In this document: positions 1-64,000 of the stretch, one piece after another | Numbering within the stretch: the first letter of the stretch is position 1 | Layout of the letters: each line of letters begins with the position of its first letter | Source: a virus | IMG/VR virus record: IMGVR_UViG_3300009414_000001 | Span: 1-64,000 of that record | Reading direction: 5' to 3' (one strand) | DNA: 64,000 nucleotides | Program-made: the position numbers and the translations under genes | Notes under the pieces: model-generated | What the model saw: only the letters and a program-made list of their open reading frames with translations | The model's database searches: none | Told to the model about the DNA's origin: nothing

Positions 1-1080
1 GGTTAGCTTTAAATTAAAAAGCTCTTGCTCGGTAAATAAAGCTCGAATTTGCTGATGAAGTTCAGGTTGAGTAAAAACGCGAGAGTATGCACAGATAAAA
101 ACTTTATTTATATTCTCAACCAAGAAACCTGTATCTGCCTCTTGCTCTTGCTCTCCCCATGCATTAATCCATTCAATAGTTGGTAAAGCCGAAGAGATAT
201 AGCCACGATAGTCGCCACTCCATACTAGTTCGCCGTTAAACGTTGAGTAATATAGCGCGCCTTTTCTCACACTCTCTATAGACTCCTGCGGCAAACCGCC
301 GACAATAGGTGAAGAGGTGGTTGCTGTTACCTTATTAAAACTAGGATCACTAAAAGAAAGCGTCTGCCCTGTGATCAATGTTGTTTCACCTTCGGTTAGC
401 CACGCATCTAAATGCACAGTTGCACCGTCTGGCACTTGCTTTGCGATCACGCCATTACCAAACCTAACACCTAGCTGCTCACTCGGCGTGTAAAACTCTA
501 CGTAAAACTTACTTGTAGGCGTACCGCTGCGAAACAAGAATGAACGCGTCCATTTTGCTGTACCGCCGTCATCGATCAATACATCAAGTTTATGCGTCTT
601 TGCTGAATCCTCTTTAGATAGCTGAACCTCAAGGTATTTAGTATCACCAGCAACAGCCTGAGAAATTCGTTTTTTGACTAGTTGCTTTATTTGCACGGTA
701 GCTGACTGCCCTGCCAAAATATTAACCGCTTCACTCGTCACATAACCCACACCTTCCGCTGATGTCAATACCGCGCCCTCATGGACAAATATCGCCAACT
801 CATCACTGTTAACAAGGGTGATTGCGCCGATAGAAGGGGTTATTTTAGCCCGTACATAGCCTTTATTCTCTGCCGCTGCAAGAATGCTTGAGGCTCTGAT
901 TGCAAGCGATAAATGCACCTCGGCAAGCTCTCTACTCACTAACGATAAACAGCGATAAACCACCTGTGAAATAAAGTTAATTATGCCGTTAGAAAATTGC
1001 GAACCGACCATCTTAGCCCACCATGGCTGTGGGTTTAAGTTATCTTCAAAAATTTGTTTTACTTCGTCTTTATTGAGCAT
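1..1080 (-). CDS. bplA: Baseplate wedge protein (P1 BplA / baseplate J-like), runs off the window edge
   Basis: ATG at 1080; hand translation MLNKDEVKQIFEDNLNPQPWWAKMVGSQF...IYRCLS...SILAAAENKGY resembles the P1 BplA N-terminus; synteny after pmgA. Confidence 0.8.
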   Translation of the reverse strand, partial: MLNKDEVKQIFEDNLNPQPWWAKMVGSQFSNGIINFISQVVYRCLSLVSRELAEVHLSLAIRASSILAAAENKGYVRAKITPSIGAITLVNSDELAIFVHEGAVLTSAEGVGYVTSEAVNILAGQSATVQIKQLVKKRISQAVAGDTKYLEVQLSKEDSAKTHKLDVLIDDGGTAKWTRSFLFRSGTPTSKFYVEFYTPSEQLGVRFGNGVIAKQVPDGATVHLDAWLTEGETTLITGQTLSFSDPSFNKVTATTSSPIVGGLPQESIESVRKGALYYSTFNGELVWSGDYRGYISSALPTIEWINAWGEQEQEADTGFLVENINKVFICAYSRVFTQPELHQQIRALFTEQELFNLKLT

Positions 1081-1089
1081 TTTATTACC

Positions 1090-1431
1090 TTACAGTTCCG
1101 CTAATTTTTGTGTGATAGCGCCTTGAGGCGTACCTATTGTTACAACGATGTCATCAATACCTTGAGCAACCACTTTTATGCCAGTGATCACCACGCTAGG
1201 AATATCTATCGGTAGCTTAATGACAATATGCGCCTCTATTTGCATTTCTAATATTACGTTTGCTGGGTAATGCCTAAACAAGTGGAATTGATTACCCCAT
1301 GAAGGCATGCCGTATATATCATTCATAGGCGTTAAAACCCACTCACGAATATTATTGATAGCCGCCTGTTCATCGTCATAAGTAATGACACCCAGCGAAT
1401 TAACCTCTAGTAAAAAATCGATTTCTTTCAT
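1090..1431 (-). CDS. pmgA: Baseplate protein, gp25/gpW-like (P1 PmgA)
   Basis: EW.L.TP...IYG.PSWGN...F.H.P motif as in P1 PmgA; synteny. Confidence 0.8.
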   Translation of the reverse strand: MKEIDFLLEVNSLGVITYDDEQAAINNIREWVLTPMNDIYGMPSWGNQFHLFRHYPANVILEMQIEAHIVIKLPIDIPSVVITGIKVVAQGIDDIVVTIGTPQGAITQKLAEL

Positions 1432-3486
1432 TTAGCGAAGATCCATGGTTAAAGACTTTAAATAAGTGTCATCAAATGACTTAGGGATAGTGTAAGGAAT
1501 GGCGCTCGTTCTATTGTCTTTTTTGGACGCCTGTTGGCTCGCCTTGGCTAGATGATTATTTACCTTCTTCATCTCATCAATAAGCGCAGGATCATGCTTA
1601 CTTACCACTGTAGACTCTTTAGCGTTATTGTTGGTTGTCGACTTACTTTTACTTGTTGTATTTATCGATTCGACGTACTCAGGATTGAAATCGTTAACTG
1701 CTGGCGCTAAAGCACCTGACAAAGCTTTTAACTTATTATCCTCGCTTGATTGCAGGGGTAATCCGTTAACACCCTGAGCCTTACCATTTACGGGCGAGAA
1801 ATCCACGGATGTAGAGGCAACGGTTGAGGTAGCTTTAGATTTGCTTTTTTCGGTAGCCCCACCAAAAGGATTATTCAGCTCAATTTCTGCATTCGTTTTT
1901 TTCTTTACTGACTCTACCGATTGAACGGGACTCTCCATCATTGAAGCAACAGCCTCACCAGCCATGGAGCCACCCTCAGAGCCAGCCCAAGCGCCAAGCG
2001 CGCCACCAATCAAGCCACCAATCAACGTACCAACAAACGGCACCAGCGAGCCGACAGCTGCACCAGCCGCCGCACCAGCCAATGCACCACCACCAGCACC
2101 TACCGCAGTAGAGGCGGTAACAGTGTTTTTTTGATTGTCACTAAGATCTTCGCGTTCTTTTAACTCTTGGTGTTTTGTAAAACCAGCTGTCGCCACGACC
2201 AAAGGAACCGCTAATTTTGATAATGCCTTACCAGCAAAATTTAATGCTTTAGAGCCAGCGCCAGCAGATTGAGCAGCACCAGAAGCAGCGCCACGACCAA
2301 ATAACCCTTTTACCTTGTCTACGCCAGTACCTAAGAAACCACTCACCTTAGCGAGCTTAGGAGATTTTGATTTTAATTTATCAAAAGCTCTACCAATACG
2401 ACCACGCTTACCTTTTTTGCGCCCCTTACCCTTACTAGAGCCTGAAAAATCAGTCAAGTCATCAAGTATTGAACTACTAGCGCCGCCGCCAAAGTCTTTG
2501 TCTGCAATCTCTTTTAATAGTGAGGTCTGCTCATCTAATTCGCCTTTTATATCGTCTTTTTCTTCAACTTTCCCTTTGATAACATCGTCTGACTTTACCT
2601 TGTCGACAACGGCTTTTTCAGTGGGAGTGCTTGCTTTATCGTCAGTATCAGAAGATCCTTTTTTAAATGTCTCACCAGCCCTTTGAGCATAGCCTTTAGC
2701 ATCCGAAGCAATGTCCATCGCCTCAACACCCATATCGTAAAATGAGCCTAGCGCTATACGTCCTAATGCGCCTTTTCCGTCTTCTGCAACATTGTTGCCA
2801 GCCGCCACCTCAACGAGTCTACCTAGCAGACCTTTTTTGTCATCATCTTCGCTTTTGTTACTTTCTTTTTGCTGGGCAATCGCTTCTTTTGATGCATAAC
2901 TACCGTCTTGATTACGCCAGCGATCACGCTCATCTTTGTATAAGCCATCTAATGACTTAGCGGTACTGGTGAGTGCTTTAGTGTTTTTTATCGCCTCGGT
3001 TGTAACAATACGCTCAGAAGTAGAGGTGTTATTATTGACAACCTTTTCTTTGCTTGAGTTTATTTTGCTTTTGGGCGTGTCAATTCCTGAAACAACGATC
3101 TGCTTGTTGTCGGCCTTACTTCTTGTTTTTCTAGGTGATGATAAAACTGTTTCAGCCGATACAGCTTTCTTTACTGCTTCTTTGGCTTGCTGGTTGTTTT
3201 CAACAGCAACAATGCTGTTTTTATTTTTTTTACTGTTATCGACTGACTCAAAAGCAGCAGTGGTTCTTTTAAGCTCAACCGCTGGCGATAGTCCGACAAT
3301 GGCCTTCTCAATATCACCCAGCTTGTCGAGCTGCTCTTTTGCTGACATTTCAATCTGGCTAGCTATTCGCTCTACTTCACTTGTTGCCTCAACACTTGAT
3401 ATAGGCGCGCTGCCGACACTAATAATTTCAGCTTGAGCATTGCTTATATTGGTTTCTGCTTCTGTATTACTATCGTTTATCTTCAT
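1432..3486 (-). CDS. sit: Tail tape-measure protein (position of P1 Sit)
   Basis: 684 aa, low complexity, Gly/Ala-rich hydrophobic segment (GALAGAAAGAAVGSLVPFVGTLIGGLIGG); lies between pmgB and pmgA. Confidence 0.7.
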   Translation of the reverse strand: MKINDSNTEAETNISNAQAEIISVGSAPISSVEATSEVERIASQIEMSAKEQLDKLGDIEKAIVGLSPAVELKRTTAAFESVDNSKKNKNSIVAVENNQQAKEAVKKAVSAETVLSSPRKTRSKADNKQIVVSGIDTPKSKINSSKEKVVNNNTSTSERIVTTEAIKNTKALTSTAKSLDGLYKDERDRWRNQDGSYASKEAIAQQKESNKSEDDDKKGLLGRLVEVAAGNNVAEDGKGALGRIALGSFYDMGVEAMDIASDAKGYAQRAGETFKKGSSDTDDKASTPTEKAVVDKVKSDDVIKGKVEEKDDIKGELDEQTSLLKEIADKDFGGGASSSILDDLTDFSGSSKGKGRKKGKRGRIGRAFDKLKSKSPKLAKVSGFLGTGVDKVKGLFGRGAASGAAQSAGAGSKALNFAGKALSKLAVPLVVATAGFTKHQELKEREDLSDNQKNTVTASTAVGAGGGALAGAAAGAAVGSLVPFVGTLIGGLIGGALGAWAGSEGGSMAGEAVASMMESPVQSVESVKKKTNAEIELNNPFGGATEKSKSKATSTVASTSVDFSPVNGKAQGVNGLPLQSSEDNKLKALSGALAPAVNDFNPEYVESINTTSKSKSTTNNNAKESTVVSKHDPALIDEMKKVNNHLAKASQQASKKDNRTSAIPYTIPKSFDDTYLKSLTMDLR

Positions 3487-3689
3487 TTCTTTTTAGACCT
3501 ATCAACAACCACAGTATTCAAATCAACAATTAACGGAAATTGACTCGCTAGCACTGAGTCAATAGGCTGATTCGGGATAGTTTTAATACATAAATTTTCT
3601 ATTATTGTTTGCCAACCAGCACCGCTAAATCTTTGCAATGTAGTCGTGACACCGAAAGGGCATATGCACTCTAGTCTTATTAGCTGCAC
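3483..3689 (-). CDS. Overlapping +1-frame ORF, candidate frameshift extension of PmgB (G/GT-type tail chaperone)
   Basis: Fills the gap between the pmgB stop and the tape-measure ATG; CCC TTT CGG at 3652-3660. Confidence 0.5.
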   Translation of the reverse strand: MQLIRLECICPFGVTTTLQRFSGAGWQTIIENLCIKTIPNQPIDSVLASQFPLIVDLNTVVVDRSKKK

Positions 3690-4422
3690 TTACCTCCTTA
3701 TCGTCATTTGTACAATCAAATGCAGGCGTGATAGCCGACATCTCACCCACACTGTTGACATTCATAGGAAGTCCAAAGGTGTTTCTTTTGTTATACTTTT
3801 GTGTTTCTTTTGAAATCCGTTCGAACTCCATTACTGTCATAGTTTCCTTTAATGACTCTAATCGCTCAATCAATTCAGGCACAGGCTTATTAACCATATC
3901 AATAGGAAGAAACTGCAATAAAACACGCATCACTTTGATCTCGGTCTTTTGTTTTTGCGTAGCTTCCTCATCAATGCAAAGTCGCATCTCTTCTAAGTGC
4001 TGCTCAGCCCATCCGAATAATGGTGTAATGCGATACTCTAGCTTTTCCCCCAGTGTAGATACTTCTGACTTTTCAATACTTCCAGTCGTTACTTGGTCGC
4101 CTAATAACTGCAAGTCAAAATCAACATGGTGCTTATCACCACAGCCGCACTTGTAAGTGATCAACGTTGAAGTATCTTCGGTTACATACAAGTAAATCCA
4201 AAAGATTGCCGCCTTTCTATCTTGAGCCGTCCAATACAATGATGACGTTTCTGGCTTAGCAGCGTCATAAGTCGTATTTAAGCGGTCTAAATAGCGTGTC
4301 GCTATCTCTTGCTCCATATCTGGCGATAAGTCTGCGAAATCGACGCACACTTGCACTGTAGGGACATCAAAGGTAATGCTTTTGCTTTTATCTGTTGGTA
4401 ATGTAAAGGCTGGGATAATCAT
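3625..4422 (-). CDS. pmgB: Baseplate hub / tail assembly chaperone-like protein (P1 PmgB)
   Basis: WTAQDR..A.FWI, YKCGCG..H, PLFGWA and the C-terminal PFR motif match P1 PmgB. Confidence 0.85.
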   Translation of the reverse strand: MIIPAFTLPTDKSKSITFDVPTVQVCVDFADLSPDMEQEIATRYLDRLNTTYDAAKPETSSLYWTAQDRKAAIFWIYLYVTEDTSTLITYKCGCGDKHHVDFDLQLLGDQVTTGSIEKSEVSTLGEKLEYRITPLFGWAEQHLEEMRLCIDEEATQKQKTEIKVMRVLLQFLPIDMVNKPVPELIERLESLKETMTVMEFERISKETQKYNKRNTFGLPMNVNSVGEMSAITPAFDCTNDDKEVSAANKTRVHMPFRCHDYIAKI

Positions 4423-4424
4423 TT

Positions 4425-4934
4425 TTAGCCACCTCCTAATGAGTCTGATTGAGTAAAAGATATTGGATAAGATACATAAGCGCCTAACTCGTCCACGCTC
4501 TCCGTTCTGTCACCTCGCAGAGTAGGGAAAACCACCCAGCTCTCGCGTAACTCAGTGCTACCATCTTTAAGTAACGTGTGGATCTCTATGGCAAACTCAT
4601 ACGTGTGAGATAAGTTTTTAGTACCGTTAGAGTTGAATATCTTGCCAGCTTGCTCATCGAACCATGTAGCAAAGTCACCTCTTTCGTTATCTCGGATCGT
4701 AACGCCCAAAATAACAGGGGCAGCACTTTCTGGTGACGTCATCACGTTACCGCCGACACGCTTCTCTGTTGTCGTTATTTCAACAGCGCCATAGCTAATG
4801 TCTTTAGCGAACAAATCAAAATCTATAGCGCTACTGGGCACAACAACCTTAAATTGCCAGCCTTCCATGTATTTCTGCTCTCGGTGCTTTCTATAAGCAG
4901 CTCGGCGAAACCTGTAAAGGGGATCTTGACTCAT
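4425..4934 (-). CDS. tub: Tail tube-fold protein (P1 Tub)
   Basis: GWQF.V, FAKDISY, GGN...PE, VFPT.RGD match P1 Tub. Confidence 0.85.
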   Translation of the reverse strand: MSQDPLYRFRRAAYRKHREQKYMEGWQFKVVVPSSAIDFDLFAKDISYGAVEITTTEKRVGGNVMTSPESAAPVILGVTIRDNERGDFATWFDEQAGKIFNSNGTKNLSHTYEFAIEIHTLLKDGSTELRESWVVFPTLRGDRTESVDELGAYVSYPISFTQSDSLGGG

Positions 4935-5503
4935 TAACTAAAGCTCGATAGTGGTAGTGGTGGCGCGGAATCAACCATATTTTTTTCTAGTTCAAGTTTT
5001 CTTGCTAAAAGCGTGGCATTATCTTCAATAGTTGGATCAGCTATTTCATCACGCGCCGCTAAGGCTGATTTAACTTCGTTGTTAGGAATACGTATCAAGA
5101 CATCTAAATAATCTTGCAGCATAGGGATGCTTTCTGGTGGCAGTTCATCTTCACTATGATCCATGCCAGCCAAGTCAACAAAATACAACAAGGTAGCTGG
5201 CGCTTTAAATTGAGCATCAACCTCTACCTCAAGGTATTTCTCTTCATTGACTTGAGTGAGTTGGCTATAATAGCCATTACCCACACCATCGGTTAAGCAA
5301 ATTCTCTGTAGATAATCATCTGGCAAAGAACTTGATAAACCCGACTCCAAATCAACATCAATCTTTACTGATTTACGTTTACCGAACTTAGTTTGATAAG
5401 TCGTTAATGCCCGTAAAAGAATGGCTTCCAATTGGTCTGAATCGTCTATTAATAAAATAGGGAAACCCAGCACAACAAGCGATAATAATTGATTTGGAGT
5501 CAT
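4934..5503 (-). CDS. pmgC: Head-tail adaptor (P1 PmgC)
   Basis: MTPNQLL...L..AL.TYQ and DYL.VLI.IPN motifs; synteny. Confidence 0.8.
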   Translation of the reverse strand: MTPNQLLSLVVLGFPILLIDDSDQLEAILLRALTTYQTKFGKRKSVKIDVDLESGLSSSLPDDYLQRICLTDGVGNGYYSQLTQVNEEKYLEVEVDAQFKAPATLLYFVDLAGMDHSEDELPPESIPMLQDYLDVLIRIPNNEVKSALAARDEIADPTIEDNATLLARKLELEKNMVDSAPPLPLSSFS

Positions 5504-5506
5504 TGG

Positions 5507-5992
5507 TTATTCTGCCCAGCCGTAAGTTATTGTAATAGACGGCTTAACAAGTGCTGCTGTGTCATCAGTAGAGCCATCAAAGGCATCTGACGTCAATAAG
5601 CAGTCTTCTAAGTTACGAACTAAAGCTTCTGGTGACTCACCTTCTGTCGACTCTGGCGCGGCCTCCATGGTGCAGTTGACCTTCTCAGCTCTTTCGATAA
5701 TACCACGAAGGGCGCTGAGTAAGTCGCCTCTTACGTTTTCAACAGCAGTAACAACAATCTCACCACTGTTTTGAAGCATACCGTATTCTGGAATACCCAC
5801 ACCACCATGACCTTTTTCGTCAATAACTTCACGTTGCGTTTTAGGCCATTGAGCAGTGCGGAACATTGCCGTTAAACCTTCATAACCAGCGATAGTGAAC
5901 TTAAATTCATTACTTTTTAGTTTTGTGCCGATTGCCTTTTCTGAGTTATACAGCCTTTTAACAAAGCCTTTATTACCTTCGGTAGCAGCCAT
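5507..5992 (-). CDS. bplB: Major tail tube protein (P1 BplB/TubB)
   Basis: GNK.F.K..Y, S.EF..T.AG.E, NSGEI.V..VE, STDDTAA.V.PS.TI.Y.W match P1 BplB. Confidence 0.85.
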   Translation of the reverse strand: MAATEGNKGFVKRLYNSEKAIGTKLKSNEFKFTIAGYEGLTAMFRTAQWPKTQREVIDEKGHGGVGIPEYGMLQNSGEIVVTAVENVRGDLLSALRGIIERAEKVNCTMEAAPESTEGESPEALVRNLEDCLLTSDAFDGSTDDTAALVKPSITITYGWAE

Positions 5993-6003
5993 TTTCTTTA
6001 CCT

Positions 6004-6606
6004 TTAATTAAATGTTGATTGTATGCGCGAGCGATTGATCACGTTTTTCGCGGTTAACGTTAATGTGACCGTGTTTGATAAAAAGTAGCCTTCATCGGTT
6101 TTGGATGCGTCAAGCTCAGAGCTAACACTCTCAATAACAATATCGGTGTATAGGTTTGTTCTACCGATGTTTAACGTTATCGATTGTGGTGTTCTACCAC
6201 CGACAAAATTTTCATTCAGCTCAGGGCTAGCCATGCGCTCCAATGCCATTATCGCGTTGTTGACTTCATTCTTAGGATCACTAGATGCCTTAAAAACCAT
6301 CACTACGTTAAATGTCATCGGGGCATTACCTGACCAGACTTGCTTACTGTTAAAGCTTGAAACGCTCGTTAATCCAGCGTTATTCTCACCTTGCGTAAGT
6401 GTCTGAACACCGCCAGCAACTCGACTTGCATTCTGACCAGCACTATCGCCCTCAAAAGGACTGTCCCAGTTAGATTGCAAGTCTTTGCTTGAGCCTTCAC
6501 CCAAATAGCCAATAACGGTAGTGACGTCACCTTCAATCTGTTGCTGCACAGAAACCTTTAACGCTTCTGAGATGCTGTTATCGTTGATAACGCCATACCG
6601 TGCCAT
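6004..6606 (-). CDS. pmgG: Baseplate/tube initiator protein (P1 PmgG)
   Basis: NW.SPF.G, NS.QVW.G..P.TF, SPEL...GGR.P...TLNIGR, GYFL.NTV match P1 PmgG. Confidence 0.85.
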   Translation of the reverse strand: MARYGVINDNSISEALKVSVQQQIEGDVTTVIGYLGEGSSKDLQSNWDSPFEGDSAGQNASRVAGGVQTLTQGENNAGLTSVSSFNSKQVWSGNAPMTFNVVMVFKASSDPKNEVNNAIMALERMASPELNENFVGGRTPQSITLNIGRTNLYTDIVIESVSSELDASKTDEGYFLSNTVTLTLTAKNVINRSRIQSTFN

Positions 6607-6609
6607 TTT

Positions 6610-7311
6610 CTATAAGCCTCTTGATTTACGAAGTCGCATAGACTTTTTACGGTTCAACTTCGCGCCAGCTTTATGAGCGCTTCGACGGGCTTTTTTAAGG
6701 CCAGCACGTTGAGCACTAGACATACGGCGCTTTTTAGGGCGTTTTTTAACTAGTTTGACCGTACCGTTACGAATAACCTTTTGCACAGCTGCAAGCATTA
6801 GCTCGCCGCCAGACATAAAGTTGATCATAAGCTCTTCGCTCGCGTCTTCATCGCTTGCTTTTGGTAGCTTTTCAGAGAGTGAGAAAGCGATTAACTCGCC
6901 TTTATCGTCACTTTCATCATCAATGAATGCAGACACATCTGCTTCACCAGCACCAAAACTAACAAGTGCATCAGCCATAAGGCCGATCACATCATTAAAG
7001 TGAGCTTCTTCACCGTCTTGGATTTCGCCATCATCATCGAGATCAGCAAGGCCGATCGCCAACTCTTCAAACTCACCAAAAGAGTTATCGCCATTATGAA
7101 TCCATTCAAGAACAACTGACGCAGCTTGTAAGCGGTATTGCTTAACGGCGTAATCTTCTGACGAAGACATCTCATCTTCTGTAGCAGAAGCAAGCATTAA
7201 GGCTTCTTCTGCTGCTGCTTTTACTTCCGCTTCATCTTTACTAATCTGCTCAGCAGTCTTAGGTAGGATGATTGGATTTGCACCAAATGAACTTTGTGTA
7301 AATAATGTCAT
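6610..7311 (-). CDS. P1 gp21-like protein (acidic body, very basic C-terminus; probable head core protein)
   Basis: KVIRNG.VKL.KKR..K.R...AQ...LKKARR.AH...AKL.RKKSM.LRK.RGL matches the P1 gp21 C-terminus; carries MLAS motifs. Confidence 0.8.
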   Translation of the reverse strand: MTLFTQSSFGANPIILPKTAEQISKDEAEVKAAAEEALMLASATEDEMSSSEDYAVKQYRLQAASVVLEWIHNGDNSFGEFEELAIGLADLDDDGEIQDGEEAHFNDVIGLMADALVSFGAGEADVSAFIDDESDDKGELIAFSLSEKLPKASDEDASEELMINFMSGGELMLAAVQKVIRNGTVKLVKKRPKKRRMSSAQRAGLKKARRSAHKAGAKLNRKKSMRLRKSRGL

Positions 7312-7323
7312 TTAGATATCCCC

Positions 7324-8868
7324 TTATTTAATAAGTACAGGCTCGCCTTTCGTGCGGCGGTTAGTACCCGTTACACATAAGCCCCAACGACAAGTCCAAA
7401 GATCGAACTCAGTTTGTTTTACTTCAAACCAGAAAGGTTCAACACCGTCATCATCAGGATTGCGTGGTTTAACAAGCGCGCCCGAAGTAACAAACGACTC
7501 ACCGATTGTGTTAAGTAATCGAGATAAGCCTTTTTTGGTGATGCCATCTGGCTTGTGGCGTAATGCATTAGCACCAGCATGAAACTGCTTGCTAAACTCA
7601 TCACAGACAGAGCCTACGTGCTGGAATCGCAAGTAATCACGCTTACCCCACAGAGTTAAGGCGTCATCAATAAATAAGCGTCCGTTATCAACGTTAATTT
7701 TATTAATGCGAACATCAACCATTGCGCTGTAATCGGGGATACCTACACCTTTTACTTGAATTAAATCAGCACGTTGAATCGTCGCCAAATCAACGCCAGC
7801 AGGAGAGTAATGCACACCCACCGTAGCACCTGTTGTAATGTCACGACCTTTTGCTTTTGCGGCAAAGGCAGAGCCAGACAAACCCCAAATAGCACGACCA
7901 CCGTAATAGGGATCTTTTGCAGTGTATGGGAAGTGGTATAGCGCCATATGGTAGTTGTTGATACCTAATGCTGGCGCTGCTAATAATGCAGCTGCATAGG
8001 TAATCGACGGCACCAAATCGGCAAAACTATCGATTAGGCGATCAGTGGAGTAATCTGCCAACTTAGCTAGGTAAGTGGCGTCATACATGCCCATCGCAAC
8101 ATAAGCAGTTAAGTACTCCATTGAATAATGCAATACATCAAGCGCTTTAATCATATCGGAAGCGTCAATTGCGCCACCAGCAACGGGCTTAGTGAATGCT
8201 TTATTTAAGTCTTGAGCTTCTGCAAAAGTAGCATCAGGACGTAAAGCAACATTGATAACTGAGCTGCGATTAACAAGTGTTTCTATGAACATGTTAACGC
8301 CACCATCATCAACAGCTTCAACATCAAGGCTTACAACCCAATCTTCAAGCTCAACAGCGCCATTAATACCATCTTCCGTTACTTTGATGGCAATAGTGGA
8401 ATCTGTATCATTTTTAACGATATCAATAGTACGGACGCGATCAGAGTCGCCATCAACCACATAAAAAGCAGCCCACGCCGTTGAGATAGCAACGACCTGA
8501 GTACCATATGAATCAGTTGATACCGTGGTAGGTTGTGCTTCACCTGTATTATGTGCCTGAATAACTGGGAACGAGGCATCAGAAGCGACAACACGCACAA
8601 CACGACCATCACTCGCTGAAACTGACTCGCCCAACTGGCGTAAACAATCAGCATCAGTACCGACACTAGGGTGCCATGGCTTACCTAACACTGACTGCCA
8701 GTTTTCTTCATTGACGCTTAAGACTTCAAAAGGTTTACCTTTTGGCGAAACTACGACTGCACCAAATCGATTGTTAGCACCTAAACCACCAGCAGTTAAT
8801 GTACCGCTAGAGTTAATGGCATTAATAACCGTTTGAGCTACTTGAGACAAGCTAGAAGGTATCTGCAT
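7324..8868 (-). CDS. Contractile tail sheath protein (P1 gp22)
   Basis: 514 aa; GKPF.V, VVRVV, HYSPAG, IDDALT, YLRFQHV, H.PDGIT motifs; synteny. Confidence 0.85.
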   Translation of the reverse strand: MQIPSSLSQVAQTVINAINSSGTLTAGGLGANNRFGAVVVSPKGKPFEVLSVNEENWQSVLGKPWHPSVGTDADCLRQLGESVSASDGRVVRVVASDASFPVIQAHNTGEAQPTTVSTDSYGTQVVAISTAWAAFYVVDGDSDRVRTIDIVKNDTDSTIAIKVTEDGINGAVELEDWVVSLDVEAVDDGGVNMFIETLVNRSSVINVALRPDATFAEAQDLNKAFTKPVAGGAIDASDMIKALDVLHYSMEYLTAYVAMGMYDATYLAKLADYSTDRLIDSFADLVPSITYAAALLAAPALGINNYHMALYHFPYTAKDPYYGGRAIWGLSGSAFAAKAKGRDITTGATVGVHYSPAGVDLATIQRADLIQVKGVGIPDYSAMVDVRINKINVDNGRLFIDDALTLWGKRDYLRFQHVGSVCDEFSKQFHAGANALRHKPDGITKKGLSRLLNTIGESFVTSGALVKPRNPDDDGVEPFWFEVKQTEFDLWTCRWGLCVTGTNRRTKGEPVLIK

Positions 8869-9518
8869 TATTCAGCATCCTTCTTTGTGTCAGTGGCTTT
8901 AGATGCTTTAGCTTTTGCTTTAGCTGGCGTTTTAGCTGGCGTTTTAGCTTTGGTCGCTGTTTTAGTGCTTTCAGCATTTTCGGCTTCGGCTTTTGCATCA
9001 GCTTCGGCTTTTGCATCAGCTTCGGCTTTTGCATCAGCTTCGGCTTTTGCATCAGCTTCGGCTTTTGCATCAGCTTCGGCTTTTGCATCGGCTTCGGCTT
9101 TTGCGTCAAGCTCTTCTTGTGTAGGCTCTTTTTTTTGAGAAGCCTCAAGAGCTGCCATAGCCTCATCAAAAGCAATTTGCTTTGATTCAGCGAATTCAAT
9201 AGCAGCAATGCCTTTTGCATTTAATGCTTCGGCCTGCTCTTTTAAGTTATCAGCAATAACTTGGGCTTCACCTAACTCAACACTTGCAACATCGACAGCC
9301 AGCTGCTCAGCAGATTTTTCTTCAAGCGGAATGATGTCACAATCAATTGCACTGTTAACGGCCTTAATATTGGCTTTCACAGCTTTAGCGGTAGTTATGT
9401 CCAGCTCAAACTTTTGTCCTTCGGGTGCTTCGTTATACGGCAAGATATTTAAGCCTAAAACACTAAGGGAAAAGCCAGAGCTGTTCATAATCGCCAGCGC
9501 TACTTTATTTTTTTTCAT
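8868..9518 (-). CDS. Hypothetical late protein with AEADAK tandem repeats and a Lys/Ala tail
   Basis: 216 aa ORF; its stop overlaps the sheath ATG. Confidence 0.65.
   Translation of the reverse strand: MKKNKVALAIMNSSGFSLSVLGLNILPYNEAPEGQKFELDITTAKAVKANIKAVNSAIDCDIIPLEEKSAEQLAVDVASVELGEAQVIADNLKEQAEALNAKGIAAIEFAESKQIAFDEAMAALEASQKKEPTQEELDAKAEADAKAEADAKAEADAKAEADAKAEADAKAEADAKAEAENAESTKTATKAKTPAKTPAKAKAKASKATDTKKDAE
8983..9108. repeat. 7 x 18-bp tandem repeat GCTTCGGCTTTTGCATCA (codes DAKAEA)
   Basis: Read directly; five identical copies and two single-base variants. Confidence 0.95.
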
Positions 9519-9535
9519 GTTTGAATTCTCCGAAA

Positions 9536-9560
9536 ATCAAGGGGCAATACACCCCTTGAT
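9536..9560 (-). terminator. Hairpin downstream of the major capsid gene
   Basis: ATCAAGGGG-CAATACA-CCCCTTGAT. Confidence 0.55.
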
Positions 9561-9590
9561 GAATGGGTTTATTAGTTATTGATTAACTAA

Positions 9591-11207
9591 TTAAGACGCT
9601 ATGTTTGTGATAGTGGTCTTAGCGAAGTAAGCAGATCCATTATCAGGATGAACTTGACCGTATTCGCTGCCCCACATGGTGTCTGAGTGAACCAAGTTGC
9701 CGCCAACATCATGCTTAAACGAGATTGGTGGGATTGCAGTACCAGCAACATAGCCAGAGTCGCCATGGTTACTACCTTTCGCGTACCACAAGATATCGTT
9801 AGTACCTAAATCATCTAATGGAACAGGCACTTCATAGATGCGGTATTTACCGAATAACATGCCAGTTAAATGCACTTGTGGAACACGCTTGTAATTAGGT
9901 ACTGGCTTAAAGAAATCAGAGCCTAACGCTTGAAGGAATGCACTAGCACCTAAACCAACATAAGCGCCGATAATTCCCGACTTTTTGTTAGCGTTAGTTA
10001 CTTCTGCATCAAGCGCAGTCATGAACTCGCCGAACTCTTCGTATTTTTCACGGAAGTAAGCGCCAGCAGGAACGTGTTTGTTGAACACACCAGTTCTAGT
10101 TGCAGCAAAAGCCATATCACGTAAGCGGCGTGTATCAGTTTCGTAAGCAATCAAGTTAGACATTGAATTGATTAACAGTGACTCAATGTCAATGTTATGC
10201 TCGCGGCGCATTTTATGCAGCGATTGGATGCTTGCTTGGCTATTGATGCTAACTTCATACGGCTTAACTTCTACAACAGACATCTTGTGGCTGACTGTAG
10301 GGATTAAGGAAGGGTTAGTTTCGATGTCTATTTCAAATTGGAAATGAAGCTCACCTGTGGTAATTGCCGCAGAGCTGTTTAGCACGACACTGCCGCCGCT
10401 ATGATCTACCGTACCAGATAAGGTTGTATTACCAATTTTTCCAAATAACACACCATCTTTTTCTTGTGCGACAGGAATGCGATCATGATAAATGACAACA
10501 CTGTCGGCTTTGATTTCATGCTTCTTAAGTGAAGGTAAATCAGTGGCGGTATCAAAAGTAAATTGCTGCTTAGCCGCTTGAGGCTGCTCACCAGCAGGAA
10601 AAGGGTATCGCTGGCGCTGCTGAGAAAACTGACCCATTGAGCCTTCGGCAATTATAGTGCCTTGTGTGTACTCACCACTTGTCGACGCTGCAATAGTGGT
10701 GATACGGAAGATTTCAGCAATATCTTTACCAGCTGGGATCAATGTCACCGCATGGTTAGTTGCACACTTCAAGTAAACGGGTAAAACCGTTGCAACAACG
10801 CGAGCACGCTCAAGCACACCATCAGAAGTCGATAAAGAGGTTTCAGCACTCGCAAGCATCAAGCCTGCTTGTGAGTTAGAAGGGGTTTTCATTAAACCCA
10901 TTAAGTTTTCAGCTGTCTTATGTGCGGCAGCTAAAAGCTCATTTGATGGTGCTTCACCGTTATTGTCCATTGCATAGTTTTCAAGTGCAGAACCCCACGC
11001 AGGCGCGATAACGTTTGCTTCGGCTTCCGATAAGCTACCGATACCAGCAGTACTTGCTAGCATTAACGCTACAGCACCATAACGCGCCTTTTTGTCAGCA
11101 ATTAAAGCGCCGCCTTCAAACTGAGGATTAACCACAGCATTTTTCATTTGTGTAGCACGGATAGCAATATCGCCCTCGCGTGCATGTAACTTCATCTTGT
11201 CATTCAT
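9591..11207 (-). CDS. Major capsid protein precursor (P1 gp23)
   Basis: 538 aa; AWGSAL..YA, LLAAAH.T.EN, S.SDGV and D.MWGS motifs as in P1 gp23. Confidence 0.9.
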   Translation of the reverse strand: MNDKMKLHAREGDIAIRATQMKNAVVNPQFEGGALIADKKARYGAVALMLASTAGIGSLSEAEANVIAPAWGSALENYAMDNNGEAPSNELLAAAHKTAENLMGLMKTPSNSQAGLMLASAETSLSTSDGVLERARVVATVLPVYLKCATNHAVTLIPAGKDIAEIFRITTIAASTSGEYTQGTIIAEGSMGQFSQQRQRYPFPAGEQPQAAKQQFTFDTATDLPSLKKHEIKADSVVIYHDRIPVAQEKDGVLFGKIGNTTLSGTVDHSGGSVVLNSSAAITTGELHFQFEIDIETNPSLIPTVSHKMSVVEVKPYEVSINSQASIQSLHKMRREHNIDIESLLINSMSNLIAYETDTRRLRDMAFAATRTGVFNKHVPAGAYFREKYEEFGEFMTALDAEVTNANKKSGIIGAYVGLGASAFLQALGSDFFKPVPNYKRVPQVHLTGMLFGKYRIYEVPVPLDDLGTNDILWYAKGSNHGDSGYVAGTAIPPISFKHDVGGNLVHSDTMWGSEYGQVHPDNGSAYFAKTTITNIAS

Positions 11208-11421
11208 TTTAGACGTTCCTGTTAATAATGTTAGTACATAAGTAAAGGCAAAAACGCCTTGACTTTTGTAGTCTAAAACGAGAGAAAAATATTACTGAGA
11301 AAAACCAACAACTAAAAAAAAGCAAAACTATGAATAAATTTTGCAATCAATCAAATCTTTCATATGAGTGCTTCAAATGTTATATTTGACTTAAATTAAA
11401 GCAAGGTAGTGAGATAAACAC

Positions 11422-11685
11422 ATGGAGCAAAAATTCGTAACACTAGGCGTATTTAAGGATTTAGTAGGATCTGGCGGTATTGGCGAGGTGGTAGCGCAAA
11501 AGAATGATAGTGAGAAGTACATGCTATTTGGTATATCAACCAATAAAGAAACAGTTTTTTTAGTGAAGACGTCGAGAGGAATTAACCACCTGAAAGAATG
11601 GGACGGCTTAGGCTATCTAGGTGACTTTATTGAAAGTACTGGGATATCTGAGTTTAAGGTAATAGGATTACTTAAGAAAGAGTGA
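11422..11685 (+). CDS. Small ParC-like plasmid accessory protein (tentative)
   Basis: 87 aa; the pattern TSRG....EW..L..LG.F.ES.GI.EF.V recalls small plasmid ParC-type proteins. Confidence 0.45.
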   Translation: MEQKFVTLGVFKDLVGSGGIGEVVAQKNDSEKYMLFGISTNKETVFLVKTSRGINHLKEWDGLGYLGDFIESTGISEFKVIGLLKKE

Positions 11686-11691
11686 CAAATA

Positions 11692-11739
11692 AAACACTCA
11701 AGAAACACAAATAACATTTAATTGTGTTTCTTGGGTGTT
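11692..11739. terminator. Long hairpin between convergent genes
   Basis: AACACTCAAGAAACACAA...TTGTGTTTCTTGGGTGTT. Confidence 0.65.
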
Positions 11740-11746
11740 AGGAATG

Positions 11747-12256
11747 TTATTTTGCAAATTTAGGCGTTAATGCCCTATCGCAGAACCACCACATTGCCGC
11801 AGTCGAAGCCGTATAGAATACCGTGTAAATCATATACCTAATAATCTCTCGCATTTCACCAGTAGAAAAGGCGTTATTAAGTGAATGCGCCTTATCTGAA
11901 AAAGCTGACATAATAGATAGAAACATCAAGGTAGCTACAAAAATCAATAAGGTCGTTAAGAATGGCCTAAACACCACTTTTATATTATTAGCCCATGGTG
12001 ATGTATTACTATTAGAGAGGCTTGCATCTGACTCAATGGAGTTGCTTAGCGCCTCGCCTTTGGCTATATCTGCCCTAGCACTAATATCTAGGCTTGCCAT
12101 CTCCTTATCATGCTTCCACTTGTCTTTTTCGTGGCTCTGGCGTAGCTTTTCTTGATAGTACTTACCTATCTGACCAAAAACCCCACCTATAGCGCCAGTG
12201 ATCACACCACCAACACCAGCTGTAGCACCGTTAAATAAACTGGTAAGCCATTCCAT
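11747..12256 (-). CDS. Holin-like membrane protein
   Basis: N-terminal Gly-rich hydrophobic stretch, RPFLT followed by TM helices, C-terminal WWF.DR; directly after the lysin. Confidence 0.6.
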   Translation of the reverse strand: MEWLTSLFNGATAGVGGVITGAIGGVFGQIGKYYQEKLRQSHEKDKWKHDKEMASLDISARADIAKGEALSNSIESDASLSNSNTSPWANNIKVVFRPFLTTLLIFVATLMFLSIMSAFSDKAHSLNNAFSTGEMREIIRYMIYTVFYTASTAAMWWFCDRALTPKFAK

Positions 12257-12257
12257 A

Positions 12258-12758
12258 TTAAGCAGCCTCGTTGTAAATTAGTCGGTTAGCATTAGCAACA
12301 TATTCTTCGGGCTTTCCTGCGCCTGCCTCAGAGTTATGATTATCTTTCCAATAATCAGCACGCCCTTCTAATGTGATAGGTATAGGGGCTGTTATCTTTA
12401 AGTACTTAAGGCGAGTGAATATTATTGCAAGTAGTGGATTAAAATCTAACTCACGCAACTGGACTGTTTTAACATCAATACCATAGCGCTTAATAACCTT
12501 TTGGCGGTCTTTCTCTCTAACTCGCTTGCGAACATCAAGAAACCCTATGCGATCAAACTGGGTTACGCCAGCGCCTTGACCGTAAACACTGCGGTCTTTA
12601 CAGCCACCTAATAACGTTTCTTGAGCACAAATCTCTTTCATGGCGATATCGGCGTTGTCGTTACCACCATTACCCAGCGTTTCACAAACATCTTTGATGA
12701 TCATATCTAAATGAAAGATGCTAATTAACCCGTAACCCACTATCTTTTTTATATTCAT
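12258..12758 (-). CDS. Putative endolysin (lysozyme/transglycosylase-like fold)
   Basis: AQET..G, G.TQFD, RL.Y, A.YWK..HN...G.G motifs; paired with the holin-like gene. Confidence 0.6.
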   Translation of the reverse strand: MNIKKIVGYGLISIFHLDMIIKDVCETLGNGGNDNADIAMKEICAQETLLGGCKDRSVYGQGAGVTQFDRIGFLDVRKRVREKDRQKVIKRYGIDVKTVQLRELDFNPLLAIIFTRLKYLKITAPIPITLEGRADYWKDNHNSEAGAGKPEEYVANANRLIYNEAA

Positions 12759-12771
12759 ATTTAACAACCTT

Positions 12772-12788
12772 TAGTTTATTTGTTAGTA
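12772..12788 (-). promoter_or_regulatory. 17-bp motif TACTAACAAATAAACTA (candidate C1 operator)
   Basis: One of at least 13 copies; upstream of the lysis genes. Confidence 0.55.
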
Positions 12789-12815
12789 TTCTTAATCTTA
12801 AATAAAAACGCCAAA

Positions 12816-13301
12816 TCAAGAAACACTTCCCGTTAATGGCGCACCTAGATTTGTGACGCCCGACCATATTATTGTTTTTGTCACAGACTCCACTGCAACA
12901 AACAACGCCTCAAAATATGGCGTTGACTCACTAGTCGTAATAACACCCATAATAGCCGCTTTATAAGCGCCCACTTTCGTCGCCGCATCATTCCCTAAAA
13001 TAGACACGCACGGCGGCACAGGCGCTAAATGTGAAGTAGCCCAGTAATCGGCAAACATTTGCGCCAATACATCAACATTATTCGTCACACTACCCGTTAG
13101 GCCAGCATAAGCAGCGCCAATAACCCCAGCTGAGCCTGCACCAGTCGCAATAGGATTCACACTAGCACTAGCATCGCCATGATAAGCGTTCTGCCACGCT
13201 GACTTCATGAGATTTAGCGAAGTATTGACGTCATTAGTTGATATAACGTCTTGGTACGCACTATTAATACTGGAAGCAACACCAGCAGCATTTAGGGGCA
13301 T
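12816..13301 (-). CDS. Hypothetical virion-associated protein downstream of the spike gene
   Basis: 161 aa ORF coupled to the gp5 stop. Confidence 0.6.
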   Translation of the reverse strand: MPLNAAGVASSINSAYQDVISTNDVNTSLNLMKSAWQNAYHGDASASVNPIATGAGSAGVIGAAYAGLTGSVTNNVDVLAQMFADYWATSHLAPVPPCVSILGNDAATKVGAYKAAIMGVITTSESTPYFEALFVAVESVTKTIIWSGVTNLGAPLTGSVS

Positions 13302-14146
13302 TATTCTTGTACCTTCACTGTTCCTGATAAAACATCTTCAAATGTCATTATCTTGGTTGGCGTTGAAGTGGGTGAACCTAGATTTCCTATGACCGTATGA
13401 GTGTTAAAGGTTTCGATTATATGCCTAAGCAATGCAACCAACTTATCACCCATCACAGCAGGCTCTAACCCTTCGCTACCTACATCTATTGTAGGGGCGA
13501 TTACTTTTACATGGCCTGTTGAATTGATCGTAGTGGTGCCGCCGACATTCATCACCCAGTTACCTTCGATATTCTCTTGAAGCTTACCCGTACCACTACG
13601 GTAAGTGTCACCTTCTGTATGTAATACGCTATGGCCTTCATTCGTAAACTCAAATGATGTGCCACTCGCCTTATGCGTTAATCGGTAACTTGAGTCGGGC
13701 GCTATTTCTATCAATACACCAAATCGACTAAAGACCACTGCATCATGGTATTGAGGCACTGGCGGCGTAGGCTCGTCAGCGTGGCGTAAGTGAGTATGTT
13801 TTTCTTCGCCAGCAAATGCCTCATGAGGCATGTTAGGTATACCATCTGGCGCATAGTGACAACTTCCTGTTATACGTGGAAGGCGAGTATCACCATTGAT
13901 AAAATCGACCCATACATAATCATCAACAAGACAAGGCTCAAAGCCGCCCTCATTCATTCTCGCACCTATCGGAAGCTTATACTCAGCCCATGGCAGCACA
14001 TCATCAGTTAAATCATCCCACACTGATAGCAGGCGCACTTTTGCCCTCATCAACTGCGCTGGATCTTCGGTGCTAACAACGACAGCCCTATACTCGCCGT
14101 GCAGCAAGCCTTTTGCGTTGCTCGCCTGCTCATTAAAACTGTTCAT
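13301..14146 (-). CDS. Baseplate spike gpV/gp5-like (P1 gp5)
   Basis: YRAVVVS..DP...MR..VRL, LPWAEY, D.VWV.F..GD.R.P.I, FN.HT..GN. Confidence 0.9.
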   Translation of the reverse strand: MNSFNEQASNAKGLLHGEYRAVVVSTEDPAQLMRAKVRLLSVWDDLTDDVLPWAEYKLPIGARMNEGGFEPCLVDDYVWVDFINGDTRLPRITGSCHYAPDGIPNMPHEAFAGEEKHTHLRHADEPTPPVPQYHDAVVFSRFGVLIEIAPDSSYRLTHKASGTSFEFTNEGHSVLHTEGDTYRSGTGKLQENIEGNWVMNVGGTTTINSTGHVKVIAPTIDVGSEGLEPAVMGDKLVALLRHIIETFNTHTVIGNLGSPTSTPTKIMTFEDVLSGTVKVQE

Positions 14147-15107
14147 AGGTTGAAACCTCTATATTACAAGAATAAACAAGCCCTAATTGATAATGAGTAA
14201 TGCGACTAATAATTCCCTCATCAGGTAGGCTTTCATCAATAACTCTTTCGGTGTTATGGCGATGAAATATCATTTCAATCTTTTTACTAGGCGACATTTG
14301 CAGCGAACCAAATGAGTTTAAATTGAGTGCTGGCAAAAATTGCTTACTTAACTTTTCAAGCTGCGGAACAGAGCGATGAGGCACAAATAGCGGCGTGCCG
14401 TCTAGCGATTCATCTCCTACCATTCCGCCAACCATAGACCACGAAAAATAAGCCTTGCCTACTTCCCTAGCCCATACCTTAGAGAGATCGAAAGGTGATA
14501 GCGCAGAGATAGGGCGCTCAGCAGCAGGATTGTTGTATTCAAGCGTTACAATCTTTTCTTGATCAACAATGCTCTGACAGCTTTTGATATAACCAACCCC
14601 TCGCACAATAAAAACGCTAACCCCCAAGTCGCGCTCTATTTTTCTAATGAGCTGGCTTGGCGTAGAATCTTGTAATAAGTGATAGGTATACAAGCCACTG
14701 ATAGCCTCTTCTTCCCACTCACCAACATCAGGCAGCAAAGTTTTGATTATGGTTGAAGCCGATTCATCAACAAAAAATAGAGGTCTTCTTGCTGGCACCT
14801 TGGAAAGAGAAACATTTTTTTGAAGGGCATTCACTACAATGACATTACCACCAGCAGGATTAACGGTTAATACCTCAAATTCCTCAGTAAACGAATCGTT
14901 ACTAAAGTCATCGAATACAATCTCAATAATAGCGCCAGACTTAAAGCCGTAATCATCACGAATAAGCGAGCCTGCATCAGTAAACTCAAGCATAAGCTGT
15001 GCGCCATCAAGGCTCATGAATTCAATATAGGCACAACTTAGCATTAGTATCGGATCAACCAATACACCATTACACTTTATAGACCTAACAAGTGCTTCAT
15101 TTAGCAT
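14133..15107 (-). CDS. Baseplate hub protein (P1 gp6, gp27/gpD-like)
   Basis: Y.E..SLDG.QL.L, DESLP...I...THY motifs; synteny. Confidence 0.8.
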   Translation of the reverse strand: MLNEALVRSIKCNGVLVDPILMLSCAYIEFMSLDGAQLMLEFTDAGSLIRDDYGFKSGAIIEIVFDDFSNDSFTEEFEVLTVNPAGGNVIVVNALQKNVSLSKVPARRPLFFVDESASTIIKTLLPDVGEWEEEAISGLYTYHLLQDSTPSQLIRKIERDLGVSVFIVRGVGYIKSCQSIVDQEKIVTLEYNNPAAERPISALSPFDLSKVWAREVGKAYFSWSMVGGMVGDESLDGTPLFVPHRSVPQLEKLSKQFLPALNLNSFGSLQMSPSKKIEMIFHRHNTERVIDESLPDEGIISRITHYQLGLVYSCNIEVSTYEQF

Positions 15108-15883
15108 TATGTAATTAACTCTTTAAGCGAGCCTTCGTAGCGCATCGCTGTATTTGGAAAAGAAAAGGCGGTCACAGTATCAGCGATAACACTTATCGTT
15201 ATTTCATTACTTAGCAGGCGTTTTGATTGAGAATCAGAGATCACTTTACTCATCATTTCACTACCTAGTGAATCAATGTCGACATCAAGTGTAACAGGCA
15301 TACCCATCAGCATCGTTTTAGCCTTGAACCTTGTAGATACACCGTACTTCTCATAGGCCACTGAATCCTTAAAATACTGGCTTGCATGACGCACAAGCAT
15401 CGACTGACGCAAGAAAGAACGTAACGCCAGCGTTAAAGCCGTTAAAGTGGGGTTATCCCAAGCGCAGACAACAACGCGATAAGATAGTGCCACTTTATCA
15501 ATGAACGTTTCAACGTCCCAGCCACCCTCTGTCGACTCGAAGCTATCTAAAAGAACAGGGATATGATCAGTTAAAGCTGCCGAATCAATAACACTGCCTG
15601 ACGTATAATAAACCGCTGGCAAGACACTCGCCTCAATCCCTTTACTTTTCGCCGCTCTCTCGAATCGGTCAACAAATTCAGAAGGAGAACCATGATCATC
15701 AAATAAGACCACCTTTTCTATTGCTGGTCTTTTTAAGAACTTAATTGCTGCTAAATTTTCTTTGCGATCTGCATCAGTAATAACGGTATTCTCAAACGCC
15801 TGACGTAGCCACTTACCAAAAGCCTTGTCGACATCGGTTAAATTGGTTGTCTCTCGCATTTCACTTGTTATTTTCACTGACAA
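15107..15883 (-). CDS. Tail completion protein (P1 gp24)
   Basis: VD.A....L..AF, FLKR, LPAV.Y; synteny 7-24-6-5. Confidence 0.7.
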   Translation of the reverse strand: MSVKITSEMRETTNLTDVDKAFGKWLRQAFENTVITDADRKENLAAIKFLKRPAIEKVVLFDDHGSPSEFVDRFERAAKSKGIEASVLPAVYYTSGSVIDSAALTDHIPVLLDSFESTEGGWDVETFIDKVALSYRVVVCAWDNPTLTALTLALRSFLRQSMLVRHASQYFKDSVAYEKYGVSTRFKAKTMLMGMPVTLDVDIDSLGSEMMSKVISDSQSKRLLSNEITISVIADTVTAFSFPNTAMRYEGSLKELIT

Positions 15884-15956
15884 GGCACCTGTGTTTTAAA
15901 ATGTTTGTTAATTTTGTTAGATGATACATCGCATTGATAAAAACCACACTACCTAG

Positions 15957-16466
15957 TTATGAAATAGCTGGCAGCTCATCACTATCGCCCGTAAAAGGTA
16001 ATAGGTAGTAAATATGGTTTAGACCTTGGTTATCTGTAGCTCTTACTTTATGAACCGAATAAAAAACCGAAATACTCTTTCGTTTAGAGTTCATCACATT
16101 AAACATGATGGCACTACCTTCGGGTACATTGCGTTTATTGATTTTAACGGCTATAGGCTCATTTGCACCGCCTGTTATATCACTATCATCAGTAGATAAC
16201 GTCAAATAACTCACACTGCTAGGCATATCAACCATAACAATTAGCTCAGGCTCACCTAGATCAGTTTCATTCTCAACCTCATCAAGCACTAAGGGGGCAT
16301 CTTCTTCATAGTGACTTTCCGCAGCTGGCGCAGTAGCCTCAACAGTTATAGAAGGCCATAAGATAGCATCGTAGGCATTCGGATCTTTTTCTATCTTTTT
16401 TATTTCACTGTCGCGCAATATTTTATTTAACTTAGTGTTATTGCGATTCTTTGAGCGCATTGTCAT
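15957..16466 (-). CDS. Head closure / neck protein (P1 gp7)
   Basis: I..DP.A.DA.L, PELI..VD.P, NVPEGS, Y.VHK, YY..PF. Confidence 0.75.
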   Translation of the reverse strand: MTMRSKNRNNTKLNKILRDSEIKKIEKDPNAYDAILWPSITVEATAPAAESHYEEDAPLVLDEVENETDLGEPELIVMVDMPSSVSYLTLSTDDSDITGGANEPIAVKINKRNVPEGSAIMFNVMNSKRKSISVFYSVHKVRATDNQGLNHIYYLLPFTGDSDELPAIS

Positions 16467-16470
16467 TGAA

Positions 16471-17613
16471 TTACCCTTTCAACTTACCCTTTAATCTATT
16501 TAAGTTTGCTTTAGATAACTTCTGCTTCTCTGCAAACCGACTTAATATATCTTCATTTGAGGCACCAAACGCTTTAGCGCCTTCTGAAAACGACTTGTAG
16601 GAATCTGATATCTTTTTATCTTTAAGCTTCTGATTTTGCGCCCTAGCTCGCTTAAGCTGTGTCTGCAACGTTTGCAGTTTATTTGCATCTTTTTTTATTC
16701 TGTTAGCGAGCCGAACCTTATTCCTTAAATGCTTTTCAAAGGCTTTCTTCTCTCGTTCAGAGTCAAGAGCACCACGACGAGATAAACTATTGGCTTTTTT
16801 TATCTCATCTTTTTCGAAGTAAAATTTATTCTTATCGCCATAGCCGACTTTAGCTGCTGCCTTAGCCATGGTTTTTGCGATAAGTTTAATCCAGCTAACC
16901 GACTTAAGCTTATTTAACGCAAGTAAAACGTGCTTACATGCCACCCCTTCACCGTGGGGGTTTCTAATCTTAGGGAAAGCATACTCTTTAGGGGATAACG
17001 CAAAATTACCAGCAGTCGCTAAGTAGCGATAAGTATATTGATGCTGCCCACAATTACACTCAAAGGAAAGATTGTCCGATATGATCTTCCTTATTGTTTT
17101 TTCATCACCTTTGACCGTTCCCTCAGAATCACTCATGCGATCAAACCAAGATTCAAAGCGAATCTGTACGCGATATGCACCGCCAGTCGTACTCGCATCT
17201 GATGATTGAACGTTTACCGTGAATATGTCACCAATAACACCAACAGGAGAGGCATTTTTAACACCTGTCCCATCATTTACACGGTTATTTGAGCGATCTA
17301 AATCTTTCTTGGTAGAGTTGGCAACTATCTGAGCGTAGGTGATACCTCTTTCACTCTTGTTGAACTTCTTACCTAAGTATTCCTTTACTCGCTTAAAGTC
17401 CACCAAATCAGCTGTAGTAAAGCCTGTACCATCACTTTTTTTACCTAAGCTTGAAAGCGGCAAGTTACTCTTTGCATTAAGTAACGCTGGCGTTAAAGTT
17501 CGCTTACCAAACTTACGCGCCTTAGCGTTAGCCTTGGCGATTTTATTATGCATGGCGTTGAATTTTCTTGGCTCTATGTCCTCGAAATCAAAGTCCATAT
17601 TAAATTCAGCCAC
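16471..17613 (-). CDS. P1 gp25-like protein with a SWIM-type Zn finger
   Basis: LSFECNCGQHQY.YRY.ATAGN...KEYAFPKIRNP...GVACKHVL closely matches P1 gp25. Confidence 0.9.
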   Translation of the reverse strand: MAEFNMDFDFEDIEPRKFNAMHNKIAKANAKARKFGKRTLTPALLNAKSNLPLSSLGKKSDGTGFTTADLVDFKRVKEYLGKKFNKSERGITYAQIVANSTKKDLDRSNNRVNDGTGVKNASPVGVIGDIFTVNVQSSDASTTGGAYRVQIRFESWFDRMSDSEGTVKGDEKTIRKIISDNLSFECNCGQHQYTYRYLATAGNFALSPKEYAFPKIRNPHGEGVACKHVLLALNKLKSVSWIKLIAKTMAKAAAKVGYGDKNKFYFEKDEIKKANSLSRRGALDSEREKKAFEKHLRNKVRLANRIKKDANKLQTLQTQLKRARAQNQKLKDKKISDSYKSFSEGAKAFGASNEDILSRFAEKQKLSKANLNRLKGKLKG

Positions 17614-17615
17614 AA

Positions 17616-17918
17616 CTAACCACCATGCGACTTAATTTTTTTGCGGATTAAATGCGCTGGCGGATAAAGCAAAGGCTCACCTACTGGCAGCGCATCTAGC
17701 TCATCAGTAAGACCAGCGATAAGCAACACCACCCAGCGACACTCTGGCGTGCCGTAAATTCGATAGGACGCCAGCTCAGGGCGATACTCTTCATCGACAG
17801 CCATAGAACGAGCGATCCAGTCCGTCTTATCACTCGCCAGCAAATCTCTGTGCATGATATTCCTAAGAATAGGATCATCTATATTCAAATCAGAAAGGCG
17901 ACTTAAGTTATTTGACAT
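17616..17918 (-). CDS. Baseplate protein, gp53/LysM-like (P1 gp26)
   Basis: DEEYRPELASYRIYG..E.RWVV; start taken at MSNNLSR (17918). Confidence 0.85.
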   Translation of the reverse strand: MSNNLSRLSDLNIDDPILRNIMHRDLLASDKTDWIARSMAVDEEYRPELASYRIYGTPECRWVVLLIAGLTDELDALPVGEPLLYPPAHLIRKKIKSHGG

Positions 17919-18597
17919 AAGTAAAGCCCTCTGGAATGCCAGTATTATCGTGAATGTCAGCAAGGTTTCGAGACTTAATTAAGTCATGGTGCTTTTGTTC
18001 ATGATGTTTAGTTAAGGATGACTTTTGAGCGGAAATGCGTAGCGATACCGCCTCCTTGGCACCCTTTACACTGGCAAACATCGCCTTAAGTACAGGCAAA
18101 TGACTAGGATTGTTACTAACTACAGCGTAAATGACGAGCAATAAGGCTCTGTGACTTGCTTTTATGGACTCCCATTCGAGCTGGAATACTGTTCGGCCTT
18201 TATCGTCGATAACTTCATTAATATTTGACTGGGGGATAGCTAAACTTGCTACACTTTCGCCGTAGACGATAACGCCGCCACTATTCATAGCGCGGTATTG
18301 TTTCATCGCCATATTAACAACGGTAACACCTGACACATCGTCCATGGTGTCCATACTTATCTGGTAAGCACCTCTAACTTTTATCGTTGAAAAACCTTCC
18401 TCGATAAAAACTAAAAAACCTTTTTTGACACGCTCTTTTACTATCTTGGTTATTGGCTCTTTATAGCCAGCAACACCAACAGGAAACGTATCAACTTTAA
18501 CAATACTTAACTGACCAGAGCGCCATGACGCAAGCACACCACAAGGGGAGCCGCCTATGGTAGACACGCAATATATTTTCTTATCGTTGTTTGTCAT
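17908..18597 (-). CDS. Conserved P1-like phage protein of unknown function
   Basis: KKI..VS...G.P, KGFLV..EE, WE..K...RA.LL.IYA resemble a P1-family hypothetical protein. Confidence 0.6.
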   Translation of the reverse strand: MTNNDKKIYCVSTIGGSPCGVLASWRSGQLSIVKVDTFPVGVAGYKEPITKIVKERVKKGFLVFIEEGFSTIKVRGAYQISMDTMDDVSGVTVVNMAMKQYRAMNSGGVIVYGESVASLAIPQSNINEVIDDKGRTVFQLEWESIKASHRALLLVIYAVVSNNPSHLPVLKAMFASVKGAKEAVSLRISAQKSSLTKHHEQKHHDLIKSRNLADIHDNTGIPEGFTYVK

Positions 18598-18733
18598 TTT
18601 AAGCCTTTGGTTTATTTGTTAGTACAATGATAATTCAAAGGCAAAAAAAAACCTAACGAGAAAAATCAAGTTAGGCTAAAGTTTCATGAGACTTCAACAG
18701 CCGTCCAAACTGCTTATGATTTATACTACTAGC

Positions 18734-19390
18734 TTATTTGTTAGTATGCAACAGGTTAGAGTAAACTGGCTTGTAATCGATAAGTTTCCAAAGCTGCATT
18801 ATCAACTCTTCTTGAGTGCCGTTAACTTTCTCCCACAAAGCCTTGCCGCCTTCCGCCCCTTTAGCATGGATAGGAAACACATCGGGATAGAGGGCTTGCA
18901 TTTCTTTGGTCATCGGCGTGTCATGATGCCACTGGCACAGCCCTAGACAGTGTTCATGCGCATACGGCTTCGTTCTACCATCGCAATGATGCACTGAAAC
19001 ATAACTACCCTCACCAGCTGTCGTTATCCCAGCGTTAATACAAGCAATACAGCCCACAGCAGCCATTTTATTATGTAGCGCTTTTTCACTGCTACTTACC
19101 GACTTGCCAGCCAATCCTTTTGATTTGATCGGCTTCCTCGTTACGATTTTAGTGAAGCTTTTTTTATTTTTAGCTATTTTCTTATCAAATGCTATTTTAG
19201 CTTTTTCCTTTTGCTTGGCTTTATATTCTGGCGTTTGCTGCTTAGCTCTGGTCTTTTCTTGTGATGCAATCGCTTTAGCTCTGGCCTTTTCCCTTTGCTC
19301 TGGTGAATTTGCCTTATCTATAGCGCGCTGCCTTGCTCGCTTTTGAGTTGCAAGCGCCTGCTCTCGTTTTTCCTTTTCACTTTTTGCCAT
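18734..19390 (-). CDS. ref: Ref recombination-enhancement nuclease (RecA-dependent HNH)
   Basis: Basic N-terminus, IKSKGL.G, CIAC, VSVHH..GRT, LC.WHH, P.HA.G..GGK as in P1 Ref. Confidence 0.9.
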   Translation of the reverse strand: MAKSEKEKREQALATQKRARQRAIDKANSPEQREKARAKAIASQEKTRAKQQTPEYKAKQKEKAKIAFDKKIAKNKKSFTKIVTRKPIKSKGLAGKSVSSSEKALHNKMAAVGCIACINAGITTAGEGSYVSVHHCDGRTKPYAHEHCLGLCQWHHDTPMTKEMQALYPDVFPIHAKGAEGGKALWEKVNGTQEELIMQLWKLIDYKPVYSNLLHTNK

Positions 19391-19503
19391 GACACACCTT
19401 TGTATGTTACTTGTAAGTTAAATGTAATTCATTTAGCTGTATTGATTGTGTATAACTCTGTTAGTTTATTTGTTAGTACGTGACTAGCGAGCAAAAAACA
19501 GCG

Positions 19504-19740
19504 CTAACTGTTTTTAGAAGATGCCGCAGCAACAAAGGCGTAGCACGTATCAGAATGCGCCTCAAGGCGCTTAACTTTCTGACTGATAGTCGTTGTTGAT
19601 AAGTTATATTTCCTCTCGACAGCGTAGCTCGTATAACCATTAAGAAGAACATCCCTCAAGGCTGGCCTATGCAGCTCTTTAACATTTAGCTGTTCGAAGG
19701 CAACGAGCAATTGCGCCTCATTAAATTTTACGGACATCAT
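19504..19740 (-). CDS. Small HTH regulator (PapB/FocB-like)
   Basis: ALRDVLLNG.....VE.KY.......SQ...RL. Confidence 0.5.
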   Translation of the reverse strand: MMSVKFNEAQLLVAFEQLNVKELHRPALRDVLLNGYTSYAVERKYNLSTTTISQKVKRLEAHSDTCYAFVAAASSKNS

Positions 19741-19823
19741 TACCCTTATATATTTCTAATAGATTAGACCAATATAATACAGGTGATAATATACTTGCAA
19801 GTAAAATTACTCCTGTGTTTTGT

Positions 19824-19857
19824 GGTACTTGTTATTTCACGGATAATGGCAATTAGA
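19824..19857. promoter_or_regulatory. 34-bp palindrome family member (TACTTG-N18-CAATTAG)
   Basis: GGTACTTG-TTATTTCACGGATAATGG-CAATTAGA. Confidence 0.5.
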
Positions 19858-19915
19858 AAAGCCAGCTACAATAGAGTATCTGGCTTTTTTATGTTTTCTA
19901 CTTGCTGTTTATGGT

Positions 19916-20182
19916 CTATATATCTTTTTTGAGAGTAGGAGCGTTCAGCTTTTTACTTTTTTCCTTATGCTTTATCGCTTCATTGTGTAGATATTTATTT
20001 GCTCTACCTCTAAAATCTGGTTTGTTATCTCTGTAGATGTTTTCGTATTTATCTGATACTTGCTCTTTTAACTCATCAGGAATAAAAAACATGCGGTCTA
20101 ATACGAACTGTTTATCGCTGTCGCCCCTTTTATTAAAATACCATAAGGGATATTCTTTTTTGATTGGAAAGAGGCTACCCAT
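19916..20182 (-). CDS. Hypothetical phage protein
   Basis: 88 aa ORF in a packed minus-strand cluster. Confidence 0.55.
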   Translation of the reverse strand: MGSLFPIKKEYPLWYFNKRGDSDKQFVLDRMFFIPDELKEQVSDKYENIYRDNKPDFRGRANKYLHNEAIKHKEKSKKLNAPTLKKDI

Positions 20183-20198
20183 TAGTTTTAATTCCTAG

Positions 20199-20738
20199 TT
20201 ATTTTGTTAGTTCATTGGTTGACTTTGAAAAAGCTGGCGGAACATATTCAGCCCACCCAAGAAGCTTGTAGCTTTCATTAAAAGTTATTAACTCGTAGTA
20301 GTTGTCGAATTCATAATGAGACTGACAAGTCACCCAGCCAACAGAATTAACATACTCACCATCTGTATTCACTAGTGCATCATCGCCATACAAATCTTCA
20401 TCCCCATTTTTATATGGTCGGTTTTGGTACTGAGCTAAAAAGGTCATTACTTTTGGCTTGTCGAATTTAGGACTGTTAACCTCGACAGCAACCCAAAACT
20501 CTTTCTCGGCACCAACATTAACAACGGGCGTAGTTTCTGGTTCTTTCCAGTCAATATAGCCAGTATAATTCAATGCTAAATTTGTCTTAGAATACGTATT
20601 AACAAACCAACTAAAAACACCATCAGGATTATCGTTCTCGTCAGACAATTCCGTTATAAGCGTATCACCAACAAAGATAGAAACTAGCCCTTCATCTTCA
20701 CAGTATTTATACCTAAGTACATTTGTTTTCTCAGACAT
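20199..20738 (-). CDS. Hypothetical phage protein
   Basis: 179 aa ORF with AAGGA RBS. Confidence 0.6.
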   Translation of the reverse strand: MSEKTNVLRYKYCEDEGLVSIFVGDTLITELSDENDNPDGVFSWFVNTYSKTNLALNYTGYIDWKEPETTPVVNVGAEKEFWVAVEVNSPKFDKPKVMTFLAQYQNRPYKNGDEDLYGDDALVNTDGEYVNSVGWVTCQSHYEFDNYYELITFNESYKLLGWAEYVPPAFSKSTNELTK

Positions 20739-20750
20739 TTTATTTTCCTT

Positions 20751-21002
20751 TTATTGTTTTTTAACATTTCTCTCGGTATACCAAGACTCTGCCATCTCTT
20801 TTTTTCTGATATCTGCGCACTTAGGGCAACCAGTGCCCGTCATATGCTTACCAGCCTGTTGCTGATACTTATGCCCTTTCGAGCAGGCGAGCTTTATCTT
20901 TGATTTGGAGTTAACGTACACAACCCTACTGTAGTCATAATCATCACCGTAACGCTCGATTGCTCTGGCTATAAACTCATCAGTAGTTAAGGTTTTAGGC
21001 AC
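20751..21002 (-). CDS. DUF723-like zinc-ribbon protein
   Basis: TT.EFI.RA...YG..YDYS.V.Y.N...K....C..GH......H..G.GCPKC. Confidence 0.75.
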   Translation of the reverse strand: MPKTLTTDEFIARAIERYGDDYDYSRVVYVNSKSKIKLACSKGHKYQQQAGKHMTGTGCPKCADIRKKEMAESWYTERNVKKQ

Positions 21003-21426
21003 GATTACAATCCTTTAAAGAAACCAACGGCAAGCCGTGAATATAACTACAGTCGAACTGACCTTTAAATACACTGCCACAACCTTCGGGAAGTGGAAGT
21101 TTGCAGCTATTACATGTTCCGATAGCCTTCTGATCGTGCTTTATCCTATCGCCATCAACTCTCATTAAGGTCATTAGGTACTCTGTAGTGCAATCATACC
21201 CTCTGGCAGTTGCTTGCTCTTGGAGCTGCTTGCTTTCCGTGTCACTAATACCTTTTCCGCCAGCAGATAAAGAATTCTTAGTTAAGGGATCGCTGACTAC
21301 TGGCTCCTGCCCATTTTGTTCAGCGAGCGCTTTCTCTTTGGCTTTTTCGCGCTGCTTTCGCTTGCGCAATTTGCCTTGTTCGCGTATCTTCGCCTTCTGC
21401 TCTTCGGTTTTTTCTTTTTTAGCCAT
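20995..21426 (-). CDS. Hypothetical basic protein with a C-terminal Cys cluster (possible regulator)
   Basis: RKRKQR stretch; C..C..PLP.GC...F.G...C. Confidence 0.6.
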   Translation of the reverse strand: MAKKEKTEEQKAKIREQGKLRKRKQREKAKEKALAEQNGQEPVVSDPLTKNSLSAGGKGISDTESKQLQEQATARGYDCTTEYLMTLMRVDGDRIKHDQKAIGTCNSCKLPLPEGCGSVFKGQFDCSYIHGLPLVSLKDCNRA

Positions 21427-21445
21427 AATTTATTACTTTCTTGTT

Positions 21446-21490
21446 GCGTGACGGTCACGCGAATTGATTTGATTTAACCGTGACAGTCAC
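21446..21490. promoter_or_regulatory. Pair of GTGAC-N-GTCAC palindromes
   Basis: 21448-21458 and 21480-21490; the same pair recurs at 45846/45877. Confidence 0.55.
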
Positions 21491-21491
21491 A

Positions 21492-22196
21492 CTAATCGGT
21501 CGTCGTTACTTTTACTGAGGTCGAAAATACATGGGGTTCATTGCAGAATTCATCAACAGACTTATTCAACTTATCGTACTGTTGAATCCCCCATACAACC
21601 GCATAACAGCACCATAAGTAGCGACTTGAAAAAGTTTCGCTATCCATCCACTCCCAGCAATCAATAAAATCTAACTTATTGATGACCCCTGAATTAAAAC
21701 TATCGATAGATGAAATATACCTGTATTCGTCCATATCTTTGTATTTGAAATGATCTTTTACTTCGGCGCGAAATGCTGCCTCAAAGTCATTTTCTGTAGA
21801 GTACTCACTCCCTTGGTAATCCTCAAAATACCCCTCTATCTCATCACAAATAGTGTCAACCCTACTCTCTATGGACTTCATAACAAGGCTAGAGTCAAAC
21901 GTTTTTAAGCCACCATTCCTAGAGGTGGACTGCACCTTTTCCGACCAATAATAAGCATTAATAATTAATTCTTCATTACGAAAAAATCTAAACATATCCT
22001 CAACACGACTAAAAACATAAGTGCCCATATCGCCAGAAAAAACCAAATGATGCGGATAGGTAACTAAGCTAAACTTTTGATTGGATGAGCCGTTATTAGA
22101 AAACTCAAGATGTCGATAAACACCATTATCTTGATGTACGGTCATCGTGTGATTGGCTACGTTTTCTAAAAAGCCCTCTTTTGATATTTTACTCAT
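21492..22196 (-). CDS. Conserved phage hypothetical protein
   Basis: H.M....D.GVYRHL.F, SGDMG.YVF.R..DMF.FFR, YW.EK, YLWCC.A..WGI..YD pattern. Confidence 0.7.
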   Translation of the reverse strand: MSKISKEGFLENVANHTMTVHQDNGVYRHLEFSNNGSSNQKFSLVTYPHHLVFSGDMGTYVFSRVEDMFRFFRNEELIINAYYWSEKVQSTSRNGGLKTFDSSLVMKSIESRVDTICDEIEGYFEDYQGSEYSTENDFEAAFRAEVKDHFKYKDMDEYRYISSIDSFNSGVINKLDFIDCWEWMDSETFSSRYLWCCYAVVWGIQQYDKLNKSVDEFCNEPHVFSTSVKVTTTD

Positions 22197-22852
22197 TAGT
22201 AACTACTCCCTGCACACGTTAAAGCTGCCCACTCTTCACAGCTAGTATTGTTACAACCATCAAAATCATAAGGGTTAAACTGCCAAACCATGCGACCACA
22301 GCTAGGACAATTCCAGCGTGTTTTACCTGTTGTTTCCTTTTTCTTGCGCGGTTTTTTGTATTTGATGCCTGCGCCCGTAATCATTTTTCGAGTATTAACT
22401 TGCTGACGATGAATAACAGGACGACAAATAGTATCAAGGTATGATTTAGGCAGGATTATGTCTTTGGTGCCTGAAAACTCTCTCATAGCCTCGTCATAGG
22501 TAAATATTTCAGCTTCATCATAGTTAAACGTATCACTACGGCCTTTAACAAAGGCGATATCATTACCGTTCCATTTACGCGCTACTTGAACAACGTACTT
22601 GTCATTCAAATCTTTTGCTTCTGGCTCTTTGATGTGTTGATGATCAACCGACTTAATAGCCACCCTGTCCACTTCATCAACAAATAAAGGCAATGAATTA
22701 ATATCGTGCCCTAGCGCTTTTTGAGCCTCTTCCAATGTGAATTTATGGGCTTTAGTGAGATCAGTGCCGTACCCCTTCCCATTTATGCAGTGAAACATAA
22801 TCACATCGCCAGTATCACCATGGCGACTTGTTAAATAAAATAATTTTTCCAT
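22196..22852 (-). CDS. Conserved phage hypothetical protein with a C-terminal Zn ribbon
   Basis: GY.TDL.KAH, WNGND, NCP.CGR. Confidence 0.65.
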   Translation of the reverse strand: MEKLFYLTSRHGDTGDVIMFHCINGKGYGTDLTKAHKFTLEEAQKALGHDINSLPLFVDEVDRVAIKSVDHQHIKEPEAKDLNDKYVVQVARKWNGNDIAFVKGRSDTFNYDEAEIFTYDEAMREFSGTKDIILPKSYLDTICRPVIHRQQVNTRKMITGAGIKYKKPRKKKETTGKTRWNCPSCGRMVWQFNPYDFDGCNNTSCEEWAALTCAGSSY

Positions 22853-22861
22853 AATTTACTC

Positions 22862-23128
22862 TTATTTGTTTAAGTAGATATCCTTGAGAAACAACTCACC
22901 CAGCTCAGTTAACACTTTAGCCTCGCTTTTCTTGCCATCTTCGATAAGGCCACCGTTAACAACAATATGATAAGCAGTGTGACCAGCCCAGTAGCCGTCA
23001 CGTAAGTTGCGCAAGGTTTTAGCTATCTGCTCACGCTTTTTTACAACACATTTATTAATAGGATCACCAAAGTTAGTACCTTTAAATAAATTGTTGATGT
23101 ATTCATCAGTGATAGCGAGGTTATTCAT
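22862..23128 (-). CDS. Hypothetical phage protein
   Basis: Start at MNNLAI overlaps the AlpA stop; F.GTNFG and GYW.GHTAY.I motifs. Confidence 0.6.
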   Translation of the reverse strand: MNNLAITDEYINNLFKGTNFGDPINKCVVKKREQIAKTLRNLRDGYWAGHTAYHIVVNGGLIEDGKKSEAKVLTELGELFLKDIYLNK

Positions 23129-23387
23129 TTTTAGAGCCTCCATCCACCCAAGCCTCAAAACTACTAAGCAACCAGTAAGATTTATCGCCAGCAACAGCAT
23201 CAGGAGCAGGAAAAACCCCTTTTCTAAGCCACCGATAAAGAGTGACGCTACTTATGCCTAATAACCTCTGTAGCTCAGATCTTTTTATTAAGCGACCACC
23301 TTTGTTTTTTTTGTGTGTGTTAGCTAGCTGCAATTCAAGCTCGGCAATTTTCGCTTTCTCCTTGTTATCTCTATTCATGCTTATCAC
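23121..23387 (-). CDS. AlpA-family HTH regulator
   Basis: RLIKRSEL..LLGIS..TLYRW...G.FP.P......W......W. Confidence 0.85.
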   Translation of the reverse strand: MISMNRDNKEKAKIAELELQLANTHKKNKGGRLIKRSELQRLLGISSVTLYRWLRKGVFPAPDAVAGDKSYWLLSSFEAWVDGGSKNE

Positions 23388-23670
23388 TCAAAAAATCGAT
23401 TGTTAGGCGCTCTGACATATCATCAAAATCAGACTCTTTATCACTAGATACACAGTTAAAAATGCCTATGTTTTGCCCCACCTTATCCGCCAGCGAAATA
23501 AGCTCATCTTTATCAAATAAACCGCTCAAGTAGTTATCATCTGTTTTCTTGATTATTTGATGTAGGAACGAAGAAAGCTCGTTATAGTCTTCTGTCATAC
23601 CGCTACGAAGACCGTTAATGCTGATCCTCATTGTGCCGCTTGGTGGCTTTTGACTAGTGCTATCGCTCAT
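23371..23670 (-). CDS. Hypothetical protein
   Basis: 99 aa ORF in operon. Confidence 0.55.
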   Translation of the reverse strand: MSDSTSQKPPSGTMRISINGLRSGMTEDYNELSSFLHQIIKKTDDNYLSGLFDKDELISLADKVGQNIGIFNCVSSDKESDFDDMSERLTIDFLSDKHE

Positions 23671-23676
23671 TTTAAT

Positions 23677-23961
23677 TTACCCCGTTAGTTTATTTGTTAG
23701 TTTTCTATTGCTGGGAAGTCCTAGCGCTAAGCGCCACAAACTCCCTTTAATCTTGCGGCCTGAAACATCCACTACTTTAACCTTTCTATTTGGCAGTTCA
23801 GTTTCAATCGTTTCATACTTCAAGCCACTTCTGATGTTATAGAGCAAGCCTGACGCCTCTTTGGCGGTAACGCCAAGCTTTTCGCCTAAAGTGGCGGCTG
23901 TAAAGTAGCTACCACTTTCAAGCATTACCTCGGCTGCTTCGCCCGTACTAAAGCTAGCCAT
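23677..23961 (-). CDS. Small winged-HTH-like protein (paralog-like to 52277-52612)
   Basis: TAATLGEKLGVTAKEASG helix-turn-helix; C-terminal LWRLAL. Confidence 0.55.
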   Translation of the reverse strand: MASFSTGEAAEVMLESGSYFTAATLGEKLGVTAKEASGLLYNIRSGLKYETIETELPNRKVKVVDVSGRKIKGSLWRLALGLPSNRKLTNKLTG

Positions 23962-24359
23962 TACTGATTAGCCTGACGCTGATTCCATTCTGTTTGAGCA
24001 TCCCACTGATTACCACCAGCAATAATATAGCCGCTAATAAACTCAGACTCCTGTTCAGCCAACTGCTCCGCTCTAGCCTCTTCTTCTGTTTGCTGGTAAC
24101 AATCATAAGCCCAAATGTGCTCAGGCGAGGCATCCCACAAGGTTAAATCAACAACACCAGCAGCTTTAACTTTTTCCATTAGAGCATCAGCCTTTTCATA
24201 AGACAATGCTGGCGGCAATGTAAAAGTAATTTGCTCATTGTTATTGTAAATAGCCACAAGCCACTCATTAGCCTCACAAGCTTCGCGTGAAACAGTCAAT
24301 ACAGACACATTGTAGCCAGCAGCCTTAAGATTGAATTTTGTTAGGTCAGTGTTGCTCAT
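23961..24359 (-). CDS. Hypothetical protein
   Basis: 132 aa ORF coupled to the next gene. Confidence 0.55.
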   Translation of the reverse strand: MSNTDLTKFNLKAAGYNVSVLTVSREACEANEWLVAIYNNNEQITFTLPPALSYEKADALMEKVKAAGVVDLTLWDASPEHIWAYDCYQQTEEEARAEQLAEQESEFISGYIIAGGNQWDAQTEWNQRQANQ

Positions 24360-24512
24360 GGTTTATTTAATCCTTTAGTTAATTTGTTAGTACGTTGATA
24401 TCGTAACAGAATCAAATGAGCGTGACAAGAGCGTGACATAACAATTAAATTCAAAGCAAAAAAAAGACCCGTTAAGGTCTTTTTTGGGTTAGCCGTACAT
24501 CCAACAGGGCAA

Positions 24513-24707
24513 CTAAGCAACCCGTAGGTGATCAAGAGAAACACCGCCAGCCTTACCGCTGATTTGAACAACGATTTCACCATGACCAAGTGCCCATGGT
24601 TCAGACCTGACTGTATGCTCGGTAAACACCTCTTTTTCATCTAATAACGGGTAATAGAGTACTTTAGTACCTATAGGAAACTCTGCTCTTGCTCTATCAA
24701 AAATCAT
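24513..24707 (-). CDS. Small conserved phage protein
   Basis: PIGT.V.Y.P, T..RS..W.LGHG..VV...G.AGGV...HL. Confidence 0.6.
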   Translation of the reverse strand: MIFDRARAEFPIGTKVLYYPLLDEKEVFTEHTVRSEPWALGHGEIVVQISGKAGGVSLDHLRVA

Positions 24708-24865
24708 TTAATATTTACTCCACGGTAAAAGCTCAATCACAACATAATTAAAATCTTTCCACTTTTCCCAGTTAGGCTCTTTACGTGCAACCTCAATAGC
24801 AGCCGTACCAAGCAATGCAGGAATGGTAAAGGGCAGCACAGCCACCCTAACGATAAGTTTAATAA

Positions 24866-25456
24866 TTACCATTTCATGAACACCGTTGAACGATAAGCCT
24901 TAAGCTCTTTTATCGACTCTTGGATATCTGCCAGCGCTTCATGCTTAAACTCTTTACGGCTAGTAATATCTTTCTCAAGTTCAGGTATAAACGCTCTAGC
25001 AGCTAACGCCAGCACACTAATATCTAGCTGACGATAATGAAAGTAATCGTTTAACTCAGGCATTTGGCAAGTAAGAAAATTGCGGTCTAGCTTGATAGAA
25101 TTACCTGAGAATACTGCGCCTGTTTTTTCTTTACGATCATACTTATTGATACCAAGCGCTTTAAGGTGGCTAATAATAACTTGCTCTGCTTCTTTTAGTG
25201 TCAATGCCGAAGCTCTAACCTCATCTAATAAACCACTCTTTGTATGCGCTTTTAAAGCCCATTCATGGCACTTCGCTATCTCGGCCTCGCTTTGATGGAT
25301 TACCAATCTTAACGGCTCACCCACTTGATTTAACTCAAGGTCAGTGACGATAAACGCCAGCTCAAATATAGGATAGTGAAGCATCCCCAATTTATTACCT
25401 TCGATGCGACCATCAAGGCCACCCGTTTCAATATCACCATGTACAAAATATTGCAT
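24866..25456 (-). CDS. orn: Oligoribonuclease (DEDDh 3'-5' exonuclease, Orn-like)
   Basis: DIETGGL, I.E.A.IVTD..LN, H.KSGL, GNSI..DR.FL...MPEL..YFHYR.LDIS, H.AL.DI.ESI.ELK.YR. Confidence 0.9.
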   Translation of the reverse strand: MQYFVHGDIETGGLDGRIEGNKLGMLHYPIFELAFIVTDLELNQVGEPLRLVIHQSEAEIAKCHEWALKAHTKSGLLDEVRASALTLKEAEQVIISHLKALGINKYDRKEKTGAVFSGNSIKLDRNFLTCQMPELNDYFHYRQLDISVLALAARAFIPELEKDITSRKEFKHEALADIQESIKELKAYRSTVFMKW

Positions 25457-25722
25457 TATTTAACCTCTTTGTTTTTGTTGTAATCGTTAATAAAATCCTC
25501 GCCCAATCTCTTAACAACCTTTTCTGGTAATATACTTATATCGCCTTTTACCACTGAGTTAGGTGCTTCTATTTTGTGCTCATCGCAACGCTTATATAGA
25601 TCATCACCATAAACAGGGTACTTGTATTCACCGAAGTCATGCGTAACTATATTTCTCGCTACAAAGGTAACTGGCTGACCACAAATATCACAAGTTTCTT
25701 GAGTGTTATTTCCCTTATTCAT
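25456..25722 (-). CDS. Hypothetical protein (CxxC)
   Basis: 88 aa, coupled to orn. Confidence 0.5.
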   Translation of the reverse strand: MNKGNNTQETCDICGQPVTFVARNIVTHDFGEYKYPVYGDDLYKRCDEHKIEAPNSVVKGDISILPEKVVKRLGEDFINDYNKNKEVK

Positions 25723-25856
25723 CTTAAAGCCCTATTGTTTAGTTGTAATAAATGGCGTTGTTTAGCTCGCCTATATGCGTTTCAATTTCTAACCGTTTAT
25801 CCCAATATTTTTGCGTGCCATTATTGGATTGGCTTTTTATTTGCTTACTTCTTAAC

Positions 25857-26099
25857 TCAGGCATAAAACAGCCCCTTAATTGCTTGATAAACAGACCGCC
25901 CATTAAAGATCCGTCTAATAAAATATGACCTCGCTAACGATATCAGCGTATAACACAATCCAAGGCTCAAGTTTTGGCCTGCACTAATAGACCACCCGAA
26001 CATAGGAAATAAAATAGCGTTAGCTGTTAGAGTAATAGAAAGACCTATTAATATGTTTGTGAGCGACTCAAGTAGTGAGTCTTTTTTTGTTTGATTCAT
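25857..26099 (-). CDS. Small two-TM conserved phage membrane protein
   Basis: MNQTKK.SL.ES.TN..IG...FPMFG......NL.....YT..S..RSY..RR.FN; start taken at 26099. Confidence 0.7.
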   Translation of the reverse strand: MNQTKKDSLLESLTNILIGLSITLTANAILFPMFGWSISAGQNLSLGLCYTLISLARSYFIRRIFNGRSVYQAIKGLFYA

Positions 26100-26100
26100 G

Positions 26101-26532
26101 TTATTGAGTCTGCTCATAGATTGTGTCCGATTTATCACAAATAAAGCCATGGCAAACATACCCTGTAGCCTCATCGTATGGCGTTCTTTTGCATTTCTTC
26201 TGCCTGTACTGATAATGCTCATAGCCACAGCTAAAAGCGTAAGGGTTAGCATTGTAATCAGCATAATATTGATCTTGCCCGTTGCGTGCCGCATTAGCGC
26301 CAGCTGCAAAGCCACTCAAGAAGTCTTCTCGCGTGTTGATCATCAACGTTTCACCCAAGCTACCCTCTACAACCAAAATAGCACCCAGTTTAACTAACCT
26401 AGTTACCGTTTCACTGTTAAAAGAACCATGATAAACATCTTTATTCACATCATAAATAACAGGAGTGTCGCCGTGCCCCGTTGCTTCCATCAAAGAAACA
26501 AATAACTCTCGCTGTTTTCTTGGTATTGGCAT
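26101..26532 (-). CDS. Hypothetical phage protein
   Basis: ORF from MPIPRKQ. Confidence 0.55.
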   Translation of the reverse strand: MPIPRKQRELFVSLMEATGHGDTPVIYDVNKDVYHGSFNSETVTRLVKLGAILVVEGSLGETLMINTREDFLSGFAAGANAARNGQDQYYADYNANPYAFSCGYEHYQYRQKKCKRTPYDEATGYVCHGFICDKSDTIYEQTQ

Positions 26533-26614
26533 GATTAAAAACCTTAGTAAATTAAATCGTACAATTAACATTTAACATCTTAGTCAATTTGTTAGGACTA
26601 GAATGTTAATTTTT

Positions 26615-27316
26615 TTAAAGAGAAAAGCCCAGCTTTTTAGGTTTTAGCGATTCATCATTTACGCCTTTTTTGACGTCAATGTGCTTACTATCAATAAGCC
26701 CTTTCATTAGCGCGCCGTCTTGCCTCGTTTTTCGCTTATCATCTTTAAAATCATTTCCTGCAAAATCGCACGAAAGAGCATATCGATTATTTAGAGCGAC
26801 AAGAGCTGTATTATTGCTTGATTCTGTTACCGAATCAACTTTATAGCTATTAGTGAACGAACAGGTAAAACCCATCTTTAGGCCATTTCGATAACTATTC
26901 ATATACTTTGCAGGAGCACCGCCAATTAACAGGCGATGCTGCTTTGCTTTTTTGATGATTTGCCCTCTAGCAACTTCGTACACATAACGAGAAAATTCTA
27001 TGTCGCTCGGCTCACCAACATAATAAAACACCCCTTTAAGCGCACTGTAGCCTTGACGGTACGTGACACAAACACCTAAAACCTTAGCTATACTAGTTGC
27101 CATTTGCGCATCACTGTAACTTATTTTTATACCTGAATGCTTAAACTCAAGCCGCTTGATGCTGGCACTTCCTATATCACCCATATTTAAACGATATTCC
27201 GTCATGTAGGCCATGGCCTTAGTGTTGGCGCTATTTCTTTCGTGTGGGTTCGTGGTTGATGCAGCTAAAGCGAGCAATTTTGCTATTTTTCCCTTTATGC
27301 GTTCCACTTTACTCAA
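26615..27316 (-). CDS. DUF2786-domain protein
   Basis: KIAKLLALA.S.TNPHE...A..KA..YM..Y. Confidence 0.8.
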   Translation of the reverse strand: MSKVERIKGKIAKLLALAASTTNPHERNSANTKAMAYMTEYRLNMGDIGSASIKRLEFKHSGIKISYSDAQMATSIAKVLGVCVTYRQGYSALKGVFYYVGEPSDIEFSRYVYEVARGQIIKKAKQHRLLIGGAPAKYMNSYRNGLKMGFTCSFTNSYKVDSVTESSNNTALVALNNRYALSCDFAGNDFKDDKRKTRQDGALMKGLIDSKHIDVKKGVNDESLKPKKLGFSL

Positions 27317-27582
27317 AGCAAATACCTCTGTAAATTTAATATATAAACCAATTAATTTTGATTATGTTACAGAATCAAATCGAGGTCAACTTTTTAACAC
27401 ACAAAAGAAACACCTTAAAAATTCAATTAAACTTCCTTTAACTACCAACAAGGACACCTGAAACACACACAAGACCCACACAGAACCCACCTTTAGCACA
27501 CGAAAACAAAGAACAAACAAACAACTTGCGTACAGGCTGATTGCGTTACACAATCAACTAAAATCAACTAGAGTAAGCACCT

Positions 27583-27837
27583 ATGAGCAATACAGAAGGA
27601 AAAAAGATTGGCGGATTCAGAGAGGGATCAGGAGGAAAACCAAAGCACAAAGCAGGCAAAACGACAACAAAACGAATCCCTGAAAAATACATCGATGCAG
27701 TTTCATCGTTAATAAATCATCTTGAGAGTAATGCAGAAATAAACAAAAAAGGTGAAACAAAGACCAGCGAACCACTAAGAATAGTTTCAGCATTTGAGCA
27801 AGAGCAAGAGATTACTTTTACAATAAAAGCTGTTTAG
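27583..27837 (+). CDS. Small DNA-binding-like protein (GG.R.G.G.K motif)
   Basis: GGFREGSGGKPK...T.T.RIP. Confidence 0.55.
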   Translation: MSNTEGKKIGGFREGSGGKPKHKAGKTTTKRIPEKYIDAVSSLINHLESNAEINKKGETKTSEPLRIVSAFEQEQEITFTIKAV

Positions 27838-27873
27838 AAAAATCAGCAACCTTATAAAACTCGACTATTATTT

Positions 27874-27899
27874 AAAACCATCAATTAAGATGGTTTTTT
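27874..27899 (+). terminator. Rho-independent terminator
   Basis: AAAACCATC-AATTAA-GATGGTTTTTT. Confidence 0.7.
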
Positions 27900-28041
27900 G
27901 TTTCATACCAGCCAACAAGCAAAACAGCAACAACTTATCTTTAAAATCAAATAAAAAACCTACTTGCTAAATATACCATTTATAGAAATAGCGACAAGTA
28001 GAGCGTTAGCAAATAAATTAAACAACGCTTTTGCTGGCCTC

Positions 28042-28075
28042 TCTAATTGCCATAACATAGGATATGGCAATTAGA
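28042..28075. repeat. Perfect 13-8-13 inverted repeat (loxP-like architecture)
   Basis: TCTAATTGCCATA-ACATAGGA-TATGGCAATTAGA. Confidence 0.85.
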
Positions 28076-28183
28076 TACAATTCACTAAGTCGACAAGTCA
28101 CAAGCAAAACCACCAAAACACGAATAAACCCATTCCTTAAAATCTGCGTAACTTCACCTTAAAAACAAAATAATATCGACACA

Positions 28184-28226
28184 GCTACTTGCTTCTTTTC
28201 GGAATATAACAAGTAGCGTTTATACT
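28184..28226 (+). promoter_or_regulatory. 34-bp palindrome overlapping a candidate sigma70 promoter for the peptide gene
   Basis: GCTACTTG-N18-CAAGTAGC (28184-28217); TTCGGA-N17-TATACT (28198-28226). Confidence 0.45.
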
Positions 28227-28314
28227 CGTCAATAAGCAGACGATCACCCAATGGATCGCTTCTTGCTTAGATAGCTTTAATTATTATTTTTACAACTAAA
28301 AACTAAGGGAAATT

Positions 28315-28725
28315 ATGTTAAATTATATATTCTTATCAATCATGTTGGCTTTTAACCCAGCAGCAGAATCAGCAACAAGCAATCTTGATCAAGGCACGCC
28401 ATCAGTTCAAGGTAGCAAAACAAAGCGTGTTGATTTTAATTTACTTGGCAGCAAAACAAAGCGTGTTGACTTCAACGTGCTCGGCAGTAAGTCAAAGCGA
28501 ATAGCTTACGGTAGTAAAAGCAAGCGCATCGCTTACGGTAGCAAATCAAAGCGTATTGATTTTAATCTGTTAGGTAGTAAGTCGAAGCGAATCGACTTTA
28601 ACTCATACGGCAGCAAGTCAAAACGAATTGACTTCAATATGCTTGGCAGCAAATCAAAACGCATCGACTTTAATATGCTTGGTAGTAAATCAAAACGCAT
28701 TAATGCTGATTCCGTCAAAATATAA
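28315..28725 (+). CDS. Multi-repeat peptide precursor (hydrophobic leader plus 9x GSK[S/T]KR units)
   Basis: AAGGGA RBS; 136 aa; repeats conserved as protein but diverged at synonymous positions; own terminator. Confidence 0.85.
   Translation: MLNYIFLSIMLAFNPAAESATSNLDQGTPSVQGSKTKRVDFNLLGSKTKRVDFNVLGSKSKRIAYGSKSKRIAYGSKSKRIDFNLLGSKSKRIDFNSYGSKSKRIDFNMLGSKSKRIDFNMLGSKSKRINADSVKI
28411..28698 (+). repeat. Degenerate 36/27-bp coding repeats
   Basis: Nine GGYAGYAAR-(ACA/TCA/AGC/TCG)-AARCGN starts. Confidence 0.9.
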
Positions 28726-28748
28726 ACACGACTAAATCAATAATATAG

Positions 28749-28775
28749 AAAGCGGCGATTTATTGCCGCTTTTTT
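28749..28775 (+). terminator. Rho-independent terminator after the peptide gene
   Basis: AAGCGGCGAT-TT-ATTGCCGCTTTTTT. Confidence 0.8.
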
Positions 28776-28831
28776 GTGTGTTGCGCAAAATTGTTGTAAA
28801 GTAGCTCCCAATGAGATGGAGCTAATTATCA

Positions 28832-29569
28832 ATGCTAAATTTAAGCAAACATTTAGAAGTTGAATTAAACACAGAAGGCGTTGATTACTTTGTTGGTGAC
28901 GTACATGGTCACTACGACGAATTAATGAACGAAATGAAGCGTGTGGGCTTCAAGGAAAGTACAGATCGCCTTTTCTTTCTTGGCGACTTATGCAATCGAG
29001 GCGATGATTCAATCAAATGCCTAGACTTGCTTACCGAAAAACATAAAACACTTACAGCTTACTCATTGGAAGGAAACCATGAGAATCTAATAAGTGAATT
29101 GCCCTACAACTCAAAAATCGAAGAACAATTAAAGCGAAGCAGCACAGGCGGTCAATGGGCAGTTGATTGTTATCACTTCGAACCCTCTGTATTTAGAAGG
29201 CTAACAGGTATCATAAAGGCTAAGTGCTTTAACGCTATAACTGTCAAGACATCACTCGGCAGTATTGGCTTAGTTCACGCTCAAGCACCTGATGACTGGG
29301 CTGTTTTCAGTCACAGTAAAATACCTAATGACGTACTGTTTAACGGCCTATGGAGTCACGAAAAATACTCTAAGCCTGCAAGCGAACTAAACCCCATCAA
29401 AAACATCGACCTCACTATTAGTGGACACACTAATTCAAGCGAAATTGTAGTCAAACAAAACATGATTTGGATTGACACTTTACGTAATGGCGGAAGGATA
29501 ACAATAATAAGCGCCGCAGAAGCTTTTGAGTTGATGAAAACTGAGAGAGCAAATGAACGAACAAGATAA
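28832..29569 (+). CDS. Ser/Thr protein phosphatase (PPP metallophosphoesterase; lambda NinI / PphA / P1 Ppp-like)
   Basis: GDVHG, GDLCNRG, GNHE, VHA, GHT, IDT motifs. Confidence 0.9.
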   Translation: MLNLSKHLEVELNTEGVDYFVGDVHGHYDELMNEMKRVGFKESTDRLFFLGDLCNRGDDSIKCLDLLTEKHKTLTAYSLEGNHENLISELPYNSKIEEQLKRSSTGGQWAVDCYHFEPSVFRRLTGIIKAKCFNAITVKTSLGSIGLVHAQAPDDWAVFSHSKIPNDVLFNGLWSHEKYSKPASELNPIKNIDLTISGHTNSSEIVVKQNMIWIDTLRNGGRITIISAAEAFELMKTERANERTR

Positions 29570-30194
29570 ACACAGGTTAACATTCCTTATCCCTCGCTGG
29601 AACGATGGCGACAGAACCGCCATCAATGAAGTAGCTAAAATAGTCGAGCCATGGGTTAGAGGTTTCGCTTCGCTTGCTATCGATAAAGAGCACGAAAGTG
29701 TAATGGTTGCCAGTAAAAAGATACCCACAATATTAGGCATGTGGGACGTTAACGAGCAAACACAAGAAGTAATGGTAAGGTTTGCTATTCATCAAAATTC
29801 AGTGACAAAATTAACCACTCCTTTAGCTCTTTACCAGCTATTGAGGTTTATGACCTACAGGATTTTAAAAAACAAAATTGAGGCTATAACAAAGCAGTCT
29901 GAGAATAGAGTCTCGGTCAGCGCAATGGATCCCGAAGAGCAAGATTTAATGGAAGGAGCGGCAAACAAGCAAAATGCCTCTGATATGGTTACGCTGCTAG
30001 AGCACCTTGAACATATCAATATAAAGCACCCTGACATGGCGATGGCTTACGCGATGCATCACATCGACGGTCATACCACCCAAGAAATATCTGACATAAC
30101 AGGGCAGACAGTAAGAAGTATTCAGCGTAATATAAAGCTAGTGAATACAGAGTTATACGCGCACTTAATGACTATAAAAACGGAAGCTTCGTAA
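29553..30194 (+). CDS. ECF-type RNA polymerase sigma factor, kinase-associated class (EcfK/EcfP-like)
   Basis: N-terminal LT.L..RW..GD..A..E....V; M..RIL in region 2; region-4 HTH G.TTQEISDITG..VRSIQR; TAATG coupling to the kinase. Confidence 0.8.
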   Translation: MNEQDKHRLTFLIPRWNDGDRTAINEVAKIVEPWVRGFASLAIDKEHESVMVASKKIPTILGMWDVNEQTQEVMVRFAIHQNSVTKLTTPLALYQLLRFMTYRILKNKIEAITKQSENRVSVSAMDPEEQDLMEGAANKQNASDMVTLLEHLEHINIKHPDMAMAYAMHHIDGHTTQEISDITGQTVRSIQRNIKLVNTELYAHLMTIKTEAS

Positions 30195-33100
30195 TGGATT
30201 TAGACGTTCTTGATATTGTAGAGAAAGCACTTTTAGTTGATGAACCAGCAGAGAGATTGAAACTAATCTCTGAGAGCTGCGGCAATAATCAAGAGCAAAT
30301 CGATTCAATAGTTTTCTTAATAGATGTTGTTAGCGAAGAAATAGAGCAACCAGAGCTTACCGCTGATGACGTCAAGGAAGCTTACGAAGTTCCAAGTGAC
30401 GAATTATCTGCCTTTGATATCCTAGCTATAGTCACAGAAGACGGAATCACCACCCAAGACCAAGAAAAGCTAGTTATAGAGCTTTGTGCTGGTGATGAAA
30501 GCAAAGTAAAGGAAGTTAATCGCCGTCTTGAAATGCTCTCTGATGATATCGATGAAGCGATCAACGAAAACATAATACAAGAAAGCTACAAGTCACTAAA
30601 AAACGGCGGCATCAACGACCCTAAAGCCCTCGAAGGCTTAATTGTTAACGACTATCGATTAGATTCCTTTATAGATAAAGGCTCTTACGGTTTTGTCTAT
30701 AAAGGCACGCGAATCGATGGCAAAATGAAAAAACAACAAGTTGCCATAAAAGTCATTAACCCGTCCATCAAAAACATTCTTCCCTTTGATTTAATTGACC
30801 GTGAAGCTGACATCATGGCGATGCTAAATCACAAATACATTGTTAATGTGTTGCATGTAGGTAGCGTTAATTACAATGGTATGTTTTTAGATTGCCATAT
30901 AACAGAGTTTGTTAATGGCTGTAATATATTCGAAGCCTTTCCTTTATCACTAGACAATCTGATAGCTAAAATTAAGTGTGTTGCTAGGGTAGCTAAAGCA
31001 TTAGAGCACTCGCATAAAAACAAGCTTATACACGCTGATATCAAGCCTGAAAACATCCTTGTTCGTTACTCTGAGAAGACTGAAAAAGAAAAGGAAATGT
31101 TTCTTAGGATCATGTGTGAGACTGATGTGGGCAATACTGGCCTAGTCTCTCATGATTTAGAACCTGTACTTTTAGATTTCAGCATATCGCCAACATCTAA
31201 CGCCCAAGGTACATCAAAAGCTGATGCGATAAAGTTTGCCAACAACTACAGATCACCTTACAGCTCTCCTGAATATCTACAAGGAGAGTCTTTATCTGCT
31301 CGCTCGGACGTTTATTCGCTCGGCGTATTACTGCATGCATTGATTATCAACAAAGAGCCATGCGAAAGAGGGCAGTTTGAAGAGTGGCCTAGCGACATAT
31401 TGCTAGGTAAAAAAGAATGGGATTACAACTGGTGTCTTGGTGACTTAGACGCCATCATCAAAAAAGCATGCGCTAAAAACCCTGATGACCGATACAACAA
31501 TGTTACTGAATTCAAAAATGACCTCTATAAGTTTATAGAGTTCAAGCCAGTTTCAGCGAAATCTGAGTCCTTGCCAGCGAAAGTATACAAGAAAACCCGA
31601 AGAAACCCTTTAATGATGACGGGCTTAGCCATGGGGTTTGTGTCGTTCCTATACGCTGCCTTTTACTCTATCGATGCAATAGAGCAGAATGCTCAATATC
31701 GTCATAACCTAGCGCTGTCGGAAGAATATTCCACTATGCTAAGCGAAGTACTCAAGCCTGTTGTTTCTCGAAAAGCTTTAAGTAAAGATTTTTTTGAAGA
31801 CAGCTTAAGTAGTTGGAACAAGTTTGATAACGCAACAACCGAAAAGCGCGTTTACTTCTTATCGTCATTAGCTGAGATGGCAACTAATGCACAGCATTTT
31901 GATATCGCGTCTGAAATGTACGAAAAGCTATTAAAGTCCTTTGAAGATGAATTAAACGAAAAGGACAGAATAAAGCACACATCAAAGTACATTGTCGCAT
32001 TAAACAAGAGTGGGCAGTCTGAAAAAAGTCAGCGAATAGCTGCGCCTATGTTCGATTCGATGGTTGGTCATAATTATGATGATCCCGTTATTGTCGGCGC
32101 TTTCTTGGAAATGTTTGACAGTGCCAGTCGATACATATACGAAAGCTACGAAGAAAGCGTGCCACTATTGGAAATACTTAGACAAATAGAGCAAAAGCCA
32201 CAGTTGTTTTTAGCGCCAGAGCATAGATCACTACTTCATTACCACACTGCAAAAGAGCGTTATTATTCTTTCTTTGGCGATTACGCCAGCACAAGTATCG
32301 GTCAGAGTGAAGACTTCTATCAGGAAGAAATGGTGCCAGTATATAAGGACACCAGAGTTGATATAGACAAAGCCCTCTACTTGCTTAAAGGAACTCGTCA
32401 AGAGGAAGAGTATAGGCATCAATATTTAAGCTTAAGCGCTAGAATTGAATACGAACTAAGAAACACTAAAGCCGCCAAAAAACTGAGCAATAGAGCTATT
32501 AGATACGCCAAGGAAAACTGGGGAGACAGCCCGATAACCCAGCGAGCTTATGTAATAGATTTCACGGTTAATCGCCACGTTGATTTAAATAAAATGCTTT
32601 CATCTGCGAGAAACGCCGATAGAATGCAAAGCCGCAGAGGTGTTAGTCGTGATGACTTGATCACATCGAGCTATTACCTTGCTGATGCATTACTGATGAG
32701 TGGAAAGCTAGATAAAGACAAGGCATTAATACTCAGTCTAATTAATAAATACACTCCTGAACAGCTTGATTATGAAGGCTTGGACTCAATGGAAGCGATG
32801 ATAATTGATTATCTTGGCACTACTGAGTTTGATAAAAGTGACGCTGACAATAAGATACTTGCAAGCTATGCGCTGGCGGCAGCTGAGCGCATGAAAACAA
32901 TTGAACCTAACGAATTCGAGCAAGAGAAGTATAATTTTGCTCGATTAATTAACCTGTATTTTAACGACGAGCTAAAAGGTAGTGATATTTTCAACTACTT
33001 TAATAAAACAAAGAAGTTTCCGTCAAACCTACAAGCAACCAAATACACCTACTTAGCCATTTTATCTATTGACCTTAAAGAGCATGAAGTAGCTAACAAC

Positions 33101-33340
33101 CTCGTAAGTTTTGCCAGACAGGCGATGGTATACACAGAATTTGAGCGCACAAACTCAGTCAACCTGATGAGCATGTTTGCCTCAATCACTAAAGTTTATA
33201 TCGCTATTGGCGACATTGACGCCGCAAGAAACACCTTCAACAACGCTGCAACAATCTACAGAACGCATGAAGACGCACTTTCTGGAAGTTATTTTGCAAA
33301 GCAACTCACTGAATTAAATGATAAATTAATATTTTCATAA
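30194..33340 (+). CDS. Membrane Hanks-type Ser/Thr kinase with a large TPR-like extracytoplasmic domain
   Basis: GSYGFVY, VAIK, HADIKPENIL, DFS, YSSPE, SDVYSLG, DL.AI..KA....P..RY; TM PLMMTGLAMGFVSFLYAAFYSI; about 550 aa helical C-terminus. Confidence 0.9.
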   Translation: MDLDVLDIVEKALLVDEPAERLKLISESCGNNQEQIDSIVFLIDVVSEEIEQPELTADDVKEAYEVPSDELSAFDILAIVTEDGITTQDQEKLVIELCAGDESKVKEVNRRLEMLSDDIDEAINENIIQESYKSLKNGGINDPKALEGLIVNDYRLDSFIDKGSYGFVYKGTRIDGKMKKQQVAIKVINPSIKNILPFDLIDREADIMAMLNHKYIVNVLHVGSVNYNGMFLDCHITEFVNGCNIFEAFPLSLDNLIAKIKCVARVAKALEHSHKNKLIHADIKPENILVRYSEKTEKEKEMFLRIMCETDVGNTGLVSHDLEPVLLDFSISPTSNAQGTSKADAIKFANNYRSPYSSPEYLQGESLSARSDVYSLGVLLHALIINKEPCERGQFEEWPSDILLGKKEWDYNWCLGDLDAIIKKACAKNPDDRYNNVTEFKNDLYKFIEFKPVSAKSESLPAKVYKKTRRNPLMMTGLAMGFVSFLYAAFYSIDAIEQNAQYRHNLALSEEYSTMLSEVLKPVVSRKALSKDFFEDSLSSWNKFDNATTEKRVYFLSSLAEMATNAQHFDIASEMYEKLLKSFEDELNEKDRIKHTSKYIVALNKSGQSEKSQRIAAPMFDSMVGHNYDDPVIVGAFLEMFDSASRYIYESYEESVPLLEILRQIEQKPQLFLAPEHRSLLHYHTAKERYYSFFGDYASTSIGQSEDFYQEEMVPVYKDTRVDIDKALYLLKGTRQEEEYRHQYLSLSARIEYELRNTKAAKKLSNRAIRYAKENWGDSPITQRAYVIDFTVNRHVDLNKMLSSARNADRMQSRRGVSRDDLITSSYYLADALLMSGKLDKDKALILSLINKYTPEQLDYEGLDSMEAMIIDYLGTTEFDKSDADNKILASYALAAAERMKTIEPNEFEQEKYNFARLINLYFNDELKGSDIFNYFNKTKKFPSNLQATKYTYLAILSIDLKEHEVANNLVSFARQAMVYTEFERTNSVNLMSMFASITKVYIAIGDIDAARNTFNNAATIYRTHEDALSGSYFAKQLTELNDKLIFS

Positions 33341-33400
33341 AATATTTTGTAACCTTTGTCGTTTTTTCCGTTTTCGATTGTACAGTGATTAAATTGTACG

Positions 33401-33452
33401 CTTTTACTATTATCAATCCCCCACGAAAATTAAGGGAAGATAATAGTAAAGG
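33401..33452. repeat. Long inverted repeat downstream of the kinase (candidate sRNA, attenuator or terminator)
   Basis: CTTTTACTATTATC...GATAATAGTAAAGG. Confidence 0.6.
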
Positions 33453-33480
33453 GACGCTTTAACGAAAAATAATGCATATT

Positions 33481-33540
33481 CCTACTTGCCAAATGCTGGT
33501 AATTAGCAATTAGACGAGATATGATTCTGTTACAGAATCA
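33481..33540. promoter_or_regulatory. Two adjacent operator-like palindromes upstream of the recombinase
   Basis: CCTACTTG-N18-CAATTAGA (33481-33514) and TGATTCTGT-T-ACAGAATCA (33522-33540). Confidence 0.6.
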
Positions 33541-33576
33541 AATTTAGTTAATTGCAGCAAGCAAAAAGGAAGTTGT

Positions 33577-34476
33577 ATGGATATCTTAAATGACGTTAAA
33601 GACTGGTTAAATTCAGAGTTCCCATCGCAAGAAGAGATCAAAGAAACAATAGACAGGCTGTCTATGAATGCTGGCTCAACTAAGAACCCAGCTGAACGCT
33701 TTGAATTTAAAGATGCAATCGAGTTACTTAAAAAGGAATTAGGCAAAGAGCCACAGACCTTAAGCAGTAATTCAAAGAATGGCGTTGCTGCCTTCCCTTC
33801 AAGTATTAGAGAGGAAAGCCCAGCCCCCATCAAAGCAAAACCTTTAAAAGCAAACGGAAGCAGAGCAGCCAGTCCGATTAAAGATAAAACTGACATCAAG
33901 ATGATTGCGAAAATGATGAGCAAGTGGAACTTTCAACGTGAAGCTCATTTATTAATTATCGGATGTAATACAGCTCTACGTTATTCAGATTTGCGCATGA
34001 TGAGATTCGATCAGGTAATTCATTCAGCGAAAAATGACGGCACAGCATACATAGAGCAGATAGTTGAAAAGAAAACTGGCAAAGCAAAACGTTTAATATT
34101 GAACAGAACAGCCATGAAGTACATCACAGCGCAATATGAGTCGTTAAAAGGATTAGGAATAGAAAACCCTATCTATGTATTTCAAGGCACAGGAAACCGA
34201 ACGAAGGCAGAGCCAAAACCTGTATCAAGAAGTCATGTAAACCAAGTCTTCAAACATGTTAGAGAAGATATGGATCTAGATTTTAGATTGTCTACTCACA
34301 CGATGAGAAAGACTTTTGGATACCATGCGTATGACAATGGTAAAGGTATCGATATAAAGATACTACAGAAGCTATTTAATCACGCATCAGAACAAGACAC
34401 CTTTATTTATATTGGTGTTAACGCTCAGCGAGTACAGGAAGCTTATATAACAGCTGAGATAGAGATAGATTTGTAG
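33577..34476 (+). CDS. Tyrosine recombinase (phage integrase family)
   Basis: TALRYSD (R), EKKTGK (K), THTMRKTFGY (HxxR), FNH....T..YIG (H/Y). Confidence 0.9.
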   Translation: MDILNDVKDWLNSEFPSQEEIKETIDRLSMNAGSTKNPAERFEFKDAIELLKKELGKEPQTLSSNSKNGVAAFPSSIREESPAPIKAKPLKANGSRAASPIKDKTDIKMIAKMMSKWNFQREAHLLIIGCNTALRYSDLRMMRFDQVIHSAKNDGTAYIEQIVEKKTGKAKRLILNRTAMKYITAQYESLKGLGIENPIYVFQGTGNRTKAEPKPVSRSHVNQVFKHVREDMDLDFRLSTHTMRKTFGYHAYDNGKGIDIKILQKLFNHASEQDTFIYIGVNAQRVQEAYITAEIEIDL

Positions 34477-34558
34477 AATTCATGACTCCTAATTGTGGGC
34501 GAATGAAAACTATGTATTATATGAATCACACAGCCATAAACACGATTAGAAGGAATTT

Positions 34559-34795
34559 TTGAAGATGCACACCAAGTTAATTTCACTACTGTCAGAATTA
34601 GAAAAACAAGTAAACACAGATAAAGTAAAGGCCATCATCGAAGAGATGATCCCGTTATCGGTAAGCTATCAAATGATAGAGCTAAATATAGAAGATGCGA
34701 TCTCTAATTTTGAAGAGTCTCACAAAAGAACAGCTACCGACGAAGAAAAGGAGTCTATCAGATTCGGCTTTATGTGTGGGATTAGCTGCGAATGA
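34559..34795 (+). CDS. Small hypothetical protein upstream of c1
   Basis: 78 aa, mildly acidic, AAGGA RBS. Confidence 0.5.
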   Translation: MKMHTKLISLLSELEKQVNTDKVKAIIEEMIPLSVSYQMIELNIEDAISNFEESHKRTATDEEKESIRFGFMCGISCE

Positions 34796-35100
34796 CCTCA
34801 TCGATTAAAGTGATATTGTCTTGCATGCTTGGGCTAATTGGTGGCCTCTGCTTGTTTGATATTATCGGAACGCCCGTAGTTAAATTTAATGAAATGGTAG
34901 CCATCATAGTCGGACTGTCTATTGTCGGCGTTATATCCAACACTAAAGCTTTATTGTTCGTCCTTACTTGCGCTACATACTCATTCGTTACCTCTATCCA
35001 TTTCTCCCTACAAGCAGGAGCAACCCCTATACTCGTTGCTGTTCTCACTTTTGTTATGCTTGTATTTCTCATCGACCAAATAGATAAAAAACTAAACTAA
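34792..35100 (+). CDS. Small multi-TM membrane protein
   Basis: 3-4 hydrophobic helices; ATGA overlap. Confidence 0.55.
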   Translation: MTSSIKVILSCMLGLIGGLCLFDIIGTPVVKFNEMVAIIVGLSIVGVISNTKALLFVLTCATYSFVTSIHFSLQAGATPILVAVLTFVMLVFLIDQIDKKLN

Positions 35101-35105
35101 TCCCC

Positions 35106-35130
35106 AAAAAGCCGCGAAAGCGGTTTTTTT
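35106..35130 (+). terminator. Rho-independent terminator
   Basis: GCCGC-GAAA-GCGGTTTTTTT. Confidence 0.85.
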
Positions 35131-35284
35131 ATGATTAATATTCCATAACAACAACGCATTAGACCTGTCATAACTAGCATTTACCTTGCATATTTGGTAA
35201 ATTTGGCAAATAATTAGATCACTACTTCTACGTTAGTAGATGCTGTTAGTACGGAAACTAATAAAACAATAAAGGGCGATGTGA

Positions 35285-36043
35285 ATGGAGAATAAAATTT
35301 TAGATAACAATATAGCCAAAGCCTACCACGAATTCGAGGCGTTTAGAGCTGAATTCGTTACGAAGTGGTGCGCTCGCTCTAGCTTTAAAGAGAATCGTAA
35401 GGACGGAGATATTAGACCCGTTGTTTTACTACGAACTAAAGAATTAGTTAGTGAGTTAATGGCAGATATCGAAATAGATAAAAGATTACTCGCTATATTG
35501 ACATCTGAGCCTGAAAGATTCTCACCCAAGGCCAGTAAATTTAAACCGATCTTAATGCCCGAAAAAGGCGTTACGAAGGTTTCTATTAGTCAGCCGCCAG
35601 CGACAAACTCTCGTAAGAAAACAAAAACGGAAGTTTTGAGATCATTAGGTCGCTTAGTGGATAGACTTGATCACACAGTTTTAACCACTGGCACACAGCA
35701 TTCAATTGATGCTTTAGCGATTGCGACAAAGGAATATCAATCAATTAAAGATGATTCCGAAGAGGTTTATCGTGTTCGTACTTACGGATATACAGACACT
35801 TGTGTTTACCTAGCACAACATGGCACCACTAAAGATAAGGTAAGAATTCCGATTACTGGAATGTTTATTATTGATCTGGAAGGTGCTTGCTCTGTTGCCG
35901 TTCAAGAAAAGAACGACCCAAAAGCGGCGATAAAATCATATCCTGTCACGCCAATTGCTTGCTCAGCTATCCTAAAGGGAATGCTGTACCGTCAAAGTGA
36001 TATTGACGCACATAACGACAAATCAAAGAAAAAGGCCATCTAA
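35285..36043 (+). CDS. c1: C1 primary repressor (P1 C1 homolog)
   Basis: YHEFEAFRAEF, DGDIRPVVLL, GVTKVS, YRVRTYGYTDT, LYRQSDID align with recalled P1 C1 (YQEFVSFRDLF, DGRPVRPVVVL, GVRKVT, FRMRVHGFSET, IYRLADIE); adjacent to the end of pacB as in P1. Confidence 0.8.
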   Translation: MENKILDNNIAKAYHEFEAFRAEFVTKWCARSSFKENRKDGDIRPVVLLRTKELVSELMADIEIDKRLLAILTSEPERFSPKASKFKPILMPEKGVTKVSISQPPATNSRKKTKTEVLRSLGRLVDRLDHTVLTTGTQHSIDALAIATKEYQSIKDDSEEVYRVRTYGYTDTCVYLAQHGTTKDKVRIPITGMFIIDLEGACSVAVQEKNDPKAAIKSYPVTPIACSAILKGMLYRQSDIDAHNDKSKKKAI

Positions 36044-36051
36044 GCGCCATT

Positions 36052-36073
36052 GTGCCACTTTTTCGAGTGGCAC
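36052..36073. terminator. Hairpin between convergent c1 and pacB
   Basis: GTGCCACT-TTTTCG-AGTGGCAC. Confidence 0.6.
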
Positions 36074-36079
36074 CACCCT

Positions 36080-37576
36080 TTATTCATTTAACCAACTTTC
36101 TGCCTCTTCTAGCGCTCTTTTAGATGATTCTGGTACTTCTACGCTTGCTGGAACATATGGAACAAGCATTGCCATACAATAAGTATCAGATCTATCAGGC
36201 GATGATATGCCTTTTTTCTTCATCTCAGGCTTGGGCATCATAGCGTAAACGCCTTTGTCACTTAATGTGTAAGGCAGCTTAGATGCTTGCTCTTTGGTTT
36301 TATCGCTAGCATCAAGCCTACAGCGACCTTGCTGAATAGCATACTTGAATCTAAAGTGGCCTTGCGTGCGTTTGTGGTTAAAACGCTTCTTGTCGCTGGT
36401 GTTATGGCAGGAATCACCCCACTTCATCGCAATAACATCAACCTTAAACTCTTCCTCTAATCGCTGGGCAACCGTGCTACCTACACCATTAGCATCGACA
36501 GCAACCGTTATGTTTGGATAGATATCGCTATAACACTCTGAATAGATTATTTTAGCCATTGCATTAGATTTTATGCTGACTGGGTACTCTGTTAACTTAA
36601 CGGGCACTAAACGCCTGTTAAAATCATCTCCTGATATCTTTGCGATGAGAATAACTGACTTATCTCGACCATCACCGATATCAACCAGCGCAACATAACC
36701 CCAATCATTAGCAAGCTGTGGGTTTGCTCTCTGCGCTTTGGTACATTCTTGTATTGATAATAAATCGCCAGCGACTTGATCAGGAAATAAACCTAACACC
36801 CTTATTCGGTATTCTTCTGAATCTCGACCGCCAAACTCTCGCGCTTTTTCTAGTAAAAATTGCTTTGTGACAAAGCGACTCAGTTCACTGTTAAAAACTA
36901 ATGGCGTAAAGCCTGTGCTGTCGCCAGCTCTTTTCGTGTAGGTTGTTTGTGACTTGTAAAACACACCACTTAAGCGCGTAGGCTGAGACAATAAGAGCAT
37001 CCTATTGTCATCCTCTGTCATTGCGCCCGTCATAACATTAAAGGCTTTATCTGATACGCCAGAAGCCTCGTCGACAATATAGATGAAATGAGCATTATGC
37101 TCACCAGCAAGCGCCTCTTCTTGGCCTTGTTTACAGCTTTTTATGCGGCAATTCCATACGCCTTTATGTCCACGTATGAATAATTCCGTTTCAGTAAGTA
37201 TTATGTGATGGGCGAGCCATGGGTGACGTTTTTTGACTTCTGATATAACTATTCTTATGTTCTTCCAAACAGCCGCCCTAACCTGATCAACACTGTTAGC
37301 GACTAAATAGATCTGTGAGTTGGGATAACACAGCATGAATATCAGCACTATCATCGCTGAACTAAATGACTTACCCGTACCGTGACCCGAAGAGATGGAA
37401 ACTCGACTACCTGTTTGCGACACCTCATTAAGCATTATCATTTGCTGGGCGCTTGGGTGAAATTTAGGGGGTACTAAATAAAGCCACGCTTTCAGCCAAT
37501 CAAACCTAAAGCGCCTTACAAACTTTAAATACTGAGGTAATTTCGTTATAAGCTGCTTTTTCTTTCGCTTACTCAA
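36080..37576 (-). CDS. pacB: Terminase large subunit (P1 PacB)
   Basis: SGHGTGKS Walker A, EEALAGEH, IVDEASGV Walker B, SQPTR.SG, D.G.GRDKSV, SPDR.D. Confidence 0.95.
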   Translation of the reverse strand: MSKRKKKQLITKLPQYLKFVRRFRFDWLKAWLYLVPPKFHPSAQQMIMLNEVSQTGSRVSISSGHGTGKSFSSAMIVLIFMLCYPNSQIYLVANSVDQVRAAVWKNIRIVISEVKKRHPWLAHHIILTETELFIRGHKGVWNCRIKSCKQGQEEALAGEHNAHFIYIVDEASGVSDKAFNVMTGAMTEDDNRMLLLSQPTRLSGVFYKSQTTYTKRAGDSTGFTPLVFNSELSRFVTKQFLLEKAREFGGRDSEEYRIRVLGLFPDQVAGDLLSIQECTKAQRANPQLANDWGYVALVDIGDGRDKSVILIAKISGDDFNRRLVPVKLTEYPVSIKSNAMAKIIYSECYSDIYPNITVAVDANGVGSTVAQRLEEEFKVDVIAMKWGDSCHNTSDKKRFNHKRTQGHFRFKYAIQQGRCRLDASDKTKEQASKLPYTLSDKGVYAMMPKPEMKKKGISSPDRSDTYCMAMLVPYVPASVEVPESSKRALEEAESWLNE

Positions 37577-38576
37577 AATCTTTCTCGCTTAGTTCTTCAT
37601 CGCCATTATCATGCCCTACACTGATGCCGCCATTAAACGCACTCTCTAGTGAAGTAATTTTCGCCAGCTCTGCACCTAATGACTTCTCGAACTCTATAAC
37701 CTCTAAGCTAAATTCTTCATCTGTCATGCCTTCTTCTGGCGTCTCTTCTGGTGGTTCAAGGAAGGTTATTTCTTTTTCCATTTCTTTAGTTAAGGAAATA
37801 GGAGGCTCTACCCCGAAAGCTTCAATAAGCCTTACCGTGTCTGTAGCATTCAGATTATCTCTAAAGCGCTCTTCATAGGCGTTATTGATAATTTGAAGTT
37901 CTTCTAGGCGTGTATAGTTACTCAGCTCACGCCTTTTCACTTCTATTTCGACTTGTCGCTTCTGAACTTGCGAGATTGTTTCAGCCAACCCTGTCAGTGA
38001 AGGAGTTATTGCAGCATCACAACGATAACGCTTAAGCACATGAGACTCGCCCTCATTCCACTCAGTCTTGTCGGGTATTTCCTCACTTTCATACAAGTGA
38101 TCAATAGCGCTGTGCATATTCGATTGATTTTGCAGTACGAATTCAAGTTGAGCATAAAGAACCGTTAGCACTCGCTCCAATGGAACAGCTGAATCACTGG
38201 TATCTCGATCCATGTTGATAACCGCCCGTTTAACAATAGGCGCTGGTATATTTTCAATAGGAGTAATAACGCCTGTTTTCTTGGCGTTTGAGTTATTAGC
38301 GCGAGCACCTGTTTTTTTGGGTGCTTTTTTAACGATCGTTGTCGATCTGTTTTTTTTGGCTTTGGAATTGGTTTTTTTTTGAGAGTTGCCCTTTTTAGCG
38401 CCATTACTTAGGAATTCTCTCGCCTTTTTTGTGCTGATATGGCGCTTAGCTGAGCCGAAAGGGATGCCTTTTTTCTCGCAATATGCTTGTACTGAAATTT
38501 GCTCAGTATCTAGTAACTTAGCGTATTCTGCTAAGTGTTCAGCCCAATTTATTCGCTCTGCCAACCCAAACTCCAA
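37569..38576 (-). CDS. pacA: Terminase small subunit (P1 PacA)
   Basis: W.EH..., QAYC...GI...SAKRH N-terminus; IEA.G...P..L C-terminal part; overlaps pacB; true start may be TTG at 38564. Confidence 0.8.
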   Translation of the reverse strand: MEFGLAERINWAEHLAEYAKLLDTEQISVQAYCEKKGIPFGSAKRHISTKKAREFLSNGAKKGNSQKKTNSKAKKNRSTTIVKKAPKKTGARANNSNAKKTGVITPIENIPAPIVKRAVINMDRDTSDSAVPLERVLTVLYAQLEFVLQNQSNMHSAIDHLYESEEIPDKTEWNEGESHVLKRYRCDAAITPSLTGLAETISQVQKRQVEIEVKRRELSNYTRLEELQIINNAYEERFRDNLNATDTVRLIEAFGVEPPISLTKEMEKEITFLEPPEETPEEGMTDEEFSLEVIEFEKSLGAELAKITSLESAFNGGISVGHDNGDEELSEKDFE

Positions 38577-38647
38577 GCCGTGTTACTGGCTCTAAAACCT
38601 TTAATGGGCTACATCCTAACAAATAAACTAGTTCGCTAAAATTAAAA

Positions 38648-38736
38648 AGTGCGAAAACTGCGAAAAAAGGATCGAATGAGAGTGCGAAAAGTGCGAATTT
38701 CGCATAAAAAAAAGTGCGAAAATTCGCACTTTTTTT
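38648..38736. repeat. TGCGAA direct/inverted repeat cluster (candidate centromere or pac site) ending in a hairpin
   Basis: 5 TGCGAA and 2 TTCGCA in about 80 bp. Confidence 0.7.
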
Positions 38737-38774
38737 GAGGTAACTTAAATTTTTTAAACTTTGCTTATATTGCG

Positions 38775-39092
38775 CTACATATTGTCCTTGATAGCAGATA
38801 TAAGCTGGTCTTCGTCGATTTCTTCACGCATAGAAAGCAGGCCACGGATAATCATGCTACGAGTAATACCACGACCTCTTCTGCCTGTTGTTTCGGTTAA
38901 TTCATCAGCCCACTGCCCAAACTCTTCATACTCACCATCAGAACAGCGGTATGAGTGCTGCTCTAATGAGTTGCTATCAGACGTTTTACTGGTCTTTTTT
39001 AATTTCTTTTTTTCTTTTTTTTCAGCATTAAGACGAGCGTTGAAAGCAGACGTCTTACTTGCTGGTATTTCTTTATTTTTTTGTGTTGCCAT
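38775..39092 (-). CDS. Small partition partner (ParG/RHH-like)
   Basis: 105 aa, coupled to parA; HSYRC strand followed by helices ITRSMIIRGLL. Confidence 0.55.
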   Translation of the reverse strand: MATQKNKEIPASKTSAFNARLNAEKKEKKKLKKTSKTSDSNSLEQHSYRCSDGEYEEFGQWADELTETTGRRGRGITRSMIIRGLLSMREEIDEDQLISAIKDNM

Positions 39093-39868
39093 TATTCAAG
39101 CACCTCTACTATTTCCTTTGTTAATTCTTTGTATTTCATGGCGACAACAGAGCCTTTCTTATAGGCACACACCGCTTGGTTAGCTACTATCGACTTGCTG
39201 ACGTTTGCGCATCGATTAATTTCAGCTTCAAATCTAGGTATTAGATTCTCTGCAATGTCATGGTCTATCAAATCATTCTCGATAGATGCCCTGCCATCCT
39301 TCATCGTGCGGAACATATAGCACAGCGGCATATCATCTTCTCGCAAGTCCAAAACCTTACTATATAGAGAGGCTGTCGCTTCAACTGACACAACATCACC
39401 GATAGGGCTTACAATCAAATCAGCTATGTTTATTGCATTAAGTGCAGACAAATCTAAAGAAGGCGCACAATCAATTACTATGTAGTCAAAATCATCGACA
39501 ACACCCTTTAGTGCTTTTTCTAATATTTGCTCTCTACGTGTTCTTTGGTGAGCTGCTATCACTGCCTCACCAAATAACGGCGAGGCTGGCGCTATAAATA
39601 AATTATCAATTTCTTCCTCTGTCTTTCCGTCAACAGCAGGAACAATAGCCTTAATCACCTCCACACCTTTAGTTGCAAACACATCGGTCATGGTTACATC
39701 AAACGAATACGAGCCACCTGTCATCACCCTAGACCCGTTTCCTTGATGGTCTAAATCTACCATAAGCACCATACTGCCTTGCTTAGCCAGACAGTAACTT
39801 ACATTCTTAGCGGTATCGGTTTTGCCAACACCGCCCTTACCATTTGCTACAACAATAATCTTAGCCAT
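39092..39868 (-). CDS. parA: ParA/Soj-family partition ATPase (type Ib)
   Basis: NGKGGVGKT, VDLDHQGN, DYIVIDCAPSL; start at MAKIIVV (39868). Confidence 0.9.
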   Translation of the reverse strand: MAKIIVVANGKGGVGKTDTAKNVSYCLAKQGSMVLMVDLDHQGNGSRVMTGGSYSFDVTMTDVFATKGVEVIKAIVPAVDGKTEEEIDNLFIAPASPLFGEAVIAAHQRTRREQILEKALKGVVDDFDYIVIDCAPSLDLSALNAINIADLIVSPIGDVVSVEATASLYSKVLDLREDDMPLCYMFRTMKDGRASIENDLIDHDIAENLIPRFEAEINRCANVSKSIVANQAVCAYKKGSVVAMKYKELTKEIVEVLE

Positions 39869-40034
39869 TACGACTCCTTTTTTTGTACCATTGCAATGAT
39901 GATAGCTCATTACAAACACAATTAACACACAAATAAATAACTTTTAACATACATACGAAATACATATAAAACACAATATACTTTCAACACAAAAAAAGAG
40001 CACCTAAGCACTCTTACATTTAGCTATTTGTAAG

Positions 40035-40538
40035 CTATAAAGATTTTATATATTTATATAAATGCTCTTCCCATTCCGTGATACTCATATCGCTAAGTCT
40101 GTCGATTCTTATTGAAGTCTCAACAACCGCATCACCGTCTTTAGTGAACATAGCAATACCTACAACACGCTGAAATTCGAAGTTGTAACCGTACTTAGCA
40201 GCCATCTTACAAATACCATCCTCGGTTACTCTTGGCTTACCATTCGCTGTATAATCTTTGAGATCTTCTTTGTTGATACTGCTAGCAGAATCAGTTAAAA
40301 CATGATTACCTTGTTTATCCAGCTTAAGTAAGCTCTTTTCAACCATATCGTTAACCACACGACCATGCACAGCCATAGGAACTTGCTTTTTACTGCTCTC
40401 GCTTGTGACCAGTAGCGGCACTCCGCTTTTACTATCAAAAACGACCCTACTGCCTATGTTCTTTTTTCTACCTAATACTAGGCCGCTATCAGAAAGTAGC
40501 GCACCAATCACATCAGCTTGTTGTTTTGTTAAAATCAT
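40035..40538 (-). CDS. Hypothetical protein
   Basis: 167 aa ORF overlapping pmgM. Confidence 0.55.
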   Translation of the reverse strand: MILTKQQADVIGALLSDSGLVLGRKKNIGSRVVFDSKSGVPLLVTSESSKKQVPMAVHGRVVNDMVEKSLLKLDKQGNHVLTDSASSINKEDLKDYTANGKPRVTEDGICKMAAKYGYNFEFQRVVGIAMFTKDGDAVVETSIRIDRLSDMSITEWEEHLYKYIKSL

Positions 40539-41106
40539 TGTTTATTACCATTGGATTAAATTTCGTATTGGGTAACATCATATAAAGCTCTATAGCTCGT
40601 ATAGCTTCCTCGCAACCCCATGCCTTAACTGAATAATACCCGTTATCGTGTAGCAATTCTAATCTTGCTTGTTGAGCTTCCGACACTCTGCCTTTTTTCT
40701 TGTCTTTTTGCTTTAATTCTAGCCTTAAACCGAAATAACCACCCTTAGCGATATCTAGCTGCATATCAGGATAGCCCTTCTTTAGACCTTCTGCATTCAA
40801 GTCTATCGCTGTTTTAGTGTGCCTTTGACCTCCGTTCGGAACAGAAACCAACGACTCATAGATGATTTGGTTATTAATTGAAAAATGATAGAACACTCGA
40901 ACCTGATCATAATGCTCATGCTTGCCTTTTATTAACTCAGGCTTTCTAGCAAGCTTTTCAAGTGCGATTTTGTGTGGGCATTTACTCACCTCAAACGTTG
41001 CCAAGCCCTTTTTGCTAACGGATAAAGGACACTTTTTCGCAGTTTTCTTCTTTTTTCGCTTAGCCTGAAATTCATTAAGATCAAACTCTGACATTCTTAA
41101 AGTCAT
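40513..41106 (-). CDS. pmgM: VRR-NUC domain nuclease (P1 PmgM-like)
   Basis: PH..AL..LA..P.L, EH..Q, PNGG.R, AEG.KKGYPD, G.R.ELK, Q. Confidence 0.85.
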   Translation of the reverse strand: MTLRMSEFDLNEFQAKRKKKKTAKKCPLSVSKKGLATFEVSKCPHKIALEKLARKPELIKGKHEHYDQVRVFYHFSINNQIIYESLVSVPNGGQRHTKTAIDLNAEGLKKGYPDMQLDIAKGGYFGLRLELKQKDKKKGRVSEAQQARLELLHDNGYYSVKAWGCEEAIRAIELYMMLPNTKFNPMVINNDFNKTTS

Positions 41107-41291
41107 TACTCATTTTCTCGTAAATTGTGCGCTGTTATTTTATCTTTGCTAATCAAAACGATCCTTTAACATTCGGACTTAACGGACGTACAAATCGTGC
41201 AAAAAGTAACCTGCAAAACCAAGTGTCTTAATTCGCTTTTAAAATCAACAGCTTGCTCTTAACTTCGGCTTTAAGTGCTAGACTGTCCGAA

Positions 41292-41894
41292 TTAACCGAA
41301 TAAAGCCTTGTCACCAGCAACATATGTATCAACCAAATCCTCTTCATCATTATCAAGATAGTTTATTGTTGTTTCTGGCTTACTGTGATTTAAAAGCTGC
41401 TGTATTTCTTCAAGTGTGCAACCATTTTGCTCTCTCAAGCGTGAACCAGACTTTCTTAACGAATGCGTACCTAAATTTACATTGCCTAACCGACCTATTG
41501 AGCGCCTATATCTCATTACATCGATTTCAACTTCACACATCCACTCCCACACCCTGCCTCTGCTGATAGGGTTTCGACCACCACCGTAGCGACTTTCAAA
41601 TAAATACTTGTCATTAGGAAACTTAAGGCGCATTTCAGTTAATATTTTTATTGCATGTGGTGTTAACGTGATCAGCTTCTTTTTCTTTGTTTTACCTTCA
41701 ATTATTTTGAATTGACCTACATCAAGAGCAGCATCTATTTGCTTTGTAGTTAATCTTAATAAATCACTAATCCTTAGCGCCCACAAAGCTGTTAACTCTG
41801 CTATCCAGCGAGCTTTTATACCTCGTTTTTTCTCTAACGAGTCTAAAATCACATGGAACTCATCTTTATTTCTAGCGCTATGAACTTTACTCAT
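41292..41894 (-). CDS. Short tyrosine recombinase (catalytic domain only)
   Basis: LRISDLL, EGKTKK, GTHSLRK, LLNHS....T..YL. Confidence 0.85.
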   Translation of the reverse strand: MSKVHSARNKDEFHVILDSLEKKRGIKARWIAELTALWALRISDLLRLTTKQIDAALDVGQFKIIEGKTKKKKLITLTPHAIKILTEMRLKFPNDKYLFESRYGGGRNPISRGRVWEWMCEVEIDVMRYRRSIGRLGNVNLGTHSLRKSGSRLREQNGCTLEEIQQLLNHSKPETTINYLDNDEEDLVDTYVAGDKALFG

Positions 41895-42025
41895 GATGAA
41901 ATATTTACAGTCCCTTTTCGTCTTGATGAATGAGCTGAATGACTGCTTTTATTTTCAGTCGCTATATTTTTTTTGCTGATTAAGAACTCAAAAGCTCTTC
42001 TGCGTTTTGATACTGACTTTTTCAT
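41891..42025 (-). CDS. Possible small basic protein
   Basis: MKKSVSKRRR..., fills the gap with an ATGA overlap. Confidence 0.3.
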   Translation of the reverse strand: MKKSVSKRRRAFEFLISKKNIATENKSSHSAHSSRRKGTVNISS

Positions 42026-42026
42026 G

Positions 42027-43292
42027 TTATTTTTTCTTTTTCCGTTTAGCTCTGTTTTTAGCTCGCTTAGATTCACTCATCTTTGAACTAATACGCTTAA
42101 TCTTATCGACCTTCTCATCACGACTTAATGAATCATGCTCAGCAAGCACAGCAGCCCCCGTCACAACGTTTGCAGTTTCAGGGCTTATATCTCCGCCTGC
42201 TCTTAATTCTTTTAATGCTTTTCTAGCTTTGGCTTTTGACATTACATTTGAATTATTAACTTGCTTAGCCTTCTTAGCGACATACGTTGTCCTAGAAGCA
42301 AGCTCAGCTTGTTTTTTATCAAAATGCTCTTGCACCTGTTCGAAGTTAACATCAGCAATCAATTCTGAAATTTCTTTCCTCTCAAAAGCGGTAGGCATAG
42401 AGACAGCTGTGTTAGCAGCAAAGATAACTGCATTTTCTTCATCAGTTCCGCACAACACCATCCGTGAAATTCCGTTAGGATGATGAAAGGAGAAAACTGG
42501 CTTATTCATATCAAGCTCAGTGCCATCTACTGCACTAGGCCGCTCTTCACCTACAGGCTGAACGCCAAGGTAAGTCAACCAAGTACCACGGCGTTTATTT
42601 TCCCAAAGTACTTGTTTACCAGAAATTGCCACCAACTCTCGCGCATCTTTCAATTCAGCAAGAGCCTCTTTAAGTTTGTCATTCAGCATTTTGGTACTGC
42701 TGTTGTACTGGGCACGCTCTGATCTAAGTTTCGTTAATTCTTGTTGAAATGACTTTTCAGCTTTTATAAATTTTCCTGCTGACTCATTCTCACGCTTAAC
42801 AGCAGAAGACACTTTATCTTTTGATTTGCTTAGCTTAACCATTAACTGTCTATTTGCTTCGTGAGATTGCTCAAGAGCAGGCTTTAGATCAGATAACTCA
42901 TTTACCAGTGATTTGTTTGTTTCAGTTAGTTCAGCATTTAATACGCCATTATCTTTTAATGTCTTTACAGAGTTTTCTGACTCTTTTAATTTTTTAGCAA
43001 GGTTTAGTCTTATACGGTCATGCTCTTTAAGAGATATATACCCAGTACTAACTTTTTCTACTCGATACTCTATTTTTGGTGGTTTAATTCTTTCTTGCTC
43101 TAACTGCCAATTTAATGATGAGACTGTTGCACTAGATCTAGCTAGCTCATCTTTTGTCTTTTGATGGTCAACTGTTTTTTGTAAAAGCAATAATTGAAGA
43201 GAGCTGCTAATTTCATCTTCTAGCTCTCTTGGTATTTCATAGCTGAAACTTTGCACTGCTTTTTGTATTTCTTCATTAAACTGCGTCGACAT
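42027..43292 (-). CDS. Coiled-coil protein of unknown function
   Basis: 421 aa; long heptad-rich N-terminal half. Confidence 0.65.
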   Translation of the reverse strand: MSTQFNEEIQKAVQSFSYEIPRELEDEISSSLQLLLLQKTVDHQKTKDELARSSATVSSLNWQLEQERIKPPKIEYRVEKVSTGYISLKEHDRIRLNLAKKLKESENSVKTLKDNGVLNAELTETNKSLVNELSDLKPALEQSHEANRQLMVKLSKSKDKVSSAVKRENESAGKFIKAEKSFQQELTKLRSERAQYNSSTKMLNDKLKEALAELKDARELVAISGKQVLWENKRRGTWLTYLGVQPVGEERPSAVDGTELDMNKPVFSFHHPNGISRMVLCGTDEENAVIFAANTAVSMPTAFERKEISELIADVNFEQVQEHFDKKQAELASRTTYVAKKAKQVNNSNVMSKAKARKALKELRAGGDISPETANVVTGAAVLAEHDSLSRDEKVDKIKRISSKMSESKRAKNRAKRKKKK

Positions 43293-43803
43293 TTTATAAA
43301 TCTCATTTCATTAAGTTTTAGCAACCCCCTTTCTATTAAAGGGTTAATCTAATGCAATACTATAATTTTTTAAATTTTGGTTCAAGTTGTTAGTACATTT
43401 AATTAAAAAATAGGCAATCAGAAAGGTATAGCTTCTTTTTTATACAAAAAGTGATGACCGTTCACCAATACAGTTAAATTCACTTAAGATCCTTTGATTG
43501 GATCTACTCACTACGTTATGAATTCATCTTTTAATGGGGCAAACGAATAAAATAAGCTTATTAACACAAACTAACACCCAAGTTAGCGATCTAATAAAAT
43601 AAGCCGCTTAATTGCCTTGTAGACGTTCTTTATCTTTCAAGATGATCAAATAAAAATTTATTGTTTACTCTTGGAGCGCCAGCGACTTAATAAGATATAA
43701 ATATATATTTAGATATAGTAGATAATAATAGATAGCGTATATTTCGTGTACAGCAACAAACCCAGTGGTAGCAGTAGTTACAAGGTTTTTTTTCATATAT
43801 GAG

Positions 43804-43906
43804 GTTATGCGATAGTACTGTTAAAGTTATGTGATAGTACTCTTTTGGTTATCCGATAGTACGCAAATAGTTATGTGATAGTACTCTTTTGGTTATCCGA
43901 TAGTAC
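43804..43906. repeat. Iteron array A: 5 x GTTAT(G/C)(C/T)GATAGTAC, 22-bp period
   Basis: Copies at 43804, 43826, 43848, 43870, 43892; AT-rich tract upstream. Confidence 0.9.
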
Positions 43907-44378
43907 TGTTAAAAATGGCTATAAAAGCCTTAAAACACAGCTTATACAGGGTTAGTAACAACATACTAACAGATTTACTAACAAGTCTATTTTAGCTTTT
44001 AACGCCTTGATAGCTTTAAAATCACTTAAAAGCGGTAGTTGATGAATGCAAAAAAGTAAAGGATCGTTTGGTATTGTTAATAGCTCTACACGTTAATATT
44101 TGCTATCAAATAACGGTTATTGCATTCATTGCGATAGCTAACTTGCCTTATAGCCCTAAGCCACTCAAATTGACTCACAGGAGCTAACGGCTGTTTTTTC
44201 TATTCTTGTTTGTTTTAACTGTCAGGATCCCACTGTAGGAATGATTGCACTTAACTAAACAATTAAATACAACATGAGGTAACGCTTGCGTTAGATCTTA
44301 CATTCTTTCTTCTTTCCCTTTCTTCTTTCTCTTTAGTGGGCTTTAACGAATTGATTTTAAAGAGGTAATAAGGCCACT

Positions 44379-44490
44379 TAACGACAGTTTAGAGCCTATC
44401 TAACGATACTTTAGAGACTAACTAACGACATTTTAGAGCCTAATAGACGACAATTTAGAGACTAACTAACGACAAAAATGATGTGGATAA
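44379..44490. repeat. Iteron array B (TAACGACA..TTAGAG, 22-bp period) plus DnaA box: plasmid origin
   Basis: Copies at 44379, 44401, 44423, 44445, 44467; TGTGGATAA at 44482-44490; inverted half-iterons at about 44551-44578. Confidence 0.9.
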
Positions 44491-44585
44491 GATCCTTTGT
44501 AGCGGAATAGCCAATAAAAAGCTTTATTTATGGATCGCATTACTGTTAACCTACGACAAAACAATAATATGTCGTTAGTAGTAAT

Positions 44586-45590
44586 ATGGATCATAAACCT
44601 AACTTAACCGTTGTACATAGCAATGACCTTTCTGAATTTAGTTACTCTTTGTCCCTTGATGAATTGAGAATATTAAACTTAGCGCTAACAAAGGTTGACA
44701 GCAGAAAGTCCAAAACTGGCGTCATATCCATACATGCATCTGAGTTTGCAGAGATGTATGACCTAGACAGGCATAATGTTTATAGAAACATGCGCAATGC
44801 CTTGAAGGAGATTAACAGAAAACCGATCAAAGTGCCCTACCTTGATGACAACAACAAACCAAGAGTAAGAGAGAAAACTTGGCTAACAGATCTCGACTAC
44901 TCTACCTTAGATGACTCTGATGAAGTTTTTATTGAGTTCAACCCTTCTATTCATGAGTATCTATTCGAATTAAAATCAAACTTTACTTCACTTAATTTTC
45001 AGTATGTTAGCCAGTTAAACACTCCCTTTTCATTTAGATTATACCAATGGCTAAATAAGGCTAGGAATTTAAATAAACACCAAAAAGGCTCTACTGTGGA
45101 AGTTGAGTTAAATGTTGACTGGATGAAAACAGTGTCAGGCTTAGATGATAAGTACAATAGGTGGGGAGACTTTAAAGACAGAGTTATTCACCCTGCGGTA
45201 AATCAGATAAATTCTAAAAGCGACTTGTCGGTAATGTATGAACCGCTAAAACGCTCAAGGTCAATTTATGCAGTTAGATTTGTTTATATAGTTGAAGCAA
45301 GCACGCCAGAGTTTTCACCTCCAACAAGGCCACGACTCTCAAGGCGTCCAAAAGTAAAATCAGGAACTCACCTTGAGGGGGAGTGGATGCGAACAAACTT
45401 AGCTCTCTTACTTAAATATGAAAAGGATTTAAAAACTTATGATCCTTCTGCAAAACTAACCATGGCTGACCTAAAAAAAATAGCGCAATACTCATCAATA
45501 TGTAGCCATCTTACCCATGAAAGGATCACCCAAGAGATAAAGCAAAGGCAAAATAAAAGGTTATCTAACGACAAAATAGAGATGAACTAA
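44586..45590 (+). CDS. repA: Rep3-family plasmid replication initiator
   Basis: VV.SN.L....Y.L...E.R, F.P....YL..LK..FT, S.RLY.W, Y....DFK.RV..PA...IN..SD. Confidence 0.9.
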   Translation: MDHKPNLTVVHSNDLSEFSYSLSLDELRILNLALTKVDSRKSKTGVISIHASEFAEMYDLDRHNVYRNMRNALKEINRKPIKVPYLDDNNKPRVREKTWLTDLDYSTLDDSDEVFIEFNPSIHEYLFELKSNFTSLNFQYVSQLNTPFSFRLYQWLNKARNLNKHQKGSTVEVELNVDWMKTVSGLDDKYNRWGDFKDRVIHPAVNQINSKSDLSVMYEPLKRSRSIYAVRFVYIVEASTPEFSPPTRPRLSRRPKVKSGTHLEGEWMRTNLALLLKYEKDLKTYDPSAKLTMADLKKIAQYSSICSHLTHERITQEIKQRQNKRLSNDKIEMN

Positions 45591-45754
45591 CGACAAAATA
45601 GAGATGAACTAACGACAATTTAGAGAACTTACCGCTAACAAAGCAGTTAAAACAGGATTACTAGCCACTTTTTTGGACAATAACCGCTCTTTGCAGGTCT
45701 ATTCGTGCCTCTATATCCCTTTAGGTGTAAAACTCTCTCTAAATTGTCGTTAGT
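45565..45754. repeat. Copy-control (incA-like) iterons downstream of rep
   Basis: CTAACGACAAAATAGAG x2 and CTAACGACAATTTAGAG at a 22-bp period; inverted copy at about 45736-45753. Confidence 0.85.
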
Positions 45755-45845
45755 TGGGGTAATTCCCATAGCAACACACTTGGGCTGCCAATAAAAACAC
45801 TATAGATTACAATGCACTAATAATAACCCCTTCCGCTCTTATTTC

Positions 45846-45887
45846 GTGACAGTCACGTTTAAATTATTAAATTAGCGTGACTGTCAC
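45846..45887. promoter_or_regulatory. Second pair of GTGAC-N-GTCAC palindromes
   Basis: 45846-45856 and 45877-45887. Confidence 0.55.
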
Positions 45888-46029
45888 ACCAACAACCCCA
45901 GTAAAAACACCTCGATTATCATTATTGCGCTTCGCGCACTAAAAACTTATTGCGTATTGCGCACTAAGCTGTATACTGTACTTATCCCTTGCGCTAGGGT
46001 GGACTAATAAGTAAGAAAAGGAAGTTTAT

Positions 46030-46296
46030 ATGCTAATTTTAGATATTAATGACCTAGCTGGCGCAATTGATAAGTTATCAGAAACCGCAAAAGGTGATGT
46101 AGTTGATTTTATCGAAACTCTTATGAGTGTAGATAAGATAAGTGACCTAAGCTCAATGTACGATGATTTATCAATTAGTGGTAATGCTTTTAATTACGTT
46201 ATTAAGGAAAACTATCAGCATGTTGTATTTGCTGTTTCAGGTGAAATTAATAACGATAATGAAATAGAAGTACTAACACTGAAAAGCTATGACTAG
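46030..46296 (+). CDS. Small acidic protein, possibly a degenerate HigB/RelE fold
   Basis: 88 aa, 17 D/E, 5 K, no R; upstream of the HigA-like gene. Confidence 0.55.
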   Translation: MLILDINDLAGAIDKLSETAKGDVVDFIETLMSVDKISDLSSMYDDLSISGNAFNYVIKENYQHVVFAVSGEINNDNEIEVLTLKSYD

Positions 46297-46441
46297 GTTA
46301 AAGGTAGGTGTTATTTTAGCGCCTACCTTATTTAATTCCTAATCTGCTTAAAACCCGAATAACATTATAAAAAAATAATACTAATAAGCTTAAAAAGCGA
46401 AACATAAAACTATAAACATAGAGTAAAAAACAGGAGTAGCT

Positions 46442-46744
46442 ATGAATCGGTCAAATAGCGAATCAATGGCAGCACTAAGCAAAATAGGTTTAGTAATTAC
46501 ACCTAAAGGTGCAGGACATCACGTTAGCAAATTTCTTAAAAGAAAAGGTATTTCAGCAAATAAAGCAGGGGAAACAATGGGCGTATCTGCCTCTACTGTT
46601 ACCCGTCTTATCGGTGGTGGCTCTCTAACTGAGTCAATGGCAGCTAAATTAGCAGCGCACTATGATCTACCTATTACTATGCTTTTTAATTTAGAAGCAA
46701 GTTTTCACGCACACAATGCGGAAAGTCTATTAGCTACGGCTTAA
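46442..46744 (+). CDS. HigA-family HTH antitoxin/regulator
   Basis: FL...GIS....A..MGVS..TV.RL..G..LT..MA.KLA........L.NL. Confidence 0.75.
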   Translation: MNRSNSESMAALSKIGLVITPKGAGHHVSKFLKRKGISANKAGETMGVSASTVTRLIGGGSLTESMAAKLAAHYDLPITMLFNLEASFHAHNAESLLATA

Positions 46745-46809
46745 TTAAATAGACTTAAAACAAGCCTCTTTATTCACAAGATTAAAGGGGCTTTTTAATG
46801 TCTGAGAAT

Positions 46810-46899
46810 TTACTTTTTTGTTGTGCATCTGTAGCAATCACACCAAAGCGCATGACCATTTTTCTTTTTACGCTTCTTGGGTTTTTCTGGCTTTGGCAT
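46810..46899 (-). CDS. 29-aa basic micro-ORF with HxxxCxCxxC
   Basis: Hand translation MPKPEKPKKRKKKNGHALWCDCYRCTTKK; GAGG upstream. Confidence 0.35.
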   Translation of the reverse strand: MPKPEKPKKRKKKNGHALWCDCYRCTTKK

Positions 46900-46915
46900 A
46901 GAAGCTCTACCTCAT

Positions 46916-47176
46916 TTAATTAATACTACCTACAAACTCAAAACCGCACTTTACTTCGAATGAACCCCATTCAACCGTTTGATGCTCATGTGGTGGTGTT
47001 ATCCTGATACAACTAACTGGTATTCCAGCCGCCAGCACTGCCAATAAACACTCTTCTAAAAACTCCTGAGAATCACGAAAAGCCGCTAACAGGTAGTTTT
47101 CAGGCGGACTAATAAACTCTGCACTTTCAAGCATCTCTTTACTTACGTTTTTCGATAAATATGGAGATATAGCCAT
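46916..47176 (-). CDS. Hypothetical protein
   Basis: 86 aa ORF in operon. Confidence 0.5.
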   Translation of the reverse strand: MAISPYLSKNVSKEMLESAEFISPPENYLLAAFRDSQEFLEECLLAVLAAGIPVSCIRITPPHEHQTVEWGSFEVKCGFEFVGSIN

Positions 47177-47185
47177 AAATCAGCC

Positions 47186-47548
47186 CTACTTAAAATAACG
47201 ATTAAATACGGCGCTGTTAATACCGTAAAATTTAGCAACATCATCGAGATGATAAAGATCAGGAAGCAGCTCACCTTTTTCAATTGCAAAATATGCTTCT
47301 TTGGTGATATTCATCGCCTTGGCAACATCTTCTAATTTTGCTCTTTTCTTAGCTCGTAGATTCCTTAGCAATACAACCAAAGTCATTAAATCATCTTTCG
47401 GCACCATGACTACTTTAACAGTGCTCTTGCATGGTGGTACGCAAGAAAAAGCGCTAATGATCATTTTCTTTTGCGCCTCTATAAACGCAAGAGTGTTCAA
47501 TTCTTGTTTTGACGGATTTATCGACTGAAATTGTAATGTTTTAGACAC
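47186..47548 (-). CDS. XRE-family HTH protein
   Basis: LRNLRAKK....EDVA..MNIT...Y..IEKG...PD...L..VA.FYG. Confidence 0.8.
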   Translation of the reverse strand: MSKTLQFQSINPSKQELNTLAFIEAQKKMIISAFSCVPPCKSTVKVVMVPKDDLMTLVVLLRNLRAKKRAKLEDVAKAMNITKEAYFAIEKGELLPDLYHLDDVAKFYGINSAVFNRYFK

Positions 47549-47562
47549 TTCATATTTCCTAT

Positions 47563-47781
47563 TTAGATTTTTGCTAAACGCTTAGAACGATTTTTCTGCT
47601 CTCTTTGCTCTCGTTTTAGCTTTTTACTTGCAACATACTCGTCGTGTTCCTCAGAGTGTTTTTTGCCTTTTAACTTCGACATTAATCTGCCGTTTAGTTT
47701 CTTAGCCATTTCAACTTCCTTTTTTGTCGTATTTGCGTTTTTCATACCACTCATAGCCACAACCGTGGCATTTATAACCAA
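47563..47781 (-). CDS. Small basic hypothetical protein
   Basis: Likely start at MAKKLNG after GGAAG. Confidence 0.4.
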   Translation of the reverse strand: MVINATVVAMSGMKNANTTKKEVEMAKKLNGRLMSKLKGKKHSEEHDEYVASKKLKREQREQKNRSKRLAKI

Positions 47782-47897
47782 TACATGTCATGCCGCTATA
47801 ACGCTCGACAGGGAAATGTTCTTTGTTATTTTTCTTATGAATAAACACACCTTTCAACCAGTTAATTATTGTCATTTGCCATTCCTATATTAAAAAT

Positions 47898-48146
47898 TTA
47901 ACGTGCGCCAGTTTCATCTTTAAATTTTAACTGCCCCGTAACCCGTCTTTTAGACGCATTTATTTCATCTTGAGAATAACGACCAAAACACCACCTTTTA
48001 AATTCTGACCATTGCCTAGCAGCTTGAGAATTATCACTAAACTCTGACTCTTGATAATACTGCTTCAACCTACCATCAAGAGCCAATATTGCCTCATCAA
48101 CTTTGAATGTTTGTAGGTATTGGCTTTCAAAGCTTTCCTTATTCAT
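47898..48146 (-). CDS. Hypothetical protein
   Basis: 82 aa, AGGAA RBS. Confidence 0.5.
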   Translation of the reverse strand: MNKESFESQYLQTFKVDEAILALDGRLKQYYQESEFSDNSQAARQWSEFKRWCFGRYSQDEINASKRRVTGQLKFKDETGAR

Positions 48147-48161
48147 AAGTGCCGTTTCCTA

Positions 48162-48461
48162 TTACTCGTCCCACTCGCTACGGGGTGGAATATTTATATT
48201 TTCTAAATCTTCAATATGCATACCTAGCTCTGACGCATCTTCACGACTTAGACCTATTTCATTTAGATATTTAACATCAATATCAATACAGTCATTACAC
48301 AACAATGAGCGCAATAACGACCGAAACCTAGCAGAGCGATCAAACTCGTCACCAATGCCTACGCTTATCACTTTGTGAGTTTTACCTTCGTGCTGAATTT
48401 CTCTAGCAAAAGTATCAAGACCAACGACTGAAAGAGTCATTAAATTTGTATCTTCGGACAT
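48162..48461 (-). CDS. Hypothetical protein
   Basis: 99 aa, AGGAA RBS. Confidence 0.5.
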   Translation of the reverse strand: MSEDTNLMTLSVVGLDTFAREIQHEGKTHKVISVGIGDEFDRSARFRSLLRSLLCNDCIDIDVKYLNEIGLSREDASELGMHIEDLENINIPPRSEWDE

Positions 48462-48476
48462 AAAAAAAGTTTCCTA

Positions 48477-48767
48477 TTAAGATAAAAAGCGCTTAACGCA
48501 CTCTTTGGTTGTTAAAAATCTTTCATTTTCGCCTGCTCGATTACAGCAAAGGAAAGGCTCTAGCTCTTCACTAGGTAAAGCACTAGTTCCATACAGCTGC
48601 GCCCTCTTTAACCTTTCGTCTAATCGCTCCAAACCATTAGAGCCTTGTTCTTCTTTTATCAATGAAGTTAGTTGCTCCAAAGTTATCGAAGACACAAACC
48701 TAAAGCCGTCACTAATAGTGCAGTAGAAGTTGTATTTACCTTTGTGGTGACAAATAATCTGAGCCAT
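48477..48767 (-). CDS. Conserved phage hypothetical protein
   Basis: RL.RA...GTS and NRAG.NE..L motifs. Confidence 0.55.
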   Translation of the reverse strand: MAQIICHHKGKYNFYCTISDGFRFVSSITLEQLTSLIKEEQGSNGLERLDERLKRAQLYGTSALPSEELEPFLCCNRAGENERFLTTKECVKRFLS

Positions 48768-49052
48768 TTCGCTTCCTATACGTTATTGATGATCACAATC
48801 TTGGCAAGGCTCACCAAATACAACATCTGAGTACTTACAAATATTGCAAGGGAATGAGAAGCTATGCGGTGACTGCTTTTCGTGCTCAAAATTACTTTTC
48901 TCAACCTTTAATACTTCTATTAAATCCATGTTATCCATTTTACTTCCTACTTAACCTTCGTTTGTTGGTGTCGCTGCTTTAGGGTGAAATAAAGCTCTGT
49001 TAACTGCTATCGAAATTAGTGATTTCTTAAAAAAATACATATGTGCTGTTTC

Positions 49053-49547
49053 CTACACTAAGTTAGTTAGTGAATTAAGTTTTAATTTAACCCTATGCGC
49101 AGCATGATTTGATAACCCTGCATAAGCATCTGTATGTATGAAATGCTCAGCTTGTTCAAGTAACATATCTGAGCTGTCATCAATGATCACATACTGCTTA
49201 AAATTGAATGAATCAGCACCTAGAACCTCTTTATTTTCATAAAGCCATGCTTTGATCTCGTTCCCACGAACAGAATGCTGGCCTAGATGTGGCGTTTGAC
49301 CAACTACCTCACCCGTAACACCGAATACTTTAAGCATTTTTTTGTTTTCGCCTAACCCTGAACATCTCCAAGCTGAACTAATAACAATTTTTGCACCCGT
49401 TTCGTCAGTGATTTTATTAAGATTTTCAACTAGTGATTTATTCATCCAACCATAAGGCAGAACTTTTAAAACGTCAGAACTTTCGCTATTTGAAGCTACT
49501 AGCGCCTTATTCAAAACGCCGTCAATATCTAAGAAAATAATACGCAT
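49053..49547 (-). CDS. HAD-domain protein (Swiss-army-knife RNA-repair-like HAD)
   Basis: IFLDIDGVLN, IVISSAWR, RGNEI..WL, YVIIDD. Confidence 0.85.
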   Translation of the reverse strand: MRIIFLDIDGVLNKALVASNSESSDVLKVLPYGWMNKSLVENLNKITDETGAKIVISSAWRCSGLGENKKMLKVFGVTGEVVGQTPHLGQHSVRGNEIKAWLYENKEVLGADSFNFKQYVIIDDSSDMLLEQAEHFIHTDAYAGLSNHAAHRVKLKLNSLTNLV

Positions 49548-49550
49548 AAT

Positions 49551-49757
49551 TTACCCTGTAATTTTGAGGTTATATTTTTTCTCAAAAGCTTTAATCAAAC
49601 CCTCTTCATGGGTTTTACGTTGAAAAGAGTAATCAACACAATCAGTACACTTAATTCTACTAAAACCTTGCTCCCTGCTTGATTCGATAGATAAAGCCAT
49701 GAAGTCAGCGCCACAATCAGGGCAAGGAATGTCGGATAATTGTTCATACTTGAGCAT
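49551..49757 (-). CDS. Small Zn-ribbon protein
   Basis: CPDCG...CTDC. Confidence 0.55.
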   Translation of the reverse strand: MLKYEQLSDIPCPDCGADFMALSIESSREQGFSRIKCTDCVDYSFQRKTHEEGLIKAFEKKYNLKITG

Positions 49758-49898
49758 GGAACGGCTTCCTTTTTTTTAAAAATCAACACTCACATGAGTA
49801 AAGAACCAGTACAGCAGCTCGCACGCTTTCCATACACCAAGCGATAAAAGAATGATAACTATCCATATCGCTTTAGGTGAAATATCAAAATTAACCAC

Positions 49899-50165
49899 TT
49901 AAATATCCTTACTGATCAACTGACCGTCTAGCTGAGCATTGGCCTTCAATGAAGCTAGGCGCTCTTTTGCGTCATTTACTGATGTAGCCCAAAGCGTGAA
50001 ACTCATTTTTCGCTGTCTCTCGTCTTTGTAGCTGTAGGTGTATTCAAACCAAGTGATGTTATCGTCATCGATAAAGGTACACTGTGGATCGGGTGCGTTT
50101 TTCTTTGCTGAAAAATCACTAATGCTAGTTACGTTATTTTTACTCATTTTGGCTTTATTGCTCAT
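49899..50165 (-). CDS. Conserved phage hypothetical protein
   Basis: WF.Y..SY.......F.LWA.S..DA..RL......A.LDGQL. Confidence 0.55.
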   Translation of the reverse strand: MSNKAKMSKNNVTSISDFSAKKNAPDPQCTFIDDDNITWFEYTYSYKDERQRKMSFTLWATSVNDAKERLASLKANAQLDGQLISKDI

Positions 50166-50358
50166 TTATCATATTTGGGGTTTCCATTTGGCTGTTTTGA
50201 ATGGCTATCGTGATAATAGAACCCCAACCAAGTAGAGCAATTGTAAATGTAGCGAGCAGGAATTTTTTTGCATTTGCGTTAAGTGTTGACCAGTTAACAA
50301 AGTCCAATACAACGGATGTCGTGAGGAAGAAGTTGAGCACACCAAAAAATAAAAACAT
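50155..50358 (-). CDS. Small membrane protein
   Basis: Two hydrophobic helices. Confidence 0.45.
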   Translation of the reverse strand: MFLFFGVLNFFLTTSVVLDFVNWSTLNANAKKFLLATFTIALLGWGSIITIAIQNSQMETPNMINEQ

Positions 50359-50372
50359 AACAATCCTTTTAA

Positions 50373-51206
50373 TTAGTAATTTTCAGAGCGAAGCATCATT
50401 GCTAATCGCCCAGTAACCTTATTCATACAAACCTCATAGCTGATGTTTGCATCATTAATGCAGTCGATAGCCTTTTGAAGCTCTTGGGCTTTAAAGTCTT
50501 TTACCTTTTTACGTGTAGAGCCTGAGAGTTCGTGCAGCTGCTTGGCGTTAGGGGTAAATCGACCGTCATATTTATTACTGGCAATAAAGGCGTGAATGAA
50601 TTTAGCTAATGAATTGCCGCTTAAGGCTTTTCTTTCATAGCTATCTATTCTCGCAAAGCCACCACCACCAAATAACTCATTTAAGCCGTGAGGCAGCACA
50701 ATCGACCAATCTCTTGATACTCGTCTTGTGCCTTTTCCGTCTTCGTCGGTGATGTAAATACTGTATTCAGAAATGAGGTTGAAGCTAAACTGGCGGTTAG
50801 TTGTTTCGTTATTACCGATGTAGCGAATAACATTGCCACTCACTGCGGTATTACGAAGATGGTCTAAGCAATCAATTATCTTTTTTCGGTATCTAGTCTG
50901 TAAAGGCCAACCAAGTGAGTGCAATAATTCAGAACGAGTAAATGAAATAACTTCGCCAGTGTTAACTTTTTTACTTAAATGCAGCAGCTCTAAATAGACA
51001 TCCAAATCATCTTGATTTAAGCCAAAGCCATGGTAATTAACTGTGGTTACACCTTGCTTATTGCTATCAGAGAATATCGTTGACGGCTTGATGCAGCCCT
51101 CTCTTTTTCTATTGCCACGAACTGCAAATAATCCACATTTTATAAATTCTCTTGGTATGGCTCTTTCACCATTTTTCCAGAAAACAATATTAGGTTGCGC
51201 TGACAT
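50373..51206 (-). CDS. TrfA-family replication initiator (candidate lytic initiator)
   Basis: RAIP.....GLF, Y.G..LNQ.DLDV...L.HL, FT...LL..LGW, L..L, R..L....LA..IH.F; start at MSAQPNI (51206). Confidence 0.7.
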   Translation of the reverse strand: MSAQPNIVFWKNGERAIPREFIKCGLFAVRGNRKREGCIKPSTIFSDSNKQGVTTVNYHGFGLNQDDLDVYLELLHLSKKVNTGEVISFTRSELLHSLGWPLQTRYRKKIIDCLDHLRNTAVSGNVIRYIGNNETTNRQFSFNLISEYSIYITDEDGKGTRRVSRDWSIVLPHGLNELFGGGGFARIDSYERKALSGNSLAKFIHAFIASNKYDGRFTPNAKQLHELSGSTRKKVKDFKAQELQKAIDCINDANISYEVCMNKVTGRLAMMLRSENY

Positions 51207-51253
51207 ATACCGCTCATTTTTTTTATTTTGATATCTATTTATAACACAGGATA

Positions 51254-51300
51254 CCCTAACAAATAAAATATTTTTATTAATTTGCTTTATTTTGTTAGGA
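51254..51300. promoter_or_regulatory. Inverted pair of C1-operator-like motifs in a divergent promoter region
   Basis: CCCTAACAAATAAAATA (51254-51270) and GCTTTATTTTGTTAGGA (51284-51300). Confidence 0.6.
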
Positions 51301-51367
51301 TGTTGTGAGATTATCAAAATCGCAAAAAGGCACGAATGCCGATTAATAGCTATAGAAGGGCTTACTC

Positions 51368-51562
51368 ATGACTACAAAGCAAATACCACTAAATACCGTA
51401 ATAACCTTTAAGAATCTTTCTGAAATTAAAGAGGAGTACGGTAGTGATGCCGTAGCTGAGTTTTATGCAGATAAGAAAAAAATGTTAGTACAGCAAGGTA
51501 TGGTTTCCAATGGTGGTTTTGCGGCGAGTCCGTTAACTACAAAAAAAGGAAATGCTCACTAA
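51368..51562 (+). CDS. Hypothetical protein
   Basis: 64 aa, TAATG-coupled to csrA. Confidence 0.5.
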   Translation: MTTKQIPLNTVITFKNLSEIKEEYGSDAVAEFYADKKKMLVQQGMVSNGGFAASPLTTKKGNAH

Positions 51563-51765
51563 TGCTCGTACTAAGCAGAAAAATAGGCAATGCCGACCAG
51601 TCAAAAATTACCGTCTTCACGCCAACAGGTGACAAAATTGTTTTTTGCGCCTTAAGCATGAAAGGAAATTCCGTACAGGTGGGCATTGAAGCCCCTAAAC
51701 CTTATACGGTAATACGAAATGAATTGCTTGACAAAAATGGAGATCCTAAAAGACCTCTCAGATAA
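51562..51765 (+). CDS. csrA: CsrA/RsmA-family RNA-binding regulator
   Basis: MLVLSRK.G...V..GI.AP....V.R.EL. Confidence 0.8.
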   Translation: MLVLSRKIGNADQSKITVFTPTGDKIVFCALSMKGNSVQVGIEAPKPYTVIRNELLDKNGDPKRPLR

Positions 51766-52276
51766 AACGGGCGTCAATGGTGGCATCAGCGTGAACAAAT
51801 CGGGTTCGCGCTATCTCACTTATTATGTGAATACCACTGATAAATCAATCAGCGACAAACCCTCTAAAGGTTTCTGTGTTGGCGTTGAAATCAAAGTAAC
51901 CGAAGAAAGAGCACAGCATGCATTAAAATCAGCATACGCTTATCGGGAAGTTTACGAAACAGCAAGAAAAAACAACACAAAATTTGACAGTAATATATTT
52001 AAAGACTGGCGAAAGCGTTTTGTTTATGCGCCAGAGCTAGACGGAAAGATAACGCCTTTCGGTGAAAAAATAACAGTAGTGAAGGCTTACCCTTTAACGC
52101 TTTTGATCACAGGGAGTACGTCTATTTCTGAGTCACTGGGTAACTGCTTGGCTGACTCATTAAGAGGCTCGAAAATAAAATGCACAGCCCCTCACAAAAA
52201 CAAGGGGGCTAAGGCGATGACATTAGGCGACAAACCCTTAACCTTTTATATCGGTGACGGTTGCGAGGTTGCGTAG
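51719..52276 (+). CDS. Hypothetical protein (TGV.G start recalls AP2-like DNA-binding domains)
   Basis: 185 aa ORF in operon. Confidence 0.5.
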   Translation: MNCLTKMEILKDLSDKTGVNGGISVNKSGSRYLTYYVNTTDKSISDKPSKGFCVGVEIKVTEERAQHALKSAYAYREVYETARKNNTKFDSNIFKDWRKRFVYAPELDGKITPFGEKITVVKAYPLTLLITGSTSISESLGNCLADSLRGSKIKCTAPHKNKGAKAMTLGDKPLTFYIGDGCEVA

Positions 52277-52612
52277 ATGTCGAAAAAGCCCCTTAGCAAG
52301 CAAGCAAAAACACGAAACGCTGTTATCAAGTATTTGATTAGTCATGGCGAGTATAAAACGCCAAAGGAAATCGAAAAGGCCATAGGGATTAGTAGAGAAA
52401 AAATAACACGCTCTATTTCCGATATCAGGCAATGCGAAGATTATATAACGCTTAGCCTGATCAAGCCTTTTCGAGTTCGACTAAAAAGCGTAGCTAAGCA
52501 GGATGAATTGTGGCGAACCGCTCTAAATATTAGAGCGCCAGCGAAGGCAGGAAAAACTAAAAATGAATCATGTACAAAAAACACCTCTAAAGTACGTAGG
52601 CGGAAAAGCTAG
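52277..52612 (+). CDS. Winged-HTH-like protein
   Basis: TPKEIEKAIGISREKITRSI; LWRTAL. Confidence 0.55.
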   Translation: MSKKPLSKQAKTRNAVIKYLISHGEYKTPKEIEKAIGISREKITRSISDIRQCEDYITLSLIKPFRVRLKSVAKQDELWRTALNIRAPAKAGKTKNESCTKNTSKVRRRKS

Positions 52613-53390
52613 GCTCTACGATAAAATAAAGCCTTATTTTCTGAGTTCTAAAAAACAAGCCATTGCAGAGCCGTTTGCTGGCGCTGCTGCAACCTTCTTT
52701 TTATTATCAAAAGAAGGTTTACTGACTGAGCCATCATTGCTTAACGACTTAAGCTCTCCTTTAATTGATTTTTACGAAGAGCTAAAAACCAACCCTCTTG
52801 AGCTTAGTAGTGCCTTAACACAATTCTCTGACTACCATAGTGAGCGCTTCTACTATCACGTTAGGGAATGGGATAGATATGATCAATGCACAAGCCAGCA
52901 GCTAGCCGCTCGTTATTATTACATCAATAGAATTGGCTACAATGGATTGTACAGAGTCAACGGCGACAACCAATGTAATACACCATGGGGGCAGCGAAAG
53001 TCTTTTAATGTAAATCAGCAAAATTTAAACTGGGCTTCTAAGACACTACAGGGTGCTGTACTAGATAGCGCGCAGTATGATAGCTTGCCGATTACTAACG
53101 ATAAATTCTACCTTATCGATCCGCCTTATTATGACACTTTTGACGGCTATACAAACACAAGGGCAGACAAAGCCTTCTATGAACGGTTAAAAGCCTTTAT
53201 TGACGCACTCAACGCCATCGGCGCGCCTTTTTTACTAACAAACTCAAACAATACCTTCATTCAAGAGTTGTTTTCAGAATACAGGCAGCAAGTCGTTAAT
53301 ATCACTTATAGTGTTTCTGGCAAAGTGTCAGGTCGAAAACCTACTACTGAATTATTCATTTCAAACATTGAGATCAACCATGACAACTAA
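52563..53390 (+). CDS. dam: DNA adenine methyltransferase (Dam/D12 class)
   Basis: LKYVGGK, EPFAG, NR.GYNGLYR.N..N..N.P.G, DPPY. Confidence 0.9.
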   Translation: MNHVQKTPLKYVGGKARLYDKIKPYFLSSKKQAIAEPFAGAAATFFLLSKEGLLTEPSLLNDLSSPLIDFYEELKTNPLELSSALTQFSDYHSERFYYHVREWDRYDQCTSQQLAARYYYINRIGYNGLYRVNGDNQCNTPWGQRKSFNVNQQNLNWASKTLQGAVLDSAQYDSLPITNDKFYLIDPPYYDTFDGYTNTRADKAFYERLKAFIDALNAIGAPFLLTNSNNTFIQELFSEYRQQVVNITYSVSGKVSGRKPTTELFISNIEINHDN

Positions 53391-53613
53391 AAAAAAGAAA
53401 AGTAACAAAGAAATAAACGACAGCAAAGGTTACATTTTTAGTGTCGAGGGCGGAAAAAGAAAATGCGCAAGAGAGTCAGGTGAGGAAAGAAAAAAGAGCA
53501 GACCTAACGAGGAAACTATTAAAGCAAGGGAGCGCAGAGAGAAGCTTGATAGCATTGCGAGGAAAAAGGAACTCTTGTCGCTTGAGCAAGAGTTCGACTA
53601 TCTTGATTATTAA
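53380..53613 (+). CDS. Small basic hypothetical protein
   Basis: MTTKKKK..., overlaps the dam stop. Confidence 0.45.
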   Translation: MTTKKKKSNKEINDSKGYIFSVEGGKRKCARESGEERKKSRPNEETIKARERREKLDSIARKKELLSLEQEFDYLDY

Positions 53614-54584
53614 GCTTTGTTATTAAAGTTAGGCTCTTCCTCGTAACTTTCAAAGCTTTTACCTTCATTAGCTGTAGCGGTGTCCTGTGAAGCCGTTACA
53701 TTGTTAGCGCTGGCTAACATCAACTTATCTTGCTCTGACATATTGCCAACACTCGCCAAAATCATTGTTAATGCTTCGTTTGGCTCACCAGTGCTTTGCA
53801 ATGCAAGCGCCTTTGTTTCCTCAGTCACAAAAACAGGTAACCTTTCAATACATGCCAGCATAAGCGCTTGGCTGTCAGCGCGGGCTTTTTCAGACGCTTG
53901 CTCGATGTCAGAAATCTTCTGATCTTCTTTGTTATCGTTAGCTAAGTGCATTAATTCAAGCTCTTCGACAACGCTGTTGTGCTCAACACGACTTACAGAG
54001 TCATCAGCATCCAAGGCTTCATACTTTTCGTTAGCTTCTGACTCACTTAAGCCGCTTTTGACTAAAGATGCGATGATATCTTCTCTTGATGGCGCAGTAC
54101 TCGCCAGCATCATATTTTCAGTGCTGATATAGTTAGGGCGCTTAACATAATCAATACCAGCAAAATCAGTCATAATGCGATGACCGTTTGCTGAGTTCGT
54201 CGCCCAAGACCAGCCACCTACATTAGAGTCAATCATTACAGACATTGCCTTGCCGCCATCGGTATCATAGATTTCTTGAGTAAAATCCACAGTCCCATCG
54301 TCAGAAACAGACAGGTGAGTCGTGCGACAATCTGGTACAACATTAACCTTAGTGCCTTCAATGAACTCAACGTCACTAGGGCGCAATTTACCCGTTTTAG
54401 CACGCACTTCATGACCAAAATAGCCATAATGCTCGCCAAGCTCAAAGCCCTGCTTTACAAGCGGTGCATCAAGTGTTTTTCTTATACTGGCAATAGCAGG
54501 CATAAAATTTTGACTGTCAATTCTGCCGCTATTGAATAAATTAAATTTATCGCTAACCGTTCTTAATACGCTAGGTTTTTTCAT
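53610..54584 (-). CDS. pro: Prohead protease (P1 Pro; clan SH fold) with a scaffold-like tail
   Basis: LGE.YGY.GH..R, GGWSWA, F.G.DYV..PNY.S; repeated MLAS motifs. Confidence 0.9.
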   Translation of the reverse strand: MKKPSVLRTVSDKFNLFNSGRIDSQNFMPAIASIRKTLDAPLVKQGFELGEHYGYFGHEVRAKTGKLRPSDVEFIEGTKVNVVPDCRTTHLSVSDDGTVDFTQEIYDTDGGKAMSVMIDSNVGGWSWATNSANGHRIMTDFAGIDYVKRPNYISTENMMLASTAPSREDIIASLVKSGLSESEANEKYEALDADDSVSRVEHNSVVEELELMHLANDNKEDQKISDIEQASEKARADSQALMLACIERLPVFVTEETKALALQSTGEPNEALTMILASVGNMSEQDKLMLASANNVTASQDTATANEGKSFESYEEEPNFNNKA

Positions 54585-56215
54585 TAGTTACTTTCCTCTA
54601 TTTCATTAATTACATCGAGCATTAAGCTCTTAACGTACTCTGCATCGCCTTTTCGATTACCTATACCAGCACTCGCCAGCATTTGATCATCATTTGAGAC
54701 AGTTTTTGAAATGTCTTCCAACATCACATTGACTTTATCTTCGTCAACATTGAGGTGATCAGTAAACACCCAGTTTTTAACAGAGTTTGGTAGTTGTGCA
54801 TCACCCATCATCGCCAACAAGTTAACCACTTGCAGAGCGAAATCAGCGTTAGCCGTGCGACTAGCTGCTTCTTTAAGCTCTATAGCAGTATTCATTGAGT
54901 TGAACATCAAGCGATAAGGCTTATCAGAGTTAGTGATTATTTTTCCGTGCTTGTAGTAAATATGCGTTTTAATGATGTCTTCATAGCCGCTTGATATGCC
55001 ATTACGAAGCCAATTTGCTTTCGTTAATGCTTGGATAGATGTTTGTAAAAATCCGCCCTCGCCTAACCCACCAGCCATCAAATCGCCAAAACCTAATAAT
55101 GACAAATCAAGCGATAAGCTTGATGCCAAGCGCTTTGCATTGAACATAATGTCTTCAATGTCTTTTATGTTTGGATTGCCTGTTGTCGTATCTATATCCC
55201 ACGCGCCTTTTTTGGGGATCACAGTATTTATGTATGACTGAAAATAAGCGCTACTTGCTGCTGTTGAATTACGTAACTTAGTATCATTTTTAAGCTGGCG
55301 TTGAATGAATTGAATGTATTCAGCGCCCGACAGCTGATCTAGCCCGTTAGTATCAATGCCTATTAATCGCTCCTGCCTTGCCGTATTACGGCGCGCAGCT
55401 TGCAGGGCTAATAAACCCTCGCCTAGTGCAATATAGGGATCGTGGCAAGTAGCCAGTAAGCTAGTGCCATAGTTTTGTGTTTCTATAGGCTTTCTGTCTC
55501 TAGGTAGCGTATTAAGAGAAAACTTACCATTCGAATCAGCATGCAGAGGGCGTTGAGCTGGATTAGGCTCCCAGTGTGGCGTCTTGAAGCAGGCTACTTG
55601 CCATGGTTCCACCAGTTGAATTAAATTCCCTTTCTTGGGGTTTCCTAGATGTTCAGAAGTATAACCAGCGACTTCACCACCACGAACATAGCGCTTAAAC
55701 GTGTGAGGTAACGTGTGATAGTCATGCTCAAGAGATATAAGCCCCTTAGCCCCCCAATGAGGCTTTGCATAATTACAACCGTAAACAGCCATTATATTTG
55801 CTATTTCGATGGTTTTCTCATTAAAGATATCTTGTAAATCTTCTCGCAATTCTTTTGCGAAGTCTTTATCTTTATCTGTCGTTGATTCAATTGTTAGTAT
55901 CTCGCCTGTTACTGGCTTTTGACTAAATGCGTGAGAAACATGGATACCTAATCCTGAGCTAATGGTCGAATCGCATGCCATTGCTTCATATATACCATAG
56001 CGAGATCGACGGTCTATGGGGGCTGTATTAATTGGTGTAACATCAGCCTCGCCAGCCTCGCCACTGCCAGCAGAGTTACCGACAAGATGAGAGCCGCTCG
56101 TTGCACCAGCTTCCATTTCATAGGTGGCACTAGGATCATTAGCATCGCTAGCTTTAAAGCCTTTCCATAATTCGGTGATTCTGGCTTTTACGCCTCTTTT
56201 CTCTGTCATTGCCAC
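54584..56215 (-). CDS. prt: Portal protein (P1 Prt)
   Basis: HDY.TLP, P.ETQNYGTSLL, IEDIMF..K.LA....D.SLLG..D.M.GGLGEGGFL.T.IQA. Confidence 0.9.
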   Translation of the reverse strand: MAMTEKRGVKARITELWKGFKASDANDPSATYEMEAGATSGSHLVGNSAGSGEAGEADVTPINTAPIDRRSRYGIYEAMACDSTISSGLGIHVSHAFSQKPVTGEILTIESTTDKDKDFAKELREDLQDIFNEKTIEIANIMAVYGCNYAKPHWGAKGLISLEHDYHTLPHTFKRYVRGGEVAGYTSEHLGNPKKGNLIQLVEPWQVACFKTPHWEPNPAQRPLHADSNGKFSLNTLPRDRKPIETQNYGTSLLATCHDPYIALGEGLLALQAARRNTARQERLIGIDTNGLDQLSGAEYIQFIQRQLKNDTKLRNSTAASSAYFQSYINTVIPKKGAWDIDTTTGNPNIKDIEDIMFNAKRLASSLSLDLSLLGFGDLMAGGLGEGGFLQTSIQALTKANWLRNGISSGYEDIIKTHIYYKHGKIITNSDKPYRLMFNSMNTAIELKEAASRTANADFALQVVNLLAMMGDAQLPNSVKNWVFTDHLNVDEDKVNVMLEDISKTVSNDDQMLASAGIGNRKGDAEYVKSLMLDVINEIEESN

Positions 56216-56303
56216 TCACTCATATAAATTAATTTTAGGGCGTTTCATTAATTTGTTAGCATATCATGGCAATAATTTATCCTAAAATTTTAAAAGGCAT
56301 AAT

Positions 56304-59300
56304 ATGAGTGACAATATCCCCAGCGATAAACTCTCTAATAATGAAGCTGTAGCAAAAGTAAAGGAATCTACTAGCGCCAGCGAAGTTTTTGAGGTGTTTG
56401 AGCAATACTACCAAATAGGCGAGCACGCTAAATCAACGAAAGGTTTTGGCGTAGAAAAGATAAAAGGCGTAGCTATCGCCACTAGTCGAAAAGCAGCTAA
56501 CCAAGCTGCCATGGATATAGTGGAAAAGTATCGCAAAGGTGAAACATTAACAAGTGACGATTTAGATGCACTCAAGGGTTATACAGGCTTGGGTGGTATT
56601 GGTGCAACCATCAGTGAATACTATACGCCTGAGTATGTCGCAGAAGGCACATGGGATGCGCTTAAAGCTAACGGCTTTGAAAACGGCAATGTTTGCGAAC
56701 CTAGCTGCGGCGCTGGCGTATTTAACGGCACTAAACCTGATGGCGTTGTTATTACTGGCTCTGAAATTGATAGTACTTCAAGCACGATAAACACTATCCT
56801 ACACCCCGAAGATGAAATAACTAACCAATCATTTGAAGAGCTGGCGATGTCAGTGCCAGACGGTCATTTTGATTCGTTTATTGGCAATGTTCCTTTTGGC
56901 GATCAGCGTGGTAAATATGCCCAGCTCGATCCGCAGTATTCAAAAGTTAAACATATGGAGCAGTATTTCGTTACTCGCGCCATCGACAAAACAAAAGCAG
57001 GCGGCTTGATTGCGCTTGTTGTTCCGACACAAATCATTGATAGAAAAACATTCAGCAAGTTTCGAGAAGAGATCAGTTTAAAAGCTGAATTCTTAGGCGC
57101 GCATCGTATGCCTAGCGGTGTTTTTTCAAATAACGGCACCGATGTAGTAACTGATGTTCTTCTTATGCAGAAACATAGTGAAGACCTTTTCTTCAAAATT
57201 GCAGACCTTGAAAAAAGCACACTGAAAAGTGCAAATGTATTATTTGATAGCTTCATATCTGGTAAATGGTTCGAAAAAGAAGGTAAACGCTTTGTGATGG
57301 GCGAAACATCAAGAAGTGACTTTCAAAATCGATTACAAGTCGCTCGCGGTGAATTAACCAATGATGCCATTAAAAATAAATTAGCGCACAAATTTGATAG
57401 TCGCATTGATTTTGAATTGATTGAAGCAACAGCCCCTACTGTGATTGTTAATTATAACAAGGGTGATACTCGCCTGATCAATGGTGGATGGTTTGAATTT
57501 GATGGCGAACAATGGGAGCCAAGCGGATTCACTATCCCAAATAGCGGCAAGATTGACAAGGCCATCTTTGGCACCGAATCATATCAAGAGTTAAGCGCTA
57601 GCTTAGAAACAGCTGAGCAAGCACTCGCATTAAAACTTAACTCAGAAAATATCAAAAACGTTGCCAAGCTCACACCTAGAGCATTATCACCCATCACTAA
57701 GCATGCACTCGATACAATGCAAAAAGCCGATAAATCAAACCATGACTTGATTTATCGCGGCACATTAATCGGGCAAATGATTAACGAATACATGGAAGCC
57801 CCAAGCGAAGATCAGCGCCTAAAAATTATTGCCATGATCAAAGATGAGCAATTTAAGACAGGCATAGCCAAAAACAACAAAGCGATTGCTGGCCTATCAC
57901 GCAGTTTAGACCGCTTTATCAATGCAACTGATAGCGATGGCAACCTATCTGATTTAATGAGCGGAAAAGCACAAGGCGTAGCAGCACAATACGACTTTAG
58001 CGACCCTGTTGATGTCGTTAATTACCTTTTCTTAGATAAAGACTTAATGCCCGTTAACTTGACTGAATTTAACGACTTATATACGGGCGATGATTTAACT
58101 ATTGAGCAGCTGGCGAAGTTTCCTGAAATAGCTTTCTCAGCAAGTGGTGATTCTCTTTACCCGTTTGACCGTTATTGCTCTGGTGATATTAAACAAAAGC
58201 TTAATGATTTATCTTCGGCAATCATGCGCGAGCAAGACCCTGCTGTTAAAGCGAAGTTTATCGCACAGCAAGAGCGCATCAACGAACGAAGAAAGAAAAC
58301 GTCGATTGATGACATCAAGTTCGAGTTAAACGCAAAATGGATGCAAAGCAACTACGTTACTGAATTCTTGGCCTCGCGTGATATTGATATGCGACTCAAT
58401 GAACAAACAGGGCGATTTGTTACTTACAGTGAAAGCAATACCTTTGCTGGTCAGTTAGAGCAGTACTTGAATAACGAAGCTTTCAGTAAGCGAAAAGAAG
58501 ATCGCGCCGACAACCTAGCTCGTATTCATACACTGCAAAGTGAATTTGATTTTTGGATAAGACAGCATGCTGATGCTGACTACATCACAAATCAATACAA
58601 CATGACTTTTAACGCCAACCTACCTTTTGAGCATGGCGAGCACGATTTAGGGCTTGATCAGGTTTCAGGCAAAGTTAAAAACATGCCATTCCAAAACAAA
58701 GAGATCCGCAGAATGTCCGAAGACGGGCGCGGTATTTTAGCGTTCGGCACTGGCTTAGGTAAATCTCATACAGCTAATGGCCTTGTCGCTTTAGACTTGG
58801 AAAAAGGACGTTGTACAAAAGTTTGTTATGCGGTGCCTAAATCACTCATCACAAATTGGTATCACGAAACTAAGCATTTCTTTGGTGATAAACGGAGAAT
58901 TTTATTTGTCGGGCTTGAACCTGTTAAAAACAAAAAAGGCGTTATTCAGCAAGATAAGTGGCTTGATAAAGATGGCGAGCACAAGATTAATGACGTTACG
59001 GGCGAACTAGAATACCGCGATCAGGTAAAAGAGCTTGGCAGCAAAGAAATATTAGCCCGTATGGCTACCATCCCTCATACAAATTACGACATCGTGGTGA
59101 TGACCAAAGAGCAATTGGCTGCTATCCCTATGCGCCCTAGCTCCATGGAAAAGTATGTAGACAACATGGTCAACAAAGAGCTTATGAGTGGCGCTGATGC
59201 TATTCGAAAACTTGGTGGTCAAGGAGCCAGCATTGGCAAAGATGGCTACAAGCAAGCTAAACAAAAAGAAGGCTTTCAATCTAAATACCATGCCAATCAA

Positions 59301-62300
59301 ACTACCAAGTCTGGTGAGTATCCATTCTGGGAAGATATGCGCTTCGATAAGCTTATTATCGATGAAGCTCATAACTACCGAAATGCATTTAAAGCTGGTC
59401 GTAGAGCAAATGAAATCGCTTACTTACCAACAGGCGGCGTAGCTAAATCAGCAGCAGACCTAGCCATCAAGTCGAGTTACTTACGTGAACAAAATGGCGG
59501 CAAAGGTATTCATATGCTGACAGCCACGCCAACAGTAAACAGCCCTACTGATATTTTTAATATGCTATCGCATGTTATGACGCCAGCGGAATGGGAAGAG
59601 TACGGGATTTACACGGTAGATGATTTTATCAAGGTCTTTGGTCGCATTGAGACTATGGACGTTCAAAAGCTCTCAGGTGAAGTCGAATCAAAAGAAGGCT
59701 TAGCAGGCTTTAAGAATTTAGACGCACTTAGAAGTATTTACCATCGCTGGGTTATAGCCAAAGAAGTTCAAGACGTTGCAACTGACGTTAAAATGCCAGA
59801 TAAAAAAGTTGTTGATAATAAAACAACACTCAATCAAGAGCAGCTTGACATATATGAAGAGCTACAAGATAGAGCGTTAAACATTCTTGACGCAGAAGAC
59901 GAAGACGGCGAACCGACCGACTTTATCTTTAGTATTATTCGAGATATGGATCGTGTTGCAACTGACATTGATTTGTACCACAAAAGAATTACCTTTGTGT
60001 TACCAAAGAAACACAAAGAAGTGTTAAGTGACATTGTTATACCTAGCGTTATCACTGAGAAAAAAGAAATCGTTAAGAAAGCTGGTGAAAAACTAACGGT
60101 AGTACATGAGCTTAATGCAAGTGTTGATAGCAGCGGAAAAAACACCATCGTTGTAATTAATGAAAACTTTGAAGATGAATTCATCAAGGCACTTGTTAAA
60201 GCTGGTATTGATCAAAAAGACATTAACCACCCTATTACACCTAAATATGCAAAGTTAATTGAGCGCTTGCGTGATGATTACAAAAATGGTGGTAAACAGG
60301 TTATTTTCACCGAAGAAAAAAGCCAACACCAAAAGCTTAAGCGGATCATTGCTAATAACTTAGGTGTACCACTAGACCAAATAGGCATAATCAATGCTGA
60401 TACGGTTAGCAAAGGCAAGAAATCAACCGACTTAGATAAAGAGGCTGGCGCTCTTGAAGATTTAGCCGACCGATTTAATACAGGTGCTTACAAGTTCCTT
60501 ATCTGCAATAAAAAGGCAGAAGTAGGTATAAACTTGCAGCACGGCTCTACTAAGCTGCATCACTTAACAATACCATGGACACCAGCGAGCTTGATCCAGC
60601 GATTCGGGAGGATCTGGCGCATAGGTGGTACTCAAGAGTTTGTTACAGAGGAAAACTATCTAGCCGAAGGCTCTTTTGATGAATTCCGTTTACGGGCGTT
60701 AAGCAAAAAAGCCAGCTGGCAAGCCTCGTTATTAAAAGGCGATGCAAACAGCGTGGATTTTGAAGAGGTTAACGATCTGGCAGAAGCTCGGTTATTACTT
60801 GCTAAAAACCCCGAAGAACTTAAAGCCCAATTAGAAGCACAAGCACAAGCATCTAAAGATAAAGCAGCCTTAAGAGCCAAGCAGCGTATATCTACAGCGC
60901 TTGGTAAGTACAATCGCCTACGAAACAAAAAGGAGCTTTGGGGTAAAGAGGAAACTGACCTTAAAGAACTTAAAGCAACAATTAAAGCAGCTGTGCAACA
61001 AGGTGTTATCGATACAGATCCAACCGACTTACCAGCTGATCAATTCGTCATTGAACCTATCAGTGGTCAGACGGTTAAAGCTGGCGATATTTACACCAGC
61101 AAAGAGCGTTACAGCTCAGGTGATATTTATGAAGTTGTCAAAATTAACCATGTTAAAAACAAAGTTAGCCTAAAAATGATTTTTGGTACTTACGGCTTGG
61201 GTAAGGTGTCAGAAACATTACTAACTAACATCACTCAAAACTACGAGTTATCAACCTACAGCGCCAGCGAGTCAATAGTTAAGGCTGAGTTCGCTAAAGG
61301 CGGTAAGATGAGTATTAGCCTACTATCAAGCAAGCTAAGCACTATTAGCAAAGAAATGTTTTTCAAGTATGCAACAGCGGAAAACTATGAAGGCTTTGAA
61401 GGTGAAAGCGCATGGCAAGGAAACCAAATTGCCAATATTGCGGTAACTTCTGAAAACGTTATTTACCCAAGCAAGCATGATCAAGTGTTGGTGACAGCTT
61501 TCGCTAACTACGGGCTTGAGTTAATACGAGCCAATAAAGAAGCGGAAATTGATGAATCTATGGGGCGCGCCTTGTTTGGCTGGTCTTATCTGCAATCAAT
61601 ACGAAGTTATGGCACCAAGCCCACTACCCATCAATTAGTTGAATGGGAAGTTGCGATCAAAGCCAGCACTATTGACGCTCTAAAAGAGTCAGCGAGTGAA
61701 AACTTAGATGATGGTTTATGGTCAGTGTATAGCGAGCAAGGCGGCAAGATCAAATCAATGGTAGCTGACTCAATACCAGACGGTTATGATGACAGCAGCC
61801 CGTTTGCTGATGAAGTCAGAAACATCACACGCACTATTGTTGAGGGATTAAACGACATTAGAAAGTCGCTGATCAATGAAGCCAACCGAATCAAGGAGGA
61901 AGCAGAGGCCGCTAGAAAAGAAGAGGCACTTGCAAAGCAAACAGCAGCGCTTAGGGAGCGATACCCTGAGACTCAACAAGCTGAGCCTGAGTCTGTAGAA
62001 ATACCTAGCGGCACTTTGACGGATCAGCAACTCCTTGATAATGTTAATGCTGATAATCAATGGAGTACGTTAATAAGCGATTTTGGTGAAAAAACCTTGT
62101 GGTTTAAGACTAACCGCAAAACAAAACAAGTCGCTAAAGGTGCTACTGGTCGCTTATACTTAAATCTTAAGGATGGTGGGCGCTGGGACAAGGCGATGTT
62201 TATTGATGTCGGCAGTCGAGAGCTTAAGCAACCTAATGCTAGAGTCATTATTGCAGAGCAACATAAAACCAGCGAAGAGCACACCAAGATCCGCTCTATA

Positions 62301-62378
62301 GTTCGCTTATGTGAAGAGCTTGGTGTTACCGTTAGTGATCATAGTGAGTTCTATAACACTGACCTAATCGAAGGATAA
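56304..62378 (+). CDS. darB: DarB antirestriction protein (N6-MTase plus SNF2 helicase)
   Basis: R..AN..A, YTG.GG, EYYTP, EPS.G.G, GNVPFG, AFGTGLGKS, IDEAH, LTATP, GINLQ, PWTPAS..QR.GR. Confidence 0.95.
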   Translation: MSDNIPSDKLSNNEAVAKVKESTSASEVFEVFEQYYQIGEHAKSTKGFGVEKIKGVAIATSRKAANQAAMDIVEKYRKGETLTSDDLDALKGYTGLGGIGATISEYYTPEYVAEGTWDALKANGFENGNVCEPSCGAGVFNGTKPDGVVITGSEIDSTSSTINTILHPEDEITNQSFEELAMSVPDGHFDSFIGNVPFGDQRGKYAQLDPQYSKVKHMEQYFVTRAIDKTKAGGLIALVVPTQIIDRKTFSKFREEISLKAEFLGAHRMPSGVFSNNGTDVVTDVLLMQKHSEDLFFKIADLEKSTLKSANVLFDSFISGKWFEKEGKRFVMGETSRSDFQNRLQVARGELTNDAIKNKLAHKFDSRIDFELIEATAPTVIVNYNKGDTRLINGGWFEFDGEQWEPSGFTIPNSGKIDKAIFGTESYQELSASLETAEQALALKLNSENIKNVAKLTPRALSPITKHALDTMQKADKSNHDLIYRGTLIGQMINEYMEAPSEDQRLKIIAMIKDEQFKTGIAKNNKAIAGLSRSLDRFINATDSDGNLSDLMSGKAQGVAAQYDFSDPVDVVNYLFLDKDLMPVNLTEFNDLYTGDDLTIEQLAKFPEIAFSASGDSLYPFDRYCSGDIKQKLNDLSSAIMREQDPAVKAKFIAQQERINERRKKTSIDDIKFELNAKWMQSNYVTEFLASRDIDMRLNEQTGRFVTYSESNTFAGQLEQYLNNEAFSKRKEDRADNLARIHTLQSEFDFWIRQHADADYITNQYNMTFNANLPFEHGEHDLGLDQVSGKVKNMPFQNKEIRRMSEDGRGILAFGTGLGKSHTANGLVALDLEKGRCTKVCYAVPKSLITNWYHETKHFFGDKRRILFVGLEPVKNKKGVIQQDKWLDKDGEHKINDVTGELEYRDQVKELGSKEILARMATIPHTNYDIVVMTKEQLAAIPMRPSSMEKYVDNMVNKELMSGADAIRKLGGQGASIGKDGYKQAKQKEGFQSKYHANQTTKSGEYPFWEDMRFDKLIIDEAHNYRNAFKAGRRANEIAYLPTGGVAKSAADLAIKSSYLREQNGGKGIHMLTATPTVNSPTDIFNMLSHVMTPAEWEEYGIYTVDDFIKVFGRIETMDVQKLSGEVESKEGLAGFKNLDALRSIYHRWVIAKEVQDVATDVKMPDKKVVDNKTTLNQEQLDIYEELQDRALNILDAEDEDGEPTDFIFSIIRDMDRVATDIDLYHKRITFVLPKKHKEVLSDIVIPSVITEKKEIVKKAGEKLTVVHELNASVDSSGKNTIVVINENFEDEFIKALVKAGIDQKDINHPITPKYAKLIERLRDDYKNGGKQVIFTEEKSQHQKLKRIIANNLGVPLDQIGIINADTVSKGKKSTDLDKEAGALEDLADRFNTGAYKFLICNKKAEVGINLQHGSTKLHHLTIPWTPASLIQRFGRIWRIGGTQEFVTEENYLAEGSFDEFRLRALSKKASWQASLLKGDANSVDFEEVNDLAEARLLLAKNPEELKAQLEAQAQASKDKAALRAKQRISTALGKYNRLRNKKELWGKEETDLKELKATIKAAVQQGVIDTDPTDLPADQFVIEPISGQTVKAGDIYTSKERYSSGDIYEVVKINHVKNKVSLKMIFGTYGLGKVSETLLTNITQNYELSTYSASESIVKAEFAKGGKMSISLLSSKLSTISKEMFFKYATAENYEGFEGESAWQGNQIANIAVTSENVIYPSKHDQVLVTAFANYGLELIRANKEAEIDESMGRALFGWSYLQSIRSYGTKPTTHQLVEWEVAIKASTIDALKESASENLDDGLWSVYSEQGGKIKSMVADSIPDGYDDSSPFADEVRNITRTIVEGLNDIRKSLINEANRIKEEAEAARKEEALAKQTAALRERYPETQQAEPESVEIPSGTLTDQQLLDNVNADNQWSTLISDFGEKTLWFKTNRKTKQVAKGATGRLYLNLKDGGRWDKAMFIDVGSRELKQPNARVIIAEQHKTSEEHTKIRSIVRLCEELGVTVSDHSEFYNTDLIEG

Positions 62379-62382
62379 GAAA

Positions 62383-62769
62383 TTGACTATTTTAACGAAA
62401 GAAGAAGTAAAAGAAGTTATTGAGGTGGAAGGAGCCACAGAAAGCCAGATAACAGGCGATCTGCTCAAGTCCTTTGCAAAGTCCATAAAAAAACAACCAA
62501 TACGCTATCGCGCGTTTGGGGCTTATTGGTGGCTCATTAAACGCCAGCTGATAGAGATAGATTTAGCGCTTGATGAAGTTATCGACTTGCAAACCTATAA
62601 ATCACTCTCTTATGGGGAGCCAGTATTAGATATAACAGCTGCTTGGATTTATTACACTCAGCAACTTGATTTACACGGCTTAATGCTTAGCAACGAACAT
62701 CAACCACTTAACGAAAGTAATTTAGGTGCATTTGTTCAAGATGAAGAAATGGAAAAGCTTATCGCGTAA
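62383..62769 (+). CDS. ulx: Ulx-like protein (Dar system component)
   Basis: P..YR.FG.YW..IK..L and L...AA..Y match P1 Ulx; directly after darB. Confidence 0.75.
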   Translation: MTILTKEEVKEVIEVEGATESQITGDLLKSFAKSIKKQPIRYRAFGAYWWLIKRQLIEIDLALDEVIDLQTYKSLSYGEPVLDITAAWIYYTQQLDLHGLMLSNEHQPLNESNLGAFVQDEEMEKLIA

Positions 62770-62789
62770 CTAGCGATTCTTAGGTAGAG

Positions 62790-62815
62790 AAAAGGCGCTT
62801 TATAGCGCCTTTTTT
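62790..62815. terminator. Bidirectional terminator
   Basis: AAAAGGCGCT-TTAT-AGCGCCTTTTTT. Confidence 0.8.
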
Positions 62816-63188
62816 AATGTGTGTTTTTGTCGTGACGATAGAACGTTATATTTTCCGTAAAGCCTGCGATATTTCGAGGCTTAACAACTAAAACATCCTC
62901 ATCCAATTTAATGACTTTAGCGTAGTATCTAACGCCTTTTTTAATCGCTTTGTATTCTTTTGGCATCTTAATGCCTCGCTTATCAATTGAGACTATTTCT
63001 TCAATCAATAAGCCATCAGCAATACGCCACTTGTATTTAATGGATATCTGTTTTTTATTTCCCTGCGCATCAGCAATGAATAGCTCACCAGTTTTTGTAC
63101 CATCATCAAAGTAAGTATCGATTGCAGCACCAAGCTGCTCATCTTTCTCTTGCAATTGCGACCACTGGCCTACTATTAAGCTTCTCAT
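62814..63188 (-). CDS. Hypothetical protein (lipocalin-like beta barrel?)
   Basis: L.VG.W...F..DG...W...DG.L pattern. Confidence 0.5.
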   Translation of the reverse strand: MRSLIVGQWSQLQEKDEQLGAAIDTYFDDGTKTGELFIADAQGNKKQISIKYKWRIADGLLIEEIVSIDKRGIKMPKEYKAIKKGVRYYAKVIKLDEDVLVVKPRNIAGFTENITFYRHDKNTH

Positions 63189-63216
63189 TTCTTCACTCTC
63201 AACTCTTTAACTAAAA

Positions 63217-63399
63217 CTAATCACTGATGCTTTTTTCGTACAATTCTATTTGAGCGTCAACTTCACTGATTTGCTTATCTAAACTATCAGCGCTTGCCGT
63301 TCCCAAAAAAGAATAAGCCTCAAGTAGATCAGCGCGATGCTTTACCGCTTCTTGATAATCACTTTCTGTTTTAAGTTTCATAATATTCCTTATTAACAT
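63217..63399 (-). CDS. Small protein resembling the N-terminal domain of HigA-type antitoxins
   Basis: KTE.DY..A......L...IE.YE. Confidence 0.45.
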   Translation of the reverse strand: MLIRNIMKLKTESDYQEAVKHRADLLEAYSFLGTASADSLDKQISEVDAQIELYEKSISD

Positions 63400-63402
63400 C
63401 TC

Positions 63403-63675
63403 TTATTCAATATTCCAATCTATGCCAGCTACAACCTCAACTATAGGTTTTTCGTACTCGCGCTCAATCTCAGCTATTTTTTCTTTGAAGTCTTTAACGA
63501 ATACCTCAATGCTTGCTTTCGGACTATTTAGCGCTGAAACATAAACACACCGATCACAAAACAACGAAGCTTCCTTACCAAGCCAATAATAACTGCCCTC
63601 GTATTTTTCAAGGTCAGGCTTTATGCCTGTCGCCTGCTCGACGGACTTTATTATATTTGCTTTAGTCACTTTCAC
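63403..63675 (-). CDS. Hypothetical protein
   Basis: 90 aa ORF in operon. Confidence 0.5.
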   Translation of the reverse strand: MKVTKANIIKSVEQATGIKPDLEKYEGSYYWLGKEASLFCDRCVYVSALNSPKASIEVFVKDFKEKIAEIEREYEKPIVEVVAGIDWNIE

Positions 63676-63889
63676 TTAAAACTTCCTTTTTTCTCTTAAA
63701 GTTAATTAATTTCTTACGATAACTTGCGCCACTAATAGGAATATTTAGGCTTCCTATAATGCCCTGCTTACCAATATTTAACGAGAAAAAGCCTCTAAAT
63801 CCTATCGATACAGAAAAACCATTCTTGCTCGCATTAAGCCAAACAACGCGCCCAATAACGGGCACTCGCTTTTGAAATCTTAAGCCCAT
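63662..63889 (-). CDS. DUF4236-domain protein
   Basis: MGLRF.KR......LN.SK.G.SVS.G.RG....G..G......P.SG.SY. Confidence 0.75.
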   Translation of the reverse strand: MGLRFQKRVPVIGRVVWLNASKNGFSVSIGFRGFFSLNIGKQGIIGSLNIPISGASYRKKLINFKRKKEVLSESD

Positions 63890-64000
63890 ACATAAATCCT
63901 TTTTGTTACTGAGCTGCCTCATAATCGTCTAGCATTTCATGAAAGTTACTATACATCTCGTAATCACTACAAGCATCCTCGACAGCTATTATATCAACAT

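Follow-up and report, generated by a model that had tools for sequence, protein, structure and literature searches.

The closest described counterparts of the locus analysed here are the ECF43 systems EcfP/PknT of V. parahaemolyticus and EcfK/PknS of X. citri, chromosomal pairs in which the gene for a sigma factor of the PF07638/TIGR02999 class is adjacent to that for a transmembrane (TM) Hanks kinase, without an anti-sigma factor. PknT responds to polymyxin and PknS to amoebal predation, in neither case with a dedicated peptide (PMC8999054, PMC13147305). EcfP/PknT confers polymyxin resistance (PMC8999054), the periplasmic TPR domain of PknS seems to keep the kinase off, and resetting by a phosphatase has been proposed for these systems (PMC13147305). 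Among phage-borne systems, arbitrium (AimP/AimR) and the related RRNPP systems place a small ORF with a signal-like N-terminus beside a TPR sensor, and the telN-repA locus of N15-like phages holds SOS-independent lysis modules composed of a one-component transcription factor and small ORFs (TF-smORF modules; Silpe et al. 2023, PMC10432266).

The window, i.e. the whole 64,000-nt stretch of DNA analysed, belongs to a P1-like phage of 89.8 kb that was recovered in a marine metagenome, and carries four co-oriented ORFs at positions 28315-33340. These ORFs and their flanking features are as follows.

28252-28268, + strand: candidate sigma-54-type promoter of the repeat gene (GG at 28253-28254, TTGCT at 28263-28267, GG-N10-GC spacing)
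28315-28725, + strand: exported-looking repeat protein, 136 aa (ORF, Shine-Dalgarno sequence, and repeats)
28747-28780, + strand: intrinsic terminator of the repeat gene (12-bp stem with 5 GC pairs, T-run)
28832-29569, + strand: PPP-family Ser/Thr phosphatase of the lambda-PP/NinI/PrpA-PrpB type, 245 aa (profiles and motifs)
29553-30194, + strand: divergent ECF sigma factor of the PF07638/TIGR02999 class, 213 aa (profiles, alignment, and AF2)
30194-33340, + strand: receptor Ser/Thr kinase, 1048 aa (profiles, motifs, AF2, and fold searches)
33349-33373, + strand: candidate ECF-type output promoter (conserved motif directly after the kinase stop codon)
33577-34476, + strand: tyrosine recombinase, context (PF00589, E 2e-17)
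35285-36043, + strand: homologue of the P1 C1 immunity repressor, context (BLASTP vs P1 C1, 29% identity over 248 aa, E 2e-14)

This organization agrees with the preliminary description, in which a separately terminated precursor of nine repeats was followed by coupled genes for a phosphatase, an ECF sigma factor, and a single-TM kinase, the whole lying upstream of a recombinase-to-c1 region. The phosphatase and sigma genes overlap by 17 nt and the sigma and kinase genes by 1 nt, suggesting that the three genes are probably translationally coupled. Further downstream, the recombinase and C1 genes are followed by pacB and pacA (assigned by PHROGs), with which the C1 gene is convergent.

The kinase consists of a duplicated N-terminal LCxGD module (residues 1-150), a non-RD Hanks kinase domain (residues 156-434; Pkinase, E 1.7e-24) with the motifs VAIK at 183, HADIKPEN at 280, and DFS at 328, one hydrophobic segment (approximately residues 473-496) with KKTRR just before it, and a C-terminal region of 548 aa. 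The catalytic residues are invariant, and every kinase of the family has one TM segment at the equivalent place and a homologous ectodomain. An N-in/C-out orientation with a periplasmic TPR solenoid (residues 501-1048) is predicted, in keeping with the topology proposed earlier. AF2 modelled this ectodomain as an all-helical solenoid (pLDDT 86.8, pTM 0.84), the best structural neighbours of which include MalT domain III (Z 18.2), RapH (17.9), RapI (17.1), phi105 Rap with peptide (16.3), PlcR (14.1), and NprR (13.6), with Z-scores only modestly above the helical-repeat background and generic TPR fold matches. At the sequence level, only 10 relatives of the ectodomain were found among 1.84 billion representative proteins. 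The kinase resembles PknS in its N-terminal extension, cytoplasmic kinase domain, single TM segment, and periplasmic TPR region, but differs from the ECF43 kinases in being non-RD and in having a much larger ectodomain of approximately 550 aa.

The sigma factor matched PF07638 Sigma70_ECF (E 2.5e-5) and TIGR02999, and its orthologue in a relative, L003, matched PF07638 over its full length (E 5.6e-10); for the AF2 model (pLDDT 74.8), the top eight Foldseek hits, except rank 4, were solved ECF sigma factors. As in the ECF43 systems, it is encoded beside a TM Hanks kinase without an anti-sigma factor; in the cassette the two genes overlap. In the family alignment, however, the window sigma retains the acidic DxxExxQE motif of region 2.2, which is absent from ECF43 sigmas, where an uncharged QTTA with a phospho-Thr is found; it also differs from them in an insertion of approximately 15 aa on the 5' side of region 2.2 and in Thr59, which is invariant in the family and likewise upstream of region 2.2. 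Retention of the acidic motif argues that the window sigma is not a typical ECF43 member and may bind core RNAP without phosphorylation, so that the EcfP-type activation mechanism is not simply transferable to this cassette. The L008/L006 and L020 copies combine a broken sigma gene with an intact kinase gene, suggesting that the kinase may have other targets or that these copies may be decaying.

The phosphatase matched PF00149 Metallophos (E 6e-14), phrog_246 (NinI-like, E 4.5e-42), and NF008516 and NF007425 (PrpA/PrpB-like), and contains the metal-binding motifs GDVHG at residue 22, GDLCNRG at 51, and GNHE at 81. It shares the PPP family and the GDxHG, GDxxxRG, and GNHE motifs with lambda protein phosphatase/NinI and E. 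coli PrpA/PrpB, but its gene, instead of being located in a nin region or on the chromosome, is translationally coupled to those of a sigma factor and a kinase. Unlike in the ECF43 systems, both the phosphatase and the small repeat protein are fixed cassette members.

The four genes belong together as a unit, which is conserved on several unrelated marine phage-plasmids. Counting the window, the cassette was identified at six independent loci, which represent at least three types of element, namely the P1-like window, the N15-like elements L003, L005, and L007, the DTR element L002, and L008; the order repeat ORF, phosphatase, sigma, and kinase is kept in all five relatives of the window locus (the sigma gene being broken in one). 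L003, L005, and L007 are linear phage-plasmids, in which the cassette is flanked by telN and repA in convergent orientation. Their N15-like identity is confirmed by protelomerase domains and the RepA family, and L007 contains a perfect 3973-nt hairpin read-through that marks a telomere 190 bp from telN. The cassette family is rare in the host family (3 of 401 genomes) and is found almost only on mobile elements.

The repeat gene is preceded by a Shine-Dalgarno sequence (AAGGGA, 5 nt 5' of the ATG) and encodes a protein with MLNYIFLSIMLAFNPAAES as its hydrophobic N-terminus and then nine cationic units, each consisting of GSK(S/T)KR(V/I) and either DFNxx or AY, and a VKI end; the mature part has 28 K+R vs 8 D+E residues. 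The N-terminus has no basic n-region, so Sec export of the protein is plausible only. Nucleotide differences among the repeat copies in the window number 37, 10, and 97 at codon positions 1, 2, and 3, respectively, which argues that the repeat is maintained at the protein level and reflects neither chance nor recent slippage; in the small ORFs of the family, too, third codon positions hold most of the copy-to-copy differences. The earlier proposal of a dedicated repeat peptide implied that related loci would also carry repeat ORFs, and all five further loci do: at the corresponding position, each has a small ORF with a hydrophobic N-terminus, 2-9 cationic units, and an [IV][KR][IV] C-terminus, the likeness being one of build and position. 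The strong intrinsic terminator at 28747-28774, with its T-run, isolates the repeat-protein transcript and makes the repeat gene a separate transcription unit. An equivalent GCGGCAA..TTGCCGC hairpin with a T-run is located 3' of the small ORF in L003 and L005, versions with one or two substitutions and a T-run occur in L007, L008, and L006, and L002 has a hairpin without a T-run.

Two conserved non-coding blocks are located at the edges of the cassette. In the six-locus alignment, the invariant columns of the block upstream of the repeat gene are exactly GG and TTGCT, and L003 and L005 share 91% identity over the 70 nt upstream, against 69-70% over their coding DNA. Sigma-54 promoters have a consensus of -24/-12 elements, and we infer a promoter of this type because the block fits that consensus. 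That the repeat gene has a conserved, sigma-54-like promoter block of its own argues against its simple autoinduction by the cassette sigma. No activator gene for such a promoter was found on the phage. An upstream activator site is normally required by sigma-54 promoters; a conserved one was not found upstream in the relatives, where the intergenic space is only 68-94 nt. The second block, GTAAC-N15-CGTTT in the window and GTAAAC-N12-CGTrT in the relatives, directly follows the kinase gene; L003, L007, and L008 have it at the corresponding site, and L005 has a near-variant. The genes 3' of this block in the window are not those of the relatives. The motif contains the AAC...CGT signature of ECF promoters and may be the ECF output promoter, an assignment that is weak because the N12/N15 spacing is below the canonical 16-17 nt.

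The genomic position of the cassette gives contextual support to a link with lysis-lysogeny, since the window cassette adjoins the recombinase and c1 and the N15-like copies occupy the telN-repA locus; the L003 contig is row 162 of the 274-locus table of PMC10432266, in the main text of which the word 'kinase' does not occur. The cassettes of L003, L005, and L007 share with the TF-smORF loci both this site and the logic of a regulator plus small ORFs in a variable sensory locus. In the cassette, however, a sigma factor under the control of a receptor kinase and phosphatase takes the place of the one-component transcription factor, the small ORFs run in one direction instead of diverging, one of them looks exported, and the P1-like window has no telN-repA locus. 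Arbitrium and RRNPP systems likewise resemble the cassette in their phage-borne small ORF beside a TPR sensor, in the peptide-sensing Rap, PlcR, and NprR neighbours of the ectodomain, and in a lysis-lysogeny context that is plausible here. No sequence homology to AimR/AimP was detected in the cassette, and the predicted sensor is periplasmic and kinase-fused, unlike the cytoplasmic HTH-TPR proteins of RRNPP systems; Opp-type import would be unneeded, the hosts are Gram-negative, and the putative precursor contains multiple tandem units.

Taken together, the kinase would sense a periplasmic signal through its TPR solenoid, the likeliest being the co-encoded cationic protein, either as a multivalent protein or as released peptides, read via the [IV][KR][IV]-COOH end. 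It would then govern the co-translated sigma by phosphorylation, with the phosphatase resetting the system, and the sigma would transcribe the adjacent downstream unit, which in the N15-like relatives is a small ORF of 89 aa and in the P1-like phage is the recombinase-to-c1 region. Given the separate transcription unit of the repeat gene, with its sigma-54-like promoter and terminator, a host activator would set the ligand supply, and the cassette would provide the prophage with an SOS-independent input into lysis-lysogeny or maintenance.

It is rather unlikely that the kinase instead senses another envelope cue (cationic peptides of host or foreign origin, damage to the envelope, or superinfection by a phage), with the repeat protein serving as a periplasmic co-sensor or inhibitor (RcsF- or CpxP-like, or a stand-in for an anti-sigma factor) or an output or effector. 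PknT and PknS set precedents for responses without a dedicated peptide (PMC8999054, PMC13147305), as does PknS for restraint by a periplasmic TPR domain (PMC13147305); so cationic a protein could bind LPS, and a short strand-turn periodicity (e.g. KIRI-GSHSG in L007) suggests a folded beta-meander over released peptides. Yet the small ORF and kinase strictly co-occur in every locus and the C-terminal tripeptide is conserved, as fits a dedicated partner, and the AAC...CGT motif is absent at the small ORF, which is thus unlike a target of the cassette sigma. A dedicated partner could equally be a co-sensor, however, and this alternative is only partly separable from the repeat protein acting as the signal.

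Less credible still is lysogenic conversion, in which the host would be reprogrammed for envelope stress or antimicrobial-peptide resistance in an EcfP/PknT-like manner, without a phage life-cycle role. The sigma class shared with ECF43 systems, the polymyxin resistance conferred by EcfP/PknT (PMC8999054), and the variable cargo positions that the cassette occupies in phage-plasmids are in its favour, whereas the rarity of the family and its near restriction to mobile elements count against it, the telN-repA locus and c1 adjacency point to phage regulation, and, of the conserved candidate promoters, the one that bears an ECF signature lies within the element itself. Anti-phage defence or superinfection exclusion built around the kinase, as with Stk2, PD-T4-6, MADS Mad6, and BREX PglW, is very improbable: prophages often bear defence cargo and the kinase domain matches PADLOC mad6 (E 3e-35) and PD-T4-6 (E 1e-31) and NCBIfam MAD6 and PglW, but these matches cover the generic kinase domain only and are far under the NCBIfam cut-offs (MAD6, 96 vs 460 bits), the other three cassette proteins have no PADLOC model match, and we know of no description of these defence kinases with a periplasmic sensor domain or dedicated sigma factor.

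The preferred explanation as a whole, a self-contained and horizontally mobile signalling cassette of temperate phage-plasmids in marine Gammaproteobacteria that feeds life-cycle control, is therefore put forward tentatively, at a little short of an even chance. The earlier interpretation is supported in part; its weakest element is cell-to-cell counting, because no gene for outer-membrane export or uptake is present in the cassette. What is new is the rarity of the ectodomain together with the gene order kept in every relative locus. Conserved as a unit and located where phages carry their lysis-lysogeny sensors, the cassette probably provides the prophage life-cycle decision with a sensory input of a new kind.

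The cassette in the window consists of four co-oriented ORFs, with overlaps of 17 nt between the phosphatase and sigma genes and of 1 nt between the sigma and kinase genes:

28315-28725, small repeat ORF, 136 aa
28832-29569, phosphatase, 245 aa
29553-30194, ECF sigma factor, 213 aa
30194-33340, receptor kinase, 1048 aa

The ORF listing bears out the preliminary description of four co-oriented genes of which the last three overlap. Its account of a separately terminated first gene with nine cationic repeats was also confirmed: the small ORF starts 5 nt downstream of a Shine-Dalgarno sequence (AAGGGA), is followed by a terminator with a 12-bp stem and T-run at 28747-28774, and specifies a product whose hydrophobic N-terminus is followed by nine GSK(S/T)KR units. 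The tails of these units are (V/I)DFNxx after six, IAY after two, and INADSVKI in the last. The description of the block thus stood, and its interpretation as a complete signalling circuit is supported in part. Differences between the repeat copies number 37, 10, and 97 at codon positions 1, 2, and 3, respectively, and of the 157 core codons that differ, 129 are synonymous, so the repeat is an old one maintained at the protein level. The ESM Atlas contained no match for the small protein, and a word-based homologue search with it returned zero matches, missing even its own record. An Rfam scan of 26000-36500 was likewise negative. Further upstream, a basic ORF of 84 aa (27583-27837) with its own terminator (27874-27897) lies just 5' of a cluster of palindromes; it has no family match and is absent from the cassette at other loci.

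The cassette is rare. When 1.84 billion representative proteins were searched exhaustively (HMMER) with the ectodomain, i.e. the C-terminal TPR solenoid of the kinase, only 10 relatives were identified, namely nine kinases of 934-1045 aa that match at the same C-terminal position and one 423-aa fragment. DNA was obtained by pattern scans for five independent loci (L002, L003, L005, L007, and L008); the kinases nearest to that of the window, P0003 and P0004 (P0004 being encoded on an 87-kb JGI contig), are known as proteins outside this set. The loci and their small ORFs are as follows:

L002, a 57.6-kb DTR element (57,582 bp; IMGVR_UViG_2893759370_000002) from 'Endozoicomonas sp. G2_1'; small ORF with MLSAVMALFFSVSDVNA... 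and three GKKGKIR(I/V) units
L003, an IMG/VR contig of 55.9 kb; small ORF with MLSTLLAAVLSLTPATVDA... and three GSSRGKVRI units
L005, a metagenome contig; small ORF with three GAKRGKVR(V/I) units
L007, in an Alteromonadaceae MAG; small ORF with a degenerate GHIGGIRI followed by four G(S/T)HSGKI(R/K)I units
L008, in a second Alteromonadaceae MAG; small ORF with two degenerate units
L006, a fragment resembling L008

The order small ORF, phosphatase, sigma, and kinase is the same in every recovered locus. Homologous kinase/ECF loci lacking a repeat ORF, which the preliminary description had named as evidence against its proposal, were not encountered, the small ORF being present in all five independent loci. 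The C-terminus [IV][KR][IV] is common to all small ORFs, and their products carry a net positive charge, with the exception of the degenerate L008 copy (6 K+R vs. 6 D+E). Differences between repeat copies are almost confined to third codon positions in L002, L003, and L005, and are few in L007 (3/3/6 across positions 1/2/3). Identities between the window and the relatives are low (38-46% for the phosphatase, 20-24% for the sigma factor, and 20-22% for the ectodomain), showing old divergence. Among 401 sampled genomes of the family to which the MAGs belong, three contain the cassette family; both MAGs carry extra copies on short contigs, giving two to three paralogous kinase copies each. The source genome of L002 is named Endozoicomonas but was sampled as belonging to the same family as an Alteromonadaceae MAG. 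In GenBank phages and PLSDB, megablast and tblastn found no near relative of the cassette: all matches were to generic kinase domains (<30% identity), and the ectodomain had none. IMG/VR scans with single proteins (the kinase, the recombinase, and PacB) were negative, and when the ectodomain or the sigma factor was used in a word-based homologue search, the query's own record was the sole match.

The kinase contains a Hanks domain at residues 156-434 (Pkinase, E 1.7e-24) with VAIK, HADIKPEN (non-RD), and DFS motifs, and nine family members all retain Lys186, Asp282, Asn287, and Asp328. A single hydrophobic segment is located at approximately 473-496, with KKTRR just before it on the cytoplasmic side. 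Pfam searches of the four ORFs matched only their own domains and no anti-sigma family. On these motifs, the sigma gene is adjacent to a transmembrane Hanks kinase with intact catalytic residues and has no accompanying anti-sigma gene. The N-terminal 150 aa (30194-30640) contain two copies of an LCxGD-type module of approximately 45 aa ending in (S/L)C(G/A)(N/G)(N/D)...; the shorter family members (934-961 aa) contain one copy. The sigma factor may dock onto this module.

The C-terminal 548 residues of the kinase fold as an all-helical solenoid (pLDDT 86.8, pTM 0.84). Its best VIA-align neighbours include MalT DIII (Z 18.2), RapH (17.9), RapI (17.1), phi105 Rap with peptide (16.3), PlcR (14.1), NprR (13.6), and pLS20 Rap, in a comparison where chance Z for helical repeats reaches approximately 13-14 and generic TPR proteins score alongside (LGN, 17.3; APPBP2, 17.2). 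The best Foldseek matches are generic solenoids, and generic TPR proteins also lead in the ESM Atlas, with scores <0.9. RRNPP receptors, including that of arbitrium, are cytoplasmic and carry an HTH or effector domain, whereas the TPR region of the cassette kinase lies C-terminal of the transmembrane segment and is fused to a kinase; Pfam found no HTH domain in the kinase, matching only Pkinase, PK_Tyr_Ser-Thr, and ABC1. A receptor that is periplasmic and kinase-fused is not a member of the RRNPP family.

The phosphatase carries the metal motifs GDVHG at 22, GDLCNRG at 51 (second Asp replaced by Asn), and GNHE at 81, and was matched by PF00149, NF008516, and phrog_246 (E 4.5e-42); motifs and profiles together make it a lambda-PP/NinI/PrpA-B-type PPP enzyme. 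The window sigma factor is a very divergent ECF of the PF07638/TIGR02999 class (PF07638, E 2.5e-5; TIGR02999, E 5.7e-7, below the NCBIfam cut-off), and that of L003 matches PF07638 over its full length (E 5.6e-10). The best Foldseek matches of the AF2 model (pLDDT 74.8) are the solved structures of sigmaE, CnrH, SigW, SigK, and AlgU, with weak E-values of approximately 1e-2. The protein is thus a two-domain ECF (sigma2 and sigma4) of this class.

A PF07638-class sigma factor, a transmembrane Hanks kinase, and the lack of an anti-sigma factor are shared with ECF43-type systems, and the ECF43-type kinase PknS likewise has an N-terminal extension and a periplasmic TPR region. The hallmark of ECF43 is the replacement of the acidic DxxDxxQE of region 2.2 by an uncharged sequence with a conserved phospho-Thr, QTTA (PMC13147305, PMC8999054). 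The cassette sigma factors differ in this respect: region 2.2 of the window protein reads D-V-N-E-Q-T-Q-E, with all three acidic positions retained, and the relatives (S..D..QE, G..D..QT, D..D..QT, and C..D..QT) keep the central Asp, although the first Asp and the final Glu are often replaced, giving QT. The likeness to kinase-coupled ECFs pointed out in the preliminary description therefore holds for the architecture and fails for region 2.2, and the cassette resembles a kinase-coupled ECF system without being filed as ECF43. Thr59, which is invariant and follows a family-specific insertion just before region 2.2, is a candidate phospho-acceptor; the Thr within region 2.2 and the linker are further candidate sites. 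Three loci from Alteromonadaceae MAGs or metagenomes combine an intact kinase with a sigma gene broken into 44-69-aa fragments (L008:7579-8002, L006:1012-1435, and L020:820-1161, the last being an extra copy in genome G002 with a readable upstream region). The phosphatase and small ORF are also intact in L008 and L006; the phosphatase is missing as well in L020.

The window is part of an 89,820-bp record with direct terminal repeats. A marine metagenome, probably its source, is the sole sequencing run found to contain the stretch, and no RNA run was listed. Its sheath protein is 37% identical to P1 gp22, its pacB product is 45-47% identical to PacB of Aeromonas and Vibrio phage-plasmids, and a homologue of the P1 immunity repressor C1 (29% identity, E 2e-14) is encoded convergently with pacB and pacA. 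Judged from these sheath, pacA/pacB, and C1 matches, the element is a P1-like phage-plasmid, distantly related to P1. The recombinase-to-c1 region previously placed 3' of the cassette was verified by a PF00589 tyrosine recombinase and the C1 match. L003, L005, and L007 are N15-like linear phage-plasmids, in which the cassette is preceded by a 651-653-aa protein with all four TelK/ResT protelomerase domains and faces a converging gene for RepA (1138 aa in L007 and 1294 aa in L003, where it was scored as phrog_4913). The cassette thus occupies the interval between convergent telN (protelomerase) and repA (replication) genes in these three loci and adjoins the recombinase gene and c1 instead in the P1-like window. 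L007:1-7946 is a perfect 3973-nt inverted repeat with no spacer (centre 3973/3974), which lies 190 bp upstream of telN and duplicates in mirror image telN, the small ORF, and the phosphatase and sigma genes; it is apparently an assembly read round the covalently closed hairpin telomere of a linear prophage. L002 appears neither P1-like nor N15-like in the part read and represents a third type of carrier; it also encodes an integrase, ParA, SSB, a MazE/MazF-like pair, and a resolvase.

The telN-repA interval is known to hold SOS-independent lysis modules, namely TF-smORF pairs and VqmA(Phage)-Qtip (Silpe et al. 2023, PMC10432266), and this location is what L003, L005, and L007 share with the TF-smORF modules. 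In such modules, the transcription factor switches on a partner small ORF, and the resulting protein inactivates cI and triggers lysis. The contig of L003 is row 162 among the 274 loci catalogued in that study, in whose main text the word 'kinase' is absent. Taken together, the telN-repA site in the N15-like elements and the recombinase/c1 site in the window place the cassette beside lysis-lysogeny controls in two unrelated backbones.

Conservation is higher in the DNA preceding the small ORF than in the coding regions: over 70 nt, L003 is 91% identical to L005 (vs. 69-70% in coding DNA) and 80% identical to L007 (vs. 57-59%). The longest invariant run 5' of the start codon in six loci is TTGCT (28263-28267 in the window), and the same loci share an invariant GG (28253-28254) that precedes the GC of this run by 10 nt. 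This GG-N10-GC arrangement is the -24/-12 geometry of the sigma-54 promoter consensus, and we infer that it is a candidate sigma-54 promoter of the small ORF. Genes for sigma-54 activators are absent from the phage records and numerous in the host MAGs; no conserved activator site is visible in the 68-94 nt of intergenic DNA 5' of the small ORF in the relatives, which weakens the sigma-54 assignment. Three other candidates were rejected. The conserved motif ATTGCTCTA 5' of the small ORF was considered as a P1 C1 operator (the P1 Olpa operator is ATTGCTCTAATGTATTG); it is not enriched in the window (9 found vs. 8.4 expected), occurs only once in the intergenic DNA of each relative locus, and is read instead as the -12 half of the GG-N10-GC element. 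Transcription from a sigma-70 promoter, TTGACA-N16-TATGTT, would start within the ORF, beyond the conserved Shine-Dalgarno sequence and ATG, and a hairpin ahead of the Shine-Dalgarno sequence is backed by just two compensatory pairs and is disrupted in the window.

The terminator 3' of the small ORF is also found in L003, L005, L007, L008, and L006, with an equivalent hairpin lacking the T-run in L002. TGnTAnnnT-like sequences were seen by eye 5' of the phosphatase gene, so the enzyme genes are probably under their own promoter. Directly 3' of the kinase stop codon, a GTAAAC-N12-CGTrT block is present in L003, L007, and L008, with a near-variant in L005 and GTAAC-N15-CGTTT at 33349-33373 in the window. 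Its AAC...CGT signature is of the ECF-promoter type, with a spacer shorter than the usual 16-17 nt, and the block is the best candidate target of the sigma factor, an assignment to which we give low to moderate confidence. In the window, it is followed by the genes for the recombinase, a 78-aa protein, a 102-aa protein, and C1. In the N15-like and related loci, it is followed by a conserved 89-aa ORF (smORF89; 34-64% identity), located as follows:

L003:7485-7751, smORF89
L005:8396-8665, smORF89
L007:10944-11213, smORF89
L008:10995-11264, smORF89

smORF89 has no Pfam or PHROG match and no clear homologue in the window; it could be a Qtip-like small protein. Palindromes of 32 bp, CTA(C/A)TTGC-N16-GCAA(G/T)TAG, bracket the cassette (27960-27991, 28043-28074, 28185-28216, and 33482-33513, with a further copy at 19825-19856), nine matches at up to 3 mismatches being found in this family vs. 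3.5 expected. The perfect copy at 28185-28216 lies approximately 36 nt 5' of the candidate promoter element and 70-100 nt from the predicted start, and another copy precedes the recombinase gene. They may be operators of a dimeric regulator or enhancer sites.

These data indicate that the cassette is a conserved, previously undescribed phage-plasmid variant of kinase-coupled ECF signalling with a dedicated, exported-looking repeat protein. The reading that we favour, at slightly less than even confidence, is a phage-borne receptor-kinase/ECF sigma/phosphatase switch in which the repeat protein is a periplasmic partner and which provides an SOS-independent input to lysis-lysogeny or maintenance. 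The small protein is a candidate exported protein on the basis of its hydrophobic N-terminus and AxA-like sites, both judged by eye, and would act as the cognate periplasmic partner of the receptor kinase. Two forms of this interaction are suggested by the repetition of the unit and by the invariant C-terminal tripeptide: the repeat protein could serve as a multivalent ligand that clusters receptors, or yield peptides whose free ...[IV][KR][IV] end would be read by the TPR groove. The promoter assignments, export, and all protein-protein steps of this model are what we infer. What the model chiefly leaves unexplained is the presence of broken sigma genes beside an intact kinase and the retention of the acidic motif in the sigma factor.

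The small protein might instead be a co-sensor, an inhibitor, or an effector, the true cue being the state of the envelope; this is a secondary possibility that we consider rather unlikely. Somewhat less probable is that the repeat protein contains many copies of a cationic peptide and is its precursor; the peptide would be released by lysogens or infected cells, diffuse, and be read by the periplasmic TPR kinase of their neighbours. Such intercellular 'counting' is the least supported part of the original proposal because the hosts are Gram-negative and no function for passage through the outer membrane is encoded. A host-benefit envelope-stress module is more doubtful again. A defence system is very improbable; the likeness to PD-T4-6, MADS Mad6, and PglW is confined to the kinase domain (96 bits against the 460-bit MAD6 cut-off) and PADLOC models matched none of the kinase's three partner proteins.

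The receptors by which temperate phages are known to sense small molecules and peptides are one-component proteins, for example AimR, VqmA(Phage), and LuxR-type transcription factors. A bacterial virus in which a receptor Ser/Thr kinase is coupled to a sigma factor, a phosphatase, and a dedicated exported repeat protein of its own would signal through a different architecture. Since the cassette is compact (approximately 5 kb), is carried on plasmid-like prophages, and lies in loci shown to control induction, the hypotheses are directly testable. If the diffusible-peptide reading is true, this would be the first peptide-based phage-phage communication in Gram-negative bacteria, in which a eukaryote-style chain of ligand, receptor kinase, phosphatase, and transcription factor replaces the RRNPP receptor and tunes lysis-lysogeny of P1-like and N15-like phage-plasmids. 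To our knowledge, kinase-activated ECF sigma factors comprise few studied cases, with no known ligand; the cassette would extend them to mobile elements and provide the first candidate cognate ligand for such a kinase.

Follow-up and report, generated by a model that had tools for sequence, protein, structure and literature searches.

We identify a 136-aa small repeat protein, encoded at positions 28315-28725 (+ strand) of the window (the whole stretch of DNA analysed, 64 kb), as the founding and most expanded member of a previously unnamed family of small phage proteins. Its nine tandem basic units are maintained as protein, and its gene heads a four-gene order shared by six loci, followed by a Ser/Thr phosphatase, an ECF-type sigma factor and a receptor Ser/Thr kinase. 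We propose that the protein acts as an exported multivalent ligand, or connector, for the sensor domain of the kinase encoded three genes downstream, a reading to which we assign a probability of roughly 40%.

A tandem repeat maintained as protein

The small ORF opens 4 nt after a Shine-Dalgarno sequence, AAGGGA (28305-28310, +), and its 5′ UTR is predicted to be unstructured (RNA fold of 28277-28320, 0 kcal/mol); a 5′ UTR hairpin considered in the relatives was set aside, its stability not being significant. The leader (residues 1-20, MLNYIFLSIMLAFNPAAESA; 28315-28374, +) starts with ML, has no basic residue and contains a 10-aa hydrophobic core and E18, the acidic residue conserved in the family. 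It is followed by a spacer (residues 21-32, TSNLDQGTPSVQ; 28375-28410, +) that also lacks basic residues, giving a net charge of -2 from E18 to the first basic residue. The remainder (28411-28725, +) consists of nine tandem units with the core GSK[ST]KR[VI][DA][FY], seven of them 12-mers or longer and two 9-mers, in the order GSKTKR-VDFNLL, -VDFNVL, GSKSKR-IAY (twice), -IDFNLL, -IDFNSY, -IDFNML (twice) and -INADSVKI, exactly as the preliminary description had listed them. The last unit is also the end of the protein (SVKI, then the stop codon). The repeats hold 20 Ser/Thr residues, beside basic residues, and the protein has no detectable fold (ESM Atlas model pLDDT 0.47). An antisense frame of 61 aa is also open across the ORF.

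Three observations bear on the history of the repeat. First, its copies, with periods of 36 and 27 nt, share a DNA identity of only 74-82% (Tandem Repeats Finder), and at position 4 of the unit Ser is written as TCA, TCG or AGC and Thr as ACA. Second, the 144 pairwise differences in the 18 nt shared by the nine units are distributed 18/8/118 over codon positions 1, 2 and 3. Third, among the six 36-nt units, synonymous and non-synonymous codon differences number 80/34 in the ORF frame, compared with 11/91, 0/102, 7/107, 60/42 and 8/94 in the other five frames, so that the ratio is highest in the ORF frame. Because the differences concentrate synonymously in that frame, the repeat is old and has been maintained as protein, and the earlier claim of an old, protein-selected array, made from its largely synonymous variation and its mixed Ser codons, stands. 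Neither recent slippage nor a non-coding iteron array accounts for it.

A small-protein family in a conserved gene order

Searches that started from the single small protein returned zero matches in a word-indexed search and in an IMG/VR scan, only chance repeat-on-repeat matches, including an animal neuropeptide-like precursor, in a phmmer search of 1.84 billion representatives, only sub-threshold hits in Pfam, PHROGs and NCBIfam (GH16, phrog_25542 without a passing stretch, chorismate mutase) and no usable neighbour in the ESM Atlas; an IMG/VR scan with the small-protein alignment returned only the known record. At the level of the module, blastn of its DNA against phage and plasmid collections gave no match, tblastn of the kinase against phages only the kinase domains of unrelated phages, and tblastn of the sigma factor no match. 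This fast-evolving repeat protein evades sequence searches, and its family, at least 12 small proteins including that of the window, was reached only through synteny and then a profile search. We viewed the genomic context of six members: the window and loci L003/L011, L004, L009, L010 and L012.

The window protein has nine core copies and its eleven relatives have 2-5, with the family core G-x3-G-K-[VI]-[RK]-[IV], of which KR[VI]D[FY] is the window version. Cores are conserved, spacers vary in sequence and in length, from 0-1 aa up to 13 aa in L012, and the C-terminus of every member is the last residue of a core. Within a relative, the cores are identical as protein and differ synonymously in DNA (for example, AGA versus CGC for Arg). 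Conserved cores and an end at a core are the layout of a multi-copy precursor or a multivalent ligand. The multicore precursor first proposed for this ORF thus survives in its conserved cores, varying spacers and core-end C-terminus, and loses its dibasic KR processing site, which is not a family feature. Indeed, both the prohormone-type KR site and the multisite phospho-substrate of the preliminary description weaken because neither KR nor Ser/Thr is conserved across the family: 5 of 12 members have no dibasic pair anywhere in their repeat part, and several have cores without Ser/Thr (GAKRGKVRV in L004, GKKGKIRI in L012) or, as in P0149 or P0151, with few or none.

The order small ORF, phosphatase, ECF sigma factor, kinase is the same in 6/6 loci, all of them phage or phage-like and with Gammaproteobacteria as hosts, even though the kinases of the relatives are only 26-32% identical to that of the window. 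The preliminary description had offered a link to the kinase and phosphatase among its alternatives, and the recurrence of the gene order in five further loci at this divergence supports a functional tie to these two genes and to the sigma gene. The shared order establishes such a link but not its direction, and a role for the small protein as an output or accessory could equally well fit the synteny. The conserved neighbours are the phosphatase, sigma factor and kinase only, in agreement with the earlier remark that no modifying enzyme adjoins the small ORF. Among 400 sampled Gammaproteobacteria, distant sigma-kinase pairs occur without the phosphatase and without the small ORF, and a profile of the sensor domain, run on two overlapping order-level samples of 401 genomes each, recovered only two genomes that were already known.

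The module of L003 lies between telN (PF16684) and a convergent 1294-aa gene read as repA, beside a cI-like repressor, and in L004 and L009 a comparable telN-like gene directly precedes the module; we read these three loci as the telN-repA sensory locus of linear plasmid prophages. In linear plasmid phages, this locus is a demonstrated site of sensory modules (PMC10432266). Neither the window nor L012 has this placement; the window element carries P1-type ref, terminase, parA and rep genes, with Rep and ParA matches, and its module stands beside the P1-type ref and terminase. In L010, the sigma gene is broken, the repeats of the small ORF are decayed and its leader has a 30-bp duplication; the parts of the module appear to decay together. 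The record that carries the L012 prophage bears the name Endozoicomonas sp. G2_1; should it represent an isolate in culture, it may provide a system for experiments.

Promoter, predicted export and the receptor kinase

Upstream of the small ORF is a sigma-54-type -24/-12 element, TGGATCGCTTCTTGCT (28252-28267, +), with GG at -24 and TTGC at -12, 63 nt before the ATG; its GG and GC elements keep the fixed -24/-12 spacing of the sigma-54 promoter pattern TGGCAC-N5-TTGCW. GG-N8-TTGCT is invariant in 6/6 loci, 60-63 nt from the start codon (alignment A4), and the stricter TGG-N8-TTGCT is present in five, L012 having AGG. The form TGG-N8-TTGCW has only 6 sites on both strands of the window, and since chance alone predicts about 9 sites of the looser form, the evidence for sigma-54 lies in the conserved position and not in the count. 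Homology between L003 and L004 starts only about 15 nt upstream of the GG, and no upstream enhancer site is conserved among the six loci. From this 7-base motif and its position, we predict that the small gene is under host sigma-54 control in the cell. A sigma-54 activator domain (PF00158) is absent from the three complete phage records, and host-like genomes have 16-24 PF00158 matches plus rpoN; a conserved promoter of this type with no phage activator would imply capture of a host enhancer-binding protein.

The window also has a palindrome, CTACTTG-N18-CAAGTAG (28184-28217, unstranded), which precedes the -24 element by 35-68 nt and may be bound by a regulator or serve as an enhancer. Related copies of it exist (D4, I5), but it is not conserved among the relatives. 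Three other readings of the upstream region were rejected: a sigma-70 promoter (TTGCTT-N16-TATTTT) is weak and lacks conservation among the relatives, the spacing of the conserved promoter block does not suit an ECF -35/-10 promoter, and a P1 C1 operator, which we presumed for ATTGCTCTA of the relatives by its likeness to the operator consensus, finds no counterpart in the window, where ATTGCTCTA is absent. Downstream of the ORF is an intrinsic terminator, a hairpin AGCGGCGATTTATTGCCGCT followed by a T run (28747-28774, or 28747-28780 in the wider delimitation, +; RNA fold -19.1 kcal/mol, z -2.9). The hairpin core recurs 3′ of the small ORF in 5/5 relatives, differing by one or two bases in L009 and L010 and with the T run lost in L012, and it is predicted to separate the small gene from the downstream operon.

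All family leaders begin with ML and are uncharged and hydrophobic, with no Lys or Arg before about residue 26-40 in 12/12 members, so that the missing basic n-region first remarked on in the window leader extends to the whole family. An acidic residue stands at position 17-18 in 11/12 members and at position 14 in P0146, and a net-negative stretch separates the hydrophobic segment from the first basic residue in all 12. The hydrophobic core spans 8-10 aa (maximum 10-residue Kyte-Doolittle mean 1.9-2.4), a length predicted to be too short to cross a membrane. A core within the 7-15 aa of Sec signals and a neutral or acidic early mature region agree with Sec export; the positively charged n-region is lacking in all 12 members. 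Small residues occur at -3/-1 in L003 (VDA|T), L004 (VEA|V), L012 (VNA|E) and the window (AES|A), and the only candidate cleavage sites of L009 and L010 have Pro at -3 or +1, leaving the signal-peptidase site inconsistent across the family. The N-flank of the segment is neutral and the spacer on its C-flank has a net charge of -1 to -4, and therefore the charge-difference rule would place the C-terminal part outside. The earlier doubt about the leader is real, yet export is favoured by the conserved acidic spacer and by the unequal charge on the two sides of the hydrophobic segment. A type IV pilin-like leader (no G|F..E5) and a hexapeptide beta-helix for the repeats (wrong periodicity) both failed.

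The first gene after the terminator (28832-29569, +) encodes a NinI-like, calcineurin-like Ser/Thr phosphatase (PF00149, 6e-14; phrog_246, 4.5e-42) that is 39-46% identical to the phosphatases of the relatives. It is followed by the ECF-type sigma factor (29553-30194, +; PF07638), which scores under the TIGR02999 cut-off and has no anti-sigma gene beside it in the window or in the relatives. Thr59 (window numbering) is invariant in the sigma alignment (A6) and lies 10 residues upstream of the region 2.2 stretch. In ECF43-type sigma factors, region 2.2 is without the acidic DAED motif and contains the phospho-acceptor Thr (QTTA); here it is DVNEQTQEV in the window protein and V-N/S-D-I-A-Q-T-V in its relatives, partly acidic and not of the QTTA type.

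The receptor Ser/Thr kinase (30194-33340, +; PF00069) combines a cytoplasmic Hanks kinase with an external TPR-like superhelix. Its single transmembrane segment (residues 473-491; nt 31610-31666) has a basic flank on the N-terminal side, and the external C-terminal domain measures 557 aa in the window and 540-566 aa across the loci. An AF2 model of this sensor domain is all-alpha (pLDDT 82, pTM 0.77), and its Foldseek matches are the TPR superhelices of OGT, APC3, Tom70 and TTC7B, which bind extended peptides. The domain evolves faster than the cytoplasmic half of the kinase in every pair, and is net acidic in 4/6 loci, with a net charge of 0 in L009 and -2 in L010. An ECF sigma factor that adjoins a Hanks kinase without an anti-sigma gene, and a single-pass kinase with an extracytoplasmic TPR-like sensor, are the marks of ECF43-type pairs, the ligands of whose kinase sensors are unknown (PMC8999054, PMC13147305). 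A conserved 89-aa ORF lies downstream of the kinase in four relatives.

Candidate roles and known systems

We favour the following scheme. A host sigma-54 activator would turn on the small gene from its -24/-12 promoter, and the terminator would set it apart as a unit of high output. With the uncharged hydrophobic leader and the acidic spacer initiating export, the basic repeats would reach the periplasm, where the 2-9 identical basic cores, as a multivalent chain or once trimmed, would bind the acidic TPR superhelix of the kinase and so cluster or activate it. The ECF sigma factor, lacking an anti-sigma partner, would be phosphorylated by the kinase and reset by the NinI-like phosphatase, and would drive phage genes, probably bearing on the lysis-lysogeny decision. 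Some findings run counter to a ligand role: the sensors of L009 and L010 are not acidic, yet their small proteins are basic, and core copy number (2-9) does not follow sensor length.

The nearest alternative, which we consider possible if rather doubtful, is a diffusible signal: host periplasmic or outer-membrane proteases would cut the exported precursor into cationic peptides of 9-14 residues. Once outside the cell, these would build up and be detected by the TPR kinases of other lysogens, reporting kin density as a Gram-negative analogue of arbitrium or Rap-Phr. Such a role would account for cores that stay constant between spacers of changing sequence and length (0-1 aa up to 13 aa in L012) and for a C-terminus that, as in multi-copy precursors, invariably coincides with the end of a core; with a leaky terminator, the precursor would be made in excess, and because the receptor is external no peptide import would be necessary. 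However, the cores have no conserved cleavage motif, dibasic pairs being absent in 5/12 members, the module has neither a protease nor an exporter associated with it, and a sigma-54-gated producer is unlike the constitutive density reporter expected of a quorum signal. Basic peptides of ~1 kDa, moreover, cross the outer membrane poorly. A precedent for the arrangement itself is documented in the phage Rap-Phr propeptides with tandem pheromone copies (PMC11343458).

Somewhat less probable still is that the small protein is not an input at all and instead serves as an output or accessory effector deployed by the module or the host, either a membrane-active cationic amphipathic peptide (for lysis timing, exclusion or envelope remodelling) or a smORF-like antirepressor, as in the TF-smORF modules, whose small protein disables the phage repressor and so sets off lysis. 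It is small and without a detectable fold (pLDDT 0.47), the alternating basic and hydrophobic residues of its core (K-V-R-I) would suit binding to a membrane surface, and its gene in L003 occupies the telN-repA locus, where TF-smORF pairs control induction (PMC10432266). Known smORF antirepressors are cytoplasmic, however, and this family has a leader and an acidic export-type spacer; because an ECF sigma factor cannot use a -24/-12 promoter, the small gene is not its direct target, and the 89-aa ORF downstream of the kinase would be the better output candidate.

We judge it improbable that the protein is a cytoplasmic multisite substrate, decoy or scaffold for the co-encoded kinase and phosphatase: the 20 Ser/Thr near basic residues in the window repeats would suit this, but they dwindle or vanish in the cores of L004, L012 and P0149 or P0151, the conserved hydrophobic leader and acidic spacer would be left without a role, and the sigma factor is the established type of substrate in such pairs (PMC8999054, PMC13147305). 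Least credible is a DNA-level array of iterons or binding sites that is fortuitously open in one frame, to which the open antisense frame and the plasmid-type replication genes of the element (Rep and ParA matches) might point, and which is already contradicted by variation concentrated at third positions of one frame, by a Shine-Dalgarno, ATG-TTA start, leader and terminator conserved where the repeat DNA is unrelated, and by a protein architecture kept in twelve members.

The ligand model can be set against several known systems. EcfP-PknT of Vibrio parahaemolyticus and EcfK-PknS of Xanthomonas citri are ECF43-type sigma/Hanks kinase pairs (PMC8999054, PMC13147305) and, like the pair described here, join an ECF sigma factor without anti-sigma to a kinase that crosses the membrane once and has its TPR domain in the periplasm. 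Unlike them, the present module is phage-borne and adds a NinI-like phosphatase and the small repeat gene, and its sigma factor, with Thr59 invariant, falls below the curated TIGR02999 cut-off and has a region 2.2 that is not QTTA. The locus offers a co-inherited candidate ligand for the periplasmic TPR domains of PknT/PknS-type sigma-phosphorylating kinases. The module also resembles the TF-smORF modules known from plasmid-like phages: a regulator is coupled to a small orphan protein, in L003 exactly in the telN-repA locus. By contrast, its regulator is a kinase/sigma/phosphatase cascade and not a one-component transcription factor, its small protein combines tandem repeats with a leader of export type, and the small gene appears to be under sigma-54 and not under the module's own regulator; the element that carries the window module is a different phage, one with P1-type genes.

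The connectors MgrB-PhoQ, SafA-PhoQ, MzrA-EnvZ and CpxP-CpxA are small envelope proteins whose synthesis belongs to one regulatory pathway and whose target, a sensor kinase reached through its periplasmic domain, belongs to another. We liken the proposed role to theirs by analogy only: they act on histidine kinases, are non-repetitive and are host-encoded, unlike the small repeat protein. Its leader, spacer, tandem cores and end at the last core also resemble the precursors of yeast alpha-factor and invertebrate neuropeptides, from which it differs in having no conserved dibasic site, no Kex2- or furin-type protease context and no homology; the phmmer match P0126, an animal-type GKR-spaced precursor, shows convergent architecture.

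Close parallels in phages are arbitrium AimP/AimR and Rap-Phr, whose pheromone propeptides are duplicated in tandem in the Bacillus phages phi3T and phi105 (PMC11343458). As in these, a phage encodes a small, putatively exported precursor with several short cores beside a receptor of TPR fold. The receptors of Rap-Phr and arbitrium feed a phage or host decision and are cytoplasmic one-component TPR proteins of Bacillota that need re-import of the peptide, the arrangement that defines RRNPP(A) systems; here, the TPR superhelix instead faces the outside as part of a membrane Ser/Thr kinase, the hosts are Gammaproteobacteria, the output consists of an ECF sigma factor and a phosphatase, and there is neither sequence similarity nor a conserved cleavage site. 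As a tentative and rather unlikely extension, phages of Gram-negative marine bacteria may sense by means of peptides, with the small ORF as the signal gene: under sigma-54 gating it would encode a multi-copy cationic precursor whose products are read outside the cytoplasm by a TPR kinase that switches on a phage ECF sigma factor, with reset by the phosphatase, setting lysis against lysogeny. Whether Gram-negative temperate phages decide by peptide or protein ligands, beyond host autoinducers or DNA damage, becomes a testable question with this locus. If true, the peptide-sensing reading would provide the first natural ligand for an ECF43-type kinase sensor and the first arbitrium-like system outside Bacillota.

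The small gene and its family

The window is part of a marine-metagenome assembly, a virus record of 89.8 kb that is complete and carries direct terminal repeats. Its small ORF (28315–28725, + strand), preceded by a ribosome-binding site, AAGGGA, has 136 codons. In agreement with the preliminary description, a hydrophobic leader (20 aa) and a spacer (12 aa) come before nine units in tandem. The DNA copies of the units are 74–82% alike, and across the 18 nt that they share, pairwise differences at codon positions 1, 2 and 3 number 18, 8 and 118. Read in the small-ORF frame, 80 codon differences are synonymous and 34 non-synonymous; four of the five other frames are far worse, and the remaining one (60 and 42) is the antisense frame with the same third positions. 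The repeat is thus old and maintained at the protein level, in agreement with the earlier reading. A perfect 13-bp inverted repeat with an 8-bp spacer lies ~240 nt upstream (28042–28075).

Searches with a single small-protein sequence were empty or returned only repeat-on-repeat noise, and family libraries and the ESM Atlas gave no signal. Relatives were found through the 3′ neighbours, a NinI-like phosphatase, an ECF sigma factor (29553–30194) and a 1048-aa receptor Ser/Thr kinase (30194–33340). Among 5.8 billion clustered proteins, the kinase had a single full-length relative (P0002, ~30% identity). When the two kinases were aligned as the query, two metagenome contigs (L003 and L004) and two Alteromonadaceae MAGs (L009 and L010) proved to encode full-length relatives; a broader alignment added L012, in a 57.6-kb virus record. 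The genome named Endozoicomonas sp. G2_1 includes this record as one of its contigs. The order small ORF, phosphatase, ECF sigma factor, kinase holds at all five related loci. A profile built from the six small proteins then yielded seven more distinct family members from the same 5.8 billion clustered proteins.

The related small ORFs encode MLSTLLAAVLSLTPATVDATPVVDNNTVTSQEV followed by three copies of GSSRGKVRI-DYKEI (L003), three copies of GAKRGKVRV-NHERV (L004), four to five of GSHSGKIRI (L009), three of GKKGKIRI, spaced by 13 and 1 aa (L012) and a decayed version (L010). Scored on 12 members, the family starts with ML, has its first Lys/Arg no earlier than residue 26–40, a hydrophobic core of 8–10 aa, an acidic residue at position 17–18 (11 of 12; position 14 in the database member P0146), a spacer of net charge −1 to −4, and 2–9 repeated cores of consensus G-x3-G-K-[VI]-[RK]-[IV], the last core residue being the C-terminus. 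An optional 5-aa spacer, [DEN]-[YH]-[KEQ]-x-x, follows the core. Because its 12-mer GSKSKR-I-D-F-NLL aligns with the relatives’ 14-mer GSSRGKVR-I-D-Y-KEI, the window protein is a divergent member that has expanded. Within one gene, the cores are identical as protein and differ at synonymous sites (for example, Arg AGA versus CGC in L003 and L012), so the core is under independent selection in each lineage. Two features stressed in the preliminary description did not extend to the family: the dibasic KR is not conserved, 5 of 12 members having no dibasic pair in the repeat part, and several members have cores without Ser or Thr.

Regulatory signals and genomic setting

The window’s upstream region shares little with those of its relatives, except for a short T-rich stretch 5′ of the Shine–Dalgarno sequence that resembles L012. 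Invariant at all six loci, 60–63 nt 5′ of the ATG, is GG-N8-TTGCT, a putative promoter that has the geometry and key bases of a sigma-54 −24/−12 element. Such motifs are rare: both strands of the window hold six TGG-form sites in total, with ~9 of a looser form expected by chance, and the promoter argument rests on the conserved position. None of the three complete phage records encodes a sigma-54 activator, the host-like genomes have 16–24 sigma-54 activator domain matches plus rpoN, and no conserved enhancer was found upstream. A strong terminator (28747–28774) lies 3′ of the stop; its hairpin, AGCGGC..ATTGCCGCT, is kept at all six loci (differing by one or two bases in L009 and L010) although the proteins have diverged to 20–46% identity. 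Together, the conserved promoter element and terminator suggest that the small gene is a separately controlled, separately terminated unit before the operon.

Between the −12 element and the Shine–Dalgarno sequence, the relatives carry a near-palindrome, TATAAGTGTTCAA-N7-TTGACACTTATA (L003 2842–2875, with equivalents in L004, L009, L010 and L012), of which the window retains only TTTTTACAAC. As its fold is not stable as RNA in the relatives, it may serve as an operator that overlies the transcription start and is bound by a protein. Directly 3′ of the terminator, all loci but L012 have TG-TAnnnT (window 28775–28831 and equivalents; TGTAAAGT in the window, TGTACTAT, TGTAATAT and TGTATATT in relatives), a possible extended −10 promoter, though a weak one, for the phosphatase–sigma–kinase operon.

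The L003 module is flanked by a protelomerase gene (telN) and a convergent gene read as repA, and adjoins a cI-like repressor. Silpe et al. (PMC10432266) showed that the telN–repA locus houses a variable set of sensory modules through which lysis is triggered independently of DNA damage. A similar telN-like gene is just upstream of the module in L004 and L009. The window setting differs, with P1-type ref, terminase, parA and rep genes, and the L012 element bears an integrase (10529–11752, downstream of the module). Upstream of the module in this Endozoicomonas prophage, 3497–4094 reads by eye as an AbrB/MazE-like and MazF/PemK-like toxin–antitoxin pair. The L010 sigma gene is broken into two pieces of 62 and 69 aa, and its small ORF has a 30-bp duplication of the start region and decayed repeats (degenerate parts at 4516–4779 and 5579–6002), a joint decay consistent with mutual dependence of the module parts.

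After the kinase, four loci have a conserved ORF of ~89 aa with no family match (L003 7377–7751, L004 8396–8665, L009 8944–9213, L010 8995–9264), preceded by a conserved block, GTGA[CG]AGTAAA(C)-N12-CGT...CTATTAT; block and ORF may be, respectively, the promoter that the sigma factor targets and its output gene. At ~33350–33410 the window carries TGTAACC..CGTTTT and ACTATTAT, without the ORF.

The receptor kinase and sigma factor

The basic flank of the kinase’s single membrane segment is on the N-terminal side, which places the kinase domain in the cytoplasm and the C-terminal 540–566 aa outside. An AlphaFold2 model of the C-terminal part, made from a six-sequence alignment, is all-alpha with ~26 helices (pLDDT 82, pTM 0.77); in the PDB it matches best to TPR superhelices whose ligands are extended peptides or tails (TTC7B, APC/C TPR subunits, OGT, Tom70/71 and SRP72). 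The external domain is net acidic at four of six loci, and its rate of evolution exceeds that of the cytoplasmic half in every pair, as expected if it is a specificity-determining sensor. Two overlapping order-level samples (401 genomes each) placed the sensor family in no genomes beyond the two already known, and the distant chromosomal sigma–kinase pairs that we inspected had neither phosphatase nor small ORF.

Compared with the relatives over 30194–31600 (kinase alignment A1), the window kinase is ~80 residues longer at its N-terminus and has an insert of ~28 aa that separates the catalytic loop from the DFS motif; no relative has either feature. In the five aligned sigma factors (alignment A6), one Thr is invariant (window T59, in K-x-x-x-T-[PI]-[LI]), ~10 residues before the partly acidic region 2.2; T59 is a candidate phospho-acceptor, distinct from the ECF43 QTTA Thr.

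Proposed mechanism and comparison with known systems

The hydrophobic segment of the small protein is too short for a membrane span; no positive charge precedes it, and an acidic stretch follows. Under the charge-difference rule, a neutral N-side and an acidic C-side would favour an exported C-terminal part, and the acidic spacer probably supplies what so basic a passenger requires to begin translocation. The simplest model that joins all conserved features, to which we assign a probability of about 0.4, is a sigma-54-induced exported ligand for the kinase. A host sigma-54 activator would switch on the small gene, the basic repeat region would arrive in the periplasm, and the repeated cores would bind the TPR superhelix, either as a receptor-clustering multivalent chain or after trimming. 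The kinase would then phosphorylate the ECF sigma factor, which the phosphatase would reset.

A diffusible multi-copy peptide for phage–phage communication is a sub-case that needs both processing and release, and we consider it unlikely. Slightly less probable again is an effector or output role for the small protein; the non-ECF promoter and the export-type leader count against it. A cytoplasmic phospho-substrate, weakened by cores that lack Ser/Thr, is very improbable, and a non-coding repeat is barely credible.

A literature search found no published description of such a module, which we rate as a putative receptor cascade with its own ligand or connector, carried by a temperate phage. 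Its working logic is common to the closest known systems, namely ECF43-type sigma–kinase pairs, phage Rap–Phr systems with tandem pheromone copies (PMC11343458), TF–smORF modules and small connector proteins of sensor kinases, but it is a member of none of them. Published work on the related pairs EcfP–PknT and EcfK–PknS states that what their periplasmic TPR domain senses is unknown (PMC8999054, PMC13147305). The module is set apart by an external receptor that is a Ser/Thr kinase, by gammaproteobacterial hosts, and by a small protein with no conserved processing site and no homologues outside the new family.
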